The notes: generated from the letters alone by a model not told the origin. A stretch of DNA of 64,000 bases from an uncultured virus (IMG/VR IMGVR_UViG_2879039326_000005) (IMGVR_UViG_2879039326_000005), one strand, 5' to 3'; shown: positions 1 through 64,000, counted from the stretch's first letter. Program-made: numbers and translations.

Positions 1-993
1 CGCCTTGACCAGGTTCTCGGCGCCCGCCTTGAGCGCGGTCCGCTGCTCGGCGGTGAGGTTGGCTTGTGGCCACAGTGCAAGGGTGAGGCTGTGCTGGGTC
101 TCTGGCATGGCCATCACGAACAGGTCATCGCCGTGGCCATGGTTACCCTGGCGGCCCACGTAGTCGTTGAGCTGCTCAATCAGGCTGGCCGGTGTGGCGC
201 CCACCTCCAGCAGAACGTAGGCATTGGCGGTGCCCGGACCCCGCGGGGCCTCGTGCTCGAAGAAGATGTGGTCGGCCCGAATGCCGGCGACGCTCGCCAG
301 CATGGAGCGGTAAATCGCATCGATGTGATAACGCCCCACCGCCGAAAACTGGTTCTGGATGCGCAGGCCCAGGGCGTCATTGCCCTCGGCGTCTGCGCCC
401 TGGGTGGTGATCCACTCCTTGTCATCGTTGCGGGCCGACAGAATGCCGGTGACCGGTTCGCTCAGCAGGTTGTAATAGCCGGGCGCCAGATTCCAGGCGC
501 TGCCGGCGAACTCCGCCTCGCAGACCACCCGGGCCACGGCTTCGCCGGCCGGGCTCACTACCGCCTGCAGGGGTTTGAGGCGATAGATGGTGCCGTTGAT
601 GCGTTCGGTGGCTACCCAGATATCGGCCGGAATGGTGGCAGCTTCGCTGGGGTTGGCTTTGACGAAGTTGACCAGGCCCCGGGTGGTCTGGGCGGCCTTG
701 CGGGTCAAGTCCACATCCCAGGCTTTGAGGTCGAGATAGGCATCGGTGGCGGTGGCTGCGAAGGTGTTGGGCAGCACATGGCCGGCCAAGAGCGTGCGGA
801 TAAGCCAGAGCGCCGGGGTGATGACCACCCCGCGCACCAGCCGCCAGAACGGGCTCACGTCGCTGTCATTGGTGATGAGGGAGCCGGCGGCCACCACCTC
901 CTTTTTGAGCTCGGCCTCCATGGCCTGCTCGGTGGTCGGGACGCCGGTCTCGGCCAGCAGGGCCATAAAGTCCACGGTCGGGCGCAGGTTCAC
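1..993 (-). CDS. Baseplate J-like protein (3' end outside window)
   Basis: GTG at 993 overlapping the upstream TGA; reads MNLRPTVDFMALLAETGVPTT...; position after the gpW-like gene. Confidence 0.8.
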   Translation of the reverse strand, partial: MNLRPTVDFMALLAETGVPTTEQAMEAELKKEVVAAGSLITNDSDVSPFWRLVRGVVITPALWLIRTLLAGHVLPNTFAATATDAYLDLKAWDVDLTRKAAQTTRGLVNFVKANPSEAATIPADIWVATERINGTIYRLKPLQAVVSPAGEAVARVVCEAEFAGSAWNLAPGYYNLLSEPVTGILSARNDDKEWITTQGADAEGNDALGLRIQNQFSAVGRYHIDAIYRSMLASVAGIRADHIFFEHEAPRGPGTANAYVLLEVGATPASLIEQLNDYVGRQGNHGHGDDLFVMAMPETQHSLTLALWPQANLTAEQRTALKAGAENLVKA

Positions 994-1328
994 AGGGTTA
1001 CCTCCAGTTCGCCGAATTCATAGGTGCGAGCGGTGACCAGCACCCGGTCGGGGGCCTCTTCACGGATGAGGATGGTGCCGGGCACCAGCCGCTCGTCGTC
1101 TTCTACCAGCAGTTCAATCTCGGTCATCACGTCGCTGCGCAGGGTCGGGCTGCGCTCGCCGATGAGCTTGCGGGCGAGCCCCGACTCCATGATGCGGTGC
1201 TTGATGTCCTGACCGATGCTGTGGCGGTCCTGGGTGTAGCGCGGCTGGCCGCCGGCATCGAGTTGCCAGGCGCCATTGACCACCAGGAGATCGATGTACT
1301 TAGGGTCGCGGATCAGGGGGGCGCTCAT
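990..1328 (-). CDS. DUF2590-family baseplate protein (gpW-like)
   Basis: MSAPLIRDPKYIDLL...SIGQDIKHRIMESGL; ATG overlaps the tape-measure stop. Confidence 0.8.
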   Translation of the reverse strand: MSAPLIRDPKYIDLLVVNGAWQLDAGGQPRYTQDRHSIGQDIKHRIMESGLARKLIGERSPTLRSDVMTEIELLVEDDERLVPGTILIREEAPDRVLVTARTYEFGELEVTL

Positions 1329-3379
1329 CACTTGGTCTCCAGCCAGGCGTTCTCGGCCATCTGTTCCGGGGTCATGGGGTTTTGGTTGTGCATGTGCACC
1401 TCGCCGATGTGCAGGGCCTTGGTTGGCTTCTGGTTGGTTGAGCTGGCCGCGGCGTTGGCCTGGATCAGTTGTTGGCCCAGGCCACCCGCTGGCACTGCGC
1501 TCTGGTCTTGCTGGCGGTAGCTCGCGAGCGGGGCGTTGATGCGCTCCGTCTGCGGTTGGGCCAGCAGTTGGGCGCTCATGGGCAGGCTCAGATCCGGCAT
1601 CACCAGCTTGCTGGTGTCGATGTCGATGCCCGGGATCATCCCCATCAGGTCGAGGGCGTAGCGAATGGCTTTGATGATCCACTGCCAGGGGGTGAGCAGG
1701 GCCTCAAACACGGCGCCGAGGACAGTGCCCAGGCGCCGGCCGGCATCGGTCACGCTATCGACCCCGAGGCTGGCCTGCTCGGTGGCACCGAAGAAGGAAC
1801 CGAGCCAGTCCCAGGCTTGGCCGAGCAAGGTCACGATGATCCCCAAGGTGTCAGCAATGGGGACCAGCGCCTGTGAGGCGAGGGGGCCGAATGTCTCAGC
1901 CAGCCCACTGAAGAAGGCGCCCAGCAGCTCAAAGCTGGTCAGCACCGAGAAGGCGGCATAGAGCTCGTCCCAGTAGACGATGGCCAGCGCCACGGCGGCG
2001 ACCAGGGCGAGGATACCGCCCACGATCAGCAGCACCGGGTTGGCGTACATGGCGAGGTTGACCAGCAACACCGTGGTGCGCATCAGCGCCATGGCGCCCC
2101 GCAGCAGCTTGAGCGGGGCGAGCAGCCCCATCATGACGATGCCCCAGCCCAGGGTCACCAGCTTGGCCAGGCCCGCCAGCAGCAACCAGACACCGGTGAC
2201 CATGCCGAGCCCGACGATGGCCAGGGTGGCGTAACTGACTGCCTTGGTCAGGTGTGGAAACAGGCGGGCCCAGCGCAGCACGGTATCCGCGCCATCGGCA
2301 AAGGCACCCACTACCTGGTTGATGGCAGGCAGTACCGCCCCGAACGCGGCGGCCCGAATAGCAAACCAGGCCGACTCGACCCGCTGCCACTGGTCGGTCA
2401 TGGCGGCTGCCATCTGCTCGGCCTTGCCCATGCCGTGGGTGTTACCCAGGGCATTGATGCTGTTGGCCAGCCCCTTGGTGTTGCTCATCAGGAGCTTGAT
2501 CATCGACACCGCTTCATCGGAGCCAAACGCCTTTTTCAGCTCATCACTGCCGGCAATGGTCAGGGTCTCGCCATAACGTGCTTTGAGCTTATCCAGCACG
2601 TCGAGCACCGGCAGCATGTTGCCCGCCGAGTCGGTGAACTGCAGGCCAAGCGCCTTTTGGGCGCTGCCAATCCCGGACAGAAACGACTTGAACTTGGTAC
2701 CGGCTTCGCCGCCGCCCATAGTGGCTTGCAGGTGGCCGAGCACGGCGAACTGCTCATCCATCGAGATCCCGGCGGCAGTGGCGTTGGCGCCAATGCCCTT
2801 GAAGGCGTCAGTCATGCCCTGGCCAGTGGTTTTGAACATCTGCACCGCGGTGGCGGTTTTGCCGGCCACATCCTCTACCCAGGTGGCCTTGCCCATCCGC
2901 TTGGCCTGCTGCTCGAAGATGCCGTACATGGTGCCCATGTAGTTGGTGATGGTGGCAGTGTCGGCTTTGGTGGCCTTGGCCAGCACGCCGGAGGCGCGGG
3001 CAAAGGCGGGCAGCTCGTTACCCTCAAGCCCGGCGATGGCGGATTGAATATCGTAAGAGGCACGCACGAACTCACTGGCAGAGGCGCCATAGTCCACCGA
3101 GAACCGCAGCGCGGTATCGGAGAGCTGCTTGAGGGTCTTCTCATGGACATCGAGCGAGGCCACTTCGGCCAGCGCCCGATCCATTTCGATAGCCGGGCCC
3201 AGCACGTTCTGGATCGCCATGGCACCAGCCACCACTGTGGTGGTCCCCATGGCCATGTTGGTCCACCCCTGCCGACCGGCTTTGCTGATCTGGTCGATCT
3301 GGGTGTTGATGCCCGCCAGCGGCTTGGTGGCATTGTCCACCAGTGCCACCTGCATCATCAGTTTTTCCATCCAGGCCAT
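1328..3379 (-). CDS. Tail tape measure protein
   Basis: 683 aa, Ala/Gly-rich with hydrophobic C-terminal half; follows the chaperone genes. Confidence 0.9.
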   Translation of the reverse strand: MAWMEKLMMQVALVDNATKPLAGINTQIDQISKAGRQGWTNMAMGTTTVVAGAMAIQNVLGPAIEMDRALAEVASLDVHEKTLKQLSDTALRFSVDYGASASEFVRASYDIQSAIAGLEGNELPAFARASGVLAKATKADTATITNYMGTMYGIFEQQAKRMGKATWVEDVAGKTATAVQMFKTTGQGMTDAFKGIGANATAAGISMDEQFAVLGHLQATMGGGEAGTKFKSFLSGIGSAQKALGLQFTDSAGNMLPVLDVLDKLKARYGETLTIAGSDELKKAFGSDEAVSMIKLLMSNTKGLANSINALGNTHGMGKAEQMAAAMTDQWQRVESAWFAIRAAAFGAVLPAINQVVGAFADGADTVLRWARLFPHLTKAVSYATLAIVGLGMVTGVWLLLAGLAKLVTLGWGIVMMGLLAPLKLLRGAMALMRTTVLLVNLAMYANPVLLIVGGILALVAAVALAIVYWDELYAAFSVLTSFELLGAFFSGLAETFGPLASQALVPIADTLGIIVTLLGQAWDWLGSFFGATEQASLGVDSVTDAGRRLGTVLGAVFEALLTPWQWIIKAIRYALDLMGMIPGIDIDTSKLVMPDLSLPMSAQLLAQPQTERINAPLASYRQQDQSAVPAGGLGQQLIQANAAASSTNQKPTKALHIGEVHMHNQNPMTPEQMAENAWLETK

Positions 3380-3388
3380 AGGGGTCTC

Positions 3389-3584
3389 TTATCCGTTGAA
3401 GGCTTTCGCTATCCCCTGCGCGACGGCAAAGGCGAGCGTGTCCCGGGCGTGCTTATCAAACCAGAGGGCGCGGGCCAGGCTGTCGAGGTCATCCTCTTCA
3501 TGGGGCAGGTAGTGGCGCCGCAGCGCCAGTACCTGTTCCAGCTGGTTGTGCTCGATGGCCTCGGCGCGCCCGGTCAGTTTTTTA
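3389..3584 (-). CDS. C-terminal extension of tail assembly chaperone (GT-like, made by -1 frameshift)
   Basis: Open -1 frame KLTGRAEAIEHNQLEQVLALRRHYLP...AFNG* following the slippery heptamer A AAA AAC. Confidence 0.75.
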
Positions 3585-3837
3585 CGGTGATATCCAGCGC
3601 CGGCGCGAACTCCTCGTTGACCTTGGCGGTCAGCTGNAAGGCGGCGCCTGGCAGGGCGAGCAGGTCGCTCAGGGCNTCTTTGTGCTCGGNGNNGANAATC
3701 TTGCGCAGGTAGTTGTGNGCCGGNGCCACCTTGTCGTTCATGGCCAGGTCGTTGATGTAGCTGTTGTAGGCCACCAGGGTGGGCTCAAAGCAGATGTCGG
3801 TGCCGGCNATGGTCAGGGTGATGGTTTGCTTGCTCAT
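3574..3837 (-). CDS. Tail assembly chaperone (G-like)
   Basis: 87 aa upstream of the tape measure; ends GTA AAA AAC TGA. Confidence 0.8.
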   Translation of the reverse strand: MSKQTITLTXAGTDICFEPTLVAYNSYINDLAMNDKVXPXHNYLRKIXXXEHKXALSDLLALPGAAXQLTAKVNEEFAPALDITVKN

Positions 3838-4160
3838 GGGGTGGTTTCCTCTTGGGTTATCCAGTCGTTTAGGGTGTCGAGTTGGGTTTGGCAGCGGCGC
3901 AGTGCGCCCTGCAGGGTGGGGATAAAGGCCACGGCCTCGCCCCAGGTAGTGCCGTTAAATTCAGGTTCCGGGCAGTGGGGCACCAGCCCCGGCGGTGGCA
4001 GGCGTTTCACCACNTGNGTNTGCACCACGGCCCTTGGCTGGCTGGAGCAGGCGCANAGCGCCAACAGGCAGAGGCTCGCGAGCNCAATCCGGGCGGCCCG
4101 CCGGCGGTGTGGCCAGGGCGTGTTGCAGGTCATCGGCAGTCTTCCTCTGTTGTTGGTCAA
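3834..4160 (-). CDS. Outer-membrane spanin (Rz1/LysC-like lipoprotein); true start probably downstream
   Basis: Lipobox-like LCLLAxCACSS, Pro-rich; overlaps the i-spanin. Confidence 0.7.
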   Translation of the reverse strand: MTNNRGRLPMTCNTPWPHRRRAARIXLASLCLLAXCACSSQPRAVVXXXVVKRLPPPGLVPHCPEPEFNGTTWGEAVAFIPTLQGALRRCQTQLDTLNDWITQEETTP

Positions 4161-4395
4161 GCTCGGTCAGGGCGGCGTTCTGGTGGGTGAGCAGCTTGCG
4201 CAGCCCAATCTCTTCGCGCTGCAGCGTCTTGAACTCGGTGGCCATCTGGTCGTTGGCGCTCTGCAGGGTGGTGATGGTCTCGTTGGCGGTGGCCAGCTCC
4301 AGGGTGCGCAGGGTGAGCCGTTCGCCCTGGACATACAGCACAGTGCCAATCACCAGCCCGATAAGGGCCGGCAACAGCCGGATGAACGTGCTCAC
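3961..4395 (-). CDS. Inner-membrane spanin (Rz/LysB-like)
   Basis: N-terminal TM segment followed by coiled coil; GTG overlaps the endolysin stop. Confidence 0.75.
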   Translation of the reverse strand: MSTFIRLLPALIGLVIGTVLYVQGERLTLRTLELATANETITTLQSANDQMATEFKTLQREEIGLRKLLTHQNAALTELDQQQRKTADDLQHALATPPAGRPDXAREPLPVGAXRLLQPAKGRGAXXXGETPATAGAGAPLPGT

Positions 4396-4853
4396 GCCAG
4401 TACCCCGCCGAACTCGGTGAACTTGGCCAGCAGGTCGGCGAGCCGATGCTCGCGCTGGCCATAGCCGGCGCCAGGCAGGCTGGCCCAAATGTTGGCGCAC
4501 TTAGGCACCGCCTGGGCAATGCGGCCATCGACCACATCGGCCAGCGCTTTGCGCTCGCGGATGAGCTGAATGGCCCAGGTGTCTTGCGACTCGGGGCCAA
4601 AGTCCGGCAGGCCGAGCTGGTCACGGTAGTGGGGCCAGTGTTTGGACAGGAACTGATAGCGCCCGGCGGCGGTGCTGACCAGGCGCGGGTTCACCTGCAC
4701 TTTGACGTTCGGGTGGGTGCGGTAGTCGGTGAACAAACCCGCCGGATTGACCAGCTTGTTGTACCCGTCATCGCCCCGGCCCTTGGTGCCCTCCGCATAG
4801 GCGAGCAGGTCGAGAAAGGCGGCCATTTGTGGGTGGCAGTTACTGCGCGGCAT
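4392..4853 (-). CDS. Endolysin, lambda R-like lytic transglycosylase
   Basis: AFLDLLAYAEGT, STAAGRYQFL, WASLPGAGYGQ motifs. Confidence 0.92.
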   Translation of the reverse strand: MPRSNCHPQMAAFLDLLAYAEGTKGRGDDGYNKLVNPAGLFTDYRTHPNVKVQVNPRLVSTAAGRYQFLSKHWPHYRDQLGLPDFGPESQDTWAIQLIRERKALADVVDGRIAQAVPKCANIWASLPGAGYGQREHRLADLLAKFTEFGGVLA

Positions 4854-5175
4854 CGTTGCCACCTTTGGTATTGATGAGCCGGGTGGCTTTGTCTCGCAGG
4901 ATGTCGATCCCGATAAGGCCCACCACACCACCCAGGAACGGGGTCGCCTCTGGCGGGATCCCGAGTAATTGGGTGCCGGTGGCCGCGGCCAACGTGATAA
5001 GCCCGCACAGCAGGGATTCGATCAGTCGGCGACGGCCCCGCCCGCCGGTGTAGGTNATGCGCAGGAAGGCGATGGCCAGCGCCAGCAGTGCCCCATAGAC
5101 GGCGGGCCAGTTGTCCATCAGCCAGGCCAGAATGGCGGCGCCGATGATGGGGTCTTTGTTTGGCATAGGGTTCAT
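4840..5175 (-). CDS. Holin, lambda S-like family
   Basis: 111 aa, three hydrophobic segments, basic C-terminus; directly upstream of the endolysin. Confidence 0.85.
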   Translation of the reverse strand: MNPMPNKDPIIGAAILAWLMDNWPAVYGALLALAIAFLRXTYTGGRGRRRLIESLLCGLITLAAATGTQLLGIPPEATPFLGGVVGLIGIDILRDKATRLINTKGGNDAAQ

Positions 5176-5189
5176 GTCCGTTGCTCGGG

Positions 5190-5399
5190 TTAGCGGGCCA
5201 GCTGCTCAATGCGGGTTTGGCAGGGNACGCACAGGCGCACCCCCGGCACATGGTGGCGACGNGCCTCGGGGATCGGGTCGTCGCACTCCTCGCAGTGATG
5301 CAGGCTCATGCCCTGGTAGTGCCCCTTGCCCACCTGGCGGGCCAGATTGGTGGTCAGCATGCGGGCGGCGTGTTGGTTGGCGCGGTCGATATCGTCCAC
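5190..5399 (-). CDS. TraR/DksA C4-type zinc-finger protein
   Basis: MDDIDRA...CEECDDPIPExRR...CxPCQ. Confidence 0.88.
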   Translation of the reverse strand: MDDIDRANQHAARMLTTNLARQVGKGHYQGMSLHHCEECDDPIPEXRRHHVPGVRLCXPCQTRIEQLAR

Positions 5400-5408
5400 A
5401 GAGCCTCC

Positions 5409-5864
5409 TTAACCCAGCAGGTGGCGGGTGTCGTCCTTGGAGAGGTACGGCACGCCATTGAGGTGAACAAAATCGGGGGANGTCACAAANCCTTTCACCT
5501 TGTGCACGCTCTTGCTGCCGCCNTTGGGATCGATGTCGAGCAAGTCAGAGACCANNAGCTTCACGCCAAAGGCNTCCACCTTCATCTGCTCGCTGCCGGT
5601 GTCGGCGTAGAACAGCACATCGTCNGGCTCCATCCCGCGCCAGCTGCCGGCCCGTTTGGCNGCNTCGGCCAGCAGCTTGAGGTTCTTGGTNTCGAGCTCG
5701 AANTCGAGCTCCGCCGAGACGTCCCCATCCACATAGCCATCCGGGACGCCTCGGGTCTGGGCCACGGCGCTGTTGTCGGTGATNGANAGGCTGGCCTTTT
5801 CAACGTGGACCATGGCCCCCATCAGGGTGGTATCAAAGCTGGTACCGGAAACACGACGGGTCAT
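5409..5864 (-). CDS. Tail tube protein (DUF2597-like)
   Basis: 151 aa downstream of the sheath; HP1/K139-type sequence. Confidence 0.8.
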   Translation of the reverse strand: MTRRVSGTSFDTTLMGAMVHVEKASXXITDNSAVAQTRGVPDGYVDGDVSAELXFELXTKNLKLLAXXAKRAGSWRGMEXDDVLFYADTGSEQMKVXAFGVKXXVSDLLDIDPXGGSKSVHKVKXFVXSPDFVHLNGVPYLSKDDTRHLLG

Positions 5865-5867
5865 TGC

Positions 5868-7004
5868 TTAGCCCTCCCCGTTGTTGAGGCTCAAATCGAG
5901 CATGATGTTGACGGTGATCCCCTTGGGGCAGTCCACGGTGCGCACCACCACATAGACAGAGACCAAGTTCTTGGCAATCCACTGGATGCTGATGTCGCCA
6001 TCNTNGGGGGAGGCGATGTCGCCGGGGAACGGCTGGCCATTGATGGTGGCGGCCTTGGCCATCTCGCGCAGGTCCTTGCCAAAGTAGGTCACCGCGGCGG
6101 CGGTGCTGCCNGGGGTGGAGTTGAACGAGCGATCCCCGATGCGGGCGATGGCACGAATACGGATCCGGCGCGCCACCTTGTAGGCGACCCGCAGGTTCTC
6201 GATCNCCTGGTAGTCGCCGCCCTCGGCATCGAGCTGGCGGCCATCAGCCCAATAGATGCCGTCATAGTCCGGGTACCACATCGGCACCGAGTAGCGGCTC
6301 TTCTCCAGGGTCTGCAGGGTGGCCAGCGGCAGCGGGATCCCGTCCTTGTCCACCGGCTTGTTGNCAAGGCCGACNAGGGCGCCGGTCTTCACCCGGCAGG
6401 GGCTGTCGGCGATGCTCACCGCCCGGTTGCACAGGCGGCCCGCATAGGCGCCGATGAGGTTGGGCCAAAGCTGTGGCACCAGGCCAACCGAATCGGCCTT
6501 GATGCCATCTTGCAAGGCAGCCANGGCGGCCTCGTACTCGCTCCAGTCTTGGGCGGTAGCGTTTTTGCCGGCGGCCTTGGCGACAATGCCGGGGACGGCC
6601 AGCAGCATGAACTGCCAGCGCCCCCANTTGGCGATCAGCTCCTGGTTGAGGGCGTGGGCNGCGTTGATGCTCACCTGATCCCACACCTGACCCAGNACCA
6701 GGANGCCTTCAAAGGACTGGGTCTGCTGCGCCTCGCGGGCGGCATCGAGCCAGGGCTTGTCGGTGGGCAGCACNTANGCGGCNGCGGTCCAGTTCTGGCC
6801 GGCGTTATCGCGGGCGGCCAGCAGGTTGGCCTTGAGCTCGCTGTCACCGNTTCCCAGCAACTGGTCGAGGTCTGACTGGGTGTTGAGGGAGAGCAGCTTG
6901 CCGGTGTTNCTGGCGGNGCTNCCGATGAACAGCAGGTGGCGCTCGACTTCGGTCACGGGCCCCTGCATCTGGTTTAAGTTGTTGATCTGTACATAAGGCC
7001 ACAT
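5868..7004 (-). CDS. Tail sheath protein (DUF2586-like)
   Basis: MWPYVQINNLNQMQG...; 378 aa, HP1/K139-type. Confidence 0.85.
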   Translation of the reverse strand: MWPYVQINNLNQMQGPVTEVERHLLFIXSXAXNTGKLLSLNTQSDLDQLLGXGDSELKANLLAARDNAGQNWTXAXXVLPTDKPWLDAAREAQQTQSFEGXLXLGQVWDQVSINXAHALNQELIAXWGRWQFMLLAVPGIVAKAAGKNATAQDWSEYEAAXAALQDGIKADSVGLVPQLWPNLIGAYAGRLCNRAVSIADSPCRVKTGAXVGLXNKPVDKDGIPLPLATLQTLEKSRYSVPMWYPDYDGIYWADGRQLDAEGGDYQXIENLRVAYKVARRIRIRAIARIGDRSFNSTXGSTAAAVTYFGKDLREMAKAATINGQPFPGDIASPXDGDISIQWIAKNLVSVYVVVRTVDCPKGITVNIMLDLSLNNGEG

Positions 7005-7008
7005 GGCG

Positions 7009-7695
7009 TTAGTTCCCCTTCAGGTCTTGTTTGTTGACGTCCCAGCCGTAGTCGATGCTCTGCAGGGCGCGGGCAAAGGCTTGTTCCCGCTGCCGGGTGT
7101 TGGCGCCNAGNAACGGGCGGGCAGGGAGCTTTATCTCCCAGCGCTCTTTCACCGGTTCATCCTTGAGCTTCTTGATGAGCAGGCCGGCCTGGGCGTAGTT
7201 GAGGCTGCTGGTGATCCAGCCGAGCGAGGCNGAGCGGTATGAGCGCTTGCGCTTGCCCGGGCGTTTGAACCCCAACTCCCGCAGCTTGCGGGCCTGNGCC
7301 TTGGTNGCCGGCTTGTTCTTGCNGCCTTCACTGGGCGCAATGCGGCGCCGGCTGGCNGCGCTCACCTGGTAGGTGTGCCCCTTCTGGTGGGTGTTGGCGA
7401 TAACCCCAGCGTGGGCACTCATGGGGCCTTTCTTNAAGCCCACTTCNGCCACGTCCTGGCGGGGGGCGTGGATCTCCAACAGCTTGGGCAGGCCGCGCAG
7501 CATCTTGCGCTTGCCCCGTTTGCGCGGAGCCCAGGCACTGCCGTTGGGGTCTTGCTGTTGGCGNACGTGACGGGCGGCCAGCTTCTTGAGCTCAGCCGCT
7601 GCCCGCCACACCAGGCGCTTGCGCTGCTTGGGCGACAGGGCCAGCAGCTTGAGCTGCTCCTGGGTNCGGCGACTGTCNAGGGTGATGCTGATCAT
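7009..7695 (-). CDS. Virion morphogenesis / tail completion protein (gpS-like)
   Basis: QQDPNGSAWAPRK and LPARPxxG motifs. Confidence 0.8.
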   Translation of the reverse strand: MISITXDSRXTQEQLKLLALSPKQRKRLVWRAAAELKKLAARHXRQQQDPNGSAWAPRKRGKRKMLRGLPKLLEIHAPRQDVXEVGXKKGPMSAHAGVIANTHQKGHTYQVSXASRRRIAPSEGXKNKPXTKXQARKLRELGFKRPGKRKRSYRXASLGWITSSLNYAQAGLLIKKLKDEPVKERWEIKLPARPXXGANTRQREQAFARALQSIDYGWDVNKQDLKGN

Positions 7696-7697
7696 GC

Positions 7698-8216
7698 TTA
7701 GGCCCCGACACTGTGGTGGCCGGTGTTCCCCACATTCAGGTCAATCTGCTCGGCGACCCAAATGTCATAGGGGGCCACGTTCCAGNGCTTGCCGAGCCAG
7801 TTGATGGGNCCTTGCGGGTGCTCCACCAGGCGCAGNGGNTCGGTNAAGGGGAGCTGGATCTCAAGGTCAGCCGTNTTNTCATCGTTNGGGGTGACGGCGT
7901 ATTCGGGATCGGGCAGCGCAAACTGCTCGCGGACTGCGTCATGCTCCTGCACCCAGGCGGCGACAGCGGCCAGCACAATGGCGGGATCCAGCTCGCGAAA
8001 CGGCAGNTGCTCGATGGTGAACACCGCCTGATAGGTGAGCCAGGCCACGTCAACCCCGGTGGGGCCCATGTTTTTGGGCTCCAGCCGGATGGTGCCGTTC
8101 TCCATCCAGCTATCCAGGTGGGTGTGGCACTTGGCCGGCAGCACCCGCAGCAGCTCAGCGTGGAGCGCTTGCAGGAAGTAGCCTTGGGCCTGTTGCTCGT
8201 GCAGATCGTGACTCAT
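7698..8216 (-). CDS. Tail completion protein (gpR-like)
   Basis: Position between gpL and gpS; LAAVAAWVQE motif. Confidence 0.7.
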   Translation of the reverse strand: MSHDLHEQQAQGYFLQALHAELLRVLPAKCHTHLDSWMENGTIRLEPKNMGPTGVDVAWLTYQAVFTIEXLPFRELDPAIVLAAVAAWVQEHDAVREQFALPDPEYAVTXNDXXTADLEIQLPXTXXLRLVEHPQXPINWLGKXWNVAPYDIWVAEQIDLNVGNTGHHSVGA

Positions 8217-8674
8217 ATCAGCGAGACCCCCGTCCTGTGCTTGCCCTTGATGCTGCGCACCCGTTGCTGACTCTCGGCCAGTAGCTGGGCGCGTTGGTCT
8301 GGCGATCGCTCCAGCTGGTTGTTGGCGGTGGCCCGCTCGGTGACGCTGGCGAATTCGGGCAGCAGCGCCGCCTTGGCACGGGCAAACACCGCGGCCAGGT
8401 ACTGCTCGGTCAGTGCATTGCTGCCGCCTTCCAGACTGGGCCCGGGGACCTCGGCAGCGGTGGCATAGCCCTTGGCCTGCAGCGCGGCCTGATGAGTCGC
8501 GAGCTGCAGGTTGATTTCAGAGATGGCGGCCAGCAGGGCGGCGCCGGTGGTCTGGGCATCCAGATCGGCAGGCAGGGCACGGCGGCGCTCAAAATCGGCC
8601 ACGGCCACATCCGGCCAGAACCCGTCATTGCGGATAGTGGCGGCGCTGTAGTCGACGTTCTTGCCTGCAAACAT
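8213..8674 (-). CDS. Head completion/stabilization protein (gpL)
   Basis: IRNDGFWPD and YLAAVFARAKA motifs. Confidence 0.85.
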   Translation of the reverse strand: MFAGKNVDYSAATIRNDGFWPDVAVADFERRRALPADLDAQTTGAALLAAISEINLQLATHQAALQAKGYATAAEVPGPSLEGGSNALTEQYLAAVFARAKAALLPEFASVTERATANNQLERSPDQRAQLLAESQQRVRSIKGKHRTGVSLI

Positions 8675-8789
8675 GGCGTGCCTCGCTGGTTGGTTGAAAT
8701 GGAGCACCCCTGAAGCCACGCAATTGCCGCTGGGTTAGCCAGAGGCTGCCCATGGCATTCGCGCCGGGGTGCGGTGGCGCGGATAGTCG

Positions 8790-9518
8790 TTATTGCTCTG
8801 GGTTAAGCACCCGCAGGCGCATAGCAATCTTTTGGCGCAAGGTGCCGACGCCCACCTTGCCGTGCAGCTGGTCGGCCTGGGCCAGCCAGTGATCGGCTTG
8901 CTCCAGGGTGGCGCTGTCGCCCACTGCGCTGGGGCGGGGTTGGCCGTCATGGTCACGCAGCAGCAGACAACCTGCCGCCTTGAACCACTTGGCGGTCAGC
9001 CGTTCGTTGAGGCGCCAGTCATTGCGCACCTTGTCGAACACCCGGGAGAACCAGGGCTCGACGGCATGACCTTCGGCCGCTTGCTTCTCGGCCCACTCCA
9101 GCACTGTGTCAGCCACAAAGTGGGCCCAGTCACGCTTGATGTTGTTCGGGGTGCGCTGGCCCTGGGCAATGGCGAGCTCTGCCCAGGCAATGCCTGCATC
9201 AAAGTCCCCGACGTCAAAGGCCCAGATGATGAGGCGCTGAAACAGCTCGTTCTGGTAGGGCTGGCCCGACTCCGCGACCGCTGCCAGATAGCGCGCCACA
9301 TAGGGGCGGTACTTGGGCATCAGCTCATCGCGTTTCATGTTCACCCGATCCCCAATGCGCGCCAGCTTGCGCAGCCGCACGATGTCCTGCTCCAGGGCAA
9401 TCATCTGCAGGTGCAGGCTGTCCGCCACCGCGCCGNTGGCCATGCCNGAGCTGGCGGNTTGCTGCGCCCCTTGCATGGCTTGCACGCGTTGCTTGTGACG
9501 TTGACCGGGTGAGCTCAT
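8790..9518 (-). CDS. Terminase endonuclease subunit (gpM)
   Basis: MSSPGQRHK...IWAFDVGDF...KVGV. Confidence 0.88.
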   Translation of the reverse strand: MSSPGQRHKQRVQAMQGAQQXASXGMAXGAVADSLHLQMIALEQDIVRLRKLARIGDRVNMKRDELMPKYRPYVARYLAAVAESGQPYQNELFQRLIIWAFDVGDFDAGIAWAELAIAQGQRTPNNIKRDWAHFVADTVLEWAEKQAAEGHAVEPWFSRVFDKVRNDWRLNERLTAKWFKAAGCLLLRDHDGQPRPSAVGDSATLEQADHWLAQADQLHGKVGVGTLRQKIAMRLRVLNPEQ

Positions 9519-9521
9519 GGC

Positions 9522-10574
9522 TTAGGCCTCGGGNACTGCCGGCGCGGCGCCGATCTCGATGTCGGCCTCTTCAAAGCCGCCATAGGCCAGGTGCTCGCCC
9601 AGGGCATAGCCTTCCATGCGCCAGTACTGGTTATCGAAGCACTTGCGATCCTGGTTATCCTCGGCCTTGCGGTTNCGCGTNCCGCGCTGGGTGTAGCAGT
9701 GCAGGTTGTCCAGNGTGGTGACNACCATCCGCTTGCCCGGGAAGAAGGGNGGGATGTAGGCCTTGCGCCCGGCGATGGACTCGGCCAGCTTCTGGGCGGC
9801 GATCTGCTCNCTCGGCTTGGTGGCTTCGCTGTAGAGCTTGGCTTGGGCCGCCGCCACCAGTTCGGTACCGACCAGNACCACNAAGCGNGGGTCTTGGCGA
9901 AACAGCGGATCGATGGTGGTGTTGATAAGGTCGGAGGCCATCTCGTCCAGGGTCTTGTAATCGCCCTTGCCGTCCGGGTCGAAGCGGATCTTCTCGCCGG
10001 CTTTGGCCTTGATGATCTGGCTGCCTTCGTTCCACTCACGGGCTATCTGGTGCCACCCCTTGTTGACGTCTTCACCCAGCGGGTTTTTCTCCGGGTCGGT
10101 CGTCTCTTCGGCAGAAACGCCATTCCAGCCGACCCGCACAATGTCGAGGGCGAATGCCGTGTTGATGAACTCACCGACCAGGCGGATGAACTCGCCCTCG
10201 TTGCCGGCGTTGGCCCAGACACACAGGGTTGCCCAGTCGAGCGAGGCACACGAATCGGTCTCGCTCAGTTCGTAGGTGTTGCCATCCACGCCGATCTTGC
10301 CGTTGAAGCGGCCATTTTTCTTGCGGCCGGTGAACAGCTTGCCGATGCCGACTTGCACCACCTGGCCCTTGATCTGNTCCACATCCATACAGGTGATGAG
10401 ACCGAGGAACTCGACAGAGGCGAGCAGGCCCGCGCGCAGACCGGTTTCCACNGGGCCACTGATGACGCTGAACTGTTTGTCCAGCACGTTAACGGGGATG
10501 CCATAGGTCTTGGCCAGGGCAGCNCTGTATTTTTCGAGGCGCTGACGGGCCTGGACGGTTAGGGTCTGACTCAC
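9522..10574 (-). CDS. Major capsid protein, P2 family (gpN)
   Basis: ALDIVRVGWNG, NPLGEDVNKGW motifs. Confidence 0.93.
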   Translation of the reverse strand: MSQTLTVQARQRLEKYXAALAKTYGIPVNVLDKQFSVISGXVETGLRAGLLASVEFLGLITCMDVXQIKGQVVQVGIGKLFTGRKKNGRFNGKIGVDGNTYELSETDSCASLDWATLCVWANAGNEGEFIRLVGEFINTAFALDIVRVGWNGVSAEETTDPEKNPLGEDVNKGWHQIAREWNEGSQIIKAKAGEKIRFDPDGKGDYKTLDEMASDLINTTIDPLFRQDXRXVXLVGTELVAAAQAKLYSEATKPXEQIAAQKLAESIAGRKAYIXPFFPGKRMXVTXLDNLHCYTQRXTXNRKAEDNQDRKCFDNQYWRMEGYALGEHLAYGGFEEADIEIGAAPAXPEA

Positions 10575-10583
10575 GGTCGCTCC

Positions 10584-11456
10584 TTAATATGCGGTGGGGG
10601 TATCGTCACCGCCGAGCGCGCCCGGGCGTTGGCCCGGCTTCTCGACAGAGAACTGGTCGATCTTGCCGTTCAGCTCGCTGAACTTGTCGGTCAGGCCGGT
10701 CAGGGTCTGCTCCAACTTGGTGAACTGCTCGGCGGTGATGCCTGGCTTGTCGTCAACGGTGGCGGGATCGGTGACCAGGGCGGTGGGCTGCTCGGGGGCC
10801 GGTTGGGTTTCCAGCTTGACGCTGAAAGAATCGATCTTGTCGCCAAGGCCGGTCAGGGCCCCCAGCATCTGATCGAACTGTTCTGGTTTCATTTCCTCAT
10901 CCTCGGGTTGGCTGGGGGTAGGTTTGGGGGCAGGTTCACCATGGCTGGCCATAAAGCTGAAAAACTTGGCCATGAAGCCATCGGTCTTTTCGTGTTTGGG
11001 CAGTGTGAACATGGAGAGATCCAGCGGCTCGCTGGTGCCGACGGTCTTGCCCTTGTTGCTGTTGCTGAACTTGAGGTAGGTGGTGCCGGTACTGGCGGGT
11101 TGGTCGGTAACGCCCAGGCCAATCAAGTAGGTGCGGCCGAGATCGGCAAATTGCTCGAATGGCTCGATGGAGCAGAACTGATATTGGCCGCTCTGGTTCC
11201 AGTAGATGAGATCCCGGTTGGGGCAGAGGATGGCGAACAGCTTAAATTTGCCATCGGCCTCTTCGGTCTTGAGCGCCTGCACGGTGCCATAGCTGGACCA
11301 GCGATCGTGCTCGGGCCAGATGACGGCGGTGTAATAGGTCGGGTCGTAGGTCTCGGCCATGTCGGTGAGCCAGTCGCGGGTAATATCCCGCCCGTCCACC
11401 GCTTTGCCTTCGGTGGCGATACAGACCCAGCCAGTTCTCAAGGTTGATTCGTTCAT
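10584..11456 (-). CDS. Capsid scaffolding protein (gpO)
   Basis: IATEGKAVDGR, YLIGLGVTDQPASTGT. Confidence 0.92.
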   Translation of the reverse strand: MNESTLRTGWVCIATEGKAVDGRDITRDWLTDMAETYDPTYYTAVIWPEHDRWSSYGTVQALKTEEADGKFKLFAILCPNRDLIYWNQSGQYQFCSIEPFEQFADLGRTYLIGLGVTDQPASTGTTYLKFSNSNKGKTVGTSEPLDLSMFTLPKHEKTDGFMAKFFSFMASHGEPAPKPTPSQPEDEEMKPEQFDQMLGALTGLGDKIDSFSVKLETQPAPEQPTALVTDPATVDDKPGITAEQFTKLEQTLTGLTDKFSELNGKIDQFSVEKPGQRPGALGGDDTPTAY

Positions 11457-11517
11457 GCCTGCTCCCAATAAGATGCGGGCTCAGGCTATCGGGTCGGCGA
11501 GGGGGTTTCATCCAGTT

Positions 11518-11566
11518 GTGTTCGGGGGGATTCGGATCCAGCGGGATATCCGAATTGCTCAGAACA
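11518..11566. promoter_or_regulatory. Dyad between divergent O and P genes; probable Ogr-type late activator site
   Basis: ATTCGGAT...ATCCGAAT inverted repeat with flanking TGTTC...GAACA. Confidence 0.5.
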
Positions 11567-11633
11567 TCAGTGGGATAAGTGGGGGTAATGGGCTGGCTAT
11601 GATGGCGCCATCATTCATATCGATGGAGGCGCC

Positions 11634-13454
11634 ATGGCGTATCCCGAAGAGATCCGCAAGGCTGCGAAGGGACTCTACCTTAAGCGATGGCCCCCCCAGG
11701 AGATCAAGGACGAACTGGGGCTCAACTCCTGTCGCATTGTCTACTACTGGGCCGAGAAGCTCGGCTGGCGAGAGTTGCTCACGGACGAGGCGGTGGAGGA
11801 TGCCATCGCCCGCCGGGTCAATGTGCTGCTGGATCGCGAGAAGAAAACCCCGGGCGAGCAGGATGAGCTGGACCGGCTCATCGGCCACCATGTCAGCCTG
11901 AAAGAGAAAGCCCTTAAGTGGGCCGAACGCCAGCAGGCGCTCACCGCCCGCCGCGAGAGTGGCGATGAACCCGCTGCCGAGCTGCCGCGCCGTGGCCGAG
12001 GCGGCCAGGATGGCGGTAGTAGTAAGGGGAGGGGTGGCAAGAAGGGCAAGAACCAGATCGGCCACCTGACAGAGGCAGACTTTGCCGAGTGGCTGGGTAC
12101 CCTGTTTGGCTACCAGCTGCGCTGTCGGGAGGCCAAGAACGACCCGGCCTTGCCGCGCACCCGCAACATCCTCAAGTCACGCCAGATCGGCATGACCTAC
12201 TACTTCGCCGGCGAGGCACTGGAAGATGCCATTCTTACCGGTGGCAACCAGATATTCCTCTCAGCCACCCGCGCCCAGGCGGAGGTGTTTCGCTCCTATA
12301 TCTGCAAGATTGCCCAGACCTTCCTTGGCGTCACCCTGACCGGCAACCCCATCGTCTTGTCGAACGGGGCCGAGCTTATCTTTTGCTCCACCAACTCCAA
12401 CAGCGCCCAGTCCCGCTCGGGCAACGTCTACATCGATGAGTATTTCTGGATCCCCAACTTCGAGCGGCTCTCCGATGTCTCCAGTGCCATGGCCACCCAG
12501 AGCCACTGGCGTAAAACCTACTTCTCGACCCCGTCCAGCAAGGTACATGAAGCGTACCGGTTCTGGACTGGGGATCGCTGGAAGGGTACTCGCCCAAGCC
12601 GGCAGGCTGTTGACTTCCCGGGTGAAGACGACCTGCGCGACGGGGGCCGCATCTGTCCCGATCGGCAGTGGCGTTACGTCATCACCGTCGAGGATGCCAT
12701 ACGCCTGGGCTGTAACCTCATCGACATCGAGGAGCTCAAAGACGAATACCCGGAGGAGGTGTTCGATCGCCTCTACCTGTGCCGGTTTATCGACGATGCC
12801 CTGTCGGTGTTCAAGTTCCAGGACATGGAGCGGGCAGGGGTGGACCCGACTCGGTGGGAGGACTACAAACCCGGGCGGCCCGACCCGTTTGGCCGGCGGG
12901 AGGTGTGGCTGGGGTATGACCCGAGCCGCACCCGCGACAACGCCACCCTGGTGGTGGTGGCCCCGCCCACCGTCGCCGGCGAGCGGTTCCGGGTGCTGGA
13001 AAAGCACTACTGGCGCGGGCTTAACTTCCAGTACCAGGCGCAGGAGATCACGCGGATCGCCAAGAAGTTTCGGGTCACGTATCTGGGGGTCGATGTGTCC
13101 GGCATTGGCGTCGGGGTGTTTGACCTCTTAAAACCCGTGTTCAAGGGGGTATGCCATCCCATCAACTACAGCGTCGAGAGCAAGTCGCGGCTGGTGCTCA
13201 AGATGATCGACGTGGTGGAGGCCAATCGCATCGAGTGGGACTGCGCGGACCGGGATATCCCGCTGGCGTTCCTTGCTATCAAACGCAGCACCACCGGCGG
13301 CGGCCAGATGACGTTTCGGGCCGCCCGCGACAACGTGACCGGCCACGCTGATGTGTTCTTTGCTATCGCCCACGCCGTGGCCAACGAGCCACTCGATACC
13401 AACCGCAAACGCAAATCCAGCTGGGTCACCAGCCAGGAGAGAAAGGCAGCATGA
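11634..13454 (+). CDS. Terminase ATPase subunit (gpP)
   Basis: LKSRQIGMT, YIDEYFW, GYDP and HADxxxA motifs. Confidence 0.95.
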   Translation: MAYPEEIRKAAKGLYLKRWPPQEIKDELGLNSCRIVYYWAEKLGWRELLTDEAVEDAIARRVNVLLDREKKTPGEQDELDRLIGHHVSLKEKALKWAERQQALTARRESGDEPAAELPRRGRGGQDGGSSKGRGGKKGKNQIGHLTEADFAEWLGTLFGYQLRCREAKNDPALPRTRNILKSRQIGMTYYFAGEALEDAILTGGNQIFLSATRAQAEVFRSYICKIAQTFLGVTLTGNPIVLSNGAELIFCSTNSNSAQSRSGNVYIDEYFWIPNFERLSDVSSAMATQSHWRKTYFSTPSSKVHEAYRFWTGDRWKGTRPSRQAVDFPGEDDLRDGGRICPDRQWRYVITVEDAIRLGCNLIDIEELKDEYPEEVFDRLYLCRFIDDALSVFKFQDMERAGVDPTRWEDYKPGRPDPFGRREVWLGYDPSRTRDNATLVVVAPPTVAGERFRVLEKHYWRGLNFQYQAQEITRIAKKFRVTYLGVDVSGIGVGVFDLLKPVFKGVCHPINYSVESKSRLVLKMIDVVEANRIEWDCADRDIPLAFLAIKRSTTGGGQMTFRAARDNVTGHADVFFAIAHAVANEPLDTNRKRKSSWVTSQERKAA

Positions 13455-14467
13455 GCAAACGACAGCAAGCACTGGCCAAGGTGGCCACCCCTTCCACGCG
13501 CCCCTCAGTGGTGTTCAGCATGCCGGAAGAGATAGACCCCACCGCCTGGATGACCGATTACACCGGGGTGTTCTACAACCCCTACGGCGAGTATTACCAG
13601 CCTCCCATCGAGCGTAAGGGGTTGGCCAAGGTGGCCCGGGCCAACGCCCACCACGGGGCTATCTTGATGGCGCGGCGCAACATGGTGGCGGGGCGCTTTA
13701 CCAACCAGCGCGCTACCATCACGGCGTTCGTGCACAACTATCTGCAGTTCGGGGATGCGGGCATGCTTAAAATTCGTAACGGCTTTGGCCAGGTGGTGGG
13801 GCTGCACCCGCTATCGAGCGTCTACCTGCGCCGCCGTGAAGACGGTTGCTTTGTTTACCTGCAGCAGCAGGGCAAGCCGAACCTGATTTACCGGCCGGAG
13901 GATGTGATCTGGTTGGCCCAGTACGACCCCGAGCAGCAGGTTTATGGCATGCCCGATTACCTGGGCGGCCTGCAGTCGGCGCTGCTCAACCAGGATGCCA
14001 CCCTGTTTCGGCGCAAATACTTTCTCAACGGCGCCCACATGGGGTTCATCTTCTACGCCACCGACCCGAACATGGACGATGACACCGAACAGGAGATGAA
14101 GGACAAGATTGCCAACAGCAAGGGGGTAGGGAATTTTCGCTCCATGTTCGTCAACATCCCGGACGGCAAGCCCGACGGCATCAAGCTTATTCCGGTGGGG
14201 GATATAGCAACCAAGGATGAGTTTGCCGCCATCAAGGGGATCACTGCCCAGGACGTGTTGACCAGCCACCGTTTTCCGGCGGCGCTGGCCGGCATTATTC
14301 CGACCAATGGTGGGGGAGGGTTAGGGGATCCCGAGAAGTACGACGCTACCTATGCCCGAAACGAGGTGCTGCCGCTCTGTGAGCTTATCCAGGATGCCAT
14401 CAACAGCGCGGGACTCCCTCGTTCCCTCTGGGTCGATTTTAGGGATACGGTGGGGGAGACTGTATAA
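13451..14467 (+). CDS. Portal protein (gpQ)
   Basis: YGMPDY, FRRKYFLNGAH, KDEF motifs. Confidence 0.95.
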   Translation: MSKRQQALAKVATPSTRPSVVFSMPEEIDPTAWMTDYTGVFYNPYGEYYQPPIERKGLAKVARANAHHGAILMARRNMVAGRFTNQRATITAFVHNYLQFGDAGMLKIRNGFGQVVGLHPLSSVYLRRREDGCFVYLQQQGKPNLIYRPEDVIWLAQYDPEQQVYGMPDYLGGLQSALLNQDATLFRRKYFLNGAHMGFIFYATDPNMDDDTEQEMKDKIANSKGVGNFRSMFVNIPDGKPDGIKLIPVGDIATKDEFAAIKGITAQDVLTSHRFPAALAGIIPTNGGGGLGDPEKYDATYARNEVLPLCELIQDAINSAGLPRSLWVDFRDTVGETV

Positions 14468-14475
14468 AAAGCCAG
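14460..14475. promoter_or_regulatory. Probable LexA (SOS) box upstream of ogr
   Basis: CTGTATAAAAAGCCAG = CTG-N10-CAG, one mismatch from CTGT-N8-ACAG. Confidence 0.55.
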
Positions 14476-14532
14476 TCCTTTTAGGGTAAGATCACATCTA
14501 TTGATTGCGTGTTTGATTTATCGGGAGGGGTG

Positions 14533-14784
14533 ATGCGGGTTTATTGCAAAGAGTGTGGCCAACGGGGCCGTATTACCAAAACCAATCAGTTGAGCTCTGC
14601 TGTTGCCGATCTTTACTGCCAATGTACCGATGCCGAGTGTGGCCACAGCTGGGTGGCCACTTTGTCATTCGCCCACACCCTGAGCCCGTCAGCCAAGACC
14701 ACAAACCAGCTGGTGCTGAGCTTGATGGGCTCACTGACGCCAGAGGGGCGGCAGCTAGTATTGCGGGGGATGAGTGGACGATAA
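14533..14784 (+). CDS. ogr: Ogr/Delta-family zinc-finger late activator
   Basis: CKECG...LYCQCTDAECGHSWV...HTLSPS. Confidence 0.9.
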   Translation: MRVYCKECGQRGRITKTNQLSSAVADLYCQCTDAECGHSWVATLSFAHTLSPSAKTTNQLVLSLMGSLTPEGRQLVLRGMSGR

Positions 14785-14805
14785 CAAGTCGATTTCTTAT
14801 AACAG

Positions 14806-14836
14806 GCAGTGGAGGAGGAGGACATCCTCCACTGCA
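14806..14836. terminator. Hairpin between convergent ogr and NTase genes
   Basis: GCAGTGGAGGA...TCCTCCACTGC inverted repeat. Confidence 0.55.
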
Positions 14837-14844
14837 AGACCTAC

Positions 14845-15774
14845 TTACCGGGTAATAGAGGTTTGAGTTTCTTGCTCCGCATATTTTTTTATTTTTTTAT
14901 CAATTTTTTTCTTTGTGTACTCAGAACGGCGAATAAAATCTTTTGATATAAATTCTTCTTCAATGCCTTTCAAGCTCTTGAGATTAAAATGAATAGCATC
15001 AAGAACACTGTGAAAATCAATTTTATGTTTGGCAATGATTCGAATGCTTATATTGTCCTGAAGCAGATAGAATAAGTTATAAAGATATTCCTTGGCCTCT
15101 CTGAAATCTACTTGCTGGAATTTATCTAAAATAAATACAACTAATGGGACTCTCAATGATTTTATTCGCTCGACTTCGGCTGTTATATTTTGTTTTATTT
15201 TCTGATCAATGTTAGCAATTCTAGACCTAACACATGATATAGGGTTAAGGATGCGGATAAGATCGCTCGATGGCGTATCTAACTCTATAGGTAATTGGAA
15301 GGGCTCCGTATTGAGAATTAATTTTTTTTCTTTAAAATCAAGATGCTTGAAGCCTGCTGGAAAATCAATGACATCTACAATATTCGGCTTGATTTCATGT
15401 TCCCCATCGTATAATTCATGGTTCACGTAATACTTACCATTTTCAGATTTTATTTTGTGTGTTACTTTGTCTTTAAGTAATATAAGGGCAAGTGACGGAG
15501 GGGGGCCATTCTCATCTATATTAACATCAACGTTCAATATGGACTCTATGGCTGATAAGTTGGACGCTTTTGTGGAGAAGTCGACATCGTTTGATGCAAT
15601 ATAAACTGATTCTGGTGGAACTCTATAATACGATAAGTAATGAACAACCCAGTAATGAACCGCTTGTCCACCAACTGTTATTATAGGCTCATGAATCTTA
15701 TCTATGTTGTCAATAAGAGCCTTATTAATGAAGAACAGCTGATCTATTGGCTGTAGGAAATCATTTTTGTCCAT
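14845..15774 (-). CDS. Putative nucleotidyltransferase (Pol-beta/AbiEii/MenT-like), AT-rich cargo
   Basis: ITVGGQAVxxW followed by SNDVDF, later VDVI and LNPISCVRSR. Confidence 0.65.
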   Translation of the reverse strand: MDKNDFLQPIDQLFFINKALIDNIDKIHEPIITVGGQAVHYWVVHYLSYYRVPPESVYIASNDVDFSTKASNLSAIESILNVDVNIDENGPPPSLALILLKDKVTHKIKSENGKYYVNHELYDGEHEIKPNIVDVIDFPAGFKHLDFKEKKLILNTEPFQLPIELDTPSSDLIRILNPISCVRSRIANIDQKIKQNITAEVERIKSLRVPLVVFILDKFQQVDFREAKEYLYNLFYLLQDNISIRIIAKHKIDFHSVLDAIHFNLKSLKGIEEEFISKDFIRRSEYTKKKIDKKIKKYAEQETQTSITR

Positions 15775-15807
15775 AAAAAAATACCCCTATGAAATCACAG
15801 GGGTATT
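15775..15807 (-). terminator. Intrinsic terminator-like hairpin that contains the RBS of the NTase gene
   Basis: Minus strand AATACCCCTGTG-ATTT-CATAGGGGTATT followed by T run and then ATG. Confidence 0.7.
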
Positions 15808-15824
15808 CTAACGATTGGTTTTAA

Positions 15825-15995
15825 TTATACAAATAAAAAATTAATGGCACTTTTGGGCCTGTCACTCACACTTTTGAACATAGAGTTAGCTTGCAGAGGC
15901 TTCCTTGGCCTGCGGCCGCTTTTTACTGCCATAACACGAGCATTATAAAGCTTATGTTGGCGCTCTTTGAGAGCTCTTACACTGTTACAAGGCAT
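15825..15995 (-). CDS. Small basic protein upstream of the NTase (candidate antitoxin/leader)
   Basis: MPCNSVRALKERQHKLYNARVMAVKSGRRPRK...; co-oriented, stop about 50 nt before the NTase. Confidence 0.5.
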   Translation of the reverse strand: MPCNSVRALKERQHKLYNARVMAVKSGRRPRKPLQANSMFKSVSDRPKSAINFLFV

Positions 15996-16350
15996 AAGCA
16001 CATCCAAATAGTCTGATTGTGGGCCCGTGTCATAACACTAGACCCATTAGCCATTTCATGCAACCAGTCAACTTCCACTGAAGAATGTGACAGTTTAGCA
16101 ATGGCACACTTACGAACACATCAGCGTTCACAAGGGGTGTGATCCTAACATGAGATAATTTTCGATCCAATAGTGATTAAAAAACATTCTTTATGGCCAG
16201 TGATGATAAGGGCCATGTGTTCATAACATAATGAAAAAAAACAATTTTATCATTCCATATCTATTCTGTGAGTTGGATTTTTCGGCCACATCATGGTGAC
16301 AAGAGGGCTCCAAAAGAGCAGCTTCGCTCCTCTTTGGGCTGCTTGGTGTA

Positions 16351-16366
16351 CTGTTTATTTATACAG
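16351..16366. promoter_or_regulatory. LexA (SOS) box
   Basis: CTGTTTATTTATACAG = CTGT-N8-ACAG, directly upstream of the umuD remnant. Confidence 0.8.
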
Positions 16367-16386
16367 ACATTCAGAGATTGCCAGTA

Positions 16387-16501
16387 TGTTTGTTTAACCC
16401 ACACCTGGTTTATCTCTCTAGTGGCCTGCGGTTTCCCATCGCTGGCGCAGGAGCATCGATCTCAATCAGCTGTGCATTGCTCATCTTGCTGTTGCCTTTA
16501 G
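16387..16501 (+). pseudogene. umuD: umuD N-terminal remnant
   Basis: VACGFPSLAQ then, frameshifted, IDLNQLCIAH (UmuD: AGFPSPA-DY...IDLN-L-I-HP). Confidence 0.75.
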
Positions 16502-16574
16502 GATATGGGCAAGCGACAAGGTCGCTATCCAGCTGTAGCCACCTCATCATCTGAGTACTGGCAAAGAGGAGCAC

Positions 16575-16662
16575 TCAGCACAGGCAACTCGGTGGTATAG
16601 CGGGGGCTTAACTGCTCACGCTTCATAATCTACTCTCAGGTATCCGGTTGTTTTCCTCTCTC
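16575..16662 (-). pseudogene. umuC: umuC C-terminal (DUF4113-like) remnant
   Basis: Minus strand MKREQLSPRYTTELPV preceded by stop-interrupted RGKQPDT*E*I. Confidence 0.7.
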
Positions 16663-17014
16663 GAGTTATGGAGCGTAGATAGTCACAGCCTCTGCCCTCT
16701 TAGTCATCCCGCTTTGCTGATCGGCGTCAAAAAATTAACCAAAATCAGCTCTACTGATAACTTTCACTCACTACGCTGGTCGGCGTTTGATACCCTACTC
16801 ATCCGACCCCGATTATACCAAAGGAAGCCGAGGCGTATTTGATGATTGTTCCCATACTCAATCCGGTTAAAAGCAGCATACAGGGAGCTGAAACCCCGTG
16901 CGGTAGCTATCTTGTTTGCTGAGAGATGTTGAGCAGTAAGACTACTACCAATGAGATCTGTGATCGAATAACCCCCATATATTCACAGATTTCGTCTAGT
17001 AGGTTAGCGTAGAG

Positions 17015-17959
17015 ATGGAAAAACATTCAACAGAGTTTAATTGGATTGATACGAGAGCAAACACATTGCGACATGGTTATTTTTCAAATAATAAGCGGTT
17101 AATTTATTTTGGAGGTGTGTTGCAATATTTTAAGTATTTAAGTCCTCAGCGAATTGATGTTTTAGAGAATTTAAAGATTCGCTATACTCAAGCGATTGCG
17201 CTTAATGACCCATTTGAAGTATTTCCTGCGATAATTGACAAGGGGGAGGATTGGTATTACAAGCAGTTCTTAGCTCGTATTGAAGCTGAGGCAGAACAGT
17301 TTGCATTTAGAAGTGCGGTAAAGAAAAAGCAATTTTTAAGGGCTAGAAAAAAAGAATTCCCTAATTTTTATCGTTGTTATACGGATGAACCATGGCTGAT
17401 GGAACAGGCATATTCAATTGTGATGCTGGATGCCCATGTACAGGGTTATTTAAGTTTAAGTAAAACCAATAAAAATATTCTAATGTGGTCGCATTATGCT
17501 CAAAGCCATGAGGGTTTCGTGATTGGTTTCAATTCTCAGCATAGTTATTTTAATTTCGGCGTTTCCGAAATTGAATACAGTGAAAAACGGCCATTTTTAA
17601 ATCCGCTGCAAGGGCGGCAGGATGCATCATTATTTAGAACAAAGAGTATTGATTGGGCATACGAGCAAGAAGTTAGAAAAAGCATGGAATTTGTTAAGCG
17701 GAGACCGATTGGGAATGGTAATACATTTTTACCATATCCAGAAGTACTGCCAGATCATGCTGATGAGATATATAAAAAAGTAAGGCTGTTTGATTTCCCT
17801 AAAGATGCAATAAGCTCATTGGTTTTTGGGTGGAAATCAACAAATGAATTGAGACGTTCTCTTGTTCATTTGCTAGAGTTTCATGGGCTTTCGTCTGTTA
17901 AAGTAATGCAGGCAGTACCACATTCAAGAAAGTATGAAATGGTTGTCGAGGAAATATAA
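17015..17959 (+). CDS. DUF2971-domain protein (start probably GTG/TTG at 17117-17120)
   Basis: LNDPFE, LMWSHYAQSHEGFVIGF and TKSIDWAYEQEVR motifs. Confidence 0.85.
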   Translation: MEKHSTEFNWIDTRANTLRHGYFSNNKRLIYFGGVLQYFKYLSPQRIDVLENLKIRYTQAIALNDPFEVFPAIIDKGEDWYYKQFLARIEAEAEQFAFRSAVKKKQFLRARKKEFPNFYRCYTDEPWLMEQAYSIVMLDAHVQGYLSLSKTNKNILMWSHYAQSHEGFVIGFNSQHSYFNFGVSEIEYSEKRPFLNPLQGRQDASLFRTKSIDWAYEQEVRKSMEFVKRRPIGNGNTFLPYPEVLPDHADEIYKKVRLFDFPKDAISSLVFGWKSTNELRRSLVHLLEFHGLSSVKVMQAVPHSRKYEMVVEEI

Positions 17960-18087
17960 GCTTACCAACCTATTTTAAGGGGGGTACAATCTCATGGTAT
18001 TTTTCTATGCGTTGTAAAGGTGCGTTGTAAAGGTGCTTTGTAGAGGCTTCGGTACTGCGTTATTAAAAACTTAACGTGGTATGGTAT
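17960..18087 (+). repeat. Degenerate long (Vibrio VXR-like) attC site
   Basis: Begins at the stop codon, ~128 bp, with blocks TGGTATTTTTCTATGCGTTG and GGCTTCGGTACTGCGTT...CTTAAC; R boxes mutated. Confidence 0.55.
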
Positions 18088-18103
18088 TAATCAAGGAGGA
18101 TTT

Positions 18104-18610
18104 GTGCAGACACGTAAAGATGTTCTTAAAGAATGGTACAAGCGAGTGGCAGTAACGCAAGCTGCACATTATTATTCCGCCGATAGTTTAAATAATAGGA
18201 AGTATTGGCTGGGTGTGCCAACGGTTATTTTGACCACGCTAGTTGGTACATCAGTATTTGCTACGGTCTCACAGGAAAACACGGAAGCTTGGGTGAAAAT
18301 ATGTTTAGGGTTGGCAAGTGTAATTGCTGCATTATTGGCAAGTTTGCAAACATTTCTTGGTGATTCAGAAAGATCAGAAAAACATCGGATAGCTGGTGCG
18401 AAGTATGGTGCTTTAGGCCGAGAGCTTGAGTTTATACTTACTATCGAGCAGGATATTGGTGAGGTTCGGTTCGATAATTTAAGGGTTAAGCTAGATGAAT
18501 TAGCTCTTGAATCTCCCAATAACCAACTTAAAATTTATCGTATGGCTGGAGCAAAAGATATTAAAGTTTTACCAAATGACAAAGAAGCTAGCCCACCTCA
18601 ATTAGCTTAA
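18104..18610 (+). CDS. SLATT-domain 2TM effector protein
   Basis: AHYxxA, two TM helices (WLGVPTVIL..., LGLASVIAALLASLQTFL), EKHRxAGxKY; RBS AGGAGG. Confidence 0.85.
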   Translation: MQTRKDVLKEWYKRVAVTQAAHYYSADSLNNRKYWLGVPTVILTTLVGTSVFATVSQENTEAWVKICLGLASVIAALLASLQTFLGDSERSEKHRIAGAKYGALGRELEFILTIEQDIGEVRFDNLRVKLDELALESPNNQLKIYRMAGAKDIKVLPNDKEASPPQLA

Positions 18611-18971
18611 TTTTACCTCACAAAATACTTAAGAGGAAAAATCTGGGGCACACATCTTACTTGGCAAGTCATAGTCTAGCAGGCCGTTGATAATGGACTG
18701 GTGATGGATGAAAAAGTTTGTGCACTAGGCACCACAATCAGCATGTTCACGAAAAATAGCACAAAACCATGTCGGCAGCGTAGTTTAGGTGCTCTATTGG
18801 AATCGAGATACTGTGAGACCTGAGTTTTTTCTGACTATAGTTATGCGCGAATTTCTGGTAATGCTGTTTATCATCTATCGAAGTAGAGTCAACAGTCATC
18901 ATCATTGATGAGCACATAAACACATATCAATGCCCAAAAATTTTTGGGAATTTTTAATATTGGGAGTTATT

Positions 18972-19829
18972 GTGAGTCTTGTTCAAATTCATTTTGATGG
19001 CGATATAGCGGTTAATCACCAAGTGAGCATGAGAACGTTGGGTAAAACACTTATCCACCTGCAAAACTCAATCGATAGAGCCTATTTAGAGCAACATTAT
19101 GGGCAGTTATGGAAATTTGCGAAAATGCGGCAGGAGTTCTACTCAGATGTTGAACTATTGGTGCAAGAACCGAGGGAGGGTGGTTATGTTCTTGATTTTT
19201 TATCGTCAAATCCAGTAACCAAATCTGTCATAAATCGGGTTTCTAGTGCTGTAAATGGTGCTGTGGAAGCTTCAAAGAAAGCAGGGCTGGATAAAGCGAC
19301 TAAGATTGAAGAATCTTTAAGCAAAAGGATTTCACAAGTTGAAAGTGGAATTCTAGTTCCCAAAGATCTTAGGACGATGATAGACAACCCCGATGCTTCA
19401 GTAATAAGGCAATATGGAGATCGGGCTATCTCTAGAGAAATCGATCAAATACTTTCCATCATTAGGTCTAGCCACGCAGGAGATAGTACCTTTGAACTTA
19501 CATTAAGGGGCGATAAATCTATTAAATTCGAATTTAATAAAACATCTGCAGGCAGCTTTCATTCAACTGTTTCTCGCAGAGAATTGGGCGAGCCAGTTCT
19601 ATATAATGCCACTATATCATCACTAGATCGGCATAATAATAATGGTAAAATATATAACTTGATTACGGAGAAAGTGGCTAACATTCATTTTTTCAATGAA
19701 AGTTTTCTTGAGATGGCAATGCCATTTTTTCAAGGAAAAAAAGCAATGACTTTTGTTGGTTCACCTTTGATAGAATACGGTGCATTTGACCCAAATGCAG
19801 GGGATATTTATTTCATTAAGTTGGCGTAA
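18972..19829 (+). CDS. Hypothetical soluble protein, AT-rich cargo
   Basis: Long ORF; GTG after GGGAG; no recognisable motif. Confidence 0.8.
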   Translation: MSLVQIHFDGDIAVNHQVSMRTLGKTLIHLQNSIDRAYLEQHYGQLWKFAKMRQEFYSDVELLVQEPREGGYVLDFLSSNPVTKSVINRVSSAVNGAVEASKKAGLDKATKIEESLSKRISQVESGILVPKDLRTMIDNPDASVIRQYGDRAISREIDQILSIIRSSHAGDSTFELTLRGDKSIKFEFNKTSAGSFHSTVSRRELGEPVLYNATISSLDRHNNNGKIYNLITEKVANIHFFNESFLEMAMPFFQGKKAMTFVGSPLIEYGAFDPNAGDIYFIKLA

Positions 19830-19831
19830 TT

Positions 19832-20491
19832 ATGGAAGAACTGGCGAAGGCAGTACAAAAAAAGTATGTTGAAGATATTACTAAAAAATATCCTATTCAT
19901 CGCTTTTTTGTAATGTTTATAGTGCTAATTTCATCGTACATGTATGCTAAGCCTGATGATGTTAGGATTTTATCTGAACTTAAAAAAATTAAAGTCAACT
20001 TCATTTTAGACTTCAAATCAGGCTTGCTCGCTTCTGTGAATTTTGAGCAGCTTGTAGTTTCAATTCTAGTCACAGGAGCCATTGGTTACTTCTATTCATG
20101 GATTAGCAGTAGATCCTTTAATATTTTATCTAAGGCTTCCTCATTTAATTGTTACATATCTGAAATCAAGGAGAAAGTTGATGCTAGAAAGTCAGAGCAA
20201 GAATTATTGAATTACTTTCTTGCTAAAGATGTATCAAAAGAACTTGAAGGTTTGAGGGTTAAGTTAAAATCATTCCATACAAGCTCTGAAGTATTTGTTG
20301 TTATATCTCTATGCATCGGCTGGGGAGGGAGAGCAAATTCATTTTTAGATTGGATTATAGTTGTGGCTTTTATTTTTTTGGTGGGTTTAAATTTTTGGAA
20401 GGCATTTAAGTTTTATATCTCTGATTTTTTACCATATTACATTACAGAGCAAACTTTATTAGGCTCTACGGTTGAGTTTGGTGATAAATAG
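19832..20491 (+). CDS. Hypothetical membrane protein (about 4 TM)
   Basis: Starts 2 nt after the previous stop; four hydrophobic segments. Confidence 0.8.
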   Translation: MEELAKAVQKKYVEDITKKYPIHRFFVMFIVLISSYMYAKPDDVRILSELKKIKVNFILDFKSGLLASVNFEQLVVSILVTGAIGYFYSWISSRSFNILSKASSFNCYISEIKEKVDARKSEQELLNYFLAKDVSKELEGLRVKLKSFHTSSEVFVVISLCIGWGGRANSFLDWIIVVAFIFLVGLNFWKAFKFYISDFLPYYITEQTLLGSTVEFGDK

Positions 20492-20493
20492 AC

Positions 20494-20565
20494 ATCTGAC
20501 AAGCTACTACACATGGAAATTTCCCTAGTTTAATTTAAAAAATTCTAGTGAGTAAAGAGTTATGT
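20494..20565 (+). repeat. Degenerate short attC site
   Basis: ATCTGAC-AAGC-TACT(A)CAC ... GTGAGTA-AAGA-GTTATGT: paired L boxes with an extrahelical base and terminal GTT. Confidence 0.6.
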
Positions 20566-20680
20566 TCTAAATCCTCAGCACGAGAAATCAGATAAGGGTC
20601 CCGTTCTCGGAAAGAGTGATTGGCGCCTTAGACTATTCACATCGCAGTGCGGGGCTCTTAAATATTTCCTATCTCTCGAT

Positions 20681-21005
20681 TTAACTGTGGTCAGCCATAA
20701 CCTGGTGCAGTGATAGCTTGTACCTTGGTATGAGCTGTTCGGCTGAGCTAGAGTTGGTGCAATTGATACGGGTTAGGCACATCGGCGGCGATAGCCGGTA
20801 TGGCCCGCGATGCAGGACGAGGATGGTGGCGGCGCAGGATGGCGCAGGCCACGGCCTGTTGTTTGCCCTGCCGCAGTCCCACCGACTGACTGATCTCATT
20901 GGTTGGTCCGTGCGGCTGGAGGATACAGGTCACCCGAATATCCAGGCGGTTGTAATCCTCCCGGCGGACGGTCTGGGTGCTGGCACCTGGGCTGTTGTTT
21001 CTCAT
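20681..21005 (-). pseudogene. Probable internally deleted/frameshifted phage gene downstream of gpA
   Basis: Coding-like sequence split across two frames (...VPNPYQLHQL* / ...AEQLIPRYKLSLHQVMADHS*). Confidence 0.35.
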
Positions 21006-21006
21006 G

Positions 21007-23286
21007 TTATGCTTCCAACGCTTGTACGCTGTAATCATTCTGCTCTTGTAACCACTCCGGTGCATCCAGCCCTTCTAGTACCCGCCACATCTCCGACTGA
21101 TAGGGCGCGGGCAGCATCTTGACCCAGCTGTACGCTCCAGCATGGCCCTGTGCTTGGTATACCTTGCCGCACAGCTCAACCAGCATCGGCCAGTCCTGAT
21201 CGCCTTCCGGTACCGCGTCCTCATCCGGCTGGCCCTGTTCGGCTAGACGCAGTCCCTCTGGCTGCCAATCCGGCTCGATCGGGATCGCTATGCACGACTG
21301 CACCTGTCCGTTCTCAAGCCAGAGGGTGAAGCCATCTGCTGTGACGCTGGCGCCAGCCCGCAAACGCTCGATGGAGAAGGGCGATAACCCCCATTGCTCT
21401 ACCATCAACTGATCCGCGAACGCCGCTGGATCCGGCTGCGTACAGTTATTGTCAGAGCTCCAAGGAGCCGGGCTGTCGCCCGACTGAACCCCAACCCCCA
21501 AACCTGAACCCCCGGCGGCCTTGGTGGCCTGGTATGTGCCTTCGGGTACCACTTCCCACCCTTGCAGGCGGGTCTTGATACCCAAGCGGGCGGTGTGCAG
21601 TCCCATCAAACGCTTGATGTCTTCGCCGTAGCAGTTGGCCTGCTCCTCAATGAGGTGGGCCAGCTTGATGGGGTGCTCGGCACGAGTGGCCAGTGCTCCG
21701 CCCATAGCGTGGAGGTAGCAGCGAAAGATGCCGTTATCAGCGGCATAGCGGGCCGCCTCAAAGCGTGGATCTTGCAACACGGGTTTGGGTGGCCCCACCA
21801 GATCGCCGTGCTTCTTGGCGTTACTGATACGGCGCAGCTCGCGCCATACCCCGACCGGTGCGCCGCCGATCTGCTGGAAGGTACGGATCCCCCACCAACT
21901 CGCCCAGGCGCAGGCATGCTGGGCACCAATGTCTGCTTTGGTGCCGGCTTCGTCATCCCCGTCAACGTGTTCGCCATCGATGTTTTTGGCGATATAGGCG
22001 GCGATGTAGCCGGTGGCATCTCCTTTGGCTGGGTCGATCTCCTTCCAGTCAAAGCGGGGGGTGATGTCGGTGAAGGGGATCCCCAGATTGCTGCGCTCCA
22101 GCTCCTGGAGGTTATGGCTCAGGGCGTAATGCTGGAGGGTGCTTATCACACGCCATTTGTCGGCCGGGCGCATAAACAGCAGCAGGTGCCAGTGAGGTGT
22201 CCCGTCATGGTGAGGTTCGCAGACCCGAAAGCCATAGAGCGGCATACCCCAACGTTTCAAATATGAGCGGGCACGGCTCCACAGCTTTCCCATATAGGCG
22301 CAGGTTTCGCGCGGGGTGGCGCCTTCATACTTCTCGTTTTCGATGGTCTTGCCGTTGCGGCCTGTCTTCCAAGAATGGAAGCGGCTCGGGGCCGTCCAAG
22401 TGAAGAACACCCCCACATGGCCCTGCTCCTCAGCGTAGTCCTCAAAGCCGCGCATGCGGGTCATCATTTCATTGCGGCGGTTGACCGGGTTGGAGGTGCT
22501 GGCTTCCCAGCAATCCTTCATCGATACCACCAGATCGTGCTGGGTGTTCATCACCTCAGACTCTGCCAGCCAGCGCAGCATTGCCCGCTTACGCTCGCGC
22601 ACCACCTTCATGGTGGCGTTCGAGATATAGGCGGATACGCCTTTGCGTACCTTGCCGAGCAAAATGGCGGTGTGCTCCTGCAGCCTGTCCCAGCAACGGT
22701 TAACCCTGCGTTCCCACCACTTGGCAGAAAGCAGGCGTACCATCACCCGGATAATCCATTCATCCTGGTTTTCCTGGCGCTTGAACTTGGGCATCCGAGG
22801 GGTGAACTTCCACTGATCGGCCGGTTGGCGGATGGCTTCCCAGGTCAGCAGCAGATCCGGTACATCGCCGGCTTTGATGCCCTGTTCGATGTGGCGCCAG
22901 ATCGCGGCCGTCTGGTTGGCGAACAGATGTGCGACACGCTTGCGCCCCTCTTCATCGCGCATGGTCTGCGGGTCGACCGGGATCGCCTGGATAAGACCGC
23001 GCACCCATTTAGTGCGCTCACGCAACCAGATGTTGGCGCTGCGGCAGTTCCGGCTTGTGCCATCTTTACGGCGGCGCATGTACTGTTTGAACAGAGTCAG
23101 GGTGAGCTGTGATGACAGGCCATCGAACAGTTGAATGGCCCAGACCAGATCGCTCTGGCCTGGGGTACCAATAAAGACGGGGCCAAGGGCACTGATGTCG
23201 ATACCGGGCAGGGAGTTGGCAAGGGTATCGATGCGCTGCCGCAGTGTCCTCCTGGACAGCGGCAGCTTGGTGGTCTGGCGGTTCAT
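21007..23286 (-). CDS. Replication endonuclease gpA (rolling circle)
   Basis: FTWTAPSRFH, EPHHDGTPHWH, GYIAAYIAKNIDG motifs. Confidence 0.95.
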   Translation of the reverse strand: MNRQTTKLPLSRRTLRQRIDTLANSLPGIDISALGPVFIGTPGQSDLVWAIQLFDGLSSQLTLTLFKQYMRRRKDGTSRNCRSANIWLRERTKWVRGLIQAIPVDPQTMRDEEGRKRVAHLFANQTAAIWRHIEQGIKAGDVPDLLLTWEAIRQPADQWKFTPRMPKFKRQENQDEWIIRVMVRLLSAKWWERRVNRCWDRLQEHTAILLGKVRKGVSAYISNATMKVVRERKRAMLRWLAESEVMNTQHDLVVSMKDCWEASTSNPVNRRNEMMTRMRGFEDYAEEQGHVGVFFTWTAPSRFHSWKTGRNGKTIENEKYEGATPRETCAYMGKLWSRARSYLKRWGMPLYGFRVCEPHHDGTPHWHLLLFMRPADKWRVISTLQHYALSHNLQELERSNLGIPFTDITPRFDWKEIDPAKGDATGYIAAYIAKNIDGEHVDGDDEAGTKADIGAQHACAWASWWGIRTFQQIGGAPVGVWRELRRISNAKKHGDLVGPPKPVLQDPRFEAARYAADNGIFRCYLHAMGGALATRAEHPIKLAHLIEEQANCYGEDIKRLMGLHTARLGIKTRLQGWEVVPEGTYQATKAAGGSGLGVGVQSGDSPAPWSSDNNCTQPDPAAFADQLMVEQWGLSPFSIERLRAGASVTADGFTLWLENGQVQSCIAIPIEPDWQPEGLRLAEQGQPDEDAVPEGDQDWPMLVELCGKVYQAQGHAGAYSWVKMLPAPYQSEMWRVLEGLDAPEWLQEQNDYSVQALEA
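21441..21470 (-). other. Rolling-circle origin inside gene A
   Basis: Minus strand CCTTGGAGCTCTGACAATAACTGT resembles the P2 ori CCTCGGAGTCCTGTCAATAACTGT. Confidence 0.7.
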
Positions 23287-23540
23287 TGGGCAGTGGTACC
23301 TAGCAGGGAGTTGAGGGCACAGCGGTGGCCCTTGATCACCAGGGAGGAGTGGGCACAGATGCGACGGGCCGCTGTGCACTGGCGCAGTGTCAGCGCGATG
23401 GTGGCCTTTGGCCTTGGCGAGAGCTGGCGGCACTCGATGAGCAGGTGCTGGTACCCACGCAGGCGGGCACTGGCGCCCCGCAGGTCTTCCCACCACCAAC
23501 CCAAGTCCCGCTCCATCATTGATATCAGGCGGTAGTTCAT
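23283..23540 (-). CDS. Hypothetical early protein
   Basis: ATGA overlaps on both sides within the early operon. Confidence 0.65.
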   Translation of the reverse strand: MNYRLISMMERDLGWWWEDLRGASARLRGYQHLLIECRQLSPRPKATIALTLRQCTAARRICAHSSLVIKGHRCALNSLLGTTAQ

Positions 23541-23842
23541 TTGATGGTTGCCCCCAGTCCGTGCATGGGCGACACATCCGCCCACCAGTTCGCAATGGTG
23601 GTTGCCAGCGCGGTTTCAGCACTGCCCAGCGCCAGCCAGTACAAGGCGCGGATCGCGCCCAGTGCCAGCAGCTCATCTACTTCTGTTCGAGGGCAGTTAC
23701 TTGTTCTCTCGAACTCTGCGTGTGCCGCTTGCCAGTGTTTGGTCAATTGGCTGACCGATGCCGGCGGTTGCATATGAGCTGGGCCGGTTTCGCTGCCTAG
23801 CTCATCGGTCGGGGCCTCCAGTTCAAACAGCTCATCAGTCAT
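23537..23842 (-). CDS. Hypothetical early protein
   Basis: ATGA-coupled ORF. Confidence 0.7.
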   Translation of the reverse strand: MTDELFELEAPTDELGSETGPAHMQPPASVSQLTKHWQAAHAEFERTSNCPRTEVDELLALGAIRALYWLALGSAETALATTIANWWADVSPMHGLGATIK

Positions 23843-24048
23843 GCCTCGTCCCCCATCACTGAATCGTCATCCAGCAGATCCTCTGGCCTGCTGGTCACAA
23901 TCAGCTGCACCTGGATGTACTGGCCGCCCGAGTAGAGAGCCCCAAGGGCGATGCGGTTCTCCTGCTCGCCGCTAGCCAGAAGTTCGGTCAGCAGCAGCAA
24001 CAGGGTCAGCTCGGCCCGTTGGGCGATATGAATGGCGTCAATGCTCAT
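23839..24048 (-). CDS. Hypothetical early protein
   Basis: ATGA-coupled ORF. Confidence 0.65.
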   Translation of the reverse strand: MSIDAIHIAQRAELTLLLLLTELLASGEQENRIALGALYSGGQYIQVQLIVTSRPEDLLDDDSVMGDEA

Positions 24049-24118
24049 GCCGGCTCTCGCCGATTTATCGCGCGGAGCCGCTGATGTGCGGTGTGGCGAG
24101 TGATAACGATGGCCATCG

Positions 24119-24382
24119 TCATGCCTCCGCTATCTGGCTGGGAGCTTGCCCGGTCAGCAGCCAGTCGATGTGCTGTTTTAGGTCCGGATGGTTGGCAATC
24201 AACAGGAACAGGCCGCCGCCAATCTCGCGGTACCCCAGTTCGTAGTTCTTAATCGTGGTTGGCGGAATGCCCAGCAGATCGGCAAACTTGGGGCGGCTCA
24301 AGGCCATCTGTTCCCGTAACTGGCGCAGGCGTTTGGCAGCATGATGGTTCAGTAAATTGATCTGGGTCGGTTGTGCGGTCAT
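24119..24382 (-). CDS. XRE-family HTH protein
   Basis: LRQLREQMALSRPKFADLLGIPPTTIKNYELG. Confidence 0.85.
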   Translation of the reverse strand: MTAQPTQINLLNHHAAKRLRQLREQMALSRPKFADLLGIPPTTIKNYELGYREIGGGLFLLIANHPDLKQHIDWLLTGQAPSQIAEA

Positions 24383-24396
24383 GGTCAGGTTCCTTG

Positions 24397-24573
24397 TTAA
24401 GCGGTGCAGGTGGGGATGCGGTGAAACAGAGAGGCCCAAGCCAGCGCGGTGGAGCGCTCGATAACCGCAATGCCGTCGGGATATTGGCTAAGACGGGCGC
24501 CATACCGGCCCGTCAGCTTGCGTTGCTGGATACGAAGGTTGCGCAGCGCGCAGGGGATCGCTAAAGTTGTCAT
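24397..24573 (-). CDS. Small hypothetical early protein (58 aa)
   Basis: MTTLAIPCALRNLRIQQRKL...; fills the gap in the operon, AGGA upstream. Confidence 0.5.
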   Translation of the reverse strand: MTTLAIPCALRNLRIQQRKLTGRYGARLSQYPDGIAVIERSTALAWASLFHRIPTCTA

Positions 24574-24600
24574 ATCGACTTCCTGGGNAGGTTGTTGATG

Positions 24601-24643
24601 AAGGCCCGCTTGGAGTTACAGCTCCGTAATGCGGGCTTTTTTA
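24601..24643. terminator. Terminator-like hairpin in the early operon
   Basis: AAGGCCCGC...GCGGGCTTTTTT. Confidence 0.55.
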
Positions 24644-25093
24644 TTGCCCGATGGCACACGGGCCCTGTCTGCTCATCTCACTGGCGGCCAGCACGGCCCG
24701 CTTCATGCGCAGCTTGGCGGCTCGCTCTTTCTTCTCTCTCTCGATATCTCCCATCGGTCTGGTGGTTGGTGCCGGGTGCCACAGCTTGGTGTCACAGCCG
24801 CAGCGGAATCCGCCCTGATAATCCAACGCAATCACGGCCAGCCGGATGGCTTCTCGCTGCTGGTGTGGCAGTGCAGACAGGGTGGCGGTCATCAGTTCGC
24901 CGCGTGGTTGATGGGCAATGGCGCAAATAGCAGCCTTCTTGGCTGAGCTGATCGCCAGCCAGTCGGTATCCAGACTTGAGCGCGTCATGCCGAACAGTTC
25001 GCGCAGCAGCAGGCAACCGGCTGTATTCATTTCGATTTGCTCTAGGGGCGTCAGGCCAGCCAGATTGCGTTGCTCGGTATTTGGTTGTTGCAT
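24641..25093 (-). CDS. Hypothetical early protein (gpB-like position)
   Basis: RBS AGGAGG; directly after CII. Confidence 0.7.
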   Translation of the reverse strand: MQQPNTEQRNLAGLTPLEQIEMNTAGCLLLRELFGMTRSSLDTDWLAISSAKKAAICAIAHQPRGELMTATLSALPHQQREAIRLAVIALDYQGGFRCGCDTKLWHPAPTTRPMGDIEREKKERAAKLRMKRAVLAASEMSRQGPCAIGQ

Positions 25094-25109
25094 GGTGGGT
25101 TCCTCCTTT

Positions 25110-25631
25110 TCACATGGTCATGCTTTGGATCAGGATGTCTGATGCGCATGCCAGGGCTGGTACCGCCTGAAAGCGGGTTTCAACGTCATGGATCAAGATG
25201 GCGAGTGAGCCCATGGCCGACGTGGCCACGCTCACCAGGGTGTTGCGTTCAGAGCGGGTGATCCGGCCGCGTTCGGTCAACTCCAGCGCACGCTGGCCAA
25301 TGCTGGCGATCTTGGCGTTCAGGTCGATCGCCTGATGGGGCAGGGAAGGGGCACGATCTGCCTTGGGGATCACCACGGCAGTGAGGCCACACTCCATCAG
25401 CATGCCGTCGAACAGGGTTTCGTCCCCCTCGGTGGCGTGGTAGATGGCCACCAGTTCCCTGGCTGTGAGTTGATGGGGCTGAGCAGGGTTGAGCTTGTTG
25501 CGAAGCAGCTGCTCGCCAATACCCGCTGCGCGTGCCACCTTTGCCAGTGAGTAGCTGGCGGTGAAGCGCGAACAGGCGGAATCGAAGTGCTGTAAAAAAT
25601 GTGGCTGTTTGGTGGTGCTTTGTTCAAACAT
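25110..25631 (-). CDS. cII: Phage regulatory protein CII (186-type)
   Basis: LRNKLNPAQPHQLT motif. Confidence 0.9.
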   Translation of the reverse strand: MFEQSTTKQPHFLQHFDSACSRFTASYSLAKVARAAGIGEQLLRNKLNPAQPHQLTARELVAIYHATEGDETLFDGMLMECGLTAVVIPKADRAPSLPHQAIDLNAKIASIGQRALELTERGRITRSERNTLVSVATSAMGSLAILIHDVETRFQAVPALACASDILIQSMTM

Positions 25632-25635
25632 GGCC

Positions 25636-25893
25636 TTAAGCCTCCTGTTTGCGCGACACTTTGGGTGTGCGGACAGGCTTGGCGGCAGGCACAGTACCTT
25701 GCTGATTCATGGCCTGCTGGGTGTAGAGCACCAGGTTGATCAGTACTTTTTCAGCACGACCCTGCTTGGGCATGATGGGGATACGACCGGCTCGCACGTA
25801 GTTCTCTACAGTGCGTTGGGTCAGGCCGGTACGCTCAGAGAAGCTTTCGACCGTACAGACCGGGGTATCGATATGAATAGGGGCGATGATCAT
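25636..25893 (-). CDS. cox: Cox/Apl-like regulator / excisionase
   Basis: FSERTGLTQRTVENYVRAGRIPI...VLINL. Confidence 0.75.
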   Translation of the reverse strand: MIIAPIHIDTPVCTVESFSERTGLTQRTVENYVRAGRIPIMPKQGRAEKVLINLVLYTQQAMNQQGTVPAAKPVRTPKVSRKQEA

Positions 25894-25916
25894 GGTTTTG
25901 CCTCCTGCGGCTTAAG

Positions 25917-26105
25917 TTACGCGCGGCCTTGCGCGGCTTGGGACTGATCGGCTTTCAACTTGCCGCCGGTCAAAACTTCGATTTGGTAGGCACGACCTTT
26001 CGGAATGATGTCTCCCCAGCGAGATACAGCGGGCTCTGAAATGTTCAGATTTCTGGCCAGCTCTGCAGCGCTTCCGAAGTAACTGATTGCATCCTCTTTT
26101 TTCAT
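25917..26105 (-). CDS. cro: Cro-like repressor
   Basis: DAISYFGSAAELARNLNISEPAVSRWG...IEVLTGGKLKA. Confidence 0.9.
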   Translation of the reverse strand: MKKEDAISYFGSAAELARNLNISEPAVSRWGDIIPKGRAYQIEVLTGGKLKADQSQAAQGRA

Positions 26106-26206
26106 AATCGTCCTTTTTCGACCTTAAGTTAGGATTGTTTGAAGGCTAACTTAACTTCGGTAAAGGATCAACCTTTTGTTCGGATTGCCGAGGTTAAGCT
26201 AGAGCG

Positions 26207-26890
26207 ATGACAATTAGTGATCGCATTTTCAGTAGACGAACGGCTCTGAATCTTTCGAAGACGGCACTTGCTAAAGCTATTGGTGTGAGTGATGTTTCGG
26301 TGGGGAAATGGGAGTCCGGTTTAAACCAGCCAAAAGGCCGCTATCTCAATGACTTAGCGGCAGCGCTGGGGGTGACGGTTGACTGGCTTTTGGCTGGTAG
26401 CGGTGATGGACCAGAGCAGCCGATACCTGGTTATCACAACGTCGAACCGGCAGTAATACCGCAGGGCAGGCGGATCCCCGTGATCAGCTATGTCCATGCG
26501 GGCAACTGGCGCGAGATGTGCGAGCAAGCCACTACCTTTGATGGCAATGTTGAGTATGTGACGGCTAGCGTCGACATTGGGCCCTGTGGTTTTGGCCTCT
26601 GGATGCGTGGCGATTCCATGTTGCCGCAGTTCAAAGAAGGGGATTTGATCATCGTTGATCCCGATGAAGTCCCCCAGCCAGGGGATTACGTTGTGGCGAG
26701 GAACGGCAACAATGAAGCTACCTTCAAGAAGTATCGGCCCCGCGGTGTCGACGAGAACGGGCAAGAGGTGTTTGAACTTGTCCCCCTCAACGATGATTAC
26801 CCCTCCATGCACTCCGACAGGCAGCACATCCAGATCATCGGCGTGATGGTAGAACACAGATCATATAGAAAAAGACAAACAGGGCGCTAA
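26207..26890 (+). CDS. cI: CI repressor, HTH plus S24 autopeptidase
   Basis: N-terminal HTH; VHAG cleavage site, GDSM serine, TFKKY lysine. Confidence 0.93.
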   Translation: MTISDRIFSRRTALNLSKTALAKAIGVSDVSVGKWESGLNQPKGRYLNDLAAALGVTVDWLLAGSGDGPEQPIPGYHNVEPAVIPQGRRIPVISYVHAGNWREMCEQATTFDGNVEYVTASVDIGPCGFGLWMRGDSMLPQFKEGDLIIVDPDEVPQPGDYVVARNGNNEATFKKYRPRGVDENGQEVFELVPLNDDYPSMHSDRQHIQIIGVMVEHRSYRKRQTGR

Positions 26891-28569
26891 TGCGCCCTTT
26901 TAAATTTGGAGAGAACATGAGTAGTAGTGATATTACGCTAATAATAATACTGGCAATTATTGTATTGCCGTCTGTTGGGTGGTTTATTTCATCAAGAAAA
27001 AAAAAGAAAATTGCCATTGAGCGAGACTTAGCTAGGAAGGAAGCTGAAACAGCGAAAGGGGATGTGACTCGACACCGAAATTTAATTGCAGCATTAGAGG
27101 AGCGGTTACAGCCAATTATTGACATGGAGGTTCATGTTCAGAAACTTCATGATGATGCCAAAAAACAAGTTAAGCAGATGACGATTGAGGCCGATATTTT
27201 ACTCGCTAAATCGAGAGAAATATTAGAATCAGCACAAGAAAATGCTAGGGCCCAAGCCCAGCCATTTATTGATGAGGCTAAAGCGTTACGCATAAAGGCT
27301 AGAGAAACGGTTGATGCGGCTAATGCAAAGGCTCAATTAATAGAGCAACAGTGTAGGTTAGAAGCTGAAAAAATGATCTCGTTTGCAAATAAACGAGCTG
27401 AGGAGATTGCGGGTAATGCAATCGAAGCAAGGGACAAGGCTGAACAATATGAGTCAGCTATTCGAGCTATGCGAAATACTATTGATGGTTATAAAGACGA
27501 ATATATTATCCCCAATCATTCTGTACTAGATGATCTTGCTGATGAATTCAGCTATAAAGAAGCTGGTGAAAAATTAAAAGCAGCTCGTAAACGTGTTAGT
27601 AATTTAGTGAGAAATGGTCTTGCTGGCGAGTGTGACTATGCCGAACCTCATCGTCGAACAAATGCAATCCATTTTGCTGTAGATGCCTTTAATGGCAAGG
27701 TTGATACGGCTTTAGCAAAAGTAAAATTTGATAATTATGGAAAGATAAAACAAGAAGTTGTGGATGCTTTCGCCTTAGTGAATCATAACGGTGCGCCTTT
27801 CCGAAATGCCCGCATTACTCATGAATATCTTGATGCCCGTCTTGATGAGTTGAGGTGGGCTGTTGCTGCTTATGAACTTCAACGCCAAGAGCGTGAAGAG
27901 CAAAAGGCTATCCGTGATCAGATGCGTGAAGAAGAACGGGCCCAGCGAGAAATAGAAAAGGCAATTCAAGACGCAGAAAAAGAAGAGCGGATGTTACAAA
28001 AAGCCTTAGAAAAGGCTCGTAAAGAACTTGCCTCGGCTAACGATGAGCAACGACAGCAATTTGAGGCCCAGTTGGCTGAGTTAGAAGAGAAGTTGAAAGA
28101 AGCAGAGTCTCGAGGTGAAAGGGCTCTATCTATGGCCCAACAGACACGAAGAGGCCATGTTTATGTGATCAGTAATATTGGAAGTTTTGGTGAGCAGGTA
28201 TTTAAGGTTGGTATGACTCGTCGTTTGGAGCCATTAGATAGAGTGAAGGAGCTTGGCGATGCCTCTGTACCATTCGAGTTTGATGTACATGCAATAATTT
28301 ATAGTGAAGATGCTCCTACACTGGAAAAAGAACTCCATCGAGAATTTGAGCTAAAAGCGGTCAATCGTGTAAATCCTCGCAAAGAATTTTTCCGCTTGCC
28401 TTTGATAGAAATCCGTCAATCGGTTGAATCTCGTGGCTTGTCGGAAGTCCATTGGACTATGAAAGCAGAAGCAGCGGAATATCATGAATCACTCAGTATT
28501 TATAATAAAGAGCGCACTTTTGACTCGAAAGAATTTATTGACAATAAGGAAGTATCCTTTGCCATGTAA
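26890..28569 (+). CDS. Membrane-anchored DUF4041 + T5orf172/MUG113 (GIY-YIG-like) nuclease, PD-lambda-1/SNIPE-like (start may be 26917)
   Basis: N-terminal TM, long coiled coil, AFNGKVD...YLDARLDEL, GHVYVISNIGSFG...KVGMTRR...ELGDASVPFEFDVH. Confidence 0.88.
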   Translation: MRPFKFGENMSSSDITLIIILAIIVLPSVGWFISSRKKKKIAIERDLARKEAETAKGDVTRHRNLIAALEERLQPIIDMEVHVQKLHDDAKKQVKQMTIEADILLAKSREILESAQENARAQAQPFIDEAKALRIKARETVDAANAKAQLIEQQCRLEAEKMISFANKRAEEIAGNAIEARDKAEQYESAIRAMRNTIDGYKDEYIIPNHSVLDDLADEFSYKEAGEKLKAARKRVSNLVRNGLAGECDYAEPHRRTNAIHFAVDAFNGKVDTALAKVKFDNYGKIKQEVVDAFALVNHNGAPFRNARITHEYLDARLDELRWAVAAYELQRQEREEQKAIRDQMREEERAQREIEKAIQDAEKEERMLQKALEKARKELASANDEQRQQFEAQLAELEEKLKEAESRGERALSMAQQTRRGHVYVISNIGSFGEQVFKVGMTRRLEPLDRVKELGDASVPFEFDVHAIIYSEDAPTLEKELHREFELKAVNRVNPRKEFFRLPLIEIRQSVESRGLSEVHWTMKAEAAEYHESLSIYNKERTFDSKEFIDNKEVSFAM

Positions 28570-28602
28570 AGTTAAATACTTTATTTGTCAGAGTTAAACA
28601 TC

Positions 28603-28637
28603 ATTGGGCACTGGTAACAACGCAGTGTCCAATTTTT
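28603..28637 (+). terminator. Intrinsic terminator after the cI-DUF4041 operon
   Basis: ATTGGGCACTG...CAGTGTCCAAT followed by TTTT. Confidence 0.7.
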
Positions 28638-28746
28638 ATATGGCTTCCGTACCGAATTACAACCAAAAGTAGTCTTACCAAGTCGGATAAACCACCCAGT
28701 GAATTTGTTTGAATACAAACTAAACAATCCCTATCACCACTAATAA

Positions 28747-28762
28747 CTGTATATAATGACAG
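28747..28762. promoter_or_regulatory. LexA (SOS) box upstream of the integrase
   Basis: CTGTATATAATGACAG = CTGT-N8-ACAG containing a TATAAT. Confidence 0.8.
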
Positions 28763-28779
28763 TGTTTTGTGGAGGGACT

Positions 28780-29835
28780 ATGGCAGTAAGAAAACAATCA
28801 TCCGGCAAGTGGCTGGCCGAGATCTATCCGGAAGGGCGGCCCAGCAAGGCCAATCCCAACGCGCCGCGTGTGCGCAAGCAGTTTGCCACCAAGGGGGAGG
28901 CGCTGGCGTTCGAGCGCTTTGTACTGGATCCAGACAAGGGTAAGCCCTGGCTGGAAGGGCAGGGGGAGCCGACCGATGGTCGACACCTCTCCGATCTGGT
29001 CGAACTCTGGTTTGGTCGCCATGGTCAGAGCCTGCGCGATGGCGAGGCTCGCAAATCCAAGCTGCTGACTGTTTGCAATTCCTTGGGGGATCCGCTGGCG
29101 GTCAATTTCTCCGCTCGCGACTTTGCCGCCTATCGTGAAGCCCGGCTGTCTGGCGATATCAGCGACCGGCGCGCCATTAATCAAAAGAAGCAGGGTGTCA
29201 CCCCTAACACGGTCAACCGCGAGCACGCTTACCTGCGTGCGGTGTTCAACGAGCTCAAGCGACTAGGGGAGTGGCAGGGGGAAAACCCGCTCGATGGTCT
29301 GCGGGCCTACAAGGTGGCCGAGTCCGAGCTCGCCTTTCTCTATCTCGATGAACTCAAGAGCCTGCTGGCCGCCTGCGTTGAGAGCCCCAATACCGATCTG
29401 CTGATGGTGGTGAAACTTTGCCTTGCCACTGGTGCTCGCTGGTCTGAAGTAGAAGAGCTGACCCAGTCCCAAGTATCCCCCAACCGAGTGACCTTCACCC
29501 GCACCAAGAGTAAGAAGAGCCGCAGTGTGCCCATCAGCCCCGAACTCTATGTCCAGTTGCCCAGAAAGCGTGGCCGCCTGTTCAGTGACTGCTATCGAGC
29601 CTTCGAGATGGTGGTCGAACGGGCAGGGCTGGAGCTGCCACCCGGACAGAACACCCACGTACTGCGCCACACCTTCGCCAGCCACTTTATGATGAACGGC
29701 GGCAACATCCTGGTGCTGCAGAAAATCCTCGGCCATTCCACTATTGCCATGACCATGCGCTATGCCCACTTTGCCCCCGATCACCTTGAAGATGCCGTTC
29801 GTTTGAATCCTCTTGCTGTTTGTGGATTACACTGA
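28780..29835 (+). CDS. int: Tyrosine integrase (HP1/186-like)
   Basis: TGARWSE, HVLRHTFASHF, LGHS, RYAH catalytic motifs. Confidence 0.96.
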   Translation: MAVRKQSSGKWLAEIYPEGRPSKANPNAPRVRKQFATKGEALAFERFVLDPDKGKPWLEGQGEPTDGRHLSDLVELWFGRHGQSLRDGEARKSKLLTVCNSLGDPLAVNFSARDFAAYREARLSGDISDRRAINQKKQGVTPNTVNREHAYLRAVFNELKRLGEWQGENPLDGLRAYKVAESELAFLYLDELKSLLAACVESPNTDLLMVVKLCLATGARWSEVEELTQSQVSPNRVTFTRTKSKKSRSVPISPELYVQLPRKRGRLFSDCYRAFEMVVERAGLELPPGQNTHVLRHTFASHFMMNGGNILVLQKILGHSTIAMTMRYAHFAPDHLEDAVRLNPLAVCGLH

Positions 29836-29863
29836 GCTGGTGCTGTGGGCATAGGGCACGGTC

Positions 29864-30226
29864 ATGAAAGAAATAATGTCAGATATCGCGCTGTGCGAGG
29901 CTCTCTCAGGGCTTTTTGTCGATGATGATATCGATTATCGGAGCATCGTCAGAGTGGCGCGTACTTTTCCGACCACTCATGTGGAGAAGGTCCTATTTGA
30001 GTGGGTGGCACCAGTCTGTTACATCAATATGTTGGCCCCGGATTCAGCGGTTTGGTCTGGTTTTGAACGTGATGCGCTTTGGGCTGAGATCCAGTGCTTA
30101 TTGGCGGTCGAAGCGGGGGCTCGCCTTCCTAGAAGGCTGTTAATCAGAATCAGGTCGTTTTATCTGAGAAGGCTGTTTGCCGATGAATGGCGCAAGCTGT
30201 CGGCTCTGCTGGCAGAGAAGGGATAA
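29864..30226 (+). CDS. Hypothetical protein (DUF7079-like) between int and att
   Basis: ALSGLFVDD...EWVAPVCYxN...VWSGF. Confidence 0.65.
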   Translation: MKEIMSDIALCEALSGLFVDDDIDYRSIVRVARTFPTTHVEKVLFEWVAPVCYINMLAPDSAVWSGFERDALWAEIQCLLAVEAGARLPRRLLIRIRSFYLRRLFADEWRKLSALLAEKG

Positions 30227-30227
30227 A

Positions 30228-30303
30228 AGTGGCGACAGAGTGGCGACAAAATTTCAAATGGGTGGTCATTTTTGGCCGTCATTGGTTGTATAACTCATTG
30301 ATT
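30228..30303. other. Prophage 1 att arm: integrase arm-type repeats and IHF site
   Basis: AGTGGCGACA direct repeat at 30228 and 30239; TAACTCATTGATT (reverse WATCAANNNNTTR) at 30291-30303. Confidence 0.7.
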
Positions 30304-30340
30304 TTTATGTAAGTCCTTGTTTTATATTAGGGTCAAATCA

Positions 30341-30397
30341 GATTTAAAATCCCTCGCTTTTCGAGGCGTGCCGGTTCGATTCCGGCCTCGGGCACCA
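30341..30397 (+). tRNA. Truncated tRNA-Leu(TAA) 3' half = att core (not a complete tRNA)
   Basis: GATTTAAAATCC anticodon arm, long variable arm, GGTTCGATTCC T-loop, CACCA end; no D arm or 5' acceptor strand upstream. Confidence 0.88.
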
Positions 30398-30401
30398 TTA
30401 A

Positions 30402-30474
30402 AATCAAAGAGTTACAAAGGCCACTAGCGATAGTGGCCTTTTTCTTTTTCCTCAGTGTCCACATTTGATCCACA
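30402..30474. other. Prophage 2 att arm: IHF site, terminator, arm-type sites
   Basis: AATCAAAGAGTTA; AAAGGCCACTA...TAGTGGCCTTTTT; TGTCCACA (reverse of P2 arm site TGTGGACA) and a TCCACA repeat. Confidence 0.7.
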
Positions 30475-30479
30475 CAGGT

Positions 30480-31640
30480 TTATTCCGGTAGCTCTTCCAG
30501 CTTCACTTCGAGTTGCAGGCGGTTGGTGTAGCCCTGATCGGTGAGGTCGTGCACCACCTGGGTGAGTAGCCAGTCGGCCTCGTCGATTTGTGGTTTGAAG
30601 CCCCTGACCGTGGTGGGTTGTTCCGGGTAGAGTTCGGGGCGGCCTCTGGCCAAGGTGATCTGAAACTCGGCCACGCCACGCTGCAGCTTTTCCCACTCTG
30701 CCCTGGCGGCCCGCATAGCGTTGCTCTGGCTGGCGTAAACATGGCGCAGCTCTTTGACGTTCTCACTGTCGCCAACCAGCAGCTCGTTTTCCTTCTTGTT
30801 GACCACCACCCCCGGCGGTAATGGCCGTTCCTCTTTCGGTTTGGTCTTTCGCTTGCGCTTCACCTCGATTTTCTTCTTCTCGGCGGTCTTGTTGTCTTGC
30901 CAGTAGGCGGTGACGCCGGTGTAGGCATCGCGGTCGGCCACCGAGAACTGGTGCTGATCGCCGTCCTGGCGGGTGATGGTGATGGCGGGCAGTGGCTTGC
31001 CGCTGGCGGTGGTGCCGTTGCCCGCTTTGATGAACATCAGACGGCCAGATTTGACGGTGGCGATGGCATCCTGCTCGGTTGCCAAGCGGGTGAGAAAGGC
31101 CAGATCGCTCTCGTTGGTCTGGTCGATGTGGTCGATCATCATCCCCTTGAAGGCTTCGCCGACGCTCGGTGTCAGGCCATAGCGGGCGGCCAGCTGGTCC
31201 ACGATGGCGCCGATAGTCTCAAAGTGCCAGCTGCGCTCGCGCAGTTTGTTCATGCCGCCGCGCAGATCGGCCGACTTGCCCCGGATGGTGAGCACATCCG
31301 GGGCGCCGCCGTGTTCGACCTCGTCAATTTTGAAGGTGCCTTTATCGACCAGTGAGCCGCCTTGCCAGCCGATGCTGGCTTGCAGGGTGGCCCCACGGCG
31401 CGGCATGGCCAGTTTGCCGTCGCTGTCATCGAGGGCGATCTCGATGGTGTCTGCCGAAAAGCCCCGGTTATCGGTGATGGTCATGTGCATCAGGCGCGGG
31501 CGCAGGGTGCCCGAGATGTCAGAACCATCGACCCGCACCTGATAGGTGGGGGCCGGATGTAGCTGGATCAGGGCATCCAGCTGGCTGGTGATGCCAAGGT
31601 TTTCAGCCAAGCGGGTACCGAACTGGTCGAATGCCCCCAT
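30480..31640 (-). CDS. Late control / tail protein gpD
   Basis: ITDNRGFSAD, HIDQTNESDLAFLTRLA. Confidence 0.93.
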   Translation of the reverse strand: MGAFDQFGTRLAENLGITSQLDALIQLHPAPTYQVRVDGSDISGTLRPRLMHMTITDNRGFSADTIEIALDDSDGKLAMPRRGATLQASIGWQGGSLVDKGTFKIDEVEHGGAPDVLTIRGKSADLRGGMNKLRERSWHFETIGAIVDQLAARYGLTPSVGEAFKGMMIDHIDQTNESDLAFLTRLATEQDAIATVKSGRLMFIKAGNGTTASGKPLPAITITRQDGDQHQFSVADRDAYTGVTAYWQDNKTAEKKKIEVKRKRKTKPKEERPLPPGVVVNKKENELLVGDSENVKELRHVYASQSNAMRAARAEWEKLQRGVAEFQITLARGRPELYPEQPTTVRGFKPQIDEADWLLTQVVHDLTDQGYTNRLQLEVKLEELPE

Positions 31641-32131
31641 TAGAGCAGCCCCCCGAGTTTGCCGCCCACGGTGTTCAGCAGCTTGCCCAGCCCCAAGCGA
31701 CCGAGCAGGTTGCCCGCAGTGCGGCCGAGCAGGGTATTACCGAGGGAGCTGTCGTTGTCATCGACCCGCTTGAGCTTGATGCTGAACTCGATTTTTCTGG
31801 CGCTGCCATCTTGGAAAAACTCGCTACGGGTGGTGCTAATCCCCTCTATCACGAACGAGCCGCGCATCACGCCATCGCCCTGGATCAGGGGGAAGGCTTG
31901 GCCGCTGTCGCCCATGCTATTGAGCATATCGAGGGAGACTGGGCCGCCGGTGAGCTCTGGATAGAGCACCCCGCTCAGGGTGCTGAGTTCGTCATCTGGC
32001 CCGAGGTATTGATATGAGGGGCGGGCGCCGACCCGGTTATTGCCCGGGTGGCGCCATGATTTTTCGTCTTGTTGGGATTGGGGGGCAACGGTCGAGCGCA
32101 TAAACACGAACCAGCCCAGGGTCATCATCAT
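31640..32131 (-). CDS. Tail protein gpU
   Basis: MMTLGWFVF...LSGVLYPELTGG. Confidence 0.92.
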   Translation of the reverse strand: MMMTLGWFVFMRSTVAPQSQQDEKSWRHPGNNRVGARPSYQYLGPDDELSTLSGVLYPELTGGPVSLDMLNSMGDSGQAFPLIQGDGVMRGSFVIEGISTTRSEFFQDGSARKIEFSIKLKRVDDNDSSLGNTLLGRTAGNLLGRLGLGKLLNTVGGKLGGLL

Positions 32132-32133
32132 GG

Positions 32134-32712
32134 TCAACTCCTTCTTGGCAGCGCGAAACGGGCGGTGATGCCGATGTGGTCAGCCAGATCGCGGGCGATG
32201 GTGTGGTTACGGTGGATGGCGCGCATGTCGTCGCGCAGGCGGTTCATCTCTTCCATCAGCAGGAAGAGGCGATCTTCGAGCTGGCGCTCGAGCAGCACGT
32301 TGTCACGGTCTGCCTTGCGCAACATGCTGGTGTAGTTGTCGATGGTGGCGAGGGGGCTGGCGTAGTCAGGTTGGGCACGGGCGGCGAGTTGGGCGGCCAT
32401 CCAGTTGAAGGCGTTGATGTACGCCTCTTTGATGGCTGCGGCCTGTTTGCCAGTGAAGCCCATCACAACAAAGATGAAACCATCCTTGGTCATCTCGCAG
32501 GCTGGTCTCTTTTCGCCTTTTCCGTCTACATATTCAACCGCCGCAAAATTGCGGGCGTTGAATTCAGATGAACAATCTAGGTTGCGAACCTTTTTCAATA
32601 CGTCATCGTGACGCTTGCCAAAGATTTCGGCCACCTTGAGGGAGGTGGTCATGGGCTGGCCATGGTTCAGGCTGATGATGTCGGCAGGGGTAAAGGTGGT
32701 AATCGTGTTCAT
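32134..32712 (-). CDS. rha: Rha-family phage regulatory protein
   Basis: TTSLKVAEIFGKRHDDVL, MTKDGFIFVVMGFTGKQA...YINAFN. Confidence 0.92.
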   Translation of the reverse strand: MNTITTFTPADIISLNHGQPMTTSLKVAEIFGKRHDDVLKKVRNLDCSSEFNARNFAAVEYVDGKGEKRPACEMTKDGFIFVVMGFTGKQAAAIKEAYINAFNWMAAQLAARAQPDYASPLATIDNYTSMLRKADRDNVLLERQLEDRLFLLMEEMNRLRDDMRAIHRNHTIARDLADHIGITARFALPRRS

Positions 32713-32796
32713 GGCTCGATTCCTTTTGTGCAAGTGAATCGCCACCAAGAGGGACCAAACTCTACGAACCGCCTCAATTTTGAGGGGGTATCTATC

Positions 32797-32880
32797 TGGT
32801 GGCGAACTGAGCAAGGTTGGTCCTACCGGGCACAAAAGGAAACCGGCCAGCCGTGAGGCTGCCTCACCCAGCCCGCCATA
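32797..32880 (-). ncRNA. C4 antisense RNA (P1 c4 / P4 CI-like)
   Basis: Minus strand ATGGCGGGCTGGGTGAGG...CCGGTTTCC...CCGGTAGGACCAACCTTGCTCAGTTCGCCA cloverleaf; complementary targets on both sides. Confidence 0.8.
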
Positions 32881-32908
32881 ACTGATATTGCGGGTACTAC
32901 TGGGCCAC

Positions 32909-32975
32909 ACAAAAAAACACGCGGGCGCGTGTTGTGCGCTTTCATGCTTGCGGGGGACCAACCCCGGCAACGGAT
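32909..32975 (-). promoter_or_regulatory. c4 a1b1-type target and terminator
   Basis: GGTTGGTCC (32955-32963) complementary to the C4 loop, then AACACGCG-CC-CGCGTGTT hairpin with T run. Confidence 0.7.
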
Positions 32976-32992
32976 TTTGCCGCTGCTTGCGC

Positions 32993-33021
32993 AGTATCGC
33001 GCAACCTCGCGCAATGAGCAA
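32993..33021 (-). promoter_or_regulatory. Sigma70-like promoter of the c4-rha unit
   Basis: TTGCTC-N17-GATACT. Confidence 0.55.
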
Positions 33022-33148
33022 CATCCTAACAACTGTGGCAAGCGCCATTGATGGCACATTCACCAACTCGACCAGCCACGCACCGGCACAGGATAAGGCG
33101 GGCCAGCGCGGCCCGCTATGTCTGTTTTGGGTCGAAGTTAACACTTGA

Positions 33149-35650
33149 TCAGCTGTTATCACGGAGTGATGCCCTCCCTTTTGCCCTTTCCTCGCGCTGC
33201 ATCTTCTGCATTTCATCGCGCACCGTTTTCGCCACATCCTGCGCGCCCTGCCCTGGCTGCTGGTACACGTAGATGGGGCTGTTGATGGAGTTGTCGATGG
33301 TTTGCCTGTTGGCAGGCATTGCCCGTGCTGGTTCGATAATGCGTGGGCCGTAGCCGCTGGCTCCTGCTAGCGCTAATCCGCCACCTCTGTTACCTGAAAG
33401 GTAACTTGGCCCAATACCGCCCTCTTGTGCGATGGTGACACTGCCACCAGTGAACCAATCCGGCAGGTACTGGGTGAAGGTTTTAATCTTCTCCATCAGG
33501 GTTTTCCATTTAGCCGTGATGCCGTCGATCAGCCCCTGTACGATTGCCTGTCCCTTATTGGCTGCGCCATCTGGCAAGGTGTTGAAGAATGCCCATACCT
33601 TGTCCCATGAGGTCATGAAGAGGCCAAGGGGCGTCCAGCTGGCCAGCTCTTTGACGAGCTCCCACCATGCCAACACGGGGGCTTTGCATTGTTCCCAAAG
33701 CTCAGTGAACCACTTGGAGATGCCATCCCAGTTTTTGTAGATGAGGTAGGCACCCCCGGCAATCGCTGCGATACCCATGATGAACCAGCCGATCGGGGTG
33801 GTAAGCATGGCAATACCGAGTCTTAAAATCCCCATGGTGAGCCACTTTATCGGTGCCAGCAGGAGAGATATTGCCTTACTTAAAAAGGTGCCTTTTATTC
33901 CGAGTATGCCGAAGGTCAACCTCATGATGGCGATAGGTCCTAGAATGGCCGCTACGGCCAGTGATAATGCCCCCAAGGCAATGGTTATTACCGATACAAC
34001 GGCCGCTACTTTGACCAAGGTATTGGCTAGGGCAGGGTTTGCCTCTACCCAGTTACGCACGGTTTTCACCGTCTCCTTGATGTAGCCAATGATGTCCATT
34101 AGTGAGCCACGGAGAAGTTCACCTAAGTTTGATTTGACGTTTGCGATCCCAGCTTGCAGCAGCAACCACTGGGAACTCAGTGAGTCTTTATCTATGTCAG
34201 ATTCTCGCTGCATAGAGCCTCTGGCTTTTTCGTCATTGACCAATGCCAGCTGGCGGCGCAGTTCTGGCAGGTTGTTGGCCAGCTTTGAAGCATCATCGCC
34301 AAACTCCTTGCCAAATAGTTGGGTGGTTACCCTTAATTGGTCCTCGGCCTTCATGGTTTTGATCTTGTCAAGCACCTTGAGAATGGTACCCATGGCATCG
34401 GTGGTCATGGCTTTTTCAATATCCGCCGACTTCATGCCGATGGCCTTCATACCCGCTTGGAATGTCTTGCTTTGCATGGTGGCGATGGATAGTTCGCGCA
34501 CCATGGCGTTTGATGCTGATGCGGCTACTTCCCTTGGGGTGCCAAGGCTGAGAAATGTTGAGCCTAGCGCTGCCGCTTTCTTGTAATCGAGCTTGTCAGC
34601 TACACCACCCAGACGTTGCAGCACGTCAATGATGTCTCCCCCCTTGGATTGTGCGTTGTCATCCAGATAGTTGAGGGCATCACCCAACCCCTCTATCTCG
34701 TTTATCGGGATCTTGTAGAGGTTGGCAATTTTGCCAAGGTCTTCTGCCAGCTGTTCTGCCGGGGCTTCAAACGCTTTCGATGCCATTGCGTTGGTTTTGG
34801 CGAACCTGATGAGGTTTTCTTCCCCTTGTACGCCCATGCGGGCGCCACCGGTAACGAGCCCAGCAAAGTCGATGGCGCCGTTTTGCATGGGCAGATCTTC
34901 CGCCATGTCTTTCATCTGCTTCGACATGCGGAAGTAAACCGGGGTTAGCTTTCCGGCACTATCACGAGCACCATCAACTTGCTTAGCCACCCCTTTCATG
35001 GCGTCTTCGAAGTCTGCATAACCCTTGATTGCTCCCAGCACTGGTAGCCCCATAGCAGTACCACTTGCAATGGCACCAGCCCCGTGCCCTGCCAGCTGGC
35101 CACGCAGCTCTTGGGTCTTGCGGTAGTTGGCTTTGACCTGATTCATGCGCTTTTGCTGGTCGGCCAGTTGGCCCATCTTGGTGCGCTGTTGTTCCAGTTG
35201 GGTGTTGGTGGCTGCAAGGTCGGTTTTGAGGCGGCGCTGGGTTTCACTGAGGTTGCCGGTGTTGATACCGGTCTGGCGCATGGCATCACCCATCTGAGCG
35301 TGACGGGTGATCATCTCCCCCTGCTTGGTCTTGAGCTGGTTGAGTGCTTTCTCTGCCTTGTTGAGCTCGTTGATCATCAGCCGGGTTGGCTTGGGGGTGT
35401 CGGCAATCTTGCGTTGCAGATCGCTGAACGAGCCCTCGGCCTGCTTTAGCTGCGCCTTGGTGGCGCCAATCTGGGCGCCCAGCTTCTTGTAACCTTCGAT
35501 TTGACCTGATTGGGTTTCGAGGTCACGGATTTTCTTTTTGGTTTCGACCAGGTCTTTGGCGGTGAGGCGGCTTTGGCCGCTGACTGCTTTAAGGGGGCCG
35601 GTCAGTTTATCGACCGCCCCGAGCAGGATTTGAAGTTTGAGAGGGTTCAT
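33149..35650 (-). CDS. Tail tape measure protein gpT
   Basis: 833 aa; LGAVDKLTGP N-terminus, TP901-like core. Confidence 0.92.
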   Translation of the reverse strand: MNPLKLQILLGAVDKLTGPLKAVSGQSRLTAKDLVETKKKIRDLETQSGQIEGYKKLGAQIGATKAQLKQAEGSFSDLQRKIADTPKPTRLMINELNKAEKALNQLKTKQGEMITRHAQMGDAMRQTGINTGNLSETQRRLKTDLAATNTQLEQQRTKMGQLADQQKRMNQVKANYRKTQELRGQLAGHGAGAIASGTAMGLPVLGAIKGYADFEDAMKGVAKQVDGARDSAGKLTPVYFRMSKQMKDMAEDLPMQNGAIDFAGLVTGGARMGVQGEENLIRFAKTNAMASKAFEAPAEQLAEDLGKIANLYKIPINEIEGLGDALNYLDDNAQSKGGDIIDVLQRLGGVADKLDYKKAAALGSTFLSLGTPREVAASASNAMVRELSIATMQSKTFQAGMKAIGMKSADIEKAMTTDAMGTILKVLDKIKTMKAEDQLRVTTQLFGKEFGDDASKLANNLPELRRQLALVNDEKARGSMQRESDIDKDSLSSQWLLLQAGIANVKSNLGELLRGSLMDIIGYIKETVKTVRNWVEANPALANTLVKVAAVVSVITIALGALSLAVAAILGPIAIMRLTFGILGIKGTFLSKAISLLLAPIKWLTMGILRLGIAMLTTPIGWFIMGIAAIAGGAYLIYKNWDGISKWFTELWEQCKAPVLAWWELVKELASWTPLGLFMTSWDKVWAFFNTLPDGAANKGQAIVQGLIDGITAKWKTLMEKIKTFTQYLPDWFTGGSVTIAQEGGIGPSYLSGNRGGGLALAGASGYGPRIIEPARAMPANRQTIDNSINSPIYVYQQPGQGAQDVAKTVRDEMQKMQREERAKGRASLRDNS

Positions 35651-35829
35651 TGTTCTGGTGCCCCGTTGATGCGGTTGTGAGTCTCAACGAGGCGTTGGTG
35701 CCAGCCCATCAGCTCGCTGATATCCATGGCCGCCATCTCGGATGGCGGCCAGTGGGCGATGATGGCGATCTCGGCCATCAGGTCATCTATGCAGTGAGGT
35801 AAGCCTCCTGCTGCGAGCCCATCAAAAAA
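35647..35829 (-). CDS. gpE' extension (-1 frameshift product E+E')
   Basis: T TTT TTG slippery site at 35823-35829; -1 frame DDLMAEIAIIAHWPPSEM...W. Confidence 0.85.
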   Translation of the reverse strand, partial: FFDGLAAGGLPHCIDDLMAEIAIIAHWPPSEMAAMDISELMGWHQRLVETHNRINGAPEQ

Positions 35830-36071
35830 CCGACCACCACTACCCCGGCTTTGAGCAGATCGGCTGGGGCCATGTCGGCTACTTCTGGCTCACTCAGTTC
35901 GGTGATGCGGGGCAGTAGTTTGATCAGGGTGTCGACGTTCATCTGGACGATGTCCATGGTGTTGAGCCCGCGCAGGTGAGCGGCCTTTTTGGGGCTGCGA
36001 ATGATCAGGCTGTGGAGGGTGGTTTCGCCGCGCTGGATCGGGGTGTCGAGGGTGATTTCTTTCTGTTCCAT
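35787..36071 (-). CDS. Tail assembly chaperone gpE
   Basis: ITLDTPIQRG...LLPRIT...VVGFL. Confidence 0.9.
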   Translation of the reverse strand: MEQKEITLDTPIQRGETTLHSLIIRSPKKAAHLRGLNTMDIVQMNVDTLIKLLPRITELSEPEVADMAPADLLKAGVVVVGFLMGSQQEAYLTA

Positions 36072-36137
36072 GGTGTTAGTTCCTGTTGTTGATGTAGTGA
36101 GGGCGGCTGTTTGCCGCCCGTTGTATGGGTGAATTGG

Positions 36138-36656
36138 TTAGAGGCCGATGGCTTTGCGGTGCTCGGCCATGCGATCGACGCCATCGGGGCCAATTTCGAT
36201 CATGTTGATGAGGTCAATCTCATGCATCACCTGACCGTTGACGGTCTCTTTGTAGTAGGTGTTGACCATGCTGACCTTGGCCTGGGTGTTGTCACCGGCC
36301 TTGAGGGTGCCGCGATCGAGCTCTTTGAAGCGGCCACGGCAGACGATTTCGACGGCCATCACTTCGCCGGTGTCATCACGCTGGGTTGATCCGGCAAAGC
36401 GCAGGCTGGTGCCGTCGGCCTTTGGTTCACCCATGCAGCGCAGGAGCTGTTCGCCGTAGCCGCCAAAGGTGAACGACACATCAAGGGCGCTGTCATCGAG
36501 CCCCATGTCGATGTTGACGGCACCGCCCATGCCGCCGCCGCGATAGGCTTCGAACTTGCGGGACAGTTTGGCCGGGGTGAAATCTTCCGCTTCACCGACC
36601 CAGTTATCGCCGTTTAGAAAGACGTTCAGGCGTTTGATTTTGCGTGGCAGTGCCAT
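36138..36656 (-). CDS. Tail tube gpFII
   Basis: MALPRKIK...YRGGGM. Confidence 0.94.
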   Translation of the reverse strand: MALPRKIKRLNVFLNGDNWVGEAEDFTPAKLSRKFEAYRGGGMGGAVNIDMGLDDSALDVSFTFGGYGEQLLRCMGEPKADGTSLRFAGSTQRDDTGEVMAVEIVCRGRFKELDRGTLKAGDNTQAKVSMVNTYYKETVNGQVMHEIDLINMIEIGPDGVDRMAEHRKAIGL

Positions 36657-36665
36657 GGTGGCTCC

Positions 36666-37844
36666 TTATGCTGCGGCCGCGACGCGAGCGCCGAAGTCGA
36701 TGAGGTAGGAATCGGTGATGCGCTGGATGAAGCCGAGGTCTTCGAGCGGCGGCATCGGGGTGTAGTTGTAATCAATGCGCAGCTTGCCTGCCTTGAGGGT
36801 GTCTTTATCGTTGAGCTCTTCGTTGTACCAGCAGTTAAAACCGAGCAGGTAACCCCCGGCGACCAGCTCGCGGCCCTTGGCGTTGACCCCTTCGACGATG
36901 TCTTTGACCAGGGAGGGGGTCATGGGCTTATCGACGGCCCACATGTGAGCCTCGGCCATGGTGTCGGCCAGTATTTGGGCGGTACGGGTGTAGTTCTCGA
37001 AGGCGAACAGGGGATCATCGGAGCAGGTGCGGTTGCCCCAGTAGCGGGGCCCGTTGGACTGGATCAGGCCGGTGACTTCGTTGGCGTTGAGCAGGCCGAC
37101 CTCGGTGTCGGGGTCTTGCAGATCCCAGAACAGGTTTTTGGTCATGCCATCGACCCCGGTCACGCCGACGTTCGACAGGGTCTTGTGCCAGCCAATTTCT
37201 TTGTCGATCAGCGCCCGCATGGCGGCGGCCTTGAGGCAGGCATCGAGCTTGACGCTGGCTTTGGCGGCAACGTCCCACGCAGTCCAGTCACCGTGGATCA
37301 GCATCAGCTCGCGGCTGGAGAAGTTGTCACGGTAGGCCAGCGCTGCTTCAACGGTCTCGGCGATGGTTGGCACATAGGCAAAGGCGCGCAGCTTTTTGGC
37401 CATGCCCGCCAGCGCAGTGGACACCGGCAGGGTGCAGTTATCCGGCACGCAGAGGATGCGTGGCTTGACGGTGGTGACCGGGGCGGCCCGCTCCAGTGCC
37501 TTGAGGCCGGTATAGCTGCCATCGGGCTTGATGGTGCCGATGATGTTGCTGGTGAGGGCTGCAGCGTCGGCCCCCTTGGCCACGCGCACGACGATGACGA
37601 TGGTGGTGGCGGTGTCATAGATGGTTTGCAGCGATTTTTTGAGGTTGCCCTCGCTGCCTGCCTTGGCGATGGCCGCTGGCAGGTTGGCGATCAGTACAGG
37701 CTTGTCGAGGGGGAAATAGGTGGCGTCGGCGTCTTCGCTGGTGCAGACCATGCCGATCACCGCCGTGGCGACGGTGCGGATGGTGCGGGTGCCCTCGGTC
37801 GCTTCGACGACGCGCACGCCGTGGTGAAATTGGTCCAGTGCCAT
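36666..37844 (-). CDS. Tail sheath gpFI
   Basis: FHHGVRVVE, GWHKTLSNV, WGNRTC. Confidence 0.94.
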   Translation of the reverse strand: MALDQFHHGVRVVEATEGTRTIRTVATAVIGMVCTSEDADATYFPLDKPVLIANLPAAIAKAGSEGNLKKSLQTIYDTATTIVIVVRVAKGADAAALTSNIIGTIKPDGSYTGLKALERAAPVTTVKPRILCVPDNCTLPVSTALAGMAKKLRAFAYVPTIAETVEAALAYRDNFSSRELMLIHGDWTAWDVAAKASVKLDACLKAAAMRALIDKEIGWHKTLSNVGVTGVDGMTKNLFWDLQDPDTEVGLLNANEVTGLIQSNGPRYWGNRTCSDDPLFAFENYTRTAQILADTMAEAHMWAVDKPMTPSLVKDIVEGVNAKGRELVAGGYLLGFNCWYNEELNDKDTLKAGKLRIDYNYTPMPPLEDLGFIQRITDSYLIDFGARVAAAA

Positions 37845-37945
37845 AGGTTCTCCTGTTGTCCGGACGGAGCATTCTTTGCGTAGGTAATGCATGTGATGTG
37901 AGCAGGGTCAGGATGCAGGGGCAGGGGATGGCAGGCGAGCGGCGG

Positions 37946-37972
37946 CCAGTGTATCTACGGCGGATACACTGG
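37946..37972. promoter_or_regulatory. Late promoter activator site (pF)
   Basis: CCAGTGTATCTACGGCGGATACACTGG dyad, identical at three late operons. Confidence 0.85.
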
Positions 37973-38263
37973 AGCAGCGGTGACAATGTGGTGGCGGGCG
38001 GCAGTAACGAAACACCCCGCACGGGGCACAATGCTGTTCACTTAAGAGAATTTGAGTTGCAGCCCACGTAGTATCGGGGCTAAAAAGCGAGGGAGGCATG
38101 ATGCCTCCCTCTTTCTATTGCAAGCCGCGCTGGATAAAAGCTGGAGAAAGATCGACTGGAAACAGCCTAGCTCCCCCAACTCAAGTCGCATTTATGAATA
38201 ATTAGTAAAAAAATGCTTATCTGAACAGCGTTGCGCACAGAGCGGGGTGTTTTTTTATTAGGG

Positions 38264-38440
38264 TTACTCTCCCACTGTTTTTTCTTGCGCTGGTTTAGCA
38301 AACTCACTGCCGTTATAAATATCTCCTATAGACACATCTATATCTTCGAGAGGGATCAGGCGTGGGTCATCAACTTCCATTGTGTATTGAGAGATGCCGA
38401 CGACGGTGCTTCCTGACATCACTGCATAGCGATAAATCAT
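38264..38440 (-). CDS. Small tail-fibre-associated protein
   Basis: 58 aa, ATGA-coupled; IGDIYNGSEF motif. Confidence 0.6.
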   Translation of the reverse strand: MIYRYAVMSGSTVVGISQYTMEVDDPRLIPLEDIDVSIGDIYNGSEFAKPAQEKTVGE

Positions 38441-38730
38441 ACCCACTCCTCTAATTCCCAGTGAATGTTTGTGCGAACTCCATATGTTGATGTCGATGTG
38501 GCGCCCACAAATGTGAGCGTTTGAGCATCCTTTATGTATCCTGTACCGATGTGTAGAGATGCCCAGGGGGACGATGTATCCCGTACAAAAATCGCACCCT
38601 GCGGTTTTACATGCAAAATTGATGTGCCCAAGTTTATTTTGGGAATGGGGACCGACACCGATTCCCCAATGCCTACAGAGACAACGCCTCTTTGTACCAT
38701 GCGGGCAAGAGCACCCCCTAGATCAATCAT
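38437..38730 (-). CDS. Tail-fibre-associated protein (possible receptor-binding domain)
   Basis: ATGA-coupled; VQRG...WELEE, beta-rich. Confidence 0.6.
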   Translation of the reverse strand: MIDLGGALARMVQRGVVSVGIGESVSVPIPKINLGTSILHVKPQGAIFVRDTSSPWASLHIGTGYIKDAQTLTFVGATSTSTYGVRTNIHWELEEWV

Positions 38731-39482
38731 GACACCCTCCACTTACCATCTACACAAGAGAAGATAAACACTCGGCCCGCCTCACGGATGCGGGTTTTTT
38801 GATCTGCCCCGCCAGGGGTTGATATTGTGTAACCGGCCTTTGTTTGAACAACGCAGTCGACGCTATTGATTGGAACTGAATGATCAGCCATCACCATCAC
38901 GTCACCGCCGTCTGGCAAGGTCAGCTCACCTGCGCCCATGAAGCGATATGAACGGTTCATGGCCGCGCCTTGGCCGGTGAATGGTATCCATGCAAAACGT
39001 TGTTCAACATATGTTCGTGAAGCCAGCACTTTGGACGGGTCGACCAATATCTGGATTTGCCCGCCATCGACTTGATGAGTTGAGATGTAGGTGCCGAGCG
39101 GGAGGTCGACTTGCGCCCCCTGTGCTGTAATGGTTTTTTCTACCGGTGGATAGCGGGTGGCAAATATCATGTCACCGTCAGCATCGAACCAACCGGCCTC
39201 GCGCACGATGAACGGGCCCACGTCGATTGGGACGTAACCTTCCATGTAGTATTGGGATGGCAGGTTGTCATCTTGTTCCAGTATGGCAATCGGGCCACGA
39301 AAGGTTTCGTCGATCAGGCGGGTGGCCTGCTGTAGTTGCTCTGCGGTGGGGGCGTAACTGTCTCCGCCACCGGTGCCCACGGCGAACTGGGTCAGTTTCA
39401 GGGGGCGGCTGGTCGCGGCCAGATTGGCCAGCTTGGCGGCCCCGATGGCAGTCAGGACGGTAAAGTAGGTTTGTGTTGTCAT
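38727..39482 (-). CDS. Short tail fibre gpH (collar domain)
   Basis: YFTVLTAIGAAKLA...VGPFIVREAG...LASRTYVE; only 251 aa. Confidence 0.85.
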   Translation of the reverse strand: MTTQTYFTVLTAIGAAKLANLAATSRPLKLTQFAVGTGGGDSYAPTAEQLQQATRLIDETFRGPIAILEQDDNLPSQYYMEGYVPIDVGPFIVREAGWFDADGDMIFATRYPPVEKTITAQGAQVDLPLGTYISTHQVDGGQIQILVDPSKVLASRTYVEQRFAWIPFTGQGAAMNRSYRFMGAGELTLPDGGDVMVMADHSVPINSVDCVVQTKAGYTISTPGGADQKTRIREAGRVFIFSCVDGKWRVS

Positions 39483-40081
39483 ATGGCATTCACTCGGTAG
39501 GTTGCCGCGATGCGCGGCATGCCGCCAAGGGGGGCGGCAATGCTGGTTGTTGGTAGGCTGGCCTGATATGGGCGGCAGATGTAGCGCGGGGTGATGGTCG
39601 GCACGGCCGCCACCCCCAGCCCTACGTCTGTGCTCATGACCAGACTGAGGGTGTAGTGACTGCGCAGGTTTTTGGCTTCGTCTACTCGGCGCGTGATGGC
39701 AGCGGTGTTGCCCGCCGCGATCCCTTCTGGCGGAACGTTGACGCGCACCTTGAAGGTGTACGGCTGACCGCCAAACTCGAACCATTGCTGGAGTGTGGCG
39801 CGATAGCCGATCGCCTCCAGTGCGCGACGCACCGCGCCCGGGGTGCCTTTGGTGGCGTGGATGCTGAAACTTGCTGCCATGGCACCACGCTTTTGCGAGT
39901 CAGACCAATCATCATCCCAGTCATCGACGCTGAATGCCCATGCCTGATACGGCAGGACGTTGGCCGGACATCTGGCAGGCGACCACAAATCACGGCATGG
40001 AATAGGGAGATCCAGCGCAGCGGCGGCCACATTGGTCAGGTTGCGTTCCAGTACTGTGGTATTGGGTGGCAGCAGAGTCAT
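39479..40081 (-). CDS. Tail protein gpI
   Basis: LLPPN, LPYQAWAFSVDDW, KGTPGAV. Confidence 0.92.
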   Translation of the reverse strand: MTLLPPNTTVLERNLTNVAAAALDLPIPCRDLWSPARCPANVLPYQAWAFSVDDWDDDWSDSQKRGAMAASFSIHATKGTPGAVRRALEAIGYRATLQQWFEFGGQPYTFKVRVNVPPEGIAAGNTAAITRRVDEAKNLRSHYTLSLVMSTDVGLGVAAVPTITPRYICRPYQASLPTTSIAAPLGGMPRIAATYRVNAI

Positions 40082-40980
40082 TGGATCACCTGCTCGATGG
40101 TGTATCCGCTACACCATGCTGCCTGATAGGGTGCCGGTGTGATGTCTGCCCAATCAACCAACTCGACCTTTCTTACCCCCGGCACATGCAAGGCCGATTC
40201 AAGGAGGGATCGCGGTACCTCTACCCCGATGCGGCGACGCGGGTTGATAACCTCAAGCAATCGCCGCTCGGCTTCGGCGGTGATGGCGGCAGCAGATGGC
40301 CCCGCAGCAGGGATAAACAGGCGGATGGCCAAGGTGTATGGCAGTACCTGGGTGGCTTTTACATGCACGTTATCTGTCAGCGGCACCCGATCTTCATCGG
40401 TGAGATAGCCGGCCACTTTGGTCAGCAGGGCCGCAGACGGGGTGCCGTCGCCGGTGGCGGCCAAGATGTAGACATCCACCACGCCCGGGCTCGGGGAGAT
40501 GGGTTCGGCATCCATCACTGCGCCATCAGCGGTGCGGGCGTGATAGCGATAGGCTTCGCGGGGGCCTGCGACGCTGAGGGCATCCCATGCCAGCAATGCG
40601 CGTTCGCGCAGAGCTTCGTCACTTTCCATAATCGTGGGGATCGGCGGGGTGGCGGTGTCGTCGCCCTGTTGTACGGTCAGCCGCTCGACATTCCAGTTTG
40701 CAACCAGATTATCAAGGTCGGCCCCCTCTGCCCATGCCAGCATGTTGGCCACGGCGGCGTTGTTGATGCGGGCGCGCAGGATCAGCTCGCGATAGGCGTT
40801 CTCTTGCAGGAATTTCGTAAGCGGTTCTGATTCGAGTGCGAGTGTGGCTGCAATGGCCGCTTGTTGGTCAAGTGGATACCGTGCAATCAGCGCTGCTTTC
40901 CGTTCTGAAAGAATTGACTCAAAGTCGAGCGGGTCGATTATTGATGGTTTTGGCAATTTGGATAGATCGATGATGCTCAA
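40078..40980 (-). CDS. Baseplate gpJ
   Basis: IDLSKLPKP, LESEPL, LSVAGP. Confidence 0.92.
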   Translation of the reverse strand: MSIIDLSKLPKPSIIDPLDFESILSERKAALIARYPLDQQAAIAATLALESEPLTKFLQENAYRELILRARINNAAVANMLAWAEGADLDNLVANWNVERLTVQQGDDTATPPIPTIMESDEALRERALLAWDALSVAGPREAYRYHARTADGAVMDAEPISPSPGVVDVYILAATGDGTPSAALLTKVAGYLTDEDRVPLTDNVHVKATQVLPYTLAIRLFIPAAGPSAAAITAEAERRLLEVINPRRRIGVEVPRSLLESALHVPGVRKVELVDWADITPAPYQAAWCSGYTIEQVIQ

Positions 40981-41336
40981 CTTGCGACTCCTGTTGGGAC
41001 GGGTATGGTTGCAGACTCCGGCGCGCCGCCATCTTTGCGCTGCCAAGTGAGCTCGATGGTGAGAGCGCCATCGATGCCGCCGCCGAGCACATCGACGCGG
41101 GTGATGGTGATGCGTGGCTCCCAGTTGATAAGGGCTTGCACGGTGGCGGCCATCAGGCGCAGGCGGGTGGCCTGATGCTGGGGCTGGTCGATGAGGTAAA
41201 ACAGCTCGCTACCGTAGTCGCGACGCATCACCCGCGAACCCACAGGGGTGATCAGGATGTCGCGCACCGACTGGATGATGTGGTCGGTGGCGCTGATGGC
41301 GCGGCCATTGGCGGCATTCATGCCGAGCCAGTTCAT
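40977..41336 (-). CDS. Baseplate gpW
   Basis: HIIQSVRDILITPVGSRVMRRDYGS, WEPRI. Confidence 0.93.
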   Translation of the reverse strand: MNWLGMNAANGRAISATDHIIQSVRDILITPVGSRVMRRDYGSELFYLIDQPQHQATRLRLMAATVQALINWEPRITITRVDVLGGGIDGALTIELTWQRKDGGAPESATIPVPTGVAS

Positions 41337-41905
41337 ACAGGGCCCCCTGATGTACCGCTGCCTGGCATGGTGTCTTTATGTTTGTGGGTCGTGACTTCTA
41401 TGCCACCGATGTTTGCGGTGGGGGCGGTAATCTTGTCCCCCGCGCTGATGGTGGTGCCGACCTTGAGCGCCTTGGTGCATTCGACCAGCGGGGTGATCAG
41501 CTTGACGGTGACCGAGGCTGAGATAGTGGCGGACTTGATGCCGGTGGCGTTGAGTGCCCCGGTTGCCGGGTTGTATTCGATGATGGCGCCATCGGCGTAT
41601 TCGGTGCGGTCGAGATCAGGGTTGTCATCCTCGGCCAGCGGCTCGGGGAACTGGTCAGCATTGAGGCGGCCGACGATATAGGCATTGCGCGTATCGCCGC
41701 TGACCGAGAGCAAAATCACCTGCTCGCCCAGGCTCAGGCGGTGGCGGGTACGGTTCGCCCCGGCCCTGTCTGTGGTGTAGGGCCGCCAGTTGGTGGTGAT
41801 GTAGCCAGTTTTGACGCGACATTCCCCTGAGCGCACGGCAGTGACGGTGCCAATGCGGATCAGGTTGTCGATCAGGCGTTTGAGTTCGGTTGTGGTCGGG
41901 TGCAT
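41333..41905 (-). CDS. Baseplate spike gpV
   Basis: NLIRIGTV, YADGAIIEY, C-terminal HKH. Confidence 0.93.
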   Translation of the reverse strand: MHPTTTELKRLIDNLIRIGTVTAVRSGECRVKTGYITTNWRPYTTDRAGANRTRHRLSLGEQVILLSVSGDTRNAYIVGRLNADQFPEPLAEDDNPDLDRTEYADGAIIEYNPATGALNATGIKSATISASVTVKLITPLVECTKALKVGTTISAGDKITAPTANIGGIEVTTHKHKDTMPGSGTSGGPV

Positions 41906-41943
41906 GGGGCCATTGTTTTGGGCAATGGCTGGTAAGGCGAGGG

Positions 41944-41978
41944 GCGGCCAGTGTATCTACGGCGGATACACTGGCCGC
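41944..41978. promoter_or_regulatory. Late promoter activator site (pV)
   Basis: GCGGCCAGTGTATCTACGGCGGATACACTGGCCGC dyad. Confidence 0.85.
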
Positions 41979-41983
41979 GATGA

Positions 41984-42442
41984 TTACAGCCCGTGACTGA
42001 GGTGGGCGAGCAGGGTGTTTTCGAGCTGGTCGAGCTCTTGTTCGGTGATGCCGAGCAGTTCCCGTGTCGGATAGCTGATCTCGCGGCCCTTGATACGGTC
42101 TTTGAGGCCGTAGTGGTGGATGGTCGCCAAGCGCCGAGCAGTGCCGACAAATTCAACCACGGCTTGCGAGGGGGTGGCGCTGGCTTTTAACCATGTCTTG
42201 CTGCTGATTTTGAAGAACATTTTTTTGCGCAGGCGGCCCCGGCCTTTTTTCAGCTTGGGCTGTGGCTTGCGCTGGGTCATGTGGCTGCCATCTGGTTGGA
42301 TGTTGGTACGGATCCGGCTGGCTTGGCTGTCACGCAGCTTACGCGCCATGTCAGCGGCCAGCTGGCGGCGGGCGGCAGGTTCCATGCTGGCCAACAGGCC
42401 ATCAGCCCAACTGGTCAGGCGGCTCAGTTCGTCGGTGGCCAT
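41984..42442 (-). CDS. Tail completion gpS
   Basis: QPDGS, IHHYGL, YPTRELLG. Confidence 0.9.
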   Translation of the reverse strand: MATDELSRLTSWADGLLASMEPAARRQLAADMARKLRDSQASRIRTNIQPDGSHMTQRKPQPKLKKGRGRLRKKMFFKISSKTWLKASATPSQAVVEFVGTARRLATIHHYGLKDRIKGREISYPTRELLGITEQELDQLENTLLAHLSHGL

Positions 42443-42894
42443 GGCTGATATTCCCCGTTGATGAACAATTCCCAGGTGATGCCGTCATAAGGGTCTTCCG
42501 GCGGCTCTGGCAGGTGCTCCCAGCCAATGCCCTGCTCGTTTTTCCACACCCTGACCCGCTCGGTCAGTTTGACGGTGATGATGAGATCGATCAGGTCGTT
42601 GGCGAGGTATTCGGCCTCGAAGGTGATGCCATCCTTGCGCTTTTCATCGTTGGTCATCAGCTCGGGCTGGTGTTGGCGCAGCCACGCCAGCAGCGGCACC
42701 ATGATCTGATCCGGATGGCCGGCAAAGTCTTCAATACCGATAGTGAGCGGGTATTGCCACTCGAACGAGAGTGAGCTGGCACCGGTGCTTTCGACGTTAC
42801 CGGGGGCGATGAAGATGTGCAGTTTGTCCGGGTTGGTTTTGAGGTGTGGGACGCAGCTGGTCAGCGCCTCACGGATCTGTTTTGGCTTTTCCAT
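42424..42894 (-). CDS. Tail completion gpR
   Basis: NPDKLHIFI, LLAWLRQHQP, LTERV. Confidence 0.9.
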   Translation of the reverse strand: MEKPKQIREALTSCVPHLKTNPDKLHIFIAPGNVESTGASSLSFEWQYPLTIGIEDFAGHPDQIMVPLLAWLRQHQPELMTNDEKRKDGITFEAEYLANDLIDLIITVKLTERVRVWKNEQGIGWEHLPEPPEDPYDGITWELFINGEYQPWPPTN

Positions 42895-43165
42895 CTTGGC
42901 TCCCTTGTTGTTGATGCCTTTGCTGGCAGGTGATGAGGCTATCGACCTTGGCGGCGCAGCTGGCCCAGGCGGTTTCGGTCTGGGTCAGTTGGTCGAGCAA
43001 GTCGCCGTTATTGGCTGGGCTGGCCGGTGGCAGCTGGCAGGGTGTCAGGCCCTGACAGGTGAGCCTGATAGTCTGCGGCACCGGTGATGGTGGGGCGCTG
43101 GAGCAGCCTGATAACAGGAGCAGGCAGAGGGCGATCAGCCCAAGTGCGAAGTTCAGCATTTTCAC
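42869..43165 (-). CDS. lysC: o-spanin LysC
   Basis: LLLSGC lipobox, NGDL...AWASCAAKVD. Confidence 0.88.
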   Translation of the reverse strand: MKMLNFALGLIALCLLLLSGCSSAPPSPVPQTIRLTCQGLTPCQLPPASPANNGDLLDQLTQTETAWASCAAKVDSLITCQQRHQQQGSQDGKAKTDP

Positions 43166-43475
43166 GTTTTAGCCTCTTGATGGTTTCAGCGCGGGTGGCT
43201 GCGGTCATCGACAGGTCGCCGAGCTGGCTTTGCAGTTCGGCGGCGGCGGTTGCTTGGGTATCCAGTTCGGTTTTCAGGGTGTTGATCGTGGTGTCTTTGC
43301 CCTGTTCCCGCCGCTGCGCCTCGTTGGCCTTGTCATCTGCGGCCTTGAGGTCGCTTTGCAGGGTGGTGACCTGCCCCTTGGCGGTCGCGGCCGAGGTCGC
43401 CGACCAGCCCCAGCCGCCCAAGGCGATGGCCAAGGCCAGCAGCAGCCAGCTGAGTGGGGTGCGTAGTAATGCCAT
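43008..43475 (-). CDS. lysB: i-spanin LysB
   Basis: N-terminal TM; LKRENAELRTWADRPLP. Confidence 0.88.
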   Translation of the reverse strand: MALLRTPLSWLLLALAIALGGWGWSATSAATAKGQVTTLQSDLKAADDKANEAQRREQGKDTTINTLKTELDTQATAAAELQSQLGDLSMTAATRAETIKRLKRENAELRTWADRPLPAPVIRLLQRPTITGAADYQAHLSGPDTLPAATGQPSQ

Positions 43476-43633
43476 TACGGTTTCCTCGGGGGTGGCGTTG
43501 GCGACGGCTTATTCTGGCTGCTGCCTCTGAACGGGCAGATCAGACAGCCACCAAGCCAGCGCAATTCCAGACATTTCGCATCCAGCTTGGTGCAGGTTTT
43601 CCCCACCAAGTGACCGCACTTAGGCCGCGGCAT
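43475..43633 (-). CDS. Small Cys-rich hypothetical protein (52 aa)
   Basis: MPRPKCGHLVGKTCTKLDAKC...CLICP; stop overlaps the lysB start. Confidence 0.45.
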   Translation of the reverse strand: MPRPKCGHLVGKTCTKLDAKCLELRWLGGCLICPFRGSSQNKPSPTPPPRKP

Positions 43634-44132
43634 GATCTATCCCCCAAAAGTCCATCCCATCAGCGCGCAGGGCGCTGTTGCAGGGCATAACCACCACCGT
43701 ATCAACAAAGGTTTCTGCCTTGGCGAGCAGCTGGTTGATCACTCTGTCGCCCGAGGCTTTCATCAGGTCGAAACCCGGGCGCGGGGTGGTCGTGTAGTAG
43801 CCGTTCGGCATGATGGGTATATCAAGCTGGTTCTCATACCAATCAAACTCGTCAAAGAACCAACAGGCGTCGCTGTCTTTGATGAGGGCTTCCAGAATTT
43901 CCCGTTCGGCTTGGTGAAGCTCGTTTCTGCGGTTGATGTTGAGCAGGTCGCAGCTGGTGACGTATGCCCCTTTGACCTTGCTGGCAATGTCCAGAAACAT
44001 CCACAGGTGCTCTTTATCCAGCGGCGACGACAGCACGATGACCACCTTTTTTCTTTCCTGCCGCTTCTTGTTCGCGGCGGCTATCAGACGGGTGGTTTTG
44101 CCCGTCATCCGGCCTGTGATTTCAATGTGCAT
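43620..44132 (-). CDS. Small P-loop NTPase-like protein in the lysis cassette
   Basis: GRMTGKTT Walker A, FFDEFD Walker B, TTTP. Confidence 0.7.
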   Translation of the reverse strand: MHIEITGRMTGKTTRLIAAANKKRQERKKVVIVLSSPLDKEHLWMFLDIASKVKGAYVTSCDLLNINRRNELHQAEREILEALIKDSDACWFFDEFDWYENQLDIPIMPNGYYTTTPRPGFDLMKASGDRVINQLLAKAETFVDTVVVMPCNSALRADGMDFWGIDHAAA

Positions 44133-44943
44133 CAGCCACCTCCTTCACCGGATAGACCTTGGCAAAGTGCTCGTATGCCTTGGCCAGCTTGGTGTCGTAG
44201 TCGTTGTCTTTGTAGGCAGGGCCGTTGTAGCGGCGGGCGAAGTCTGCCCATTTACGACCCTGCAGGGCCTTGTGCATAGCTGGGTCTTGCTGGATGAAGC
44301 GGCACAGGGCGGTGAGATGTTCGACCTCGCTGCGCTGCATGGCTGCCTGCCAGTCGTTGGCCGAGGCAAAGCCCAGCGGCTGCCAGTGGTAGCCCATGAC
44401 CTGGAACATGCCCCAGCTGGCCGATTCGATGGCGGCAGCGCGATGCAGGCTGATGGCCAGTTGCAGCCGTTCCCACTCTGCCGACCCGCCCGCATAGCCG
44501 CCGCGCTTGGGGTTGACCAGATTGGGGTAATTGGCGGCCAGCTGGTCGGCGGCCGCCTTGCCCAGGTGTTTGGTGAGCTGCTGGTAGAACACATGCCGCT
44601 CGAACAGCACCACCGGGCGCTGAGCTTGGGTGAAGCCTTCACCGATGCTTTCAACCTGGGCGACGGTGGCCATGGTGGCCAGCGGCACGGCGAGCAGATC
44701 AGCCCCTGCCTGCATGTGGTTGACGGTCAGCTGGTTGCCGCGCTCGCTGCCGAGCAGGGCGGCCATGGTGCGTGGGCCCGCCTGACCGATGGCGGTGATC
44801 ATGTAATCCCGCTGGAAGTCGAGCAGGGCCTGCTCGGTGGCATCGCCAAACCAGCCATCGACTGCGACCGGATAACCGATGGCGGTGAGGCGGCGCTGCA
44901 GATCGGCCACGGCGGTGCCGGTATCGCCTTTTTTCAGGCTCAT
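44122..44943 (-). CDS. Modular endolysin: PG-binding domain + N-acetylmuramidase (DUF3380)
   Basis: VDGWFGxxTE; VES, LFERHVF, SASWGMFQVMG, FARRYNG. Confidence 0.92.
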   Translation of the reverse strand: MSLKKGDTGTAVADLQRRLTAIGYPVAVDGWFGDATEQALLDFQRDYMITAIGQAGPRTMAALLGSERGNQLTVNHMQAGADLLAVPLATMATVAQVESIGEGFTQAQRPVVLFERHVFYQQLTKHLGKAAADQLAANYPNLVNPKRGGYAGGSAEWERLQLAISLHRAAAIESASWGMFQVMGYHWQPLGFASANDWQAAMQRSEVEHLTALCRFIQQDPAMHKALQGRKWADFARRYNGPAYKDNDYDTKLAKAYEHFAKVYPVKEVADAH

Positions 44944-45281
44944 GGTTGAAACCTCCGGTAAATGTCGCGGGCGTTGGGGGCGGGTGATGGTTTGCGCTTG
45001 GGCAGCAGGTGGTGCACGGATCCGCTGGTTCGAAGCACGGCGAACAGCAGGAAAACAGCGAGCCCGAAGGAGGCAGGATCCGGCACTGGGATGCCGCCGA
45101 ATATAAAGCGCAGCGGGACAGAGCCAGACAGCACGCAGAGCAGCCACGCCATCCAGGCGGGCAGGGCGCGATATTCGCCCCCTTTGCGGTCAAACAGCAT
45201 GACACGCAGGAAGATGGCGGCGCAGATCAGGGCGTAAAGGGCGGTGTAAATAAACACGCCGGTTGGACTGGTCGGGATCAT
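44940..45281 (-). CDS. Phage holin-family membrane protein
   Basis: Three TM segments next to the endolysin. Confidence 0.75.
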   Translation of the reverse strand: MIPTSPTGVFIYTALYALICAAIFLRVMLFDRKGGEYRALPAWMAWLLCVLSGSVPLRFIFGGIPVPDPASFGLAVFLLFAVLRTSGSVHHLLPKRKPSPAPNARDIYRRFQP

Positions 45282-45283
45282 GG

Positions 45284-45652
45284 TTACCCCCTCCGGTTGA
45301 GCAAGATGTTTAAGATCGTGCCGAACTCGGTGCGCATGGCAGCTTGCAGCAGGCGGACCATCAGGGCTGACGAGAGCAGCGCGCCGACGGCTTTACTGAC
45401 CGTGACGCCAGCTGGCAAGGCCATTCCCAGCAGTTGGCAAGCGAGGTCTGCCATCACCAGACCAACAATGAACGAGACGACGAACAGGGCTATTTTTCGC
45501 CACCGGCTGTGCTCTTCGGTGGCGGAGATAAACAGGACTGCGCCGGTTAAGGAAGACAGCACCATGGCGGGGTCAACGCCCGGCAAGGTGAACAGCAGCG
45601 CCAGACCGGTGAGGGTGCTGGTTGCTGCACTGGATGAGATGGGTTCTGGCAT
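45284..45652 (-). CDS. Putative holin
   Basis: MPEPISS..., multi-TM. Confidence 0.75.
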   Translation of the reverse strand: MPEPISSSAATSTLTGLALLFTLPGVDPAMVLSSLTGAVLFISATEEHSRWRKIALFVVSFIVGLVMADLACQLLGMALPAGVTVSKAVGALLSSALMVRLLQAAMRTEFGTILNILLNRRG

Positions 45653-45667
45653 CTTGCTCTCCTGTTG

Positions 45668-45898
45668 TTATCGTTTGCCGCCGATATGGCGGGCGTTTTG
45701 GAATTCGTGAATGGTCTGGCAGTCGGCGCAGCGTTCGCAGCCCCGGATCGCTTCGCGGCGCTCCTGCGGGATGGGTTCGGCGCAGTCGATGCAGTAGTGG
45801 GGGCCGGTGCCGCTGATACGGGCGGCGTGGATGCGGGCAGCCAGTTGCTGCTCGCTGATGTCGGCCAGTCGTTCGAGTTCGTCGTCGAGGCGGCTCAT
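45668..45898 (-). CDS. TraR/DksA C4-type zinc-finger protein
   Basis: CIDCAEPIPQERREAIRGCERCADCQ. Confidence 0.88.
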   Translation of the reverse strand: MSRLDDELERLADISEQQLAARIHAARISGTGPHYCIDCAEPIPQERREAIRGCERCADCQTIHEFQNARHIGGKR

Positions 45899-45915
45899 GT
45901 CAGTTTTCTCATGGG

Positions 45916-46119
45916 TCAATCCCATAGCTGGATCAGCGGCTGCTCGGCCTGAGTGGGGGCCGCTGGCATGTTGATGAAGGTGCCGGTAGGGAGGATGGGG
46001 CCGAGCGCGGCCAAACCGGGGTTGAGGTCGAGCACTTGCTCGGTGATGCCTGCGGTGTAGCCGTAGTGCCGAAACAGGATGAGATCGAGGGTGTCGCCCT
46101 GTTGGCTGCGCAGTTGCAT
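45916..46119 (-). CDS. Tail protein gpX
   Basis: QGDTLD...RHYG...NPGLA...QLWD. Confidence 0.93.
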   Translation of the reverse strand: MQLRSQQGDTLDLILFRHYGYTAGITEQVLDLNPGLAALGPILPTGTFINMPAAPTQAEQPLIQLWD

Positions 46120-46595
46120 CAGATCAGTTCCACTGTGTTGTGGGTGGTGCCGATAATGTCGCGGATGGCAAAGCGGGCATCCCGGTAGAGGTCATCCGAG
46201 CTGATCACTTTGGCATCTGCCCCTTTGACGCCGTCACCGGTGGCGCTGTAGTCGGTGTAGCGTTCGAGCAGGTTGGCGCGGGTCATGGCATAGACGGCAC
46301 GGCGGTAGCTGTGCAGGTGTACCGATTCGCCGTTGATGGGCTCGGCGGGTACGTCTGCGAGGGTGGCGCTGCCGTCGCTCTCTCTGGCAGTGCGCCAATC
46401 CGCCAGATCCCGGTTGACGCTGGTGATGGCTTCGATCACTGCATGTTTGAGTCGGGCGGTAGTGACGGTGCCATCAAGCCGGACGGTTTCGCGCAGATCG
46501 CTCAGGGAGATCGCAGGCCAGAAGGGGCTGCTGGTGATGTCGGCCTCTTCTGTTGCTGGCGGGGTCGGGTTGGTGGCTAAAAATCCGGTGCTCAT
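46119..46595 (-). CDS. Head completion gpL
   Basis: FWPAI, RLDGTVT, YRRAVY. Confidence 0.9.
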   Translation of the reverse strand: MSTGFLATNPTPPATEEADITSSPFWPAISLSDLRETVRLDGTVTTARLKHAVIEAITSVNRDLADWRTARESDGSATLADVPAEPINGESVHLHSYRRAVYAMTRANLLERYTDYSATGDGVKGADAKVISSDDLYRDARFAIRDIIGTTHNTVELI

Positions 46596-46705
46596 GGTGC
46601 TCCTGACTTTGAGGTGGTGCCGCTGGTTGGGCGGTGGTCGGGCCGTCTGGTATGCCAGTGGCATTCGTCAGGCCCGAGCCGCCCAGGGTTGCGGGGTTCG
46701 CTCGG

Positions 46706-47479
46706 TTAGCTGGCCTCGCCGTCGGCGGGGTCAGGCTGTTCGGGGGTGCCGTTCTCGGGGGCCTTTTGCTCGGCGTCTTTGGCGGCTTGTTCTGCTGCCT
46801 GTTCTTCCGCTGCTTTGGCTGCCTGTTCGGCGTCTTTCTTGATTTCGCGATCCAGCACTTCCAGCTCTTTCTTGATGCCGACCTTGTCGTGCAGTTCGAG
46901 AGCGCGGCGGTAGTGCTCGGCGGCTTGCTCCTTGAACCCTTCGGCATAGCTGGCGCGGCCCACTGCCTTGTGCAGCTTGGCGCGCACCTGATCGAACATG
47001 TCCGAGCCTTTCAGCAGTTCGATGTAGGCAGAGAGCAGGCCGAGGCTTGGGCCGGTGCCCGCGTCTTGCAGCTTGATGGCGGTCTCGGCCACTTCTTCGG
47101 CGATCAGGGTGGGGGCGGTGCGTTCGTACTGATCGGGGGTGTTCAGGCCATGGCGGATCACGTAGTCGGCCATGTCGAAGGCGCCTTCCAGATCGCCGGT
47201 GTCGAGGTGCCAGAGCATGATGGTGACCATCACATCGTCTTGACCGCCGCGATCGGCGGCCAGCAGGCCAGCAATCCACGGTTTATAGACGGCCAGCATT
47301 GGGCGCTTGGCGGCAATCTTGAGCTCCTGGCTCTGGATGCCCTTGAGGGTGCGGCGGTGCTCGGCCAACTGCATCAGCTGGAGTTCGTAGGCGTTGGCGC
47401 GTACCTGGTCGAATTGGGGAGAGGCCGCCCCTTGCAGGGCGGCCAGTGTGCGAGCGGTGTGCTGTTGCGCAGGGGTCAT
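46706..47479 (-). CDS. Terminase endonuclease subunit gpM
   Basis: LKGIQS, QDDVM, DMFDQVRAKLHKA. Confidence 0.92.
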   Translation of the reverse strand: MTPAQQHTARTLAALQGAASPQFDQVRANAYELQLMQLAEHRRTLKGIQSQELKIAAKRPMLAVYKPWIAGLLAADRGGQDDVMVTIMLWHLDTGDLEGAFDMADYVIRHGLNTPDQYERTAPTLIAEEVAETAIKLQDAGTGPSLGLLSAYIELLKGSDMFDQVRAKLHKAVGRASYAEGFKEQAAEHYRRALELHDKVGIKKELEVLDREIKKDAEQAAKAAEEQAAEQAAKDAEQKAPENGTPEQPDPADGEAS

Positions 47480-47489
47480 CGTCGGTTCC

Positions 47490-48548
47490 TTACGGCGTAA
47501 CCGGCTTAGCGGCCTGAGTGATGTTTTCGGCAATGGCGATGCAGTCGTAATCACCTACCACATAGCCATCGTTGGAGGATTCCCAGTTGACGATGCGGTT
47601 AAGGCTTGGCTGCTCTTCGATGTGGCGGCGGCGCCCGCCCGCCTGGAAGTAGATCGATAGGTTGGCGACCTTGGTCACAATGAGGGTGTTTTCCGGCACG
47701 AAGGGGACGCGGATCGCCTTGAGGCCGCCGATCTGCTTCTGGCTCACCAGTACCTGGCCTGCCAGTTTGTTCACGTTGTCGTGGGTGTTGTTGATGATCG
47801 GGAAGTATTTGTCTGACAGCAGCTTGCGGCCGCAGATCACCACCAAGTCGGTATCGTCTTGATACCATGGCTTGATCTTTTCATTCACCAGATCGAATAC
47901 CAGCGCATCTAAATTGCCGTAGTCGCTCTTGGCCTTCTCTTCGTCGCTTTCGTCCTTGGGCTGGTAGATATAGATCTTGCCTGAGCCTTTTCCCACTTCG
48001 CTCATGATTTGATTGGGGGCATCTTTGCGGGTGTTTTCCAGCCAGCCGATGTTTACGTCTTGCAGCATGGGGTTAGCGTTGCGGTCGGTGTTGGGGGCCG
48101 CACTGGTGCCGTTGAAACCGATCATGATCCGATCCAGCCCCTGACGGGTGATGATGGCATCACGAATGCGGGTCTGGAAGTCGGGGAATTTGGCCCAAGC
48201 ATCGAGCTGGGCATAGCCGATGGTGGTGTCGTAGTCGGTCTTCACCAGCTCGTACATCCGGCTTTGCAGGCTAGAAGGGTCATTTGGCTTGCGGGCAACG
48301 CCGCCACTGGTGTCAGTGCGAGCAGCAATGGTGCTGCCTATGCCGATGCTCACCTTTTCGCCTTTGAGTTCGTCGACAGGCACGATGTTGATCATGCTGA
48401 GGAATTCGACGGACTCCTGCATTTTGGTTTCCAGCTTCTGCTGGATGGTGGGCGCGACGCTGAACGTCAGCATGGCGGATGTGATGGCATTGAGCTTTGC
48501 CAACTGACCTGTGTATTCGTTGAACTTCAGACGGGTTTCGTTACGCAT
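47490..48548 (-). CDS. Major capsid protein gpN
   Basis: MRNETR, LDAWAKF, NPMLQDVNIGWL. Confidence 0.95.
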   Translation of the reverse strand: MRNETRLKFNEYTGQLAKLNAITSAMLTFSVAPTIQQKLETKMQESVEFLSMINIVPVDELKGEKVSIGIGSTIAARTDTSGGVARKPNDPSSLQSRMYELVKTDYDTTIGYAQLDAWAKFPDFQTRIRDAIITRQGLDRIMIGFNGTSAAPNTDRNANPMLQDVNIGWLENTRKDAPNQIMSEVGKGSGKIYIYQPKDESDEEKAKSDYGNLDALVFDLVNEKIKPWYQDDTDLVVICGRKLLSDKYFPIINNTHDNVNKLAGQVLVSQKQIGGLKAIRVPFVPENTLIVTKVANLSIYFQAGGRRRHIEEQPSLNRIVNWESSNDGYVVGDYDCIAIAENITQAAKPVTP

Positions 48549-48560
48549 TGATGATGATCC

Positions 48561-49394
48561 TTAGCAGTCGGTGGAGTCGGTGGTGGTGCTATCGCCACCG
48601 GTGGCGGGCAGGCGCTTGTGGCTGAAATCTTCCTGGCGGCCCAGCGAGGCTTTGAGGTCGGCCAGTGCTTGGTCGGTGCCTGCCAGCTTGCTGGTCAGTT
48701 CGGTGATGGTGCTGGCTTGCTCGGTGAGCTTTTGCTGCAGGGCGGCATCGATGGTGGTGACTTCTTTGGCCACGGCTTCGACGGCTTGGTGAACGTCGGC
48801 GAACTGCTCGGCGTTGGCCTTGTCACGCGGGGTCAGCAGTTCTCTGACGCGGGTAAACAGGCTGGGGCCTTTGTCGCCCTCTTCGGTGAACTCGATTTCG
48901 GTTTCGATGGCGCAGGTAAACAGGTTGGTCGATTTTTGCTTGCGCGCGGCCAGCGGACTGCTGTCGCCAGCACCGGCGCAGAACTGGAGGTATTCGGTAC
49001 CGAGGCTGGCGGGGGTGTTGGTCACGGCCAGCCCAACCAGATAGGCCTCGCCTGTACCGGCAAAGTCCAGATCCAGCTCGATGGAGGTGTAAACCTTCTG
49101 GCGGGCTTTGTTGAGTTTGATCAGGTCTTCGGTCGGGTCGATATCGGCAAACATGGCCATTTTCTTTTCGCCGTCGATCTCTACCTCTTCGGCATAGACG
49201 GAGAGCACGTCGCCATAGGCGCGAAAATCGCTATCAGGGAACGGGCTGAGGTAGTGTTCGAGGTTGACGCGGGCGCCGTACTTTTCGCGGTTGTAGTTTT
49301 TGGCTGCCTGGGTGAGCCATTCCGGCGCGATGGTGCGGCCGTCAGTGGTCTGGCCCGCCACTGCCACGCGCTTGAATTTCGCTTTCTTCGCCAT
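48561..49394 (-). CDS. Capsid scaffolding gpO
   Basis: GQTTDGR, ARVNLEH, YLVGLAVTNTPASLGTE. Confidence 0.94.
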   Translation of the reverse strand: MAKKAKFKRVAVAGQTTDGRTIAPEWLTQAAKNYNREKYGARVNLEHYLSPFPDSDFRAYGDVLSVYAEEVEIDGEKKMAMFADIDPTEDLIKLNKARQKVYTSIELDLDFAGTGEAYLVGLAVTNTPASLGTEYLQFCAGAGDSSPLAARKQKSTNLFTCAIETEIEFTEEGDKGPSLFTRVRELLTPRDKANAEQFADVHQAVEAVAKEVTTIDAALQQKLTEQASTITELTSKLAGTDQALADLKASLGRQEDFSHKRLPATGGDSTTTDSTDC

Positions 49395-49473
49395 GAGCTG
49401 GGATCCCTTTGGTAATTGGGTTGTGATGTCGCGGTTATGGTCTGGGCGAGAGGCGGGATCGTGCAATCGGCGG

Positions 49474-49500
49474 CCAGTGTATCTACGGCGGATACACTGG
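49474..49500. promoter_or_regulatory. Late promoter activator site (divergent pO/pP)
   Basis: CCAGTGTATCTACGGCGGATACACTGG dyad. Confidence 0.85.
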
Positions 49501-49542
49501 CGCGGGCGTCAGGGCGCTTGCGTGGGTCGGTAGACTGGCGCC

Positions 49543-51309
49543 ATGACTACAGCACCCTTACTTTTCCCCCATATCGAACCCAGACGGCAGGCCATGCACC
49601 TGTTCTTTCAGGGCTACCCGCTTCGCGCCATTGCTGAATTGCTGCAAACGCCGGAGGGGACAGTCTCGACCTGGAAGAAGCGCGACGGCTGGGATGACAT
49701 CAAACCGATTGACCGGGTCGACTTCGCGCTTGAGGCGCGGATGTGCCAGCTGATCGCCAAGGATGTGAAGACCGGTGGCGATTTTAAGGAGATTGACCTG
49801 CTGGGCCGCCAGCTGGAGCGGGTCGCCCGGGTCAACAAGTACAGCAACGGCGGCAACGAGGCCGACCTCAACCCTAAGGTGGCGAACCGTAACAAGGGGC
49901 CGAAGAAGGCGCCCGTTCGCAACAATTTTGATGAGGCTCAGCTAGAGAAGCTGGGCGAGCTATTTCATAGCAATATGTTTGGCTATCAGAAGATTTGGTA
50001 TCAGGCTGGTCTGCAACACACTGAGCGCAACCTGCTCAAGAGCCGGCAGATCGGCGCAACGTTCTACTTTGCGCGGGAGGCGTTGATCGATGCGCTGACC
50101 ACTGGCCGCAATCAGATCTTCTTGTCAGCCAGTAAGGCGCAGGCCCATCAGTTTAAGCAGTACATTTTGGCGTTCGCGCTGGAGGTCGGTGTAGAGCTCA
50201 AGGGCGACCCGATCACGCTTGGCAATGGCGCCATTCTCTACTTCCTTGGTACCAACTCCCGTACCGCCCAGAGTTATCACGGCAACCTCTACATCGATGA
50301 GTATTTTTGGATACCCAAGTTTCAGGAGCTCTACAAAGTTTCCAGCGGTATGGCGATGCAGAAGTTTTGGCGGCTGACCTATTTTTCCACGCCATCCAGC
50401 CTGTCGCATGATGCCTACCCGTTCTGGTCTGGCGCGATGTTCAACAAGGGACGCGCGAAGAACGAACAGATTAAGTTCGATGTTGATCATGCTGTTTTGC
50501 AGGGTGGGCAGCTGTGCGGGGATGGCCAGTGGCGGCAGATCGTCACCGTTGAGGATGCGGTGCGCGGCGGCTGTGACTTGTTCGACCTGGATCGGCTGCG
50601 GCGGCGTTATTCTCCCGATGACTATAACCAGCTGCTGATGTGCGAGTTTATGGACGATACGTCCAGCGTGTTCCCGCTCGCCATGCTGCAACGGTGCATG
50701 GTTGACAGCTGGGAGCTGTGGGATGACTACAAGCCCTTTGCGATGCGGCCTATGGGCAACCGGCAGGTGTGGATCGGTTATGACCCGGCCAAGGGCAGCA
50801 ATGGTGATAGCGCCGGTTGTGTGGTGCTGGCGCCGCCTGCGGTGCCCGGTGGCAAGTTTCGGGCGCTTGAGCGCCACCAGTGGAAAGGGATGGACTTTGA
50901 TGCCCAGGCCAAGTCGATACGGGCCATGTGTGACCGTTACAACGTGGCCTATATCGGGATCGATACCACCGGGATCGGGGAGGGGGTTTATCAGCTGGTT
51001 AAACAGTTTTATCCGGCTGCGACGTCCATCCAGTACAACCCGAGCGTGAAAATTCAGATGGTGATGAAGGCGCAGGATGTGATGAACAAGGGGCGGCTGG
51101 AGTTTGACAGCGGCTGGACCGACTTGGCGGCGGCCTTTATGAGCATTCGCCGAGGGGTGACCGCTGGCGGCAAGATGCCGACCTTTGAGGCCAGCCGTTC
51201 GGAAGAGACCAGCCACGCCGATATTGCCTGGGCAACGATGCACGCCCTGTTACATGAGCCGCTGGCAGGTGCCAGCGGGACCAATACCAGTTCTATGGAG
51301 TTTTTCTAA
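49543..51309 (+). CDS. Terminase ATPase subunit gpP
   Basis: LKSRQIGAT, YIDEYFW, HADIAWA. Confidence 0.95.
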   Translation: MTTAPLLFPHIEPRRQAMHLFFQGYPLRAIAELLQTPEGTVSTWKKRDGWDDIKPIDRVDFALEARMCQLIAKDVKTGGDFKEIDLLGRQLERVARVNKYSNGGNEADLNPKVANRNKGPKKAPVRNNFDEAQLEKLGELFHSNMFGYQKIWYQAGLQHTERNLLKSRQIGATFYFAREALIDALTTGRNQIFLSASKAQAHQFKQYILAFALEVGVELKGDPITLGNGAILYFLGTNSRTAQSYHGNLYIDEYFWIPKFQELYKVSSGMAMQKFWRLTYFSTPSSLSHDAYPFWSGAMFNKGRAKNEQIKFDVDHAVLQGGQLCGDGQWRQIVTVEDAVRGGCDLFDLDRLRRRYSPDDYNQLLMCEFMDDTSSVFPLAMLQRCMVDSWELWDDYKPFAMRPMGNRQVWIGYDPAKGSNGDSAGCVVLAPPAVPGGKFRALERHQWKGMDFDAQAKSIRAMCDRYNVAYIGIDTTGIGEGVYQLVKQFYPAATSIQYNPSVKIQMVMKAQDVMNKGRLEFDSGWTDLAAAFMSIRRGVTAGGKMPTFEASRSEETSHADIAWATMHALLHEPLAGASGTNTSSMEFF

Positions 51310-52382
51310 TGAGCAACCGCCGCAATCGTCGCCCCTCTTCAACCCCAACGCCGCCTGTGATGGCAACTCAAAAACCCGGTGGGGCCATGGAGGCCTTCAC
51401 CTTTGGCGAGCCGGTGCCAGTGCTCAGCCAGCGGGAGGTGTTCGACTATCTTGAGGCGATGCACAACGGGCGCTGGTATGAGCCGCCGCTCTCCCTCAAT
51501 GGGTTGGCGCGGGTGTATCGGGCTGGGGTGCATCATGCCTCGGCGATTCAGGTGAAGCGGAATATCTTGCGGTCGTGCTTCATCCCGCATCCCAAGCTGA
51601 GCCTGACGGCGTTCACCGGGCTGGCGCTGGATTTTTTGATCTTCGGCAATGGCTATCTGCAGGCGGTGCAGAACCGGATCGGTGGGGTGCTGCGTTATGA
51701 CCACTTGCGGGCCAAGTACTGCCGGCGCGGGCTGGACCTTGACACCTATTGGTGGATTGCAAAGCCAGGGCAGGAGCAGGAACTGCCAGTCGGGCGGGTC
51801 GGCCATGTGATGGAGTGTGATATCAATCAGGAGATTTACGGCATCCCCGACTATGTTGGCGGGCTGAATTCGACGCTGCTGAACGAGTCGGCCACGCTGT
51901 TTCGCCGCCGCTACTATGAGAACGGCAGCCATGCCGGGTTCATTATGCATATCACCGACGCGGTGCAGAATGAGGGGGATATCACCAAGCTGCGGGAGGC
52001 GTTGCGCCAGAGCAAGGGCCCCGGCAACTTCCGCAATCTGCTGCTCTACACCCCCGGCGGCAACAAGGACGGGGTCAAGCTAATCCCCGTGGCGGAGGTG
52101 GCGGCCAAGGATGACTTTTTGAGTATCAAGAACGTTTCGCGCGACGACCAGCTGGCGACCCATCGGGTACCGCCCCAGCTGATGGGGGTGATGCCCAACA
52201 GCACGGGTGGGTTCGGCAATGTGACGGAGGCCGCCCAGGTGTTCGATGTGAACGAGATAGACAGCCTCAAGGCTGGACTGCTGCAGTTTAACGAGTGGGC
52301 GGGTGAGGAGATCATTCGCTTCAATCCCTACAAGCTGGCCGCCGGTGCCGAGCCTGCTGCCCAGGGTGACCCGCTGCGCTGA
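51309..52382 (+). CDS. Portal protein gpQ
   Basis: WYEPP, QEIYGIPDY, AAKDDF. Confidence 0.95.
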   Translation: MSNRRNRRPSSTPTPPVMATQKPGGAMEAFTFGEPVPVLSQREVFDYLEAMHNGRWYEPPLSLNGLARVYRAGVHHASAIQVKRNILRSCFIPHPKLSLTAFTGLALDFLIFGNGYLQAVQNRIGGVLRYDHLRAKYCRRGLDLDTYWWIAKPGQEQELPVGRVGHVMECDINQEIYGIPDYVGGLNSTLLNESATLFRRRYYENGSHAGFIMHITDAVQNEGDITKLREALRQSKGPGNFRNLLLYTPGGNKDGVKLIPVAEVAAKDDFLSIKNVSRDDQLATHRVPPQLMGVMPNSTGGFGNVTEAAQVFDVNEIDSLKAGLLQFNEWAGEEIIRFNPYKLAAGAEPAAQGDPLR

Positions 52383-52407
52383 GCCAGCCACCCAAGAGAG
52401 ATCAACC

Positions 52408-52435
52408 ACCCCGCCATCAGGCGGGGTTTTCTTTT
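52408..52435 (+). terminator. Intrinsic terminator after Q
   Basis: ACCCCGCC-ATCA-GGCGGGGT followed by TTTCTTTT. Confidence 0.8.
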
Positions 52436-52581
52436 GCCTGTAGCCCACCTCACTAAAGCGCCTGCGCGGCCCGCTGCTGCATCGGTGGCGCTGTGGCAGC
52501 TTGCACCCTCTCAGATCCTTTCACGCGCACCCTGAGCGGCTGGCGCAGCCTGCCGACCCCTGCCAGCACCCAGCGCGCGCA

Positions 52582-52600
52582 ATCGTTACCCCGCCACGCC
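52582..52600 (-). other. cos site (19-nt cohesive end)
   Basis: Minus strand GGCGTGGCGGGGTAACGAT resembles P2/186 cos (GGCG[A/T]GGCGGGGAAAGCA.). Confidence 0.8.
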
Positions 52601-52796
52601 TGCCCGCTTTATGTGTCGATTTCCATGCAGGTGAACGACTGTTGGCGGGTATCTGCTCCCCGCGCCAGCACTGGCCGCGCGTGGCTTTTCAGATCCTTTT
52701 TGCGATCCTTCACTTTCCGTCAGATCCTTTCACTATCCTGCTCGTATAATTGAACAGGGGGCCGAAGCCCCCTTGTTGGTTAAGTTATGCACAGAA

Positions 52797-52982
52797 TCAG
52801 TTAGCAACTATGTGCGTAAGCTGTCGAGTAGGTGGATTCGATAATGACAGGCGGCCCACGATGACAAGGGATCGGATGATGCTTTCGACACGGCCCTGCT
52901 CTTCTTGTGTGCTCTTCTCTGTGATGAGCGAGGCAGTGAACTCGATGTCATCTAAAACGGTATCAACATCTGGCAAAGGCAT
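52797..52982 (-). CDS. Small hypothetical protein
   Basis: 61 aa, GGGAG RBS; downstream hairpin at 52754-52778. Confidence 0.5.
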   Translation of the reverse strand: MPLPDVDTVLDDIEFTASLITEKSTQEEQGRVESIIRSLVIVGRLSLSNPPTRQLTHIVAN

Positions 52983-53196
52983 TCTTAACTCCCGTAGTTT
53001 TGTTTGTTCGGTTATGGCTTATCGCTGCCACTGGCTTGACCAGTTAATTTTACAAGGTGTCGAATTGCATATCTCTGCATGATTCGGCCCCGATTTGCAT
53101 AAATGTGAGTTTTTACCTGTCAGATCCTGCAATTGACAGGGTTATAAACAATAACAACTAGAGCACGGGCGACCCCATCGATACAGGAGCCGCCCC

Positions 53197-53562
53197 ATGA
53201 AACGGAATAGAACTCTCCCCGCTGTGGCTCGGCAGTACCTGCTCGATGCCAAAGCACAGCTTAGATCGACGCTTGAGAGCGCCGGTCTCTCCTATGCCGA
53301 TGCGGCACGGCTGATCAGTGTTCACCCGAGCACGATCGGGCGCTGGCTTGATGACGACGTGCCCGGGTTCATTGACTTGGAGGATGCCATTTTGCTCTGC
53401 ATGCACCTGGGCATCAGTGTGCAACAGATGATCCCGGCGGCCGGATGGGCGGTGGCCAGCCAAGCGGCCCATGATCAGCGCGCTGTTTTCCTTACGATGA
53501 GCGATGCCGAAATCGACTGGTTGCTCGCGGTCTGGTCTGGCGCTATCAAAATCTATCGCTGA
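53197..53562 (+). CDS. XRE-family HTH regulator
   Basis: LSYADAARLISVHPSTIGRWL; AGGAG RBS. Confidence 0.8.
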   Translation: MKRNRTLPAVARQYLLDAKAQLRSTLESAGLSYADAARLISVHPSTIGRWLDDDVPGFIDLEDAILLCMHLGISVQQMIPAAGWAVASQAAHDQRAVFLTMSDAEIDWLLAVWSGAIKIYR

Positions 53563-54063
53563 TATATATTTATTTTCAGGCAAAATAATCCCCTCCAGCA
53601 TGGCTGGATTTTGTTTTTTTAACGTTGTTGCGGCGCATGGTAAATTGCAGCCGAAGAAGTTTGCAACATCATTTTATAACTATTTTTCAGTCTCTAACTT
53701 TCGTTTACCTATAGTGCCAAATCCTTGGCAATCAAAAGTCGTGGTGCGACATCATCATCGCGCTCTCGTTGTCATGATGTCCTTGCTTGACGCTGGCAAT
53801 CACCCTGAAAACCGCGCCGATGCTGGTGTTAGGGTGTTCAGTGTATCTTTTCTCATAAAGTTGTTAGGATGTTTGCAATGATTTCAAGTTGCTTGAAAAT
53901 TAACAGCTTAGCGCTACCTATAAAAGAACGCATTAATATCAAGTTACTATCATTTTAATATTAAAATGCCTACTTTCATTTGCCTATAGATGCACTTTGT
54001 ATATCTAGTGGGTATATATCATATGTCCGTAGCCAGCTCTCTTAATGTCGAACCAAGACAAGT

Positions 54064-54086
54064 AAAAGCCCCCGTGATGGGGGCTT
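54064..54086. terminator. Terminator ending the leftward early operon
   Basis: AAAAGCCCCC-GTGAT-GGGGCTT. Confidence 0.6.
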
Positions 54087-54142
54087 GGTTCATTTCGGCT
54101 TTTGTGTCCGGTCACGCTTTCGTGACCGGACACGTTTTGCGA

Positions 54143-54433
54143 TTACGGCATGGGCACCAGTTGGCAGGTGTTGCGATTCAACCACTGGCGGCGGCCGGTG
54201 CGCAGCTTGCAGACCCACAACCATTCCGGCGCTTTCAGGTGCTCTGGCAGCGGCTCGATGACCTTTTTGACGCCATCAAAGGCCAGCACCTTGTCTGGCT
54301 TCTCCAGCACCTCGGCCACGAATTCGACCCGGGCGAACGTAACATGGCTCCCGTCAATATCCTCGAACGACTCGGCAGGACGGATCACCCGATAGCGCCC
54401 GCCAACGGCGGGCTCGTGTTGTTCCTGTTGCAT
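54143..54433 (-). CDS. Hypothetical protein
   Basis: 96 aa, AGGAGG RBS. Confidence 0.7.
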   Translation of the reverse strand: MQQEQHEPAVGGRYRVIRPAESFEDIDGSHVTFARVEFVAEVLEKPDKVLAFDGVKKVIEPLPEHLKAPEWLWVCKLRTGRRQWLNRNTCQLVPMP

Positions 54434-54442
54434 GTTTCCTCC

Positions 54443-54565
54443 TTACAGCACCAGCGTCTCCAGCTGCTGGCGCTCCCGTTCTGAGAGCGCCACCTCCACC
54501 CGCTTGATGCCGAGGGCCGCCCGTCTGGCTCGCTGGGCCTGTTTTCGTTTGGTGGCGTCATTCAT
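54443..54565 (-). CDS. Small basic protein (40 aa), possibly truncated
   Basis: MNDATKRKQAQRARRAALGIKRVEVALSERE...; ATGA-coupled. Confidence 0.5.
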   Translation of the reverse strand: MNDATKRKQAQRARRAALGIKRVEVALSERERQQLETLVL

Positions 54566-55017
54566 CCGTGAAGATCCTCTTCGGTCATCTGGCCAATGGG
54601 AACGATGGTCGCCAGCTGAAATTCATTACCTGGCTTGGCATACGTCAGCCTCATCGACTTCTCTATCATCTCAATCTCCGAGCGAGACATCTTTTTAACC
54701 AGAAACACCTCATGCTGGTACCGCGAATAGCCGGTGATACACGTTGCCAGATAGGCATTAATCAATTGGCCCTTGTCGTTTTCATCCGTCGGCTTCATCC
54801 CGAACACCACATAGCCCGGCTGTTGGGCGTAGTCGGTGACGAATGTAATTTGGCGCTTGGCGCTGCGGCCGGTGTAGCGTTCGCCGTCCCACTCGTTGAG
54901 GGTGACAGTGTCACCCTCTTGAAAGTTGCGGTCAGAGTTGTCGCGGATCTCGAACGGCTTGGCGCCGTCCAGTACCGGCTGGAAGTAGCGCGGCAGAATT
55001 TTCAGTTCGTGGTTCAT
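54562..55017 (-). CDS. DUF3850/ASCH-domain protein
   Basis: HELKILPRYF...GAKPFEIRDN-DRNFQEGD-V-LNEW. Confidence 0.85.
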   Translation of the reverse strand: MNHELKILPRYFQPVLDGAKPFEIRDNSDRNFQEGDTVTLNEWDGERYTGRSAKRQITFVTDYAQQPGYVVFGMKPTDENDKGQLINAYLATCITGYSRYQHEVFLVKKMSRSEIEMIEKSMRLTYAKPGNEFQLATIVPIGQMTEEDLHG

Positions 55018-55778
55018 GCGGCCTCCCTGCTCAGAGCCAATTTACTTGTAATAAATTTTTCGGCCCTTTCGTAAATCTTCACATCCTTTTCAATACCTAT
55101 TCCCATTCGACCTGTTTCAATGCATGCCTCCATCGTCGAGCCTGATCCCATTGTGTTATCAAGAACCACTTGGCCTGGGCTGGTGTACGTGAGAATCAGT
55201 GGAACCAATAGCTCCAATGGTTTCTGATTTGCGTGGCGGCGCTTGTTGTTCGGAACCGGCGCGCACTTGATTACGCTACGCGGGTGGCGGTCGGTGTTAC
55301 CACCACCAGACTGGAGCTTTTCGGCACCGCCGTAACACAGGCCGCTATGTCTGGTGTAGTAGGCGTTTACCGGCTTGTGGCCATCTGTTTTTTGCGGGTG
55401 ACACTCTGGCTGGCGCTGGTAAAACACACAGATGTACTCGTGGGCCTGCAGTGGCATCCGACTTGCGTTCAAGTGTCCGGTTGCCCTGGTTTTCTCCCAG
55501 ATCCAGTCGTATCGGTACATAGCCAAGTTGCTTGCGGCCAGAACTTTGTCAAATGGTGGCTTCGCAAACAGCACGATAGCTCCGTCTGGCTTTACCACTC
55601 TCCGATATTCTCGCCATAACTCCACTGGGTCGATCACCTTGTCCCAAGATTGGCGAGTAGTTCCAAACGGCAGGTCAGCCAATACCATATCCACGCTACC
55701 GTTCTGCAATGTAGGCATGATCTCTAGGCAGTCCCCTAGCATTAACCTTGGTTCCATAATTAACCTTCCATCTTTCAT
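55014..55778 (-). CDS. DNA N4/N6 methyltransferase (beta class)
   Basis: DLPFG motif IV variant, HANQKP, VLDNTMGSGST motif I. Confidence 0.88.
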   Translation of the reverse strand: MKDGRLIMEPRLMLGDCLEIMPTLQNGSVDMVLADLPFGTTRQSWDKVIDPVELWREYRRVVKPDGAIVLFAKPPFDKVLAASNLAMYRYDWIWEKTRATGHLNASRMPLQAHEYICVFYQRQPECHPQKTDGHKPVNAYYTRHSGLCYGGAEKLQSGGGNTDRHPRSVIKCAPVPNNKRRHANQKPLELLVPLILTYTSPGQVVLDNTMGSGSTMEACIETGRMGIGIEKDVKIYERAEKFITSKLALSREAA

Positions 55779-55788
55779 GAACTGCCCC

Positions 55789-58200
55789 TTACTCAACGCC
55801 CAGGCGCGCCCGCGCCTCGGCAATTTCTGCGCTGTGGCGCAGGTTGTTTGCGCGCATGATTTCGACGTTTGCCCGCTCTAGTTCAGTTGGCTGGTAATTG
55901 GCCCGATCCTCTTCGTCATCCACCAAGCGGGTGAGGGTGGCGATCGCCTCATCGGCCTGTTGCAGCGGCAGGCTGGCCAGCCACTCGGTCACGCTGCCAC
56001 CGGAATGCATCAGCTCGCGGGCCTGCTGTTTCAGCTCGGCGCTGCTGGCGGTGCGGCTGCGGGCCAGTTCAGCCTCGACCTCTGCGGTCAGCTGGTCGGC
56101 CACCGCATCGCCTGCACCTGGCCAGTTGCGGGTCACAATCAGCCGATCGCCGACCAGTCGCACATATTGGCCGTCGGCGTTGATGATGCAGCCCCGCAAC
56201 AGCAGGTCTTCGTTACTCACATCAAGACCCATGCGAATCAGCTCCTTAGCCAGAGCGGATCCTTTAACCCCTGATTTGGATCCTTTCGTACAGTTATTGA
56301 CAGAACTCCGAGGGGCGCAGCTGCCGCTGCTTGACTGCAACTCGCTACGCTCGCCAACTGCAGGCTCGCTGCGCTCGCCAACTGCAGGCTCGCGCTGCTC
56401 GCCCAAACCCTGCACCGCTGCCCCCTTGCGCACTATCTGCCAGCCTTCGGTGCGGGTGGTTGCGGTGGTCTGGCCCACGTCAGAGATCACCCCCATCAGG
56501 CGCAACACATCCTCGCCGTATTTGTTGGCGGCGGCGTCCAGACGCTTGGAGAGCTTGATCAGGTGGTCTTTGCGCGGGGTCTCGATGCCGCCCATCGCCT
56601 CGATAAAGCGGCTCCAGCGATTGTTGTCAGCGGCGTAGCGGGCAGCCTCCAGCACACAATCCCATTCGATCACCTCGTCGCCCAGGCGGCGCAGCTCGCG
56701 CCAGACCGACACAGACGGCCCGCCGATCTGCTGAAACTGGCGGATGCGCCAGCAGCTTGCCCAGGCAGCCACGGCAACCATGGAGTGGTCAATGCTGGTT
56801 TCTGCTTCGTAGTCCATCCCGACCTTGTGGCCGTCGAGGTTTTTGGCGATGTACTTGGCGATGTAACCGGTGGCGCTGCCCTTTGCCGGATCCATCTCCT
56901 TCCAGTTCACCCGGGGGTTGATGGCCTTCATCACCGCCTTGTCGTTCACATTTAGCAGCCACTTGATGCGCGGCAACTTGTTGCGGATTTTCATCTGGGC
57001 CAGCTGATCGAGCAGATCGCCGTTCGGCATCTTGAGCTCTGCCCGATCTGTATCGGTAAAGTGATAGGCCAGCAGGGTCAGAAAAATGTCTTTGTGCTCG
57101 GGGTTGATAAACAGCAGGCAGTGCCAGTGCGGGGTGCCGTCGTGGTGCGGCTCCACCACCCGAAAGCCAAAGGCCATGACCCCCTCGCGGGCCAGCGCGG
57201 CACGAAAGCGCGCCCACTGTTTGCCCAACAGGCGGTTGGTCTCTGTCGGGGTGCTGCCGTTGAACCCCTCGTTCTGGTAGGTCTTGCTCTTGTCCTTGCT
57301 GCCCTGGCGCCATGAGTGATATCCAGATGGCGCTGTCAGGGTCAGGAACAGGCTCACTTTGCCCTGTTCCGCAGCCAGATCATCAAAGCCACGCATCCGC
57401 ACCATCAGCTCATGACGGCGAATGGCAGGGTTGGCCACCGATGCCATGATGGCGTCGGCCAGATCGATCTCTTGCCCCAACTCCTCATTGACGGCGCTCA
57501 TGCCCGCCATCCACGCCTGTTGTGCTGCTTTGCGCTGGGTGAACTCGCGCACCGCGTGGGCGCTGGCGTAGGGGCTAACCCCCTTGCGCACTTGGCCGGT
57601 CAGAATGGCGACCAGTTCGCAATACACCGCCCAGGCGCGGTTAATCTTGCGCAGCCACCACGATTCATCGAGCAGCCGCACCAGCAGGCTCGCCGCAGCC
57701 CCTTCGAACTTCTCAACGGCTGGCTCCATGTCGGCCCGCTCTTCGTCGGTCAGCTGGCGGTCAAGCAATTTTCTGGCGGCGGTGCGCGGGTCGAGCGGCA
57801 GGGGCGGGCAGAAGTGCCATGCCTGCGCCTGTGACCCCAGATCGGCCAGCAGCTCGGCGGCGGTGCGCTCGTTCGCCCCCATCGTCAGCAGCTGCTGGCA
57901 GCGGCGGGCCCACTCAGCGGCGACCAGCTCGCGGCGGATGTCGTTGCGCAGGTGATGCACCGGGATCGGGAAGCGGGATTGCGCCGCTGCGCAGGCATCC
58001 ACCATCCGGCGCAGCCAGATGTTGGCGGTCTTGTAGCTGGCGGGGTAGCGGCGTAGGTAGGTCTTGGCCAAAGGCTTGGCAACGTGCCACTCGACCTGCT
58101 GCAGTTTTTCGGCGGCACTGGCCATCTGAATGGCATCAAAGCCGGTACAGTATTTCGGCGGCAGCTGGATGCCGCACAGGTTAGTGAGGGATTCTTTCAT
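55789..58200 (-). CDS. Replication endonuclease gpA
   Basis: LTLTAPS, EPHHDGTPHWH, GYIAKYIAKNLDG. Confidence 0.95.
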   Translation of the reverse strand: MKESLTNLCGIQLPPKYCTGFDAIQMASAAEKLQQVEWHVAKPLAKTYLRRYPASYKTANIWLRRMVDACAAAQSRFPIPVHHLRNDIRRELVAAEWARRCQQLLTMGANERTAAELLADLGSQAQAWHFCPPLPLDPRTAARKLLDRQLTDEERADMEPAVEKFEGAAASLLVRLLDESWWLRKINRAWAVYCELVAILTGQVRKGVSPYASAHAVREFTQRKAAQQAWMAGMSAVNEELGQEIDLADAIMASVANPAIRRHELMVRMRGFDDLAAEQGKVSLFLTLTAPSGYHSWRQGSKDKSKTYQNEGFNGSTPTETNRLLGKQWARFRAALAREGVMAFGFRVVEPHHDGTPHWHCLLFINPEHKDIFLTLLAYHFTDTDRAELKMPNGDLLDQLAQMKIRNKLPRIKWLLNVNDKAVMKAINPRVNWKEMDPAKGSATGYIAKYIAKNLDGHKVGMDYEAETSIDHSMVAVAAWASCWRIRQFQQIGGPSVSVWRELRRLGDEVIEWDCVLEAARYAADNNRWSRFIEAMGGIETPRKDHLIKLSKRLDAAANKYGEDVLRLMGVISDVGQTTATTRTEGWQIVRKGAAVQGLGEQREPAVGERSEPAVGERSELQSSSGSCAPRSSVNNCTKGSKSGVKGSALAKELIRMGLDVSNEDLLLRGCIINADGQYVRLVGDRLIVTRNWPGAGDAVADQLTAEVEAELARSRTASSAELKQQARELMHSGGSVTEWLASLPLQQADEAIATLTRLVDDEEDRANYQPTELERANVEIMRANNLRHSAEIAEARARLGVE
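56289..56318 (-). other. Rolling-circle origin inside gene A
   Basis: Minus strand GCGCCCCTCGGAGTTCTGTCAATAACTGTA matches the P2 ori. Confidence 0.85.
56341..56393. repeat. 24-bp tandem duplication next to ori
   Basis: CTCGCT(A/G)CGCTCGCCAACTGCAGG twice; encodes EPAVGERS twice. Confidence 0.85.
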
Positions 58201-59870
58201 GCGGCCTCCACCTGCGCATCTGCGCACATCTCAGGCAGGTTTGCGCGCACCAGAGCCGCAGCAAGCGGCGGGCACACGGCATTGCCACAGCGGGCCACCT
58301 GCGCGGTTTTGGTGAACTTCTTGCCGTTGGCATCGTTGGCGATCACGTAGTCAGCAGGGAAACCCTGAGCCGCGAACAGCTCGTGGGGTTCCAGCATCCG
58401 CATGCCGATATCGACGATCTGATAATCCTCACCGCGTACAGTGACCAGACCGAACCGGTCCCGAGTGGTAACGGTATGCAGTGGCTCGGAGCAGGGGATG
58501 GTTGAGTCGTTGCCGTAATATTTGAGCAGAAAGGCCCGCACCTCGCCGACATGCAGCCCGCCGGCAGTGACTGTGGGCATGGGGTCGGTGACTGGCTGGC
58601 CGTCTTGGCAGGTGCCGCGCAGCTTCACCAGGTGGCTGGTCACCAGTGCATTGTGGTCAACGGTTGTCACCGTCGGCAGCGGCTTGGTCAGCTCTGCGCC
58701 CACGACGCCGGTGTAATGCTTGGCCAGAAATGCGGTTACCAGCTGACTCTTGTCAGCCTTAGCCATCACAGTCCCCAGCGGCTCCTCAATGGATTGACCA
58801 ACAGAGCGGCCAAACTGGCGGGCGATGACAGGCGACACCAGCGCGAAGTGGCCACCCTTTACTTGGGCACAGATAGTGCGCAGCGGCTCATCAGCAGGCA
58901 TGTTGCGCTGATGGCTGGCGTTGGCATGTTCAGTGATGAATGGGGCAAATGTTGGCTGAACAACGGCAAAGCCAGGAGTCTGGGTGATGGTTTGTAGAGG
59001 CTCATTGATCCCCTGACCTCTGAAACAGTCATACGCAGTACGGGTGCTGGTGTGGTTGCACTTCACAATGAACGGCTCTGCGGCATTAATTACGAACCGT
59101 TCCAGTCCCTTGGCAATCCGGCGCATGGTGTTCTCAGCCAGTGGCCGCTTGCGTTCGAAAATCGACGGGCAAGAGATCGACCAGTCGATGATGTCGGCGG
59201 CGGTGAGCCACGGCAGCAACTTGCCAGCTTTCACCTCGGCGCTATCTGGTGCTCCATGGGTTGGCTTTGGCCAAACGATGGCGGCGCCATCGCGGCGGGC
59301 AATAAGAAACAGGCGCTTACGGATGGTCGGGGTGCCATAGTCACAGGCGCGCAGCTCGCGCCACTCCACCTTGTAGCCTTGGCGGCGCAGCGCATTAATG
59401 AAGCTGTTGAAGGTGCGTCCTTTCTTGGCTGGATCTGGGCGGGAATTGCCTTCCTTATCTACAATCAGCGGCCCCCATGTCTGAAACTCTTCCACGTTCT
59501 CCAGCATGATCACCCGGGGTCGCACCTGGGCGGCCCAACGCAGGGCGACCCAAGCCAAGCCCCGGATCTTCTTGCTGACCGGTGTTGAGCCCTTGGCCTT
59601 AGAGAAGTGCTTGCAGTCAGGTGACAGCCAGACCAGCCCGACAGGGCGGCCAGCTACAACGTCACGTGGCACGATATCCCAAACGGATTCGCAGTAATGC
59701 TCTGTGCTGGGGTGATTAACGGTGTGCATGGCGATCGCATCAGGGTCGTGATTGATGGCGATTTCAGGGCTACGGCCGAGCGCCATTTCGATCCCGGTAG
59801 AGGCACCGCCGCCCCCGGCAAAGTTGTCCACGACGATTTCGTCGAACAGGTTGAAGTTATGTTCTTTCAC
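58197..59870 (-). CDS. DNA cytosine-5 methyltransferase
   Basis: FAGGGG, SPDC (PC variant), ENVEEF, RKRLF, CGNAV. Confidence 0.92.
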   Translation of the reverse strand: MKEHNFNLFDEIVVDNFAGGGGASTGIEMALGRSPEIAINHDPDAIAMHTVNHPSTEHYCESVWDIVPRDVVAGRPVGLVWLSPDCKHFSKAKGSTPVSKKIRGLAWVALRWAAQVRPRVIMLENVEEFQTWGPLIVDKEGNSRPDPAKKGRTFNSFINALRRQGYKVEWRELRACDYGTPTIRKRLFLIARRDGAAIVWPKPTHGAPDSAEVKAGKLLPWLTAADIIDWSISCPSIFERKRPLAENTMRRIAKGLERFVINAAEPFIVKCNHTSTRTAYDCFRGQGINEPLQTITQTPGFAVVQPTFAPFITEHANASHQRNMPADEPLRTICAQVKGGHFALVSPVIARQFGRSVGQSIEEPLGTVMAKADKSQLVTAFLAKHYTGVVGAELTKPLPTVTTVDHNALVTSHLVKLRGTCQDGQPVTDPMPTVTAGGLHVGEVRAFLLKYYGNDSTIPCSEPLHTVTTRDRFGLVTVRGEDYQIVDIGMRMLEPHELFAAQGFPADYVIANDANGKKFTKTAQVARCGNAVCPPLAAALVRANLPEMCADAQVEAA

Positions 59871-60313
59871 TTGCACACCCCGCACTTGCCATTCACGTAC
59901 TCATGCGGTTGCAGGTAGCGGCCGCACTGGCCGCAGGTTGGCACCTGCTCCATGTTGGCCAGTCGGTCAGACCAGCAGGCGCGCTCGCAAAAAACCAGAC
60001 TGGTCAGGCGACGGCCAGACAGGATCACCGGCCGCACATGACCGAACTCGCCGCAGCAGCTGCAGCGCATCAGTGGGCGGCTGGCCTGTTCAACCTTCAC
60101 CACTGCTTCACTGGCTGCGCGGGCCAGCGGCCAGCAGGTTTCGACGCAGTATGGATAAGCGCGGCGACCGTGACGGCCAGTCACTGGCATGCAAACCTCC
60201 ATCTGTTTGCATTTGGTGCAGGGCTCCAAGGTGACCATTTGGGTGGAAAGGCTGTTTGCAGGGCGCACGACGCCCAAAACCGGGGCATGCCCGGCTGTTT
60301 TTTGGTGAGTCAT
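59867..60313 (-). CDS. Cys-rich multi-zinc-finger hypothetical protein
   Basis: Repeated CxxC/CxxxC pairs. Confidence 0.7.
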   Translation of the reverse strand: MTHQKTAGHAPVLGVVRPANSLSTQMVTLEPCTKCKQMEVCMPVTGRHGRRAYPYCVETCWPLARAASEAVVKVEQASRPLMRCSCCGEFGHVRPVILSGRRLTSLVFCERACWSDRLANMEQVPTCGQCGRYLQPHEYVNGKCGVCK

Positions 60314-60519
60314 TAGATGGCGCCTCCTTGGTATGACTGGCGCAGGCGGGCGGATGATTGGAGCTCGCAGTGTCTGGCAGCGCGGGCCATCCCCAACAAA
60401 CTTTTGATGTGAGCGCGAGGGCGGCATTGCTGACGGCGAGCGGCCAACAGTTCGCGCTGGTATGTGCGGCGGCGGCGGGCGTCGCTCAACATGGCATCAA
60501 GCCAGAAGTCGTGGATCAT
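60313..60519 (-). CDS. Hypothetical protein
   Basis: Coupled ORF in the early operon. Confidence 0.6.
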   Translation of the reverse strand: MIHDFWLDAMLSDARRRRTYQRELLAARRQQCRPRAHIKSLLGMARAARHCELQSSARLRQSYQGGAI

Positions 60520-61052
60520 GCTGCATCCTCCGCAATCAAATGGCTCAGGCCGTTCGGCAGGTTCACACGGCCGCCGTTATCCCAGACAAACCAGCTGTAT
60601 TCGCAGGAGTCAGACCCGCCATTCACAAAGCGCGGGCGCGGTACCAGGATCGGGGTTTTGTTCGGAAAGCCGACTTCTGCCCAGAACGGCACCCGTTTCC
60701 TGCTGCCCAGGAAGTTCACCCGCTGCAAATAAATCAGGGTTCCATCAGGTGCGAGCTCAGACAGGCTCTTTCTCAAAAACTCCTCGGTCAGCGAAAACGG
60801 CGGGTTGGTGATGATGACGTCGAACTTGCGGCCAAAATCCCACGCCAAGTAGTCACGGCCATGGCGGATCTCGGCCCACTCTTTCTGCTGCGCAGGGAGC
60901 GGCACAGGGTCAAAGATGTTCCCTTCTGCGCGGCACGGCTCCATAAAGTGGTCGCCAGCGCGAAAGCTGATGCAGTTCAGCAGGGCAGCAACTGCGCTTT
61001 TCGGGGTGGGGTAGAGCTCGCGCTCGATAACATTGCCGGTTGTGCTGCTCAT
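60516..61052 (-). CDS. Small DNA adenine methyltransferase (gamma-like)
   Basis: YPTP, MEPCRAEG, IITNPPF. Confidence 0.85.
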   Translation of the reverse strand: MSSTTGNVIERELYPTPKSAVAALLNCISFRAGDHFMEPCRAEGNIFDPVPLPAQQKEWAEIRHGRDYLAWDFGRKFDVIITNPPFSLTEEFLRKSLSELAPDGTLIYLQRVNFLGSRKRVPFWAEVGFPNKTPILVPRPRFVNGGSDSCEYSWFVWDNGGRVNLPNGLSHLIAEDAA

Positions 61053-61225
61053 GCTGCTACTCCTTCCAGAACCCGAGCGCGGCCAGACGGCAGCAGCTCG
61101 ATGCGGGCGGCGTGACGCTGGCCACGCAGCCAGCTGTTTTTGACGTTGATGTAACCGTGGCGCACCAGATAGGCGACGGCAGCGGTAGGATTGGCGGCGG
61201 TGTGCTTGGCGGTGATGGCGATCAT
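61049..61225 (-). CDS. Small hypothetical protein (58 aa)
   Basis: MIAITAKHTA...EGVAA; ATGA overlaps on both sides. Confidence 0.6.
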   Translation of the reverse strand: MIAITAKHTAANPTAAVAYLVRHGYINVKNSWLRGQRHAARIELLPSGRARVLEGVAA

Positions 61226-61743
61226 TGGGCACCCCCTTGCAGCGCGTGGACAAAGGGCGGCTGGAATATCACGGTGACATCATGGAGAGGTGCAGCCAGA
61301 TCCACGCCGATGATGTGCGGGCCGTCCATAAACGGCAGGGCATCATCAGCCAACGGCTCGAATGCAACTTTTGGCGGCTGGAATACCAGCCCCTTTGCGT
61401 CGTCCTGCCACGTAAAGCAGGCCTTGGCATCGGTAAACAGCCATTCATCGGCGGCTTGCGGGTTGGTGATGGCGAACTCGTTGAACAGCTTGAGGAAGGC
61501 GAATTCCCCTGGCTGAGTGCTGGCGACCAGCACTGGCGGCCGCTGACCACCCTGCAGAATGTCGAGGCGCTTGGTCAGCTCGGCGTAGATGTCGAGCATG
61601 CTCAACTCGTCGGCCAGTTCTGCCAGCGCCTCAAGGCTCGCCTCGACGGCGGTGCTATGGCAGGCGCCCAGCTGGGGGCGATGGGTATTAATGAGGCTGT
61701 TCGCGACTTTGCGGATCGCCTGTTCTGCTGTACTATTGTTCAT
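61222..61743 (-). CDS. Hypothetical protein
   Basis: GAGGT RBS, 173 aa. Confidence 0.7.
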   Translation of the reverse strand: MNNSTAEQAIRKVANSLINTHRPQLGACHSTAVEASLEALAELADELSMLDIYAELTKRLDILQGGQRPPVLVASTQPGEFAFLKLFNEFAITNPQAADEWLFTDAKACFTWQDDAKGLVFQPPKVAFEPLADDALPFMDGPHIIGVDLAAPLHDVTVIFQPPFVHALQGGAQ

Positions 61744-61806
61744 GAGGTTTACCTCGCTGATTGATTGAAAGCCCCGCTGGTGCGTCAACACCGATAGCGG
61801 GGTTTT

Positions 61807-62250
61807 TTATTGGCCGTTTCCGGCCACTTTTCTTAATGCCGCTAAGCGGCTTTCCAATGTGCCAGCCTGAGCGCTCAGCTCTGCCCGGCGTTGATTCTCA
61901 AGCGCTGCCTGCTCCAGCTCGCTGCGGGTCGGCCCATCAACACGGCTGGCGGTGCGGTGCCATTCGCGGCGGTGCAGCACCGCCCCGTCAAACTCCCGCA
62001 GGGTGGCGAGCAGGTCGCTCAGTGCGAGGCGCAGCGCCTCTTGTTGGTCAAACTCGAACTGGTCCAGCTCCTGCGATGCCGCCGACGGCGAGATCCCGGC
62101 GGCATAACAGATGACGGCGCGGGCCCGAGTCGGCAGGCGTGACCAGCGGCTGGCCGCCCCATTGCGGCCGAACTTGGCGCGCATGTCTGCCAGTGCCGCG
62201 TCTGCGGCGCTTGGCTGTTGAACGAGTGCAATGACCTTTGCTGTGTTCAT
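61807..62250 (-). CDS. Hypothetical early protein (gpB-like)
   Basis: W-RLP-RARAVICYAAG...QQEALRLAL. Confidence 0.65.
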   Translation of the reverse strand: MNTAKVIALVQQPSAADAALADMRAKFGRNGAASRWSRLPTRARAVICYAAGISPSAASQELDQFEFDQQEALRLALSDLLATLREFDGAVLHRREWHRTASRVDGPTRSELEQAALENQRRAELSAQAGTLESRLAALRKVAGNGQ

Positions 62251-62265
62251 GGGGTGGCCCTCCGG

Positions 62266-62487
62266 TTATGCCTGCAGCAGCTGGGTCAGCCAGTGCGGGC
62301 GGGGTTGCTGGCGCGGCGTAAAGCGCAGGGCGCCACGGCGGCCCTTGTGGTCTTCCAGATAGCTGCCATCCAAGCGGGTGGTGATGCGCATCACCGGCTC
62401 GTCGCAATCGCTCACGACGGTGGCGCGGGTCAGCAGCAGAAACGGCAGGGGGATCAGCCCCGGCTGTTCGGCGCGCAGTTTGTTCAT
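62266..62487 (-). CDS. Hypothetical protein
   Basis: MNKLRAEQPGLIPLP; AGGAGG RBS, ATGA overlap. Confidence 0.65.
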   Translation of the reverse strand: MNKLRAEQPGLIPLPFLLLTRATVVSDCDEPVMRITTRLDGSYLEDHKGRRGALRFTPRQQPRPHWLTQLLQA

Positions 62488-62801
62488 GCTTCCTCCTTGG
62501 TCTTGTTGCGTTCTTCCTTTACTGCCTTGAACGGGTGGATGGTTGAGCGCAGCGGCGCGACATCCGTGAAATTCACCCCTGGCTCCCAGTGGCGGCCGAC
62601 GCCGCTCAGCTTGGGCAAATTGATGGCTGGGTTTGGCAGGGCGCTGGCGACGTAATACCCCGTCACCTCCACCCCCACTTGGAACACAAAACCGCAATCG
62701 TCGTTGTTGCAGCGGCAGCGCAGGATCCCGGTGAGGGAGCTCATGCGGTTGGTGCTGCGAATGGCACTTCGTGATCCGCAATGCGGGCACGGAAATCTCA
62801 T
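62484..62801 (-). CDS. ogr: Ogr/Delta-family zinc-finger activator
   Basis: CPHCGS-SAIRS...CRCNNDDCGFVF...SALPNP. Confidence 0.85.
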   Translation of the reverse strand: MRFPCPHCGSRSAIRSTNRMSSLTGILRCRCNNDDCGFVFQVGVEVTGYYVASALPNPAINLPKLSGVGRHWEPGVNFTDVAPLRSTIHPFKAVKEERNKTKEEA

Positions 62802-62812
62802 GGTCTGGTCTC

Positions 62813-63331
62813 CTATGCGCCGAGCGCTGCGCGGGCCATATCGGCGGCACACGCAAGGCTCGGGACGGCGTGAAATCGGTCTTCGACTTCGGTTGCCAAC
62901 AGCACAAGGTGCTCGATGCCAGCCCATAAGCCGGTGAGGACGGTGTTGCGGTTGGTTTTGGTGACACGGTCACCGGCAAGAATGGTGGTGGCTTGTGATG
63001 TGACGCCCAGGATCTGGGCGCCCGCGTTGAGTGCCTGCTGGGCGCGGGCCTCTGGCTGGATCACGGCATCAGAAGCAGGCAGGCGAACGGCAGTCAGGCC
63101 ACAGTCGAACAGCAGGCCATCAAACAAGGTGTCGTCACCGGTGGCTCGGTAGATGGCGATCAAGTCTTGGGCGGTCAGGTTGTGCCGCGCACACCCCGGA
63201 TTGAATTTGTTATGCAGCACATGGCCAGACATGCCGATGGACTCAGCCAGCTGGCTGATGTTGTGCGCCTGTTTGAACAGGTCGCAGGCCCCGGCAAAAT
63301 GGTTGTGTGAGCGAGAGCGTTGGTTTGTCAC
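62813..63331 (-). CDS. cII: Phage regulatory protein CII
   Basis: LHNKFNP...HNLT...ATGDDTLFDGLL. Confidence 0.9.
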   Translation of the reverse strand: MTNQRSRSHNHFAGACDLFKQAHNISQLAESIGMSGHVLHNKFNPGCARHNLTAQDLIAIYRATGDDTLFDGLLFDCGLTAVRLPASDAVIQPEARAQQALNAGAQILGVTSQATTILAGDRVTKTNRNTVLTGLWAGIEHLVLLATEVEDRFHAVPSLACAADMARAALGA

Positions 63332-63364
63332 TTTATCCCCCTGAGTCTGATCGCTACCGTTAGG

Positions 63365-63778
63365 TCAAACAGCAGCGCGTTGTGCTGACTTTTTGGCAGA
63401 AGCCTTGACCACACGGTGACAGGAGTTCTCATGCACAAACTTGAAGTAGTTTTCCGGCTCCTTGGTCATTTCACGCCAGCGGTGCAGGTTGACCCACACT
63501 TTGTCGCCCGCACGCAGCTTGGGAATGATGGGCAAGCGGCCATCGTTGATCATGTCTTGGGCGGTGCGCAGCGGCAGGTTGAACTTGAGTTCTTCACGCA
63601 ACATGGTCAGGAAGGCATCCAGCGGAATGGCTGGCAGAACGGAGAGCGCAAGGCCCTGTTTGATGGCCGCCAGCTGGCGCAGCACTTCGTCCATCTGGTC
63701 AACTGGCTGTGCGGTGTCGTCACCAATAGGTGCGGCATGCGCCCCTAAAGGCTGTTTTTCGGTGTCACGTTGCGTCAT
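63365..63778 (-). CDS. Cox/Apl-like regulator
   Basis: LRTAQDMINDGRLPII...VWVNL; first gene of the early operon. Confidence 0.7.
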   Translation of the reverse strand: MTQRDTEKQPLGAHAAPIGDDTAQPVDQMDEVLRQLAAIKQGLALSVLPAIPLDAFLTMLREELKFNLPLRTAQDMINDGRLPIIPKLRAGDKVWVNLHRWREMTKEPENYFKFVHENSCHRVVKASAKKSAQRAAV

Positions 63779-63934
63779 ACTGCGCCCCTATGCGTTTAAT
63801 TTTCACCTCTACGGACGTTACTGACCTGCCTCGCAAGCAATGGGTCATTAACGTGATCTTGAGGTGACTATATACGCCGACGCGATAGCGCGCAACCACA
63901 GGGCGATAAAAATCACCAAGAGGTTACTTTTTTT

Positions 63935-64000
63935 ATGGAGATCTTGAACGGTACAGCCTTTGATATAAAGGCCTTTGCCAATAGGTTACAAAGCTTGATT
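63935..64000 (+). CDS. Probable start of the prophage 2 CI repressor (partial)
   Basis: MEILNGTAFDIKAFANRLQSLI, divergent from cox. Confidence 0.55.
   Translation, partial: MEILNGTAFDIKAFANRLQSLI

What the first reader, a model, noticed from the sequence alone, without database searches (positions are those of the whole stretch)
17015..20565. Prophage cargo genes each followed by a decayed integron attC-like site: a fossil cassette array inside a P2 defence hotspot
Seen: three co-oriented AT-rich units (DUF2971; SLATT; 286 aa + 4-TM pair) are each followed within a few bases of the stop codon by an attC-like element. Site 17960-18087 is ~128 bp and has blocks I recognise from long Vibrio-type attC repeats. 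Site 20494-20565 has TACT(A)CAC/GTGAGTA paired L boxes with an extrahelical base, an inner stem and a terminal GTT. Site 18615-18692 is weaker (ACCTCAC...CTTAAGAGG...TAGCAGGCCGTTGA). In all three the AAC of the R'' box is mutated, and no intI is present in the window. Known: integron cassettes often encode anti-phage functions, and the Q-A interval of P2-like phages is a defence hotspot. Inference: this phage acquired integron cassettes and fixed them, a route from integrons to prophage defence hotspots.
Basis: partly seen in the sequence, partly recalled or inferred. Interest (0 to 1): 0.85.

Follow-up and report, generated by a model that had tools for sequence, protein, structure and literature searches.

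The report
Fossil integron cassettes in prophage hotspot
Two of the three claimed sites are real but decayed integron recombination sites, so this Aeromonas P2-like prophage took cargo genes from integrons, and related prophages still carry an intact integron insertion site in the same variable region.

Summary
The window holds a P2-like (phiO18P-type) prophage of Aeromonas salmonicida. Its variable region (14764-20673) lies between ogr and the gpA operon.

- **Site 3 (20494-20565): a decayed attC.** It is the best hit in the whole window for two attC covariance models built here (23.2 and 26.6 bits, E about 1e-3). It aligns without gaps (48 of 72 identical) to an intact attC (39.6 bits). That attC follows the same two-gene cassette (76-82% nucleotide identity) in an Aeromonadaceae genome that has an integron integrase.
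- **Site 1 (17960-18087): a decayed long Vibrio-type attC.** A sequence profile scores it 16.9 bits (E 1.8e-4); 0 of 500 shuffles reach 10 bits. Its R boxes and hairpin are lost.
- **Site 2 (18611-18692): no support from any test.**
- **No intI** was found in the window or in the nearest genome.

Related prophages go further. At least 15 of 75 carry attC hits and/or an orphan attI region in the same hotspot. Each attC hit starts within a few bases of a co-oriented ORF's stop codon, and one cassette encodes PD-T7-5.

Integron parts in phages are already published. Their place in the P2-like defence hotspot was not found in print.

The parts
14509..14784 (+). ogr/delta-type late activator; last backbone gene before the variable region
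   Evidence: Pfam Ogr_Delta E 3.2e-14. Homology to phiO18P, A051 and most of the related prophage loci compared ends at about 14749-14764.
14764..20673 (.). Variable hotspot between ogr and the gpA operon; AT-rich from 14800 to 20600
   Evidence: Backbone homology stops near 14763 and resumes at 20674-20681. G+C is 0.31-0.46 inside and about 0.6 outside. The region is identical in G001 and in an A. salmonicida ATCC 33658 contig.
16680..16925 (+). Leader module ahead of the + oriented cargo. It contains a JUMPstart/ops element at 16874-16910.
   Evidence: Rfam RF01707, 35.7 bits against a gathering score of 35. Parts of the module are 70-78% identical in L102/L103, L109, L140, L154 and L163; in L109, L140 and L154 it lies right after ogr. 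The ops-like GTGCGGTAGCTAT also stands in L109 and in a chromosomal JUMPstart of G001. RfaH is present in G001 at 173 bits.
17015..17959 (+). Cassette 1 gene: DUF2971 protein (PADLOC candidate defence family PDC-S31)
17960..18087 (+). Site 1: decayed long Vibrio-type attC, with both R boxes mutated and an internal 13-nt triple repeat
   Evidence: nhmmer 16.9 bits, E 1.8e-4. A second profile gives 10.9 bits. Best chance score is 8.9 bits in 1.53 Mb of real DNA and 8.2 bits in 500 shuffles. Alignment A7. Not seen by the covariance model. Bottom-strand fold -4.8 kcal/mol against -12.8 and -14.4 for relatives.
18104..18610 (+). SLATT_4 two-TM protein; starts 17 nt after site 1
18611..18692 (+).
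18972..19829 (+). Cassette 3, first gene (285 aa from GTG 18972; 299 aa if read from ATG 18930); function unknown
   Evidence: The homologue in G612 is 89-93% identical in protein and starts at the matching GTG, 45 nt after an attC. Weak DUF7946 match, E 0.002.
19832..20491 (+). Cassette 3, second gene: 219-aa hydrophobic protein
   Evidence: Co-linear with the G612 cassette at 76% over 1286 nt. Hydrophobic stretches.
20494..20565 (+). Site 3: decayed 72-nt attC that ends cassette 3
   Evidence: R1 23.2 bits, E 0.0015; R2 26.6 bits, E 6.7e-4; top hit in the window both times. 48 of 72 identical, without gaps, to the G612 attC of 39.6 bits; similarity drops right after GTTA, to 12 of the 25 positions aligned beyond the site.
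21007..23676 (-). gpA replication protein; backbone on the far side of the hotspot
   Evidence: Pfam Phage_GPA E 1.4e-81.

Best explanation
The cargo of this prophage's ogr-gpA hotspot is a relic of an integron cassette array.

**What the units are**
- At least two units were made as integron cassettes, meaning a promoterless ORF or ORF pair followed directly by an attC.
- Unit 1 is the DUF2971 gene plus site 1.
- Unit 3 is the 285-aa and 219-aa gene pair plus site 3.
- The SLATT gene sits between them like a cassette, but its own 3' site cannot be recognised.

**State of the sites**
- The attC sites have since lost their R-box triplets and most of their hairpin.
- I infer they are scars that an integrase can no longer use, which fixes the genes in the phage.

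**Expression (inferred)**
- The genes are probably read from the leader upstream, which carries a JUMPstart/ops element.
- The host's RfaH would then carry RNA polymerase through the 3.7 kb of AT-rich foreign DNA.

**Function (by family name only)**
- The gene products most likely act in anti-phage defence: DUF2971 belongs to the candidate family PDC-S31, and SLATT proteins are membrane effectors.

**How the cassettes entered the phage is not shown.** Relatives keep an intact attI with different cassettes behind it. I therefore think the most likely route (about 0.5) is an integron integrase acting in trans on phage-borne sites. The other route is capture of an array segment by ordinary recombination.
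For: **The models work.** Positive control: 311 hits at E<=0.01 in 536 kb beside intI genes, and all 300 listed rows lie on the expected strand. The modelled structure pairs in 90.3% of 771 cells, against 64.5% in shuffles.

**Site 3**
- Top hit of R1 and of R2 in the window.
- Orthologous cassette in G612 at 76% over 1286 nt and 82% over 287 nt. It is flanked by attC sites of 40.3 and 39.6 bits. G612 has an IntI of 408 bits at a contig end.
- Gapless alignment to the G612 attC, 48 of 72 identical, with similarity dropping after GTTA.

**Site 1**
- nhmmer E 1.8e-4.
- Controls: 1.53 Mb of real DNA gives at most 8.9 bits outside true attC sites. 0 of 500 shuffles reach 10 bits.
- Collinear alignment.

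**Architecture.** Sites 1 and 3 start 0 and 2 nt after a stop codon. The 12 attC hits paired with an ORF in eight related hotspots start from 6 nt inside to 11 nt after the stop of a co-oriented ORF.

**Decay.** Bottom-strand folds are -3.3 kcal/mol for site 3 against -8.8 for its orthologue. Site 1 gives -4.8 against -12.8 and -14.4 for intact relatives.

**Expression**
- JUMPstart at 35.7 bits and RfaH in G001.
- RNA-library contigs from 3 of 4 runs (4 studies) cover about 16.1-21.4 kb in one piece.
Against: - Site 2 shows nothing in any test.
- The covariance model misses site 1.
- None of the sites folds better than shuffles, though an intact attC also scored only z -0.32.
- Model E-values are rough by the tool's own statement.
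- Only 1 of 16 DUF2971-relative loci lies next to attC sites. 0 of 10 SLATT-relative loci do.
- The 39%-identical relative of the 285-aa gene in G481 has no attC nearby.
- The G612 cassette lies on contigs of 1.5 and 1.1 kb, so its physical link to that genome's intI is not shown.
- No IntI was found in the nearest genome G001.
- The RNA evidence is contigs only. It gives no strand and no start, and DNA carry-over is not excluded.
- No defence assay exists.
Confidence: 0.85

Rival explanations
1. The sites are still working attC sites. The region would then be a live cluster of attC sites without an integrase, whose cassettes an integrase supplied in trans can excise and move.
For: Site 3 keeps R' GTTATGT, the AAG spacer and L boxes with a bulged base. 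It scores like some genuine sites: the Vibrio sp. J1-1 attC scores 26.8 bits with the same model. IntI is present in 5 of 46 Aeromonas genomes searched.
Against: - On the bottom strand, only 4 of the 7 R-box pairs of site 3 are Watson-Crick; this is read by hand from the alignment.
- The AAC triplet reads GAC.
- In site 1 both R boxes are altered.
- Folding is 2.5-3 times weaker than in intact relatives.
- Site 3 scores 13 bits below its orthologue.
Confidence: 0.1
2. The flow ran the other way. The genes arose as phage hotspot cargo and were later recruited into integrons, and the site similarity reflects that history.
For: Cassette origins are generally unknown. The same genes are found in both contexts.
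Against: The sites belong to attC families typical of chromosomal arrays: the Vibrio type and the short type in G612. They are intact in the integron genome and decayed in the phage.
Confidence: 0.05
3. The resemblances are chance or reflect other signals, such as terminators or regulatory repeats in AT-rich intergenic DNA.
For: - The folds are unremarkable.
- Site 1 holds a 13-nt triple repeat.
- Two further model hits in the island are at chance level, E 0.87-7.
Against: - The orthologous attC in G612.
- The shuffle and real-DNA controls for site 1.
- Site 3 scores 13.5 bits above the next hit in the same AT-rich island.
Confidence: 0.03

Closest known systems
CALIN / SALIN: clusters of attC sites, or single attC sites, lacking an integron integrase (IntegronFinder categories)
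   Same: attC-type sites directly after ORFs, with no intI nearby. The categories are named in passages of preprint 10.1101/2024.07.02.601686. The defining papers are recalled, not read here.
   Different: Here the sites are decayed (one missed by a covariance model, one unrecognisable), they lie inside a prophage hotspot, and they follow an ops-bearing leader. IntegronFinder itself was not run.
Integrons and attC clusters in phage genomes (Qi et al. 2023, PMC9892861)
   Same: Phages can carry integron integrases, attI and attC sites and cassettes; 21 phages are reported (abstract and passages read).
   Different: A word search of that text finds 'Aeromonas', 'P2-like' and 'Peduovir' 0 times. 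Their cases are whole or partial integrons and attC clusters. They are not cargo of a defined variable hotspot, and not an orphan attI without intI.
Defence hotspots of P2-like phages and P4-like satellites (Rousset et al. 2022, PMC9122126)
   Same: A variable region in a conserved P2-like backbone holding anti-phage genes (title and start of abstract seen).
   Different: That work concerns E. coli. I did not read its text, so I cannot say whether attC sites were looked for.
Integron cassettes as defence gene stores (preprints 10.1101/2024.07.02.601686 and 10.1101/2024.07.02.601719)
   Same: Cassettes encode compact anti-phage systems. Homologues of some systems occur in prophages (passages; abstract start only for the second).
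   Different: They report homologues in prophages. In the passages I saw, they do not report attC or attI sites inside prophage hotspots.
Gene cassettes fixed at secondary sites outside integrons (recalled from the 1990s literature; not read here)
   Same: A cassette inserted away from attI loses one good partner site and becomes fixed.
   Different: No junction in this window could be tied to such an event.

Membership tests
attC site (integron cassette recombination site) | Inverse core R'' (..AAC) and core R' (GTT..) that pair with each other | tested here: not met
   - Site 3: R' is GTTATGT, but R'' is ATCTGAC (GAC instead of AAC).
- Site 1: the R'' position reads CTTACC and the R' position ATGGTAT.
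- Site 2: none found.
attC site (integron cassette recombination site) | L''/L' helix with an extrahelical base, inside an overall R-L...L-R architecture scored by a covariance model | tested here: inconclusive
   - Site 3: met, 23.2 and 26.6 bits, E about 1e-3, with 7 of 8 L pairs and one bulged base.
- Site 1: 2.3 bits.
- Site 2: 2.4 bits.
attC site (integron cassette recombination site) | Homology to attC sites of known cassette arrays | tested here: met
   - Site 3: orthologous to the G612 attC.
- Site 1: hit by the Vibrio-type profile, E 1.8e-4, with controls.
- Site 2: none.
attC site (integron cassette recombination site) | Stable bottom-strand hairpin | tested here: not met
   Sites 3, 1 and 2 fold at -3.3, -4.8 and -3.9 kcal/mol, with z +0.32, +1.14 and +0.37. 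Intact relatives fold at -8.8 to -14.4.
attC site (integron cassette recombination site) | Recombination by an integron integrase | not testable with these tools
   Needs an attC x attI assay.
Complete integron | intI gene with an adjacent attI | tested here: not met
   - No IntI in the window or in G001.
- No hit of the Aeromonas attI profile in the window at E<=1.
[quoted passage not shown] | Two or more detectable attC sites close together without intI. The exact thresholds are recalled, not checked. | tested here: inconclusive
   Two sites lie 2.4 kb apart, but only one passes a covariance model. IntegronFinder was not run.
P2-like prophage variable hotspot | Variable segment at a fixed place in a conserved P2-like backbone | tested here: met
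   Terminase, portal, Ogr and gpA are present. Every other related locus holds different DNA between the same flanks; only L096 and L097 share the cargo.
JUMPstart / ops leader (Rfam RF01707) | Score at or above the family's gathering score, and RfaH present in the host | tested here: met
   35.7 bits against 35, so only just. RfaH scores 173 bits against a cut-off of 144.5 in G001. Dependence on RfaH was not tested.

The most novel reading that the evidence does not exclude
The ogr-gpA hotspot of Aeromonas P2-like phages may work as a mobile integron platform without its own integrase.

**What was seen**
- In 10 of 75 related prophage loci, the intI-attI intergenic region of an Aeromonas chromosomal integron sits in the hotspot (profile scores of 64 bits or more). 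Four more loci give weaker or partial hits. No intI accompanies it.
- Conservation stops exactly after GTTA in all 14 aligned copies, phage and chromosomal alike.
- Different cassettes, each an ORF plus attC, follow that point.
- In L122, L156 and L098, different attC bodies abut the same backbone sequence, TTAGGTC.

**What it would mean**
- A host or plasmid integrase acting in trans could load and swap cassettes in the prophage.
- Temperate phages would then sample the integron cassette pool for defence genes and carry cassettes between hosts.
- The array in this window would be the fossil end state, re-wired to an RfaH-dependent leader.
Probability: 0.35. Interest if true: 0.85.

Novelty: new variant of a known kind. 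Interest (0 to 1): 0.68.

Why it matters
Two current ideas were separate: integrons are stores of compact anti-phage genes, and P2-like prophages carry a hotspot of such genes. This locus joins them with sequence evidence, because the same cassette is intact in an integron genome and fossilised in a prophage.

The related prophages suggest regular traffic rather than one accident, since they hold an orphan attI with varied cassettes behind it. If an integrase in trans can load these sites, temperate phages would be a vehicle for cassette spread, and integrons a supplier of prophage defence genes. That can be tested directly with standard attC x attI assays.

It also offers a practical tool. 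Scanning prophage hotspots for attC and attI relics would mark gene boundaries and the origin of unknown cargo.

Tried and rejected
- **Strict box search.** A search for RYYYAAC...GTTRRRY found at most 2 sites per true array, so it was too strict. Relaxed boxes plus folding replaced it, and then covariance models.
- **Fold z-scores as a test of attC identity.** They are insensitive: an intact Vibrio-type site gave z -0.32.
- **blastn-short of the sites against 254 attC sequences.** Uninformative.
- **G002, the 'nearest virus record'.** It does not share this hotspot or its flanks.
- **Own assembly.** Not held, so G001 was used instead.
- **Metagenome scan with the 299-aa protein.** Only three loci, each with a 32-residue match. 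No use.
- **DNA search of the cargo against plasmids and GenBank phages.** No match.
- **Fetched integron arrays.** They hold no relative of the SLATT, 299-aa, 219-aa or 309-aa proteins.
- **Model hits at 15806-15891 and 18922-19008.** Chance level, E 0.87-7. The first abuts a terminator hairpin of the RNA noted under 'noticed in passing'.
- **Left end of the + oriented array at a GTT crossover.** Similarity between the window and L154 runs about 12 nt past the GTT, so there is no support.
- **The motif hit at window 49137.** It lies in coding DNA and is chance.
- **Tandem repeats near the abundant RNA.** None found.
- **RNA contigs.** They cannot give strand, ends or level.
- **Earlier findings of this scan.** None on record.
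- **Search of G001 with model R1.** Only 150 of 546 candidates were scored and site 3 was not reported, so that call gives no genome-wide false-positive rate.
- **Not used.** Structure prediction, fold search and complex prediction.
Full report
**1. Setting**

The window holds a P2-like prophage.
- Terminase (11634-13454), portal (13451-14467) and an Ogr/Delta activator (14509-14784) read rightwards. The gpA replication gene (21007-23676) reads leftwards.
- Between them lies a segment of 31-46% G+C in a backbone of about 60%.
- The nearest named phages are Aeromonas phages A051, phiO18P and P05B (genus Bielevirus). They match only the flanks, covering 22-25% of an 8-kb query at 81-83% identity.
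- The island is 100% identical in genome G001. The DUF2971 gene lies on a contig titled Aeromonas salmonicida subsp. salmonicida ATCC 33658.
- Against phiO18P, A051 and 77 related prophage loci found through the portal protein, homology ends near 14763 and resumes at 20674-20681. No locus other than two identical ones (L096, L097) shares the cargo genes.
- The variable hotspot is therefore 14764-20673.

**2. The genes**

| Coordinates | Strand | Product | Evidence |
|---|---|---|---|
| 17015-17959 | + | DUF2971 protein | Pfam E 4.3e-7; PADLOC candidate family PDC-S31, E 8.3e-31 |
| 18104-18610 | + | SLATT_4 protein | NCBIfam E 1.1e-40; PADLOC '2TM effector', E 9.5e-18 |
| 18930-19829 | + | 299 aa, or 285 aa from GTG 18972 | weak DUF7946 match only |
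| 19832-20491 | + | 219 aa, hydrophobic | no family |

**3. Building a test for attC sites**

Rfam returned no integron family in the region, so I built my own models.
- Integron integrases (NCBIfam TIGR02249, over the cut-off) were found in 111 of 301 genomes of the class and 72 of 151 of the order. None was found in G001.
- I fetched 40 stretches on the cassette side of intI genes. Thirty-five were long enough to use.
- A relaxed box-plus-fold search gave 66 candidates. After removing near-duplicates and 12 doubtful ones, 42 were aligned.
- The R''-L''...L'-R' structure pairs in 90.3% of 771 cells against 64.5% in shuffles, with changes on both sides in 14 of 19 pairs.
- Model R1 then found 311 sites at E<=0.01 in 536 kb of these arrays, scoring from about 26 to 102 bits. 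All 300 listed rows lie on the expected strand.
- A second model, R2, was built from 150 matches drawn from the more varied arrays.

**4. Site 3 (20494-20565)**

- With filters off over all 64 kb and both strands, it is the best hit of R1 (23.2 bits, E 0.0015) and of R2 (26.6 bits, E 6.7e-4). The next hit scores 13 bits.
- The alignment shows AAG after R'', an L helix with one bulged base, and R' GTTATGT. R'' reads ATCTGAC.

The decisive evidence came from the genes.
- A search of 401 genomes of the order found the 299-aa protein at 89-93% identity in G612. G612 belongs to a sister genus of the same family; in the first sample of that genus, 4 of 4 genomes had IntI.
- At DNA level the match is 76% over 1286 nt and 82% over 287 nt.
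- In G612 the gene pair is preceded by an attC of 40.3 bits that ends 45 nt before the GTG start. It is followed, right after the stop codon, by an attC of 39.6 bits. A further cassette with an attC of 43.9 bits lies upstream.
- G612 has an IntI of 408 bits at the end of a contig.
- The G612 attC and site 3 are both 72 nt and align without gaps, 48 of 72 identical. Upstream coding sequence matches at 24 of 28; beyond the site only 12 of the 25 aligned positions match, so similarity drops after GTTA, which is where a cassette boundary falls.
- Site 3 scores 13 bits below its orthologue. Its bottom strand folds at -3.3 kcal/mol against -8.8.

**5. Site 1 (17960-18087)**

- The covariance models do not see it: 2.3 bits at best in a 181-nt search.
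- Its sequence resembled the long sites of two fetched arrays. A profile of 15 such sites hit 17991-18079 on the + strand at 16.9 bits, E 1.8e-4, with envelope 17969-18086. This was the only hit below E 1 in the window.
- A second, separately built profile of 36 long sites gave 10.9 bits, E 0.013.
- Control on real DNA: in 1.53 Mb of other loci the profile found six true sites at 32-65 bits, and nothing else above 8.9 bits.
- Control on shuffles: 500 dinucleotide shuffles of the cargo (1.87 Mb) gave at most 8.2 bits.
- The multiple alignment is collinear from R'' to R', at 52-63% identity with seven of the eight sites compared and 38% with the eighth (L154a). Both R boxes are altered, and a 13-nt triple repeat overwrites part of the centre.
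- The fold is -4.8 kcal/mol against -12.8 and -14.4 for intact relatives.

**6. Site 2 (18611-18692)**

Nothing supports it.
- The covariance model gives 2.4 bits.
- No hit came from seven sequence profiles at E<=10 or from blastn-short.
- The fold is at the level of shuffles.

The 320 nt between the SLATT gene and the next gene remain unexplained.

**7. Homologues elsewhere**

The results here are mixed, and I give them in full.
- Of 16 loci with DUF2971 relatives (22-42% identity), only one lies next to attC sites. In Vibrio sp. J1-1 the gene starts 20 nt after a Vibrio-type attC (64.8 bits by profile, 26.8 by R2), with a second site one cassette upstream.
- Of 10 loci with SLATT relatives (29-41% identity), none has an attC within 1.5 kb at E<=1.
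- The 39% relative of the 299-aa gene in G481 has none either.
- The cargo has no DNA match in the plasmid or GenBank phage collections.

**8. Related prophages**

Models R1 and R2 were run over 1.4 Mb of related prophage loci.
- R1 gave 6 hits and R2 gave 9 hits at E<=10. All lie in the hotspot just after ogr.
- The best is L122, at 50.9 bits.
- Profiles added L126 (52.7 and 40.4 bits), L154 (58.1 and 32.0 bits), L114 and L130.
- The 12 attC hits paired with an ORF in eight of these hotspots (L098, L101, L109, L113, L122, L126, L154, L156) start from 6 nt inside to 11 nt after the stop of a co-oriented ORF. Sites 1 and 3 of the window start 0 and 2 nt after theirs. The second site of L126 and the hits in L114 and L130 were not paired with an ORF.
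- Among the cassette ORFs, one in L098 matches PD-T7-5 (E 6.1e-129). L098's portal is 98% identical to the window's.
- L109 holds an Mrr-type nuclease and an HNH protein. Ten of the 15 ORFs scanned have no Pfam family, and ten have no PADLOC family.

**9. An orphan attI in the relatives**

- The leftward-reading cassettes in these hotspots are preceded by a shared module of about 165-285 nt.
- The same module heads attC arrays in Aeromonas chromosomes: G354 (three places), G438, and G001 contig 91.
- In G724 it lies back to back with a broken intI, starting 20 nt inside the gene's 5' end and ending 235 nt away.
- In G354 a 57-residue remnant of the IntI N-terminus lies beside it.
- In an alignment of 14 copies (6 chromosomal, 8 from prophages), conservation runs to ...CCATCTAATCACTGTTA. 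Every sequence diverges directly after GTTA, a few bases before a ribosome-binding site and start codon.
- This is the intI-attI intergenic region, with the crossover point at G|TT.
- A profile of it hits 10 of 75 non-identical prophage loci at 64 bits or more, and four more at 15-51 bits (one partial), always on the same strand. Eight of these were in the training alignment. It gives no hit in the window.
- No IntI remnant is found in any of these prophage hotspots.
- In L122, L156 and L098, three different attC bodies abut the same backbone sequence at ...|TTAGGTC.
- Taking attC hits and attI hits of 50 bits or more together, 15 of 75 loci carry integron parts in the hotspot. Counting the three weakest attI hits as well gives 17.
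- IntI is over the cut-off in 5 of 46 Aeromonas genomes searched.

**10. Expression**

- Just upstream of the cargo, Rfam finds a JUMPstart element at 16874-16910, scoring 35.7 bits against a gathering score of 35.
- The surrounding 245 nt recur (in full or in part) in six related prophage loci; in three of them they lie right after ogr. They are 74-80% identical to two chromosomal JUMPstart regions of G001.
- The ops-like core GTGCGGTAGCTAT is shared with L109 and one chromosomal copy.
- G001 encodes RfaH.
- By established knowledge, RfaH loads at ops and suppresses termination in long foreign operons (abstract starts of PMC2871177 and PMC9765446 seen).
- In contigs of RNA libraries from four studies, one contig spans about 16.1-21.4 kb in 3 of 4 runs. 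In the fourth it breaks at 18933-18962.
- Contigs show presence in RNA libraries. They do not show strand, start or a single transcript.

**11. Reading**

- Shown: units 1 and 3 carry relics of attC sites, and unit 3 exists as a true cassette elsewhere.
- Inferred: the sites no longer work; the cargo is read from the ops leader; the genes defend against phages.
- Not shown: how the cassettes entered the phage. In the window no junction could be tied to an integrase crossover.

**12. Literature**

- Qi et al. 2023 (PMC9892861; abstract and passages read) report integron integrases, attI and attC sites and attC clusters in 21 phages. A word search of the text finds no 'Aeromonas', 'P2-like' or 'Peduovir'.
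- Preprint 10.1101/2024.07.02.601686 (passages read) shows that cassettes encode defence systems and that some homologues lie in prophages.
- Three full-text searches found no paper on attC or attI sites in P2-like hotspots: attC + prophage + integron cassettes + defense + P2-like; CALIN + attC sites + prophages + IntegronFinder + phage genomes; attC + P2-like + integron.
- Supplements were not examined. Those of Qi et al. could list further phages.

**13. Verdict**

The thing is a new variant of a known kind: integron parts in a phage, here as fossil cassettes in the P2-like defence hotspot. Relatives suggest a live attI-based platform.

Noticed in passing
window 15779-16130 (probably - strand) and 14845-15774 (-): RNA-library contigs from four studies pile up 250-1000 times deeper over about 15.81-16.12 kb than on either side, with many 60-88-nt variant contigs. 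On the - strand this stretch folds well (z -3.24, 0 of 100 shuffles as good). It ends in a 14-bp hairpin plus U7 right before the start codon of the 309-aa gene. That protein is nearest to 'putative nucleotidyltransferase' clusters, with AbiEii only as a faint lead. It may be an abundant small RNA paired with a nucleotidyltransferase. There is no Rfam family and no tandem repeat.
   Followed up: partly
window 16874-16910 (+), leader 16680-16925: A JUMPstart/ops element sits ahead of the prophage cargo. It is shared in part with other prophage hotspots and resembles chromosomal copies in G001, which also encodes RfaH. My one text search, on JUMPstart + RfaH + prophage + ops element, listed no title on an RfaH-dependent leader for prophage defence cargo.
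   Followed up: partly
L098, L099, L100, L101, L113, L116, L120, L122, L126, L127, L156 (hotspots, - strand): An orphan attI region of an Aeromonas chromosomal integron, without intI, heads the cassettes in related prophage hotspots. All copies diverge right after GTTA.
   Followed up: yes
L122:11371-11391, L156:11376-11396, L098:2421-2441: Three different attC bodies meet the same backbone sequence, TTAGGTC..., at the crossover position. This is what cassette exchange at one fixed site would leave.
   Followed up: partly
L087/L206 (G001 contig 91): Elsewhere in the nearest A. salmonicida genome, an attI-like head, a 307-aa ORF and a 129-nt Vibrio-type attC (29.7 bits) form a lone cassette without intI. 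Its R'' also reads TGAC.
   Followed up: partly
G354 contigs 46, 28, 18, 26, 44: An Aeromonas genome without a full IntI has clusters of 4-5 attC sites. The cluster on contig 46 keeps the attI region and a 57-residue IntI remnant, so it looks like a decayed integron.
   Followed up: partly
L098:2514-3557 (-): A cassette ORF in the hotspot of a close relative (portal 98% identical) matches the defence protein family PD-T7-5 (E 6.1e-129). An attC of 22.3 bits follows it.
   Followed up: partly
window 16500-16542 vs 14639-14681: A 43-nt inverted copy (77% complementary) of part of ogr lies inside the hotspot. The neighbouring 16590-16645 recurs, inverted, in a dozen related hotspots. This may be a scar of rearrangement.
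   Followed up: no
window 18009-18047: Three tandem 13-nt units (GCGTTGTAAAGGT-like) lie inside site 1, where intact relatives have unique sequence.
   Followed up: no
window 18930 vs 18972: The third cargo gene probably starts at GTG 18972. That is where homology with the G612 cassette gene begins, and its start codon lies there.
   Followed up: partly
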